Origin: an uncultured Nitrososphaerota archaeon
GTDB lineage: Archaea > Asgardarchaeota > Njordarchaeia > Njordarchaeales > Panguiarchaeaceae
NCBI GenBank assembly: GCA_964636085.1
Contig: CAZWPQ010000011.1
Location: 1-23,937 of the forward strand
DNA length: 23,937 nucleotides
Direction: 5' to 3'
Position numbers and translations under genes: made by a program. The notes under the pieces were generated by a model. It was not told the DNA's origin. It saw only the letters and a program-made list of their open reading frames with translations, and did not search any database. This document shows, one piece after another, positions 1 through 23,937 of the stretch. How positions within the stretch are numbered: position 1 is the stretch's first letter; every line of letters begins with the position of its first letter.

Positions 1-210
1 CTAATAACTAACGCGGATAATGCATCCGCAATTCTGAAGAAGATGTTTCCTAATTCATTCTCGGTGTATGTTGCTCTGGATAAAAATCCAGAAAATATCA
101 AGAAGCGGGAATTTAGAAACTTGGACATGCTGGTTTATAGCTCTGACTTTGAGGAATGCTGGGTAAAACTATATGATTTCTTATCCAATAAGGTATTTGT
201 GATGGAGTAG
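1..210 (+). CDS. Partial CDS (3' end), unknown protein, possibly the C-terminus of a P-loop nucleotide kinase-like fold
   Basis: Frame 1 is open from base 1 to TAG at 208-210 (LITNADNASAILKKMFPNSFSVYVALD...DMLVYSSDFEECWVKLYDFLSNKVFVME*). The start lies outside the window and the functional guess is weak. Confidence 0.55.
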   Translation, partial: LITNADNASAILKKMFPNSFSVYVALDKNPENIKKREFRNLDMLVYSSDFEECWVKLYDFLSNKVFVME

Positions 211-272
211 AATCTGGAGTCTGTGGATGTGTTTTAATCTATTTTTGGGTATAATCTGATGAGGGAATAAAA

Positions 273-1466
273 ATGTGGATACTGTCATGCATGGCTGGTT
301 TTGTCGCGATATCTGATGATGGAAAAGTATTGGATAAAAGTCTCTACGGAGAGCGACCAGATGTTGATTTGGCTGTTGAGAATATTAGAAAACTTGAGGC
401 GGGGGAGTGTCCACAACAGTTAAAGGACTTAATCGAAAGGTTATCGCCGGATAAGATAAAGACTGATAGCGAAGTACTATTTCAAATAATTAGGAAATCA
501 TTTCCAAAGCAATCAATCGAACTTGTGACTAGTGGACATGAGTTACAATTGGCCAGAGAAGCTGTGTGGAATTTTTTGGTGGAGGTATTTGGGGATTATG
601 GAAAGTACATAGAATTTGCTAATGACGTCTCGCTAAACTTATTAAAGTTTAAGCTGAGGGAAGTGGGCGGAGAGCCAGATAAGATGATAATACAAGCAAT
701 TACACTAATAGAGGAACTTACAGAATCCATAAACGCCTTTATGGCCCACCTCAGAGAGTGGTATGGCATTGTCTTTCCAGATCTTGGAAAATTGATTGAT
801 GACCATAAACTTTACGCCGAAATAGTCGCGAAGATAGGCGGGCCGGAGAGTATTACGAGGGAATCACTTCTGGAGATAATTAGAAACGAGAAAAAAGTGG
901 ACGAGATAATCAATGCATTAGAGTCATCGGTACTAGTAAAGATAACTGCAGAAGATGAAAAGCAGATTAAAAGCGTAGCTGGATTGATCCTACAAATGTA
1001 TGATCTTAGAGACAGACTAGAGGAATATCTAAAAAACCTTATGGAGGATACATGTCCAAACATAACAGCCCTAGTCGGCCCAACAATAGGAGCCAAGCTA
1101 ATAAGAAAGGCGGGGGGTCTTCGTCAACTGGCTATTAAGCCAGCATCAACAATCCAGGTACTAGGAGCAGAAAAAGCATTGTTTAGGGCTCTAAGGGGGA
1201 GAGGGACTCCACCAAAGCACGGTATAATATTCGTTCACCCTCTGATCTTTAGGGCTCCATGGTGGCAAAGAGGAAAAATAGCTAGAGCGCTTGCAACAAA
1301 GTTGTCAATCGCGGCAAGAGTGGACTATTTTAGTAAGGAATATATCGGTGATGAACTCAAAAATGAGTTAATGCTGAGGGTAGAGGAAATAAGAAGGAAA
1401 TATCCAAAACCACCTCCAGAAAAAATAAAGAAGAAAAGAAGAAAAACTAAGAGAAAGAAAAGATAG
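273..1466 (+). CDS. nop5: Box C/D sRNP protein Nop5 (Nop56/Nop58 homologue)
   Basis: LREWYG..FPDL coiled-coil region; Nop domain PNITALVGPTIGAKLI..AGGL..LA..PASTIQVLGAEKALF and PPKHGIIF.HP; RGKIARALATKLSIAARVDYF; Lys/Arg-rich C-terminal tail. Confidence 0.97.
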   Translation: MWILSCMAGFVAISDDGKVLDKSLYGERPDVDLAVENIRKLEAGECPQQLKDLIERLSPDKIKTDSEVLFQIIRKSFPKQSIELVTSGHELQLAREAVWNFLVEVFGDYGKYIEFANDVSLNLLKFKLREVGGEPDKMIIQAITLIEELTESINAFMAHLREWYGIVFPDLGKLIDDHKLYAEIVAKIGGPESITRESLLEIIRNEKKVDEIINALESSVLVKITAEDEKQIKSVAGLILQMYDLRDRLEEYLKNLMEDTCPNITALVGPTIGAKLIRKAGGLRQLAIKPASTIQVLGAEKALFRALRGRGTPPKHGIIFVHPLIFRAPWWQRGKIARALATKLSIAARVDYFSKEYIGDELKNELMLRVEEIRRKYPKPPPEKIKKKRRKTKRKKR

Positions 1467-1532
1467 CTAGCTACACAACCCTATATTGGTTTTTCTAGAC
1501 AAAACCCGTAAGATTGGTTAAGAACTAAAGTA

Positions 1533-1591
1533 TAATCAGCTACCACCAGGGCTCATCATTCTCTCAGCCTGGGACGGCGACATCATCTCAA
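1533..1591 (-). ncRNA. Box C/D methylation-guide-type sRNA (C, D', C', D boxes)
   Basis: The minus strand reads ATGATGT (C, 1586-1580), 12-nt CGCCGTCCCAGG, CTGA (D', 1567-1564), GAGA, ATGATGA (C', 1559-1553), 13-nt GCCCTGGTGGTAG, CTGA (D, 1539-1536). It is a GC-rich island in an AT-rich spacer, with a minus-strand TATA TTTAAATA at 1622-1615. Confidence 0.88.
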
Positions 1592-1614
1592 GCATAATAA
1601 TCTTTTTTACATTA

Positions 1615-1624
1615 TATTTAAAGC
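1615..1624. promoter_or_regulatory. Putative bidirectional TATA element for the sRNA (-) and nfo (+)
   Basis: TATTTAAAGC reads TTTAAATA on the minus strand about 24 nt before the predicted sRNA 5' end, and TTTAAA on the plus strand about 22 nt before the ATG at 1644. Confidence 0.5.
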
Positions 1625-1643
1625 AAGTAGTTCAGTGACGAAT

Positions 1644-2660
1644 ATGCCGAAAAAAGGAAAGAAAAAGAAAAGGCCCAAACGAGCAAAGAAGACACGTAAG
1701 AGGTCTACCAAGAAGAAAGTTACCCCGAGGGTGAAGAAGAAGAGGAAGGTAGAAAAGAAGCCTAAGATACCGAAGGATGTTGAGAGACTTCTACCACTTG
1801 TGGTTCCCGAAGGTTTTCAACTAAAATTTGGACCAGCAGGTAGACCTACAGTATACTCTGGATCTGTGGAGGAGGCACCAGTATTCATACGAGATGAGCT
1901 TTCCCTGGACGCTTACGAGGTACAGCAATCTAGGAAAATAACATTGGATAAAACACGCTCAGAGATTTTGGGTGCAAACGCGCAATCAAAGAATATAGTA
2001 TTGTCGGTTCATGCACCATACGCGGTCAACCTATTAAGTCAAGACAAGGAAAAAATTAAAGCTAGTGTTGATAGGCTTATACAATGCTCGAGAATAGCTC
2101 ATTGGTGTGGTGCCCGCATAGTTGTCTTTCACCCTGGCTATTATGGTGGTCTAGAGCCATGCAAAGCGGTTGAGACAATTATAGAAAATCTGATGCCAGT
2201 AGTGGATGCAATAAAGAGTGAGAATCTCAAGGTTTACTTAGGACCAGAAACCATGGGGAAGCTATCTCAATTCGGCACAGTGGATGAGCTTGTCGAGGTT
2301 GCGAAGGCTTTTCCTCAGGTCAAAATAGTTTTTGATGTGGCTCATATCCACGCTAGAGAGCATGGTAGTTTAATGGATTATAGTAGCTACGATAAACTCT
2401 TCAGTAGGGTAGAATCGGAACTCGGTTCTAAGTGCCTCAGGGAATTGCATATCCATTATACAGAGGTTGAATATGGAGACAAGGGGGAGATTCGTCATCT
2501 CGTGCTTGGCGCGGGTGCAGGACCAGCGCTCGATCCATTGCTTGAATGGCTAATAAATAATGATGTTAAGGCCGTTATAATCTCGGAGAGCCCCATATTG
2601 GAGATTGATGCCATAAGAATGAAACATCGAGCCATTGAAATTTATAAAAGACACAAATGA
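1644..2660 (+). CDS. nfo: Archaeal endonuclease IV (AP endonuclease 2 family, TIM barrel) with a Lys/Arg-rich N-terminal extension
   Basis: Metal-ligand motifs SVHAPY, VFHPG, GPETMGK, FDVAHIHA, LHIH, GEIRH and ISESP; FGPAG at the domain start. ATG 1644 is preferred over GTG 1635. Confidence 0.9.
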   Translation: MPKKGKKKKRPKRAKKTRKRSTKKKVTPRVKKKRKVEKKPKIPKDVERLLPLVVPEGFQLKFGPAGRPTVYSGSVEEAPVFIRDELSLDAYEVQQSRKITLDKTRSEILGANAQSKNIVLSVHAPYAVNLLSQDKEKIKASVDRLIQCSRIAHWCGARIVVFHPGYYGGLEPCKAVETIIENLMPVVDAIKSENLKVYLGPETMGKLSQFGTVDELVEVAKAFPQVKIVFDVAHIHAREHGSLMDYSSYDKLFSRVESELGSKCLRELHIHYTEVEYGDKGEIRHLVLGAGAGPALDPLLEWLINNDVKAVIISESPILEIDAIRMKHRAIEIYKRHK

Positions 2661-2782
2661 TAGAAGCATCTCATGGAATAACTCCAGTGTAGAAGTGTAA
2701 ATGTGTATCTCCAGTATATGGTTACTCTAAATATTGAATTTCATATTTTTCTACACAAGACCCCAATTTTTTGGTGACGATT

Positions 2783-3244
2783 ATGCGCATTGAGGAGGAC
2801 ATGAATAATGTTCTGAGGATACTTAGGGGTCTCAGAAGGGTCTCAGCCTGTCCAAAGAATATTGATGTTCCATGCATATTTTGTCTCGAATGCGATAAAT
2901 GTGATTATGATGAGAAGGGGTACGAGGATGGGCTAATAAAAACAACAGCAAACTCCGTCCTAATAAATCTGAAGATCGATGTTGGGGAGAGCGAGCTGGA
3001 TAAGGCATTATTGATGGAACTTGTAAAGGCGTTCTCTGGTAGGCTAAGCTTCGTGATGGAGAAGCCAGAAGAGGGATATCAAATAAGCTTTTTCTTCTTC
3101 TACACGGACAAAGATGCGATTCCACTATTTGAGAGATTCATCATGGATGTGCTCCCACAGATACATGGGATCCTCACCCAAGGGAGGATAAACGTAAGAA
3201 ATTGGGCAAGATCGGTAGTGCAAAAATTGTTCCCTAAGATGTAG
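2783..3244 (+). CDS. ARPC4-like (Arp2/3 complex subunit 4) eukaryotic signature protein with a Cys-rich insert
   Basis: By-eye match to human ARPC4: IKTTANSVLINLKI vs IEGSINSVRVSIAV; KPEEGYQISFFF vs KPVEGYDISFLI; INVRNWARSVVQKLF vs LSVNARARIVAEEFL. The length is similar. SD GGTGA at 2773-2777 precedes ATG 2783. Confidence 0.8.
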   Translation: MRIEEDMNNVLRILRGLRRVSACPKNIDVPCIFCLECDKCDYDEKGYEDGLIKTTANSVLINLKIDVGESELDKALLMELVKAFSGRLSFVMEKPEEGYQISFFFFYTDKDAIPLFERFIMDVLPQIHGILTQGRINVRNWARSVVQKLFPKM

Positions 3245-3296
3245 TAATGCAACTAATCCATATAAGTAACATTTTCCATTATGATTAGGGTTATAA

Positions 3297-3992
3297 ATGA
3301 AGATCGTCAAGCGCGAGAAAATTTTCGAAGGGGTCTATATATTAACCGACGATATAGGAACGGAGAGACTGGCGACTATTAATTTAACACCAGGCCACAA
3401 TGTTTATGGCGAGAGACTCCTGCATTTCGAGGGGAGAGAGTATAGGGAATGGGTGCCATATAGATCCAAACTAGCAGCCGCAATAAAGAATGGTCTATCA
3501 GATATTCGTATCGCCCCTGGCCACAGAATTTTATACCTCGGCATAGCGTCGGGCACAACATCATCACATATTTCCGATGTAATAGGGCCCAGTGGGATTA
3601 TCTATGGTATAGAATTTGCCCCAAGACCAATGAGGGATCTAATAAGAGTGGCAAAAGTAAGAAGGAATATAGTTCCATTACTCAAGGACGCCCGGAAACC
3701 TTATGAATACTCTTATATGATTGGTGAGAATGTGGATGGGATCTACTGCGATGTGGCGCAACCCGACCAAGCCGATATATTTATTAGAAACTGCGAGATG
3801 TTTCTGAGGCCAGATGGATATGGATTCATAGCGATAAAGGCTAGATCCATAGATGTGGCTAGATCCCCAGAAGAAATATTTAGAGAACAGAGAAAGATAC
3901 TAGAAACAAGAGGATTTAAAATATTGGAGGAAATCCGATTAGATCCGTATGCAAAGGATCATGTAATGTTTGTGGGTGTATGGAAGGAATAG
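3297..3992 (+). CDS. flpA: Fibrillarin-like rRNA/tRNA 2'-O-methyltransferase
   Basis: NLTPG..VYGE, YREW.PYRSKLAAAI, LYLG.ASGTT.SH.SD, DVAQPDQ, IKARSIDV and LDPY.KDH motifs. Confidence 0.97.
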   Translation: MKIVKREKIFEGVYILTDDIGTERLATINLTPGHNVYGERLLHFEGREYREWVPYRSKLAAAIKNGLSDIRIAPGHRILYLGIASGTTSSHISDVIGPSGIIYGIEFAPRPMRDLIRVAKVRRNIVPLLKDARKPYEYSYMIGENVDGIYCDVAQPDQADIFIRNCEMFLRPDGYGFIAIKARSIDVARSPEEIFREQRKILETRGFKILEEIRLDPYAKDHVMFVGVWKE

Positions 3993-4214
3993 AATATTAC
4001 CCGCCATTATGGAACATCCGAACCTATTACAGATACCTTCCATGGTTTTTTTGAGTCTTGGTCATATTGGGGGGGGTCAAAGGATACTATGTTTATAGAT
4101 GTGTAAAGAGGATTATTTGGATTGATGGAAAATCCAAGGTAAAATGAAGCAACGATCATAAGAAGAGGAGTAATTTAAAATAAGGATTATGGATTAGTTA
4201 AGGGGGAAATAAAA

Positions 4215-5636
4215 ATGCCAAGCGCATTCGTGGAAGCAGTAAGGCCCTTCGCAAGAATGGTACCAGTGGTGAAAAAGCCGGAGAGGAGCCCACCATTCAA
4301 ACTTAGGATAATATACTCTCTTGTCGCGGTAATAGCATATCTATTGATGATGAATATACCACTATGGGGAATAAGCATAGAAAGAGGGGTAGACATATTC
4401 TGGAGCTTAAGAGTAATCCTTGCGTCCTCAAGAGGAACTTTGGCAGAACTAGGAATAGGTCCAATCGTAACAGGGGGATTGATTCTAGAAATACTAGCTG
4501 GGAGCAAAATGATAAACATAGACTTCAATGACCCAGACGATAGAAAAGCATTCAATGAGGCAATGAGAGGGATGTCAGTAATAATGATAATATTTGAAAG
4601 CACCGTATATGTCATGGGGGGCGCGTATGGTAGTCTAACACCGAAAACAGCAATGGCAGTATTCATTCAACTAGTTCTAGCGAGCTCAATAATAATGATG
4701 TTAGATGAGCTGGTGAGATATTATGGAGTGGGATCGGGAATAAGTCTATTTATCTTGGCGGGAGTAGCACACCAAATATTCTGGGCATGTTTTTCTCCAT
4801 TCACCGCAAGCGATGGGCTCCCATATGGATTCTTCCCAGCACTAATAGCAGTAGCAAGAGGTAGCGGAAGAATAGAAGAAGTAATATTAAGATATGGTGC
4901 CCCAGACCTAGTAGGACTAGCCACAACAATAGCAGTGTTCCTACTAATCGTATACCTAGAAAACGCAAGAATAGAAATCCCAGTAGAACATGTAAGGTTC
5001 AAGTACAGACTAAGCTATCCCATCAAACTGATGTACAGCTCGAATATCCCCGTAATACTCGTAGGAGCACTATTCGCAAACATAATGCTATTCAGCCAAA
5101 TGCTATGGAGCAGGTTCACAGGAAACTTCTTCATAGGACTATTAGGAAGCTGGACAGTAGAGCAAACAGCACAAGGAGGAAGACCAATACCAGTAGGAGG
5201 ACTAGCATACTTTACAGTACCACCAAGAAGCCTATTAGATACATTGGCAAATCCAATAAAAGCAATAGGCTACTCCCTACTCATGATTTTCGGATGCTGG
5301 ATATTCTCTGTGATGTGGGTAGATGTAGCCGGATTGGATCCGCGTAGTATTGCCGAACAAATAATTGGTAGCGAACTTAAAATCCCAGGAATCCGCCCCA
5401 CGGTTAATGAGATCGCGAATTATATCAGGCCCTATATCTATACCTGCGCTAGTATCAGTGGTATTGTTATGGGCGTCATCGCTGCTTTCGCTGATTGTAT
5501 GGGTGCTTTCGCTACTGGTAGTGGCATTCTTTTGGCTACAAGCATTACTATTGGCTTGTATCAAGAGATTGCTCGTCGTTATGTTGAGGAAGTTCCAGGG
5601 ATGTTTAAGCGTATGTTGTTTGGCCGGGCCTTCTAG
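4215..5636 (+). CDS. secY: Preprotein translocase SecY/Sec61alpha
   Basis: GTLAELGIGPIVTGGLILEIL.G, LDEL...YG.GSGISLFI, YPIKLMYSSNIPVIL, PVGGLAY, IPGIR and G.GILL motifs; about 10 hydrophobic segments; SD GGGGG at 4202-4206. Confidence 0.96.
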   Translation: MPSAFVEAVRPFARMVPVVKKPERSPPFKLRIIYSLVAVIAYLLMMNIPLWGISIERGVDIFWSLRVILASSRGTLAELGIGPIVTGGLILEILAGSKMINIDFNDPDDRKAFNEAMRGMSVIMIIFESTVYVMGGAYGSLTPKTAMAVFIQLVLASSIIMMLDELVRYYGVGSGISLFILAGVAHQIFWACFSPFTASDGLPYGFFPALIAVARGSGRIEEVILRYGAPDLVGLATTIAVFLLIVYLENARIEIPVEHVRFKYRLSYPIKLMYSSNIPVILVGALFANIMLFSQMLWSRFTGNFFIGLLGSWTVEQTAQGGRPIPVGGLAYFTVPPRSLLDTLANPIKAIGYSLLMIFGCWIFSVMWVDVAGLDPRSIAEQIIGSELKIPGIRPTVNEIANYIRPYIYTCASISGIVMGVIAAFADCMGAFATGSGILLATSITIGLYQEIARRYVEEVPGMFKRMLFGRAF

Positions 5637-5789
5637 CAAAAAGACTTAGGAAAAATCTTTTTTACCTAGAAAAATTTGGGAAATCTCTCTTCCTAGATAC
5701 ATAGGATTATATCGAGATGAAATTACACATTAATGAGGAAGGAGAGGCTCTTAAAAAGTAACTTTTACAGATCATACGACCCCAAAAAA

Positions 5790-6857
5790 CTAATGTGATA
5801 ATCCTATGCCCCTCGTATCTATAACTCCTGGTTCGCCAAGTTTTCCATGCACTTTGAATTCGGCCCCTACGATCATTTTGGCTATGTGTATAGCAGTGAG
5901 TGTATGCATGCTGATCTGGCAACTTCTAATTCTCGATAAGCCATCTGCTAGGGCCATAAATATTATTAGTTGATCCGTATGGTGAACATCTACGGCGCCC
6001 CCTAATTTAATTTGATTTACAAGTTTCTCTGCAGCCTCTCTACCAACTTTCTCGGCTGGTTTTCCTTTTTCTCCCAATGCATCGGCCTCAATTATAGCAT
6101 TTTTATCTGTTTCAACCCATAGTACGATCCCAGAACCAGGTCCGAGATGGGGATCATTGGAGGGATCATAGAACTCGGTTTTTATGTTGGTTAAAAATCC
6201 GTGCTCCTCCAAGTATTTGCTTGCTGATCTTGCTTGTCTTATTGCGATGTGTGATGGTAATTTAACGCAGTGGCTGATACCATGGATTATCCTTATTTTT
6301 CCCATCTCTATTAATTCTATGGGGCGAATACTATCTGAGGGCGAAATAGTCACATGCACTATTCCTCCACCCTTTGGATAGTGTCCTCTCCTCTTTACAT
6401 CGATTGAGATATCGGCCCCCATTTTTCTTAATATCGGAACGAAGACATACCTTATGGCATCGATAGGAGGTGACCAATGCACATCTGTACCACCTCTTAT
6501 CTCAAGAAAAGATTCTCTATCGGCAAAAAGTAGTGGAGGTATGAGGCCTTGAAGGACCAAGCTAATTGAGCCAGCCGTACCCACATCAAACCTATATTTT
6601 CCGCCTTTCAATTGTTGGGGTTTAAATATGACCTCCATGGACCCAACATATGCCCCTTTTACTCTGGCCCTGGTGATCTCCGCCAATGCCCTTAAAACTG
6701 TTAAATGTTGGGGTCTAAGCCCAGGATTTTTTCTTTTTGCTCTAATATTGTATATTCTGACGGGTTTTCTCATTACTGCGGAGTATGAAAGAGAATTTCT
6801 GTATATTTGTCCGCCTCCCTCTCCATAAGAGCCATCAATCTCTAAGATCTGTCCCAT
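5790..6857 (-). CDS. rtcA: RNA 3'-terminal phosphate cyclase
   Basis: [57 protein letters not shown] and D.H..DQL motifs, plus the adenylated-His region SMHTLT. The likely start is ATG 6857 (MGQILEID). Confidence 0.96.
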
Positions 6858-6943
6858 TATTGATCTCCATAGAGACAACTTGTGGGATGGTCTATCTAAT
6901 AATACATATTTTATGTGGTATAATAGTATCTTGGTGGTTCTGT

Positions 6944-7861
6944 ATGAAAATCCTGATAACAGATCCGGTAGATAAGAGCCTCATAAATGTATTAATGGGT
7001 GCGGGTTTTAAGGTAATCTACGAGCCAGAAATAACTCATGATGAATTAAAACAACGAATAAAGGACATAGATGCAATTATAGTTCGGTCACGCACTAAGG
7101 TAAGAAAGGACATAATTGACGCGGCGCTTAAGTTAAGGGTAATAGCAAGGGTTGGAGTTGGGCTGGATAACATTGATGTGGAATATGCCGAAAAACGAGG
7201 AATATCAGTGGTGAATGCTGGAGGCGCAACCGCACAGTCGGTTGCAGAGCTTACTATTGGTCTTCTTATAGGTCTCATACGCAAGATATACTATGGATAC
7301 TCCCAATTACAGAAGGGAAGGTGGGTTAAGAAGGAGATTATGGGTTATGAACTGGCTGGGAAGACTTTAGGCATAATTGGCGTGGGAAACATTGGGTATA
7401 GGGTTGGGTGGATAGCATATCATGGTTTCTCTATGAGAGTCCTAGGATATAGGAGAAATATAGTAAAGATAGACCCACCAATAATCCCGGTAGGGCTGGA
7501 TAAGTTACTGAGAGAGTCTGATGTGATATCGATACATATCCCCCTCAATAAGGAAACATATGGCTATATTGATGAGGGTAAGATCAAAAAAATGAAGGAA
7601 GGAGTATTGATAATAAATACATCAAGAATGGAGGTTCTAGACTTGGATGCTGTTATTCAAGCATTGAAGAGTGGCAAGATCGGGGGACTAGCAGCAGACA
7701 CGAATCTTAAACCAGAACACCCAAAAATATCGGAGTTACTCTCTCTACCAAATGTCTTCTTAACTCCTCATATCGGTGCTCAAACAGTTGAGGCTCAGCG
7801 TCGCGCAGCTTTATATGTGGCTAATCTAGTGATAGATTTGCTATTAAGATCGAAAAGATAA
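6944..7861 (+). CDS. serA: D-isomer-specific 2-hydroxyacid dehydrogenase, short D-3-phosphoglycerate dehydrogenase-like (no ACT domain)
   Basis: MKILITD start, IVRSRTKV, RVGVGLDNIDV, SVAELTIGL, GKTLGIIGVGNIG, NTSR and TPHIGAQT.EAQ. SD GGTGG at 6933-6937 precedes ATG 6944. Confidence 0.82.
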   Translation: MKILITDPVDKSLINVLMGAGFKVIYEPEITHDELKQRIKDIDAIIVRSRTKVRKDIIDAALKLRVIARVGVGLDNIDVEYAEKRGISVVNAGGATAQSVAELTIGLLIGLIRKIYYGYSQLQKGRWVKKEIMGYELAGKTLGIIGVGNIGYRVGWIAYHGFSMRVLGYRRNIVKIDPPIIPVGLDKLLRESDVISIHIPLNKETYGYIDEGKIKKMKEGVLIINTSRMEVLDLDAVIQALKSGKIGGLAADTNLKPEHPKISELLSLPNVFLTPHIGAQTVEAQRRAALYVANLVIDLLLRSKR

Positions 7862-7898
7862 TGTGTTATGTTTTAAATTTAGTATCTAATATACTCGG

Positions 7899-8369
7899 AT
7901 GGGGAGCCTTATGGTTAAGCTTCGATTCAAGAGGAAATTGCCGTGGATATTCAAATATGGCATCGGTCTGTACAAACCCAAATATAGAATCGCGGCCCCC
8001 GATCTCGGTCTTGACAAAGAAGAGAATAGGCTCCTAGTATATGTACTGTTGGTTGTTCTGCTCGCATGTCTATTTGGTGGGATATTCATCGTCACGTATG
8101 AGTTTACCCCGGCGCTAATTGAGGTTGGGGGGCGTGCCCGTACTATATATCCCGGTTTTTCAAGGGAAACGCTAGCTGAGTTTTTCATAGCTTCGACTTG
8201 CTTTGTTATTGCAGGGATAGGTTTGTATTACATGAGGACAGCACCTCGGAAAGAGGAGGAGGCTTGGTCATCATATATGTCCTTTGGTATGTTGTTGTTC
8301 TTGCTCTCTGTAATGGTTTTAGCTGGAGTTTTCTCGTATAAGGCTGGGTTATTAAGGTTTGGCAGATAA
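7899..8369 (+). CDS. OSTC/DC2-like (OST3/OST6 family transmembrane module) oligosaccharyltransferase accessory subunit
   Basis: Three TM segments. VYVLLVVLLACLFGGIF vs human DC2 VYALVVVSYFLITGGIIY; ETLAEFFIASTCFVIAGIGLYYM vs [23 protein letters not shown]. An alternative start is ATG 7911 after GGGGAG. Confidence 0.72.
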   Translation: MGSLMVKLRFKRKLPWIFKYGIGLYKPKYRIAAPDLGLDKEENRLLVYVLLVVLLACLFGGIFIVTYEFTPALIEVGGRARTIYPGFSRETLAEFFIASTCFVIAGIGLYYMRTAPRKEEEAWSSYMSFGMLLFLLSVMVLAGVFSYKAGLLRFGR

Positions 8370-8436
8370 AATTTTAATGGTGAAATAAATATTTTTTGTC
8401 CACTTTATCGGTGGGGATATTAGCAATCCATACCTC

Positions 8437-9234
8437 ATGGAGTTAAGGCTTGTTAGAATTTCTGACCTATATCTTCACGAGGAGACAGTAGATAGGTACA
8501 TACAAAAATTGGGCGAATCGCTTTTAAGGGAAGGGGTTCTATTAAATCCGATACTAGTAGACAAGGACTATCATGTAGTTTTGGACGGGACTCATAGAGT
8601 TAAATGTTTAGAAAGACTCGGATATAAAAGAATACCAGCAGTTCTGGTGGACTATCTGGATGAGAGAATAAGGCTAAGAAATTGGTATCGTGTTCTCTCT
8701 GGTGATATCGGGATAATATGGAGAGTAGCTAAGGACTTTAGTTTCGTGGAAACACAGTACAGGTCGTGGTATGCGAGGGAGGGAGTTATTGATAGGATTG
8801 TGCTTGCGTCAAATAAAGGGACATTGGTCTATATGGGGGAGGGGGACATATATGATGTCTACTGCTTGCTAAAGAAATTCGAGGAAAAGCTTAGGGTAAG
8901 TGGAGTGGGAATAGAGTATATTCACGAAGAAGAAGCCGTAAGTTTAGTAGAGAAGGGAAAGACCATAATAATTACTCCTAAATTATCAAAACTAGACATA
9001 ATTAGAAATGCTAGGGCTGGAAGAGTATTTCCACCAAAGACAACTAGGCATATATTTCCCGTAAGGCCCCTGTTTATAGAGGTCCCATTAGATCTTCTCG
9101 GGGAGCCAAAGTTTGGAGTCGATTCGGAGGCCATAATGGAAAAAAGTTTATCTCGTAGACTCCACATAAAAATGGGCGGTAGAATAACAATTGATAGGTT
9201 CTACGAGGAGGATTATCTCGTAGTTTTTATTTAG
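8437..9234 (+). CDS. serK: ParB/Srx-domain protein, SerK/SbnI-like free L-serine kinase
   Basis: LHEE (PHEQ in Thermococcus SerK), NPILV, LDGTHR (VDGHHR), VDY.D....NWY (LDY.D....TWY) and C-terminal VFPPKTTRHIFP (VFSPKTTRHVLP). Confidence 0.75.
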   Translation: MELRLVRISDLYLHEETVDRYIQKLGESLLREGVLLNPILVDKDYHVVLDGTHRVKCLERLGYKRIPAVLVDYLDERIRLRNWYRVLSGDIGIIWRVAKDFSFVETQYRSWYAREGVIDRIVLASNKGTLVYMGEGDIYDVYCLLKKFEEKLRVSGVGIEYIHEEEAVSLVEKGKTIIITPKLSKLDIIRNARAGRVFPPKTTRHIFPVRPLFIEVPLDLLGEPKFGVDSEAIMEKSLSRRLHIKMGGRITIDRFYEEDYLVVFI

Positions 9235-9244
9235 GTGATTATTG

Positions 9245-10300
9245 GTGCATGTGCTTATAGTGCGCGTAGGCAAGGAGAACGAGGGCATTATAGATGAGAT
9301 ATCTAAGGAAATAATCGATGAATTAAAGAGACTCAAGGTAGGAATTGTTGGATATAAAGCATATGAGAATCTTGGAACGATAATAATTGTGTTGAAAAGA
9401 AACAATGTTTTGACCCAGGCAGACATAGTTGCGAAGATTATGGAATCGGTGTCGGATAGGGTTTATTGCGATGATATAACTATTTTATTCAAACCGGTAA
9501 TATCTTGCATTATAGACCCACAGAAGCTAATATTAGTCGAGTTGTATTTGTGGCTTTACGAGCTTCTATTGAAGCTTTTCAAGATCCCTTATGATGAGAT
9601 CTTATCCAATGTTAAGCGCGAAATAATCAGACTAGAAACAGGAGATGCCGATTTGTTAGATCTGGAGGACTTGGGGTTATTGATAAAGTGTGGAAGCATA
9701 GCGATTGTCAATCCAGTAATATTCTATGATGGGCTTAATGAGTTATTAGAGAAAATCTCCGCCCTAAAGGAATTGGGTATAGGCAGTGTATATGAAGCCA
9801 AAATTGTTTTCATAGTAACGCTACTGTCTGATTTTAACGACTTGGATAGAGTCATTGAGGTGTGTAATTGGATGCTTGGTCTGCACCCAAACAAGATTTT
9901 TGGGCATATACAACGGTTGATAACGAAAGGGATATTATTGGTGGACGGATTTAAAATAGGAGTTTGTGAGTCTGTGGAAGTGGTGATGAGGGAAATTATA
10001 GTGAAAATGAAACAAAGTATCCGGTCTTCCGTGATGATTATAAGGGGTAGTATAGAGGAAAATTTATCTAAGTTACAGACGTGTACTAGTGAAGTAATTC
10101 TGATCAATGATTCTGGTGAATATGCAAGAATGAGTTTGATAGATGCTTTTCTGACTCTTTCAAACAAATATGATGATGTTTTTTTGTCGTCAGTAGCGTT
10201 ATTTGTGTATCTGCTTGGGGGGGATAGGCGTAGAATTTGGAGTTTAGATGAGCTAAGATACATAACTAGGGAGGTGCTAGACATTATGAAGAAGACCTAA
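9245..10300 (+). CDS. Hypothetical protein, possibly an N-terminal ferredoxin-like (ACT/RAM) domain plus winged-helix segments
   Basis: Long ORF following serK with SD GGTGA at 9234-9238. The domain guess comes from the hydrophobic pattern only (LLDLEDLGLL and IQRLITKGILLV look like wHTH recognition helix plus wing). Confidence 0.7.
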   Translation: MHVLIVRVGKENEGIIDEISKEIIDELKRLKVGIVGYKAYENLGTIIIVLKRNNVLTQADIVAKIMESVSDRVYCDDITILFKPVISCIIDPQKLILVELYLWLYELLLKLFKIPYDEILSNVKREIIRLETGDADLLDLEDLGLLIKCGSIAIVNPVIFYDGLNELLEKISALKELGIGSVYEAKIVFIVTLLSDFNDLDRVIEVCNWMLGLHPNKIFGHIQRLITKGILLVDGFKIGVCESVEVVMREIIVKMKQSIRSSVMIIRGSIEENLSKLQTCTSEVILINDSGEYARMSLIDAFLTLSNKYDDVFLSSVALFVYLLGGDRRRIWSLDELRYITREVLDIMKKT

Positions 10301-10406
10301 ACAGTAGAGGGATTTATTATTATTTGATATTGCTAATAAATATATCAAGAGATTTTTTGTTAAAATGTATTGTAGAATATTGGGTTTTGGGTCTGGGTGT
10401 CGTGCG

Positions 10407-11528
10407 ATGAGTGAGGACACTAAAGAAACAGAAAAAACTATTGATCGGTCAAGCGAGGATAGTAACGCTAATCTGGATATTGATATAGATTTTGACGAAT
10501 TAATGAATTTTTCGGAGGAGACAAAGAAGGCATTCGACGCTGGGCCCGAAGTGCTTGTAAACTTGTCCCATGACAAGATAATGGAGGAACTAAAGGAAAA
10601 GCAGAAAGCAATAGAGTCGGCATTTGAGAAATTAATAGGTATTCGAGATGAGCTAATCTCAAAAATTAGGGAAGAACGAGCATATAGGGATGAGTTCAAT
10701 AAGAAAGTGAAGGAGATAGCATCTAGAATTAGAGAGCTGAATGAAAAGAGAAGCGAGCTACAGAGCTATATTGATGAAAAAAAGCGGGAGCTTAATGAGA
10801 TGAGGAAATCTCTGCGTGAAATAAATGAGAGACTAGAGGTACTTCAGCGAGATATTGAAGGGTTTAGTCTAAGAAAAGAGAGAAAAATTAAGGCACAGAT
10901 ACGTAAACTAGAATATATTCTAGAAACATTTAGAGTCGAACCAGCTATTGAGGAGCATATCATACGCAAGATTAAACAATTATCAGATCAGTTGAAGAGC
11001 TTCAAAGAGAAGGAAGAGAAGTGGAGAGAAATGGGCAAACTAAAGAGGGAGAGAGAAAAGCTGCGTGATTCAATAGGTGCTCTAAGAAAGGCACTTGTTT
11101 TGTATATTCAAGAACTAAGAAAAATACGTAGTGAAATTAAGGAGCTAAGGAAGGAAAGGGATCACTATAAGGCGAAAGCGGATGAGCATCATAATGTTGT
11201 ACAGGCATATGGGCAGAAACTAGAACAGTTGAGGGGTATATTAGACAAGCTGAGGGAAGTTAGGTACAAGGTAATAAGGACACTAAACAAACTTAGGAGG
11301 CTTAAACAGCAAATGAGATACTTTAAAGCAGAAGAGGAGTTCAAGCAGGTAGTTCTAAGGAGGCTTAGTGAAATAAAGACAAAGATAGAGAGGGGAGAAC
11401 TAGAGATGCCCGATTTACAATTCTTAATAAACTTTGGTTTCCTTACCGAGGATATATTTGAAAAAATAGCGACCACTACACCCCAGGAACTGGCTAGAAA
11501 AGTGGCAGAGGAACTTGGGTACAAATAG
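10407..11528 (+). CDS. Archaeal long coiled-coil protein (COG1340-like)
   Basis: E/K/R/L heptads over about 280 aa; RDEFNKKV, I.KLEY.LET and KADEHH motifs typical of the family; acidic N-terminus. ATG 10407 follows GGGTG. Confidence 0.75.
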   Translation: MSEDTKETEKTIDRSSEDSNANLDIDIDFDELMNFSEETKKAFDAGPEVLVNLSHDKIMEELKEKQKAIESAFEKLIGIRDELISKIREERAYRDEFNKKVKEIASRIRELNEKRSELQSYIDEKKRELNEMRKSLREINERLEVLQRDIEGFSLRKERKIKAQIRKLEYILETFRVEPAIEEHIIRKIKQLSDQLKSFKEKEEKWREMGKLKREREKLRDSIGALRKALVLYIQELRKIRSEIKELRKERDHYKAKADEHHNVVQAYGQKLEQLRGILDKLREVRYKVIRTLNKLRRLKQQMRYFKAEEEFKQVVLRRLSEIKTKIERGELEMPDLQFLINFGFLTEDIFEKIATTTPQELARKVAEELGYK

Positions 11529-11558
11529 AAAAATTTGACTTCAACAAAAAATAGGAAT

Positions 11559-12833
11559 CTATAGAATTTCCTCAATATTTTCTCTCTCCATAAGCCTCAA
11601 GACCTCGGCCACACCAGATTTGGCTGGCTCATAACCCATTTTTCTCAGCGCATATTCTATTGCACCTACAGTAGCGATTATCTCTCGCGGACCAACGCTG
11701 CCCATTGTTGCGACCCTAAATATGTGGCCTTTTAACTCTGACTGCCCCCCAGCTATAAGGATTCCTAGATTCCTGATAATGCTCCTAAACTGTTTATCTC
11801 CTTCTTTGCCCCTTATTCTTTCTGGATAGGAGACAGCAGTGACTGTCGGGGACGAATACTTATCAATGTCTACATTATCCCTGACTTCCAGTAATAACCT
11901 TAGCCCCATTGATCGCAGGGCTCTCCGGAGTATTGATGAGATAAGGGATATTCTTTTGAAGCGTCTATTAAGACCTTCTTCAAGAATACTAGTTAGTGCC
12001 GCCTGTAATGCATAGTAGAGTGGTACGGCACCTGTAAATGGTAAATCTTTCTTTCTCAACCAACTGTATAAATAAAGAGCCAAGTGATTGTAATATCCAG
12101 CAATTGAATCGAATGCTATATTGTCGTCCCTAAAATGTTTCTTAAGCTTCTCTACTGCGGTCTCAGATAGAGCCACAAAGCTAAGTCCTGGCGGGGTTTC
12201 TAGACACTTTTGTGAACCAGTAATAAAAACATCAACCTTGAATTCCTCCATACTAACTGGTACTGCTCCAATGCTGGTGATACCATCCACTATTAGCAAA
12301 GAGGATGGAAATTTTTTCTTGATGGTGTGTGCAACTGCCTTAAGATCGATAATGACGCCAGTTGACGTTTCATTGTGGCATAATGTAACTAAAGAGGGCT
12401 CCAAATTTTTGTCTTCGCATGAATCTAAGATCATTCTAACACGTTCAACTGTGAATGCTTGCCCCCATTTTAGCTCGGATTTAACCTCTTGTGTGATAAT
12501 TCTCTTATGTGGAATAGTCATGGATATCTCGAGAAATCTCTCACTAAACTTCCCACACACGAAATTAAGGATGATATCCTCCTTTGTCGCTAAAGATCTC
12601 AGCGATGCATCCATGGCAAGGGTTCCGCTTCCAGAGAGAGACAGGACAACGCCGTTTTTAAGACCGAAGAGTTTTCCTAATTTTTCGTGGACATCAGCTA
12701 TGATATTTCTAAAGTAATCGGTTCGATGTCCATATATCTTCCTCGCCATCTGTCTTATTATCCTGGGGTGGAATTCGATTGGGCCTGGGATCATAATTAA
12801 AGTGTTTTCTTCATCGTAGAGTTTGTATCCCAT
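11559..12833 (-). CDS. Class V PLP aminotransferase (serine-pyruvate/alanine-glyoxylate or archaeal phosphoserine aminotransferase type)
   Basis: MIPGP, GSGTLAMDA, HNETSTGV, VDGITS, GSQKCL (PLP lysine), PPGL and AGGQ..LKG.IFRVATMG. SD GGGGTGA lies just before ATG 12833. Confidence 0.92.
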   Translation of the reverse strand: MGYKLYDEENTLIMIPGPIEFHPRIIRQMARKIYGHRTDYFRNIIADVHEKLGKLFGLKNGVVLSLSGSGTLAMDASLRSLATKEDIILNFVCGKFSERFLEISMTIPHKRIITQEVKSELKWGQAFTVERVRMILDSCEDKNLEPSLVTLCHNETSTGVIIDLKAVAHTIKKKFPSSLLIVDGITSIGAVPVSMEEFKVDVFITGSQKCLETPPGLSFVALSETAVEKLKKHFRDDNIAFDSIAGYYNHLALYLYSWLRKKDLPFTGAVPLYYALQAALTSILEEGLNRRFKRISLISSILRRALRSMGLRLLLEVRDNVDIDKYSSPTVTAVSYPERIRGKEGDKQFRSIIRNLGILIAGGQSELKGHIFRVATMGSVGPREIIATVGAIEYALRKMGYEPAKSGVAEVLRLMERENIEEIL

Positions 12834-12898
12834 ATGGATCACCCCTGTTTTATATAAGCTATACTATCTATTAAACTAGGTAAACCGCGGGGGTTTGG

Positions 12899-13636
12899 TT
12901 GCCAAGTGCAATGCTATTGCTAGAATTGTTGTTACTAATCATCATGATATCTATACCCCTTATACCATTCCTATGGGCATGGCTAAAGGGTTCAAAAAAA
13001 CTAAAAATATTGCATGAGAAGTACTGCAGGGCGCTCGAGGTTACATTTAGGAGATTACTTGGGGCTAGTACCTCATTCACGATAATATCACCGTTAGAAT
13101 CTGTATATGAGGCAACAAATAGAGTTAAAGTTGCAGGGAAGGTATGGTTGGCGGATCGAAGGGCATATTTTTACTATTTCGCAAAGATTTTTAGGCCGAT
13201 AAATGATATGATTTCCTTCTCTATATCGACAAGCTTCACACCTGGTTGTTGTTTGATTATTGTCTCGCGTGAACGCGGAAAGTTAGTGGAGCAAGCCCTA
13301 GCGTATACAGAACAGTTAGAGTACGTAGACATAAGGGGCTTAAAAGATTATTTCATACTAACGGATAATGTCGTTGGTATTAGACACATTTTGGATGAGT
13401 TCATAGTCCAAGAATTGGTAAACATGAAGAAGAAAATATTGTACATAGTTATGGATTATACAGCACCAAACGTGGAGTTTTACATTGAGACAAACGAGAA
13501 GGACTACACAATGGTTATACCTCGAGCTGTTATGCTTATTAAGAATATTATGGATAGAGCTGGGAGAATATCGCCTAGAAGAGAAACTATAGATACAATC
13601 AAGAAGCTCAAAAGAGCGTTGAGACCTAGGGAGTAG
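12899..13636 (+). CDS. CCDC47-like (DUF1682, PAT complex subunit) single-pass membrane protein
   Basis: N-terminal TM followed by GSKKLKI (GKNKNSR in human). [24 protein letters not shown] vs [37 protein letters not shown] vs SIDKAKKFRLNRE. An alternative start is ATG 12911. Confidence 0.68.
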   Translation: [245 protein letters not shown]

Positions 13637-13642
13637 ATGTCT

Positions 13643-14647
13643 TTATCCAAGCCCCAATATATTGTTTTTTCGCTCTCCAATTTTGTCTATGAGGTACCCA
13701 GCAATTAGTGTCAGTGTTATTGTTGCATCCCCCTCTACAACTATCCTCCTTGCCTTTTCAGAAATTTTTCCCCATGATATGGCCTCTTTAGGGCGTGCAC
13801 CACTGAGTGAACCATCGTGTTCGGGGGCCGTTGTTAGATAAACAGCATAACTCAGGCCTCCACCGAATTGAGCCCACCAAATGAGATGATGTTTGCTAAT
13901 GCCTCCACCGATTATGAGCCCTCCTATCTTTTTGGAGGACCAGACTATCTCGGACAATTCCTTTTCGTCAAGGATGACATCCACGATAAAGTCGTGATCT
14001 TGTGCGAAGAGGAAAAGTTGGAATCCAAAGGCACCATCTGTTATTCCAGGTACATAAACTGGTATTTTTTTCTTCCAAGCCCACCATATTAAACTTTTCT
14101 CCTTTTTGTTACTTTTATCTATAACCCGCTTGCCGAGTTCCCATATAAGTCTTCTCGTGGAGATCCTACGTAAGTTTTCTCTCCATAGTTCCTCTAGGAA
14201 TGGCTTGGTTTTTTCCTCAATAATAATTCCATATGATTCTATCGGCACAAAAATGTTGCCGATCCTGTGAATATCGAGCTTGTGTAGTAACTTGTCTTTT
14301 GCCTCAAACCATCCATGATAATAACATCTAAAACTTCTAGCCAGGTCATGGTCGATGGTACCGCATGTTGTGATTATGCAGTCGAAGAAACCCCTTCTAA
14401 TGAGGTCAACAATGACGCCTCTGATCCCTGTCGCCATTAATGCGGCTGGAAATGATATCATTGTTAGGCAATCTGGGTCTCTTAACATTTTTTCGAGAAT
14501 CTTGGCCGCTATTGCAAGTTTTCTTGCTGTAAATCCCCCACTAAATAGAAGAGAATCAACGAGTTCCGATAGCCTCATGTTTTGTCTTATAATTAAATCT
14601 TGGACCTTGGGTAGCTCACTTATAAATTTGTCCCTCATTATCGACAC
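13643..14647 (-). CDS. dys: Deoxyhypusine synthase
   Basis: GGFTA, TG.RG, ITTCG..DHD, RIGNIFVP, PGITDG.FG, GGGISKHH and DGSLSGARP.EA.SWGKI with the catalytic Lys. Confidence 0.96.
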   Translation of the reverse strand: MSIMRDKFISELPKVQDLIIRQNMRLSELVDSLLFSGGFTARKLAIAAKILEKMLRDPDCLTMISFPAALMATGIRGVIVDLIRRGFFDCIITTCGTIDHDLARSFRCYYHGWFEAKDKLLHKLDIHRIGNIFVPIESYGIIIEEKTKPFLEELWRENLRRISTRRLIWELGKRVIDKSNKKEKSLIWWAWKKKIPVYVPGITDGAFGFQLFLFAQDHDFIVDVILDEKELSEIVWSSKKIGGLIIGGGISKHHLIWWAQFGGGLSYAVYLTTAPEHDGSLSGARPKEAISWGKISEKARRIVVEGDATITLTLIAGYLIDKIGERKNNILGLG

Positions 14648-14650
14648 TAA

Positions 14651-14917
14651 CTAGGGGTACTCGGATCCGCATACGGGGCACTTGGCTGTTCTTCCGAGTC
14701 TACGGCACTTTCTGCATCTAACAATTATGCCCTCCTTACAGTTGGGGCATCGAAATAGTATATTTCCGTAATCGGTATAATCTATAAAGCGTCCACATGC
14801 TAGGCATCTTATGCTTTCTAAGGGCAAGTCCTTAATTGTTTTTCTTGATATTTCTTCAATTGGTTCCAATTTTTGTTTTTCTAGTATCTCCTTTATTAGC
14901 TCATATCTTTGTCGCAT
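14651..14917 (-). CDS. DUF1610 (HVO_2753-like) zinc-finger protein
   Basis: CLACG...F.CPNC...I.RCRKCR......CPVCG.EYP pattern with four CxxC pairs; SD GGGGG at 14930-14926. Confidence 0.85.
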   Translation of the reverse strand: MRQRYELIKEILEKQKLEPIEEISRKTIKDLPLESIRCLACGRFIDYTDYGNILFRCPNCKEGIIVRCRKCRRLGRTAKCPVCGSEYP

Positions 14918-15058
14918 ATAGATTTCCCCCGTGTACCAACTTAGTATATGCCAATAGAGGTATAAATAAGCTCATTATTATGAAACCGTAAATATTAAGT
15001 GTATACGTTGTATTATTTTAATTCAAAACCCAAGGTCTCCAGTTGAAGGTTAACCCTC

Positions 15059-16867
15059 TCATGCAACTGTCACAGATTTAGCTAAGTTTCTGGGTCTATC
15101 TGGATCGAATCCCCTCAAAACAGCAGTATGATAGGCGAGCAGTTGTAATGGTGGCACATAAAGAATTGGGGATAGATCAATATGTATGGGGGGTATGCCG
15201 ATGCTAACGTCGGCTATTGACGCGATTTTTTGATCGTTCTCTTCATGTAAACAAATGATGAAGCCTCCGCGTGATTTCATCTCTTGAATACTAGTAACCA
15301 TATTGTCATAGTTTTCGTCGTTTAGTATGACTTCAATAACGGGAAAACCTTTTTCTATTAAGGCTATAGGACCATGTTTACTTTCACCAGCTGGATAAGA
15401 CTCGGCATGTATATAGGAGATCTCTTTCATTTTTAGGGCTCCTTCTAGTGCTATTGGAAAGCCCAATCCTCTGCCTAGGTAAAATGCGTTTTGTTTGTTT
15501 TTCATTCTTTGTGCCAATTCTTTGGTTATATCACTCACGCATGGTAAAAATTTCCTTAATCTGTCTGGAGAATTCTTTAATTCGCTAATAACACCGGTAT
15601 AATCTCTCCCCGATAGTCTCAAATACTCGCTCAGCAGTAAAATAAGGCTGGCAACTTGACATAGGAAAGTTTTAGTTGCGGCGACGCCTATTTCGGGACC
15701 TGCACCCATAACTATTGCTACATCACTAAGTCTCATGAGGGTGCTCTCGACAACATTTACGAGTCCGATGATCTTTCCATTTCTGCGTTTAGCATATTTG
15801 GCCGCATGGATTGTGTCAAAAGTTTCTCCTGATTGGGATATTGCGAGAACAACGGCATTTTTGTCGATGAGTTTCCCGGCGAGGGATATAAATTCAGAAG
15901 ATATAATTGCGGTTGCTTTGATGCCATACTTAGCGAATAAGTATTGGCCATAAAGAGAAGCATAATAGGATGTCCCAGCGGCTATAATATACAGATTATC
16001 GCAGTTGGATATCAGATCTACAGCACCTTTAAGTTGTTTTGGGACAGTCATGATAGTCCTCGATAAAGCGTCTGGTTGTTCAAAAATTTCTTTTAACATA
16101 AAATGTGGATAGCCGCCTTTTTTTGCCTGTTGGGCAGACCAAGGTATTGTTAGAATGTGTGGGGGGGTGTAATGAGGTATTTTTATATTGTATATAACCC
16201 AACTATTGGGCTCCACATAGCCATAGTCCCCATCCTCTAGGATAATGGCCTTGTTTGTCCACTCAAGGAATGCGGGGATATCGCTGGCTAAATAAACTTC
16301 ATCATCTGATATACCCAATATTAATGGCTGCCCATTTTTAGCAAAGTATAGCCTCTTGTCATTGTATGAAGTTAACACAACAAAAGCATATGTTCCGCAT
16401 AATTTTTCGAGAGTTTTAGCCATCGCTAAATTCATGTCGCCTGTTTTATTCAGATAGTGTTCTATCAAATGGGGAATAACCTCTGTATCTGTATTGGACT
16501 TAAATATGTGTCCTTCTCTGACCAGCCATTCTCTTAGTTCTAAATAGTTTTCGATGATACCATTATGCACAACTGCAATCCTGTTAGAGCAGTCCGTATG
16601 GGGATGAGCATTCCAGTCAGTTACTGCTCCATGAGTAGCCCACCTAGTATGAGCTATGCCTATATGACTGTTCAGTGTGTTTATTTTGTATCTCTCAACG
16701 AATTCATCGATTTTTCCTTTGGATTTATATACGCGTATACTGTTGTGGTTGTAAATTGCTATGCCACATGAGTCATATCCTCTATATTCAAGATTCTTCA
16801 ACATTTTGATGAGTCGTGATACTATGTTCTGGAATTTTTTAGATATTATGCCTGCAATTCCGCACAT
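15059..16867 (-). CDS. glmS: Glutamine--fructose-6-phosphate aminotransferase (isomerizing)
   Basis: The true N-terminus is MCGIAG (catalytic Cys) at ATG 16867. Motifs LEYRGYDS.G, HTRWATHG, NAHPH, HNGIIEN, SQSGET, ATKT, EGALKMKE and PRNLAKSVTV. Confidence 0.97.
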   Translation of the reverse strand: MCGIAGIISKKFQNIVSRLIKMLKNLEYRGYDSCGIAIYNHNSIRVYKSKGKIDEFVERYKINTLNSHIGIAHTRWATHGAVTDWNAHPHTDCSNRIAVVHNGIIENYLELREWLVREGHIFKSNTDTEVIPHLIEHYLNKTGDMNLAMAKTLEKLCGTYAFVVLTSYNDKRLYFAKNGQPLILGISDDEVYLASDIPAFLEWTNKAIILEDGDYGYVEPNSWVIYNIKIPHYTPPHILTIPWSAQQAKKGGYPHFMLKEIFEQPDALSRTIMTVPKQLKGAVDLISNCDNLYIIAAGTSYYASLYGQYLFAKYGIKATAIISSEFISLAGKLIDKNAVVLAISQSGETFDTIHAAKYAKRRNGKIIGLVNVVESTLMRLSDVAIVMGAGPEIGVAATKTFLCQVASLILLLSEYLRLSGRDYTGVISELKNSPDRLRKFLPCVSDITKELAQRMKNKQNAFYLGRGLGFPIALEGALKMKEISYIHAESYPAGESKHGPIALIEKGFPVIEVILNDENYDNMVTSIQEMKSRGGFIICLHEENDQKIASIADVSIGIPPIHIDLSPILYVPPLQLLAYHTAVLRGFDPDRPRNLAKSVTVA

Positions 16868-16951
16868 TAGTCCATCCCAACTTGGTGCCGAAAGACTATC
16901 CAACAAATATAGTTTTAAAATTAATTAGTTATGACATAGATGGTGGTTTGT

Positions 16952-17155
16952 ATGGAAGAGACGGTAGAGATTAAGATACCAAAGTCGCTCTATGATAAAA
17001 TTAAGGATGAGGTAAGTAAAAGCAATGATTTTAAATCGGTGGAGGAGTATGTTATTTTTGTCCTAGAGAGCGCTTTGGAAGAAACAGAAGAGGTTTATTC
17101 TCCAGAAGAGGAAGAGAAAGTAAAAGAACGACTTAGGGCTCTAGGATATCTATAA
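16952..17155 (+). CDS. Small CopG/ribbon-helix-helix protein with a C-terminal KERLRALGYL motif
   Basis: VEIKIPKSLYDKIK (ribbon-helix), FKSVEEYVIFVL and EEEEKVKERLRALGYL. SD GGTGG at 16942-16946. Confidence 0.8.
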   Translation: MEETVEIKIPKSLYDKIKDEVSKSNDFKSVEEYVIFVLESALEETEEVYSPEEEEKVKERLRALGYL

Positions 17156-17185
17156 GTGATATCAAAGGTTTTTGGAGAGAATAAC

Positions 17186-18970
17186 ATGCCGGGGGTCGGT
17201 GGAATCTTTGGTTTTTTTTCCAAAAATGGCGTCCCGAATAATTTTATAAAGGTAGCCGCTGAGACTTTGAGTCTATTTGGGAGGGATGGATACGGGATTG
17301 GATATAACGAAGAAAATGGGATAGTGGTCAAGAAATACCTCGACCTAAAGAGCTTTATGGAATCTATGAGCGACTTGAATATATCATACGCTGTGATTGG
17401 ACTATGTAGATATGCTGTATATGGTAGGCCAGCTAAAAATAATACCCCTCCACATATAGATTGTAAAGGTAAGATAACTGTCGTCGCGAGGGGCATATTG
17501 CAAAATCAAGCGCAGTTAATAGAATCATTAATGAAAAAAGGACATCTTCTCGAGGGAAAAGATTTAGCCAGTGTCATTGTGCATTATTTGGAGGAGTCCC
17601 TTGGTACCCACGGGGATATGGAGGGGAGTGTACAAAAGCTTTATAGTGAATTAGAAGGGATGTATTCGGCATTGATTTTGGATAGGAGCAATAATGGATA
17701 TCTCATATCGAGGGGGTTATGTGAATATATTGGAATCGGCGCCGATAATGTGGCTGTATGCTCCGAATACGATGTGCTCTTGGAATATTCAAAAAATGTT
17801 AAGAAAATAAAAGACGGGGTAATCGCGATCAGAAAAACGCAGGTTTACCCATTACTTTCTGAGCCCCAAAAAATAGGTGCGGTTAGGAAAAAAGTTCCAG
17901 GGGGCTATGAATATTTTATGGAGCGGGAAATGGAGGAGATACCATGGGTGCTTGAGTTTCAGAATATAGTACAGAAAAGCATGTATGTTGAGCTTGCAAC
18001 GAAACTAATAAAAAATGCTGGACGAGTATATATGATAGGCTCAGGCTCCTCATTTAACGCAACGCTATATGGTGCATACGCCATAAATGAATTATCGGAT
18101 GTAGAGCCAATTGCACAGAATGCAACTGAGTTCATATATTTTATGCTGAAAAGGGTTAGAGCGGGGGATGTAATTATAGCGAATTCCCAAAGCGGAAAAT
18201 CTAGTGATGTTCTACGCGCGGTGTCAAAATCTAGGCTAAGGGGGGCCCTCATTGTGGGAGTGTTGAACTTGTTAGGGTCGCCATTGATGTTTGCGTCAAA
18301 TGTATATATACCAATAGCTGCTGGCATCGAGAATGCTATACCTGCCACGAAGACATTTGTAGCCCAATTATATACCTTTGCGAAGATAGCATTGAAATTA
18401 TCAGAGTGCGAGGGATCAGGCGAACTAATGAATATAAATGAAGCTCTCTATAAGCTACCTAAGTTGGCGGAAAAAGTGTTAGAAGATAGCAAGATTGTTG
18501 CGAAAAAATTTGCTGAGTATGTATCAAATGTCAACAGCATCTTTGTTCTGGGTAGGGGAATAAGCTTTCCAATAGCCCTCGAGGGAGCATTAAAATTAAA
18601 GGAAGTGGCCCAGATACATGCCGAAGGGATAGATGCAGGGGAATTTAGGCATGGTTCAAAAACGCTCTTGGGGGATAACTGTCCTGTAATAGTCATGGTT
18701 CCTCAGGAACTTGAGGCGAGAGAAGATACATATTCGTTGATTGATGAAATAAAAGACGTCAGTAGTATATTAATAGTGACTTGCGATACAGATCCATTTG
18801 CGGATAAATTTTCGAGATTTATTGTGAAGATCCCCACAATACCCGAATTGCTTGCTCCAATACTATATATTCTAGTACTGCAAAGACTCGCTCTGTATCT
18901 CGGAATAATCAAAGGTAGATCCATAGACCAACCACCAATGCTTAGAAAGTATGTAGTCCTGACAAGATAA
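17186..18970 (+). CDS. GlmS paralogue with a degenerate glutaminase domain and an intact double SIS domain
   Basis: The N-terminus MPGVGGIFG lacks Cys1; LCRYAVYG replaces HTRWATHG and VARG replaces HNG. SIS motifs SGSS, SQSG, ATKT and ALEGALKLKE are retained. ATG 17186 follows GGAG; GTG 17156 is an alternative start. Confidence 0.85.
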   Translation: MPGVGGIFGFFSKNGVPNNFIKVAAETLSLFGRDGYGIGYNEENGIVVKKYLDLKSFMESMSDLNISYAVIGLCRYAVYGRPAKNNTPPHIDCKGKITVVARGILQNQAQLIESLMKKGHLLEGKDLASVIVHYLEESLGTHGDMEGSVQKLYSELEGMYSALILDRSNNGYLISRGLCEYIGIGADNVAVCSEYDVLLEYSKNVKKIKDGVIAIRKTQVYPLLSEPQKIGAVRKKVPGGYEYFMEREMEEIPWVLEFQNIVQKSMYVELATKLIKNAGRVYMIGSGSSFNATLYGAYAINELSDVEPIAQNATEFIYFMLKRVRAGDVIIANSQSGKSSDVLRAVSKSRLRGALIVGVLNLLGSPLMFASNVYIPIAAGIENAIPATKTFVAQLYTFAKIALKLSECEGSGELMNINEALYKLPKLAEKVLEDSKIVAKKFAEYVSNVNSIFVLGRGISFPIALEGALKLKEVAQIHAEGIDAGEFRHGSKTLLGDNCPVIVMVPQELEAREDTYSLIDEIKDVSSILIVTCDTDPFADKFSRFIVKIPTIPELLAPILYILVLQRLALYLGIIKGRSIDQPPMLRKYVVLTR

Positions 18971-18988
18971 AAATCGATTAAGTTTTCG

Positions 18989-19813
18989 CTATGTGCTTCG
19001 TACAAGAAGAGCAAGGATTTCCAAAATCAACTGTATTAAACATTTTCCACAGATAAATCCTAAATCTATCTTAGGGATATATTCCACAATGTCAATGTAT
19101 CTCGACTTAGTACTTTCCAACATATTGACTAGTTGTACAAACTCTGAGAAGTCCACCCCGAGGACTTCTGGTACACGGACCGCCCAGAAGCTATTTGGGT
19201 TGAAGAAATCAAGGTCTATTGAAACTGCATCATTCATAGAAAGTTCTTCCAGAATTACCTCATGGCTTACTGGCCAGTCATATACTTTGATGTTCTTTTT
19301 CTGGACAAATTCTAATTCTCGTTTAAGTGTTGAATAGCCCCTAAAACCGATTATCCTGACAGATATTTTGGGAAGCTCGGATATAATTCTCCTAATTACG
19401 CATCCGTGATGAAAGGTATTATTATCTAGTACCTCAGAGTCTAAATGAGCGTCAAAGATCGCAATGGAGGTTAGCTCGGTATCTCTAATACCATAATAAG
19501 TCGTGGTGTGGTCACCACCAACAACAATTACTCTGGCATTTTGTCTTAGAACACTACTAACAATGGATGATAGTTTGTCGGGGGGATAATCTCCAAGATC
19601 CACGATATCGTAATTTTCAAGTTCATATCGAATGTGTAGATTATGGGTATCATACTCTCTGGAGAGCTTCCTAAGAACCCGTGCTGCGGCTATTTGATCA
19701 TAGCAGGGATGTATACTCTTAGAAACACATAGGGAGCCTATAATTGCTATTGTATCCCTTGTGACATGTCTATATGATACACGGGGAAAACCAAAGAAAG
19801 AGTATTTAGTCAC
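18989..19813 (-). CDS. Ureohydrolase (agmatinase/arginase family)
   Basis: GGDHT, FDAHLD, HG, SIDLD..NP and DIVEY give the full binuclear metal ligand set. The N-terminus is divergent. Confidence 0.85.
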   Translation of the reverse strand: MTKYSFFGFPRVSYRHVTRDTIAIIGSLCVSKSIHPCYDQIAAARVLRKLSREYDTHNLHIRYELENYDIVDLGDYPPDKLSSIVSSVLRQNARVIVVGGDHTTTYYGIRDTELTSIAIFDAHLDSEVLDNNTFHHGCVIRRIISELPKISVRIIGFRGYSTLKRELEFVQKKNIKVYDWPVSHEVILEELSMNDAVSIDLDFFNPNSFWAVRVPEVLGVDFSEFVQLVNMLESTKSRYIDIVEYIPKIDLGFICGKCLIQLILEILALLVRST

Positions 19814-19825
19814 TAGGGATGACCA

Positions 19826-21730
19826 CTATCGCTTAGAAACTTTGGAAATAGCTTTTACGGGGCAAATATCCATACAAACGCCACATCCAGTACAAATGTC
19901 TTGTCTAATATAGGGCTTCATTATGTCTTTATCTAGGAAAATAGCTGGGCAGTTAAGCTCTCTATAGCATTGGCCACAATTAACACATTTGCTTTGATCA
20001 ATCTGATATTTGCCTCCTTTTCCAGTCACTTTCTTTGTTCGTAGGCTATAGAGTGCACATGGTGATTTAGAGACGATAAGTACGCTCTTACCATTATTTA
20101 TGTACTCCCTTATTGCCTCTCGTAACTTGTTTATAGCTCCTTTTACATCCATGACTGGGTCAATGGTGGCGACAAATTCGACCCCTATAGCGCGCCCTAT
20201 TCCTTCAATATCTATAACGGTGGCTGGCTCTAGTGTTCCCGTGAATCCAGACGCAGGGTTTGCTTGGAAGCCTGTCATGGCGGTTATGGAGTTGTCCAAG
20301 ACGACAAGGAAGAACTTGTGCTTATTGTAGACAGCATTAATGAGTGCTGGGATGCCTGCATGATAGAATGTTGAATCTCCAATAAATGCGATTATTGGTT
20401 GTTCTGTTACACAAGCAAGTCCGTTAGATGTGCCCACAGAACTACCCATGCACAACAATAAGTCGCCCATTTTATAAGGAGGGTTTATTCCAAGGGTGTA
20501 ACATCCAATATCTGTTGGATATATGGCTCTTTCTGGATTAATTTTTTCGAGTCTTAGTGCGGTTTTGACCGCATAGTATGTGGCTCTGTGGGGGCATCCT
20601 GGACAGAATACTGGCGGCCTTTTAGGGATCTTTATTTCGATCTGCTTTTGTGGAATACTAACATATTCTCTAATTCCCAATAATTTGGCTATTGCGTTCT
20701 CAACAATATCCAGTGATAGCTCGGAGTATTTGGGTAACAGATCCTTTCCATGAATCTTTATGTTTAGGGAGGCATCCATGGCTATTGCCTTGATTTCTCT
20801 CTCCATTATAGGATCTACTTCCTCCGCAATAAGGACTACGTCTAGGTCTTCAAGAAACTTTGTAATTTTCTTCGTCGGTAGAGGGTGAGAGAAGCCTAAT
20901 TTTAGTATTTTCGCCGAAATGCCTAGATGTTCAATGGCCTCTGCACAATAGAGATATGCAGCGCCAGAGGAAATTATGCCGAAACGGCCAATTGTAGTAT
21001 CTTTTCCTGAATAAAATCTTTCCAGATTAAGTTCACTTTTTTCCGATAGCTCCCTAGCCTTTTCAATTCTCTCAAGAAGCCATCTGTGGTTTCTCCTAGC
21101 ATTGGCGGGAACCACGACGTATCTGGGGGGGTTCTTTTCAAATATTCCTTTGGTTTTACCATCTATGACCTCGTCAAATTCTACGATACTACGCATATGG
21201 GCGACCCTAGTAGTAGTTCTGATCATAACAGGTATATGTACCTCCTCAGAGATTTCGAAGGCAATTTTAGTAAATTCTTTTGCCTCACTAGGTGTTGATG
21301 GTTCTAACATTACGAGATTAAAAAGCCTTGCATACCAACGATTATCCTGCTCGTTCTGCGAACTCCAGCAGTTAGGATCATCGGCACTAACGAATACAAA
21401 TCCAGCGTTTGTTCCTATGTATGCAGATGTGGCTATTGCGTCGGCGGCAACATTTATCCCCACGTGCTTTGCAGCTGTGAAGCTTCTCACACCTGCCAAG
21501 CACGCTGCGAATGCGGATTCGTATGCTACTTTCTCGTTGGTACTTATCTCGGCATGGAATTTTAATTTGCCTACTCGTTTAGCTTCGAGAAGTGTATCCA
21601 TGATTTCAGAGGATGGTGTTCCTGGATATGCGGCTGCGAATCCAATTCCGGCCTCTAGTAGGCCTCTGGCAATAGCCTCATTGCCCAAGAGGAATTTTTT
21701 TTCTCCGGCAGGGCCAAGTATCGACGCCAT
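19826..21730 (-). CDS. iorA: Indolepyruvate:ferredoxin oxidoreductase alpha subunit
   Basis: LGNEAIARG, YPGTPSSE, NEKVA, KHVG.NVAAD, SQNEQD.R, FCPGCPHR, DIGCY, TPP motif GDSTF.H.G...DN, and a C-terminal ferredoxin domain. Confidence 0.95.
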   Translation of the reverse strand: MASILGPAGEKKFLLGNEAIARGLLEAGIGFAAAYPGTPSSEIMDTLLEAKRVGKLKFHAEISTNEKVAYESAFAACLAGVRSFTAAKHVGINVAADAIATSAYIGTNAGFVFVSADDPNCWSSQNEQDNRWYARLFNLVMLEPSTPSEAKEFTKIAFEISEEVHIPVMIRTTTRVAHMRSIVEFDEVIDGKTKGIFEKNPPRYVVVPANARRNHRWLLERIEKARELSEKSELNLERFYSGKDTTIGRFGIISSGAAYLYCAEAIEHLGISAKILKLGFSHPLPTKKITKFLEDLDVVLIAEEVDPIMEREIKAIAMDASLNIKIHGKDLLPKYSELSLDIVENAIAKLLGIREYVSIPQKQIEIKIPKRPPVFCPGCPHRATYYAVKTALRLEKINPERAIYPTDIGCYTLGINPPYKMGDLLLCMGSSVGTSNGLACVTEQPIIAFIGDSTFYHAGIPALINAVYNKHKFFLVVLDNSITAMTGFQANPASGFTGTLEPATVIDIEGIGRAIGVEFVATIDPVMDVKGAINKLREAIREYINNGKSVLIVSKSPCALYSLRTKKVTGKGGKYQIDQSKCVNCGQCYRELNCPAIFLDKDIMKPYIRQDICTGCGVCMDICPVKAISKVSKR

Positions 21731-21855
21731 ATATAATCCCTCATAAGTCCAGAAATTTTTTGATAAAATAGCAAAAATATTAACAATTGTTGGGCTTTTA
21801 TACTATGTATTATGGCTTAGTTGGAAATCTTGAGTAAGAAAGGTGGTGGCGGGCG

Positions 21856-23214
21856 GTGGAATACGATGTTGTTATTGTTGGTAGTGGGCCTGCAAGTATT
21901 TTTTGTGCACTCGAATTGACTTATCACGCTAAGGATAAGCTGAGGGTAGCTATAATAGAGCAAGGTAGGTCCCTCGAGGAAAGGATCAAGGATAAGGACA
22001 TTCTGAGGGGATGGGGTGGTGCAGGACTTTTTGCGGATGGAAAGATAACCTTATCTACAGAGATAGGGGGGTGGTTAGGGAGTATAATTGATACTAGGAG
22101 GCTTAAAAAATTGATAGAGTATGTGGATAAGATATGGGAAAAACTGAGTCCGGAGTCTAGATGTATAGGTTATGATGTCGACGCCGTTGAGGGTATTATG
22201 AGTAGGGCAAGGAGAGTACATATACGGCTTGTTCCTTATAGGGTTAGGCATATAGGCTCTGACAATACATTGCTAGCATTGAAGAGAGCGTGGGACATAT
22301 TAAGTGAATGGATTGATATATATTTCGAGAAGAGGGCTGAGAGAATTAATTATAGTAACAAAGAAGGCGGGATCTCGATTAAAACAAATGATGGGGATGT
22401 ATTTAGAGCTAAGTATTTGGTTTTGGCTCCAGGTAGGGTGGGTGCTGACTGGCTTTTAAAGGAGCTAAGGAGACTCAATGTTAGGCTGACTATTAACCCT
22501 GTAGACATAGGTGTTAGGGTGGAAACAATTCATGAAACATTGGCCGAGATAACAGATGTTTTGTATGATCCAAAATTTATCTATAATGCCCCCACATATG
22601 ATGATGTTGTCAGGACATTTTGTGTGAATCCTAGGGGATATGTAATTAAAGAGATTTACGAGGATGTTATAACGACTAATGGTCATTCCTACGAAAATAA
22701 GAAAAGCCCGAATACGAATTTTGCTGTTTTGGTCAGCAGCTATTTCACAGAGCCATTTAAGGATCCAATAGCCTATGGTAAACACATTGCCAGACTTGCC
22801 AATCTTTTATCTGGAGGTTCGGTTCTTGTGCAAAGGCTTGGGGATCTCAAAAGAGGTAGGAGATCCACACGGGATCGTATAGCTCGATCAATCGTTGAAC
22901 CGACGCTTGAGGATGCTGTGCCGGGGGATATATCGTTCGTGCTCCCACATAGGCATCTAGTAAGTATATTGGAGCTCTTAGAGGCATTAGATAAAATTGC
23001 GCCTGGAATATATTCCGATGATACACTATTATATACGGTCGAGGTGAAATTTTACTCTTCCCGGGTGGACGTAAATGAGGATCTCGAGATAAGAGGGCTT
23101 AAAAACATATATGCTTGTGGGGATGGCGCAGGAATAACAAGAGGGTTGGCTCAATCATCCGTTTCGGGAGTAATAGTTGCCAGATCAATATTAGCAAAGG
23201 AGGGGTTAATCTAA
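21856..23214 (+). CDS. NAD(P)/FAD-dependent oxidoreductase (COG2509-like)
   Basis: VIVGSGPA, GWGGAG.F.DGK, HIGSD, APGR.G, DIGVRVE, VRTFC.NP.G, NGHS, EVKFYS and GDGAG.TRGL. SD GGTGG precedes the GTG. Confidence 0.9.
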   Translation: MEYDVVIVGSGPASIFCALELTYHAKDKLRVAIIEQGRSLEERIKDKDILRGWGGAGLFADGKITLSTEIGGWLGSIIDTRRLKKLIEYVDKIWEKLSPESRCIGYDVDAVEGIMSRARRVHIRLVPYRVRHIGSDNTLLALKRAWDILSEWIDIYFEKRAERINYSNKEGGISIKTNDGDVFRAKYLVLAPGRVGADWLLKELRRLNVRLTINPVDIGVRVETIHETLAEITDVLYDPKFIYNAPTYDDVVRTFCVNPRGYVIKEIYEDVITTNGHSYENKKSPNTNFAVLVSSYFTEPFKDPIAYGKHIARLANLLSGGSVLVQRLGDLKRGRRSTRDRIARSIVEPTLEDAVPGDISFVLPHRHLVSILELLEALDKIAPGIYSDDTLLYTVEVKFYSSRVDVNEDLEIRGLKNIYACGDGAGITRGLAQSSVSGVIVARSILAKEGLI

Positions 23215-23215
23215 A

Positions 23216-23527
23216 TTGGGAGAATCTGACGACTCGGCATGGGTGCTTGTGGGAAGGATCTCGTATGCTAGACTCGATGAAATGATAGTAGCTGTAGAGA
23301 CATATCTTAAGCACCAGTTTGGGGGCATAGAAGTCATCAAGGAAGAGGCTGGTGTTATGTTTAAAATCCGTGAGGTTCCTGTAGTAAGGGTTGTGGTTGA
23401 GCGATCTGAGGATAAATTCGCAAGTACTCTAACAGATATTCATGTGAATAATAGATTGGAGGATTGGCAGAAAAACTCGATAATAAACTTTATACAGGTT
23501 CTTGTAGTGAGACTTGGGTGGGGCTAA
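23216..23527 (+). CDS. Hypothetical protein (103 aa)
   Basis: TTG starts 1 nt after the oxidoreductase stop, preceded by GGAGGGG. The composition is protein-like and the 3' end overlaps iorB by 38 nt. Confidence 0.6.
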   Translation: MGESDDSAWVLVGRISYARLDEMIVAVETYLKHQFGGIEVIKEEAGVMFKIREVPVVRVVVERSEDKFASTLTDIHVNNRLEDWQKNSIINFIQVLVVRLGWG

Positions 23528-23936
23528 GTAAGTCTTTCATAATTTTTTGGCCTTCTTCGAATGCCTTAATGTTTAGTTCAAGTATTCTCGGTTTTCTGGA
23601 GAATTCTTCTTTTATAGCGTCTCTAAAGCAGTTCTCGGGTATAATGTGTTTCATTATTTTTGATGTCATTCCAAACAGTACTGTATTCTGAAGTCGTGGG
23701 TCACCATATTTTTCGGCTATGGATAGAGCATTACAGACGTAGACTTTCGTAGTGGACTTATTGAGATATTCAAGTAGATCGTTTATTGGGGGGTAATCTT
23801 CGATACCTATTGCTACAGTTGGGGGGTGAATTATGTTAGAATTCAGGATGACAACGGTTTTTTCTCCAAGCACATCACAGGCTCGGATAGCCTCGACTGG
23901 CTCGAGGGCTACAAGTAGATCTGCGCCACCCCTAGG
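23490..23936 (-). CDS. iorB: Indolepyruvate:ferredoxin oxidoreductase beta subunit (5' end outside the window)
   Basis: The frame stays open to the window edge: PRGGADLLVALEPVEAIRA...VILN...P.TV..G..YP...A..IA...G..R..N.V.FG...N.KAFE.G. Confidence 0.88.
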   Translation of the reverse strand, partial: PRGGADLLVALEPVEAIRACDVLGEKTVVILNSNIIHPPTVAIGIEDYPPINDLLEYLNKSTTKVYVCNALSIAEKYGDPRLQNTVLFGMTSKIMKHIIPENCFRDAIKEEFSRKPRILELNIKAFEEGQKIMKDLLSPTQVSLQEPV

Positions 23937-23937
23937 T

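Follow-up and report, generated by a model that had tools for sequence, protein, structure and literature searches.

A conserved box C/D guide RNA beside nop5 in a Njordarchaeales genome, with a predicted target in the 23S rRNA P-loop

Introduction

The P-loop of helix 80 in 23S rRNA contains a guanosine, G2251 in Escherichia coli, whose immediate neighbours base-pair with the CCA end of the P-site tRNA; in yeast, where the equivalent nucleotide is Gm2619 of 25S rRNA, the guide is snR67. The 2'-O-methyl group at this position is universally conserved, being introduced by RlmB in E. coli and with the guidance of snoRNAs in yeast (Gm2619) and in human 28S rRNA (Gm4196) (PMC7600485). RlmB of bacteria and MRM1/Pet56 of mitochondria yield the same Gm2251 product (PMC7600485, PMC12123411) but, unlike the system considered here, are stand-alone SPOUT protein enzymes that use no guide RNA. 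The eukaryotic route parallels the locus described below: a box C/D RNA modifies the same nucleotide, and its protein partners are fibrillarin/Nop1, Nop56/58 and a member of the L7Ae family (PMC7600485). The eukaryotic snoRNAs themselves are longer, have degenerate C' and D' boxes and are often encoded in introns.

For archaea, Dennis et al., 2015 predicted that sRNAs guide the methylation of G2520 (alignment numbering), which corresponds to E. coli G2251, in three organisms (PMC4644070), the guides being Pyrobaculum calidifontis sR36, Thermoproteus tenax sR7 and Methanopyrus kandleri sR13 (PMC4644070, Additional file 1). A guide for this site is recognised by complementarity to 23S CUGGGGCGG with N+5 on its second G, as is seen for the D' guide reported here. 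The D guide of P. calidifontis sR36, AAAGCCGUCCCAGU followed by CUGA, carries the core found in the present RNA; indeed, the stretch GCCGUCCCAGU, again ahead of CUGA, is identical in every letter to the core of our D' guide. In P. calidifontis sR36 and T. tenax sR7 the P-loop guide stands at box D, whereas here it stands at box D', and their partner D' guide is directed to helix 81, 24-26 nt further downstream (G2546 or U2544), whereas the partner guide here has no detectable target. The three organisms belong to phyla other than that of the archaeon studied here, and shared ancestry of the guides cannot be told from convergence on an invariant target. Guides for the G2251 site have already been published for other archaea, and the sRNA described in this work is an ordinary new example of them. 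In the searchable literature we found no account of box C/D sRNAs from Asgard-group archaea.

Results

A complete box C/D sRNA on the minus strand

The window analysed is a stretch of 23,937 nt from a Njordarchaeales MAG (2.41 Mb in 102 contigs, 83% complete, 39% G+C; hereafter G000). A first-pass annotation of the window had proposed an unannotated, complete C-guide-D'-C'-guide-D sRNA with its own TATA-like element at 1533-1591. We read the same layout on the minus strand, from 1590 to 1533, as 5'-UGA G AUGAUGU CGCCGUCCCAGG CUGA GAGAA UGAUGA GCCCUGGUGGUAG CUGA UUA-3', and the arithmetic behind the proposed coordinates, guide lengths and N+5 target strings is correct. The parts of the RNA are the following.

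1533-1590, minus strand: whole box C/D sRNA, about 58 nt, delimited by the sequence and a full-length RF00095 alignment
1580-1586, minus strand: box C, AUGAUGU, which agrees with RUGAUGA at six of seven positions, the sole deviation being the last (U)
1568-1579, minus strand: D' guide, CGCCGUCCCAGG, 12 nt, predicted to pair with the 23S P-loop
1564-1567, minus strand: box D', CUGA, invariant in the alignment of homologues
1553-1563, minus strand: k-loop spacer GAGAA (1563-1559) and box C', UGAUGA (1558-1553)
1540-1552, minus strand: D guide, GCCCUGGUGGUAG, 13 nt, orphan in our searches
1536-1539, minus strand: box D, CUGA

The terminal stem consists of 3 bp between the 5' UGA (1590-1588) and UUA (1535-1533), and G1587 forms a 1-nt bulge that is part of the k-turn bulge and is drawn in the same way by the RF00095 model. 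Box C retains the GA, U and G with which it forms the k-turn together with box D. Archaeal box C/D sRNAs are recognised by C and D boxes with a terminal stem, D' and C' boxes with a short loop, and spacers of about 12 nt, all of which are seen here (the spacers being 12 and 13 nt), and by at least one guide with at least 8 bp to rRNA or tRNA and a plausible N+5 site, which the D' guide provides.

In gathering mode, no Rfam family matched the window. In E-value mode, model positions 1-58 of RF00095 (snoPyro_CD), a model trained on Pyrococcus, aligned with 1533-1590 (32.3 bits, E 3.7e-5 in a 321-nt stretch), and box C/D families accounted for 14 of the 17 matches listed. As the score lies below the RF00095 gathering score of 45, we do not file the RNA under that family. 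Since no family reaches its gathering score, automatic annotation based on Rfam would miss the sRNA, which is consistent with its having been called unannotated.

Conservation in relatives

All five genomes of the genus carry the sRNA. Beyond these, the pattern box C, 3 nt, CCG(U/C)CCCAG, 1 nt, CUGA was found in nine of 400 genomes of the phylum, and its reversed control in none. The core CCG(U/C)CCCAG is invariant in ten homologues from at least four families. In the alignment of these ten sequences the boxes and the D' core are kept while the loop, the flanks and the D guide drift; the spacer between D' and C' varies in both sequence and length, with C' itself retained. Box C reads AUGAUG in nine of the ten and AGGAUG in G001, a genome of the same genus, and its seventh position may be U, C, G or A. 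A lack of box conservation in relatives had been named at the outset as grounds for abandoning the sRNA; the boxes are intact in relatives. We also considered, and rejected, loss of the sRNA from G001, where it is present with box C AGGAUGA and had been missed by BLAST with a 76-nt query.

These data bear on whether the boxes could be a chance or decayed motif with no functional RNA behind it, as might be supposed from scores below the Rfam gathering thresholds, an imperfect box C and one guide without a target. A regular expression for the strict box C/D layout matched ten loci in the MAG but none in each of five block-shuffled genomes. Furthermore, retention of the boxes and the D' core in ten genomes with drifting loops and flanks, and a conserved TATA-like element at promoter distance (see below), argue against chance, and we regard this explanation as extremely unlikely. 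Judged by its sequence, minus-strand 1590 to 1533 is a real, conserved archaeal box C/D guide RNA.

The nine other strict-layout loci of G000 lie at C1:153995, C3:48667, C4:93498, C5:10945, C6:27369, C10:39535, C15:23323, C31:806 and C34:14375. Roughly half of the guides in these loci find a good site in G001 rRNA, for example at 1915, 2616 and 2624 of 23S and at 8, 49 and 471 of 16S (G001 numbering).

The D' guide and the 23S P-loop

A search of the MAG with RF01959 and RF02540 found no assembled rRNA, and the 16S and 23S rRNAs of relatives, including G001, were therefore used as surrogates. The two rRNA genes of G001, 23S on the plus strand and 16S on the minus strand, converge at a distance of about 830 bp (C11:390761-396110; L031, L042) and do not form a 16S-23S operon.

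The two target strings first proposed, perfect complements of the guides, could not be upheld: searched exactly and with two mismatches, they gave only the antisense of the sRNA itself and noise in the genome and in the rRNA of relatives. A search for perfect complements misses the P-loop because the pairing includes a G·U and leaves guide ends unpaired. In a wobble-aware scan, the D' guide formed 10 contiguous pairs, nine Watson-Crick and one G·U, with GCUGGGGCGGCA of the P-loop in every relative 23S examined, both ends of the guide of G000 remaining unpaired. In G001 the site lies at L031 7120-7131, and it is the best D' guide duplex across the whole 23S rRNA (-22.7 kcal/mol, RNAduplex). Since CUGGGGCGG occupies 2248-2256 in rrlH of E. 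coli MG1655, N+5 from box D' is G2251, in the P-loop of helix 80. The N+5 nucleotide and its neighbours on either side all form Watson-Crick pairs, and the G·U lies two positions from N+5.

Numbering from a second E. coli sequence, NZ_AP027616.1, was discarded for that of MG1655 rrlH, as it lacks E. coli 23S landmarks. This entry (L055; plasmid pLR-72_4, 2911 bp) is annotated as 23S, has neither the E. coli 23S 5' end nor the sarcin-ricin loop string, and was the only match in the E. coli collection to the archaeal P-loop region (blastn); it is probably foreign or mis-assembled rRNA.

For G000 taken by itself the P-loop match is not statistically strong, since among 1000 shuffled versions of this G+C-rich guide 161 equalled its 10-bp match somewhere in the 4.5 kb of rRNA. 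In G002 the ends of the guide pair as well, giving 12 bp and a score reached by 17 of 1000 shuffles, and in G003 a U-to-C change in the core turns the G·U into a G-C pair. Given that the core is conserved, that the changes among homologues preserve pairing, that N+5 falls exactly on a universal 2'-O-methylation site, and that a published guide has an identical core, we are fairly confident in predicting that the D' guide steers fibrillarin to 2'-O-methylate the equivalent of E. coli G2251.

A real C/D sRNP could also pair with the P-loop mainly to fold or shield helix 80 during ribosome assembly, with little, no or context-dependent methylation. Such a role would suit a duplex limited to 10 bp, with a G·U close to the target nucleotide and unpaired ends, and Lui et al., 2018 contend that guides which are weakened or orphan may still have a part in the folding of rRNA (PMC6009581); in addition, E. 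coli without Gm2251 is almost free of phenotype (PMC7600485). However, N+5, flanked by Watson-Crick pairs, coincides precisely with a nucleotide whose methylation is shared by all domains of life, and the 10 bp of the duplex exceed the 8-bp minimum of archaeal target calls (PMC6009581). We consider it unlikely that folding is the main role, and guided methylation at the G2251 equivalent is the reading we prefer.

The physiological target of the D' guide might instead be a tRNA. The anticodon loop CCUGGGGCG of tRNA-Pro(GGG) (C21:32674-32748) has CUGGGGCG in common with the 23S P-loop region, and as a result the D' guide also forms nine contiguous pairs with this tRNA, eight Watson-Crick and one G·U. 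By our reading of the loop, N+5 would then be the middle anticodon nucleotide, G35, which suggests that the match is probably incidental; to our knowledge, 2'-O-methylation has not been described at G35 of tRNA-Pro(GGG). The P-loop duplex is also the longer of the two, and published guides of the same sequence were assigned to 23S rRNA. It is thus very improbable that tRNA-Pro(GGG) is the true target, and we retain the P-loop.

The D guide

The D guide gave no target among tRNAs and their flanks. A wobble-aware scan of the genome returned 182 matches against 104 for a reversed-guide control, which we take as noise, and in the same-genus genomes match counts equalled the control. Against the 16S and 23S rRNAs of G001 the best pairing was 9 bp with two G·U, equalled by 83% of shuffled guides. 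As a calibration, about half of 20 guides from the ten strict candidates scored at least 9.5 points in G001 rRNA, a level reached by at most 25 of 200 shuffles; the surrogate rRNA therefore works, and the D guide belongs to the half without a target. Two sites near the P-loop, one in helix 75 (5' strand) and one in helix 81 (3' strand), were considered and rejected. The D guides of G000 and G001 formed no usable duplex with 2301-2480 of G001 23S, and the helix 81 sequences of 11 relatives showed no fit to the D guide.

Two types of D guide occur within the genus, and guides beyond it are unrelated. Type A, GCCCUGGUGGUA(G/U), is found in G000, G002 and G003, which keep 12-13 of 13 positions while differing in loops and flanks; this conservation makes a target in their unassembled rRNA possible. 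Type B, (A/U)CCCUGAGGUAU, is found in G001 and G004, and the G001 copy has no good site in the rRNA of G001 itself, where rRNA and sRNA share one 410-kb contig. Orphans constitute 28% of guides in Pyrobaculum (PMC6009581). The D guide of G000 is either such an orphan or aims at an RNA missing from the assembly, for example the MAG's own rRNA.

Three sites in G000 (C1:70094-70106, C1:178856-178868 and C1:154265-154277) read GCCCCGGUGGUGU, two of them being the 5' ends of aragorn tRNA calls. Read in the same sense, this string is similar to the D guide GCCCUGGUGGUAG, of which it is not the complement, and we treat the resemblance as coincidence.

Promoter-like element and gene neighbourhood

The surroundings of the sRNA include the genes of two of its presumptive protein partners.

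273-1466, plus strand: nop5 (Nop56/58 homologue; Pfam Nop PF01798, E 1.9e-66), convergent with the sRNA
1613-1622, minus strand: TATA-like element TTTAAATATA, near-palindromic, read from the sequence
1635-2660, plus strand: endonuclease IV-type gene (Pfam AP_endonuc_2, E 1.1e-30), divergent from the sRNA
2771-3244, plus strand: ARPC4-like ORF of 157 aa (weak match to Pfam ARPC4, an Arp2/3 subunit, E 2.6e-4, below cut-off)
3297-3992, plus strand: flpA (fibrillarin; Pfam Fibrillarin PF01269, E 2.6e-95)

The order in G000 is thus nop5 (+), sRNA (-), endonuclease IV (+), ARPC4-like (+), flpA (+). The sRNA indeed lies downstream of nop5 on the opposite strand, the two being convergent with the nop5 stop at 1466. 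Its reported position between nop5 and flpA is right in the broad sense only: the gene that follows on the plus strand is the endonuclease IV-type gene, not flpA, and both this gene and the ARPC4-like ORF intervene before flpA is reached at 3297-3992. Two L7Ae-family genes are located elsewhere in the genome, on C24 and C1, and together with nop5 and flpA in the window they complete the set of RNP proteins. The endonuclease IV-type protein has a very Lys/Arg-rich N-terminal extension of about 45 aa, its Pfam domain starting from residue 93.

The centre of TTTAAATATA is about 27 nt upstream of the sRNA 5' end (1590), a spacing typical of archaeal TATA boxes and their start sites; on its other side, the endonuclease IV ATG at 1645 is about 28 nt away. 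Among homologues, an A/T-rich TATA-like box precedes box C by about 26-36 nt in seven of nine, G004 and G007 having none. The sRNA and the endonuclease IV gene are divergent in both G000 and G003, about 45-55 nt apart with one near-palindromic TATA-like box midway; in G003 about 46 nt separate the genes, and the box reads TTTTTATAAA. The TATA-like box may act as a promoter in both directions, the endonuclease IV mRNA then being leaderless. In G000 the sRNA appears to be transcribed independently, on the strand opposite to nop5.

Each of the five genomes of the genus has the sRNA beside the flpA/nop5 cluster, inversions notwithstanding, in differing arrangements. In G003 the order is nop5 forward, endonuclease IV reverse, sRNA forward, flpA reverse. 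In G002 the sRNA shares its strand with the ARPC4-like gene and flpA and precedes them by about 55 nt, and in G001 and G004 a single strand again carries ARPC4-like gene, flpA and sRNA. About 10 nt separate the flpA stop codon from box C of the sRNA in G004, and a T6 run follows the sRNA on its 3' side; the G004 sRNA looks like part of the flpA 3'UTR, co-transcribed with the fibrillarin mRNA. The ARPC4-like ORF adjoins flpA in G001, G002 and G004, and the G003 copy lies about 3 kb from flpA, beyond nop5. For homologues outside the genus, neither nop5 nor flpA was found within 1.5 kb of the sRNA.

Discussion

Based on these observations and on the mechanism established for the family, we propose the following model. 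The C/D and C'/D' boxes would fold into a k-turn and a k-loop, which would bind L7Ae, Nop5 and fibrillarin. The D' guide would then pair over 10 contiguous bp with the helix 80 P-loop of nascent 23S rRNA, and fibrillarin is predicted, by the N+5 rule, to 2'-O-methylate the guanosine equivalent to E. coli G2251.

The linkage of the sRNA to flpA and nop5 invites a functional explanation, in which output of the guide RNA would be coupled to output of its own RNP proteins. We regard such coupling as improbable, and genus-level synteny alone could suffice to account for the linkage. In eukaryotes, the NOP56 and NOP58 genes host snoRNAs; there, as here, genes for RNP proteins are linked with a guide RNA of the same RNP. 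In contrast to those host genes, the archaeal locus has no introns, the sRNA of G000 lies on the strand opposite to nop5 and flpA, behind a promoter-like element of its own, and the linkage was seen within one genus only; the comparison remains an analogy. If coupling did prove true, the locus would represent a prokaryotic forerunner of NOP56/NOP58-hosted snoRNAs, in an archaeal lineage that is discussed as near to the eukaryotes.

There is also a lesson for annotation, as Rfam gathering thresholds overlook this sRNA and searches for perfect complements overlook its target. The analysis adds one well-supported guide RNA with a predicted target to the almost unannotated set of non-coding RNAs of Njordarchaeales. 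RNA-guided methylation of the P-loop guanosine is now predicted for this lineage, as it is for Thermoproteales, Methanopyrus and eukaryotes, and the guide fits an old archaeal core of guided sites rather than a lineage-specific invention.
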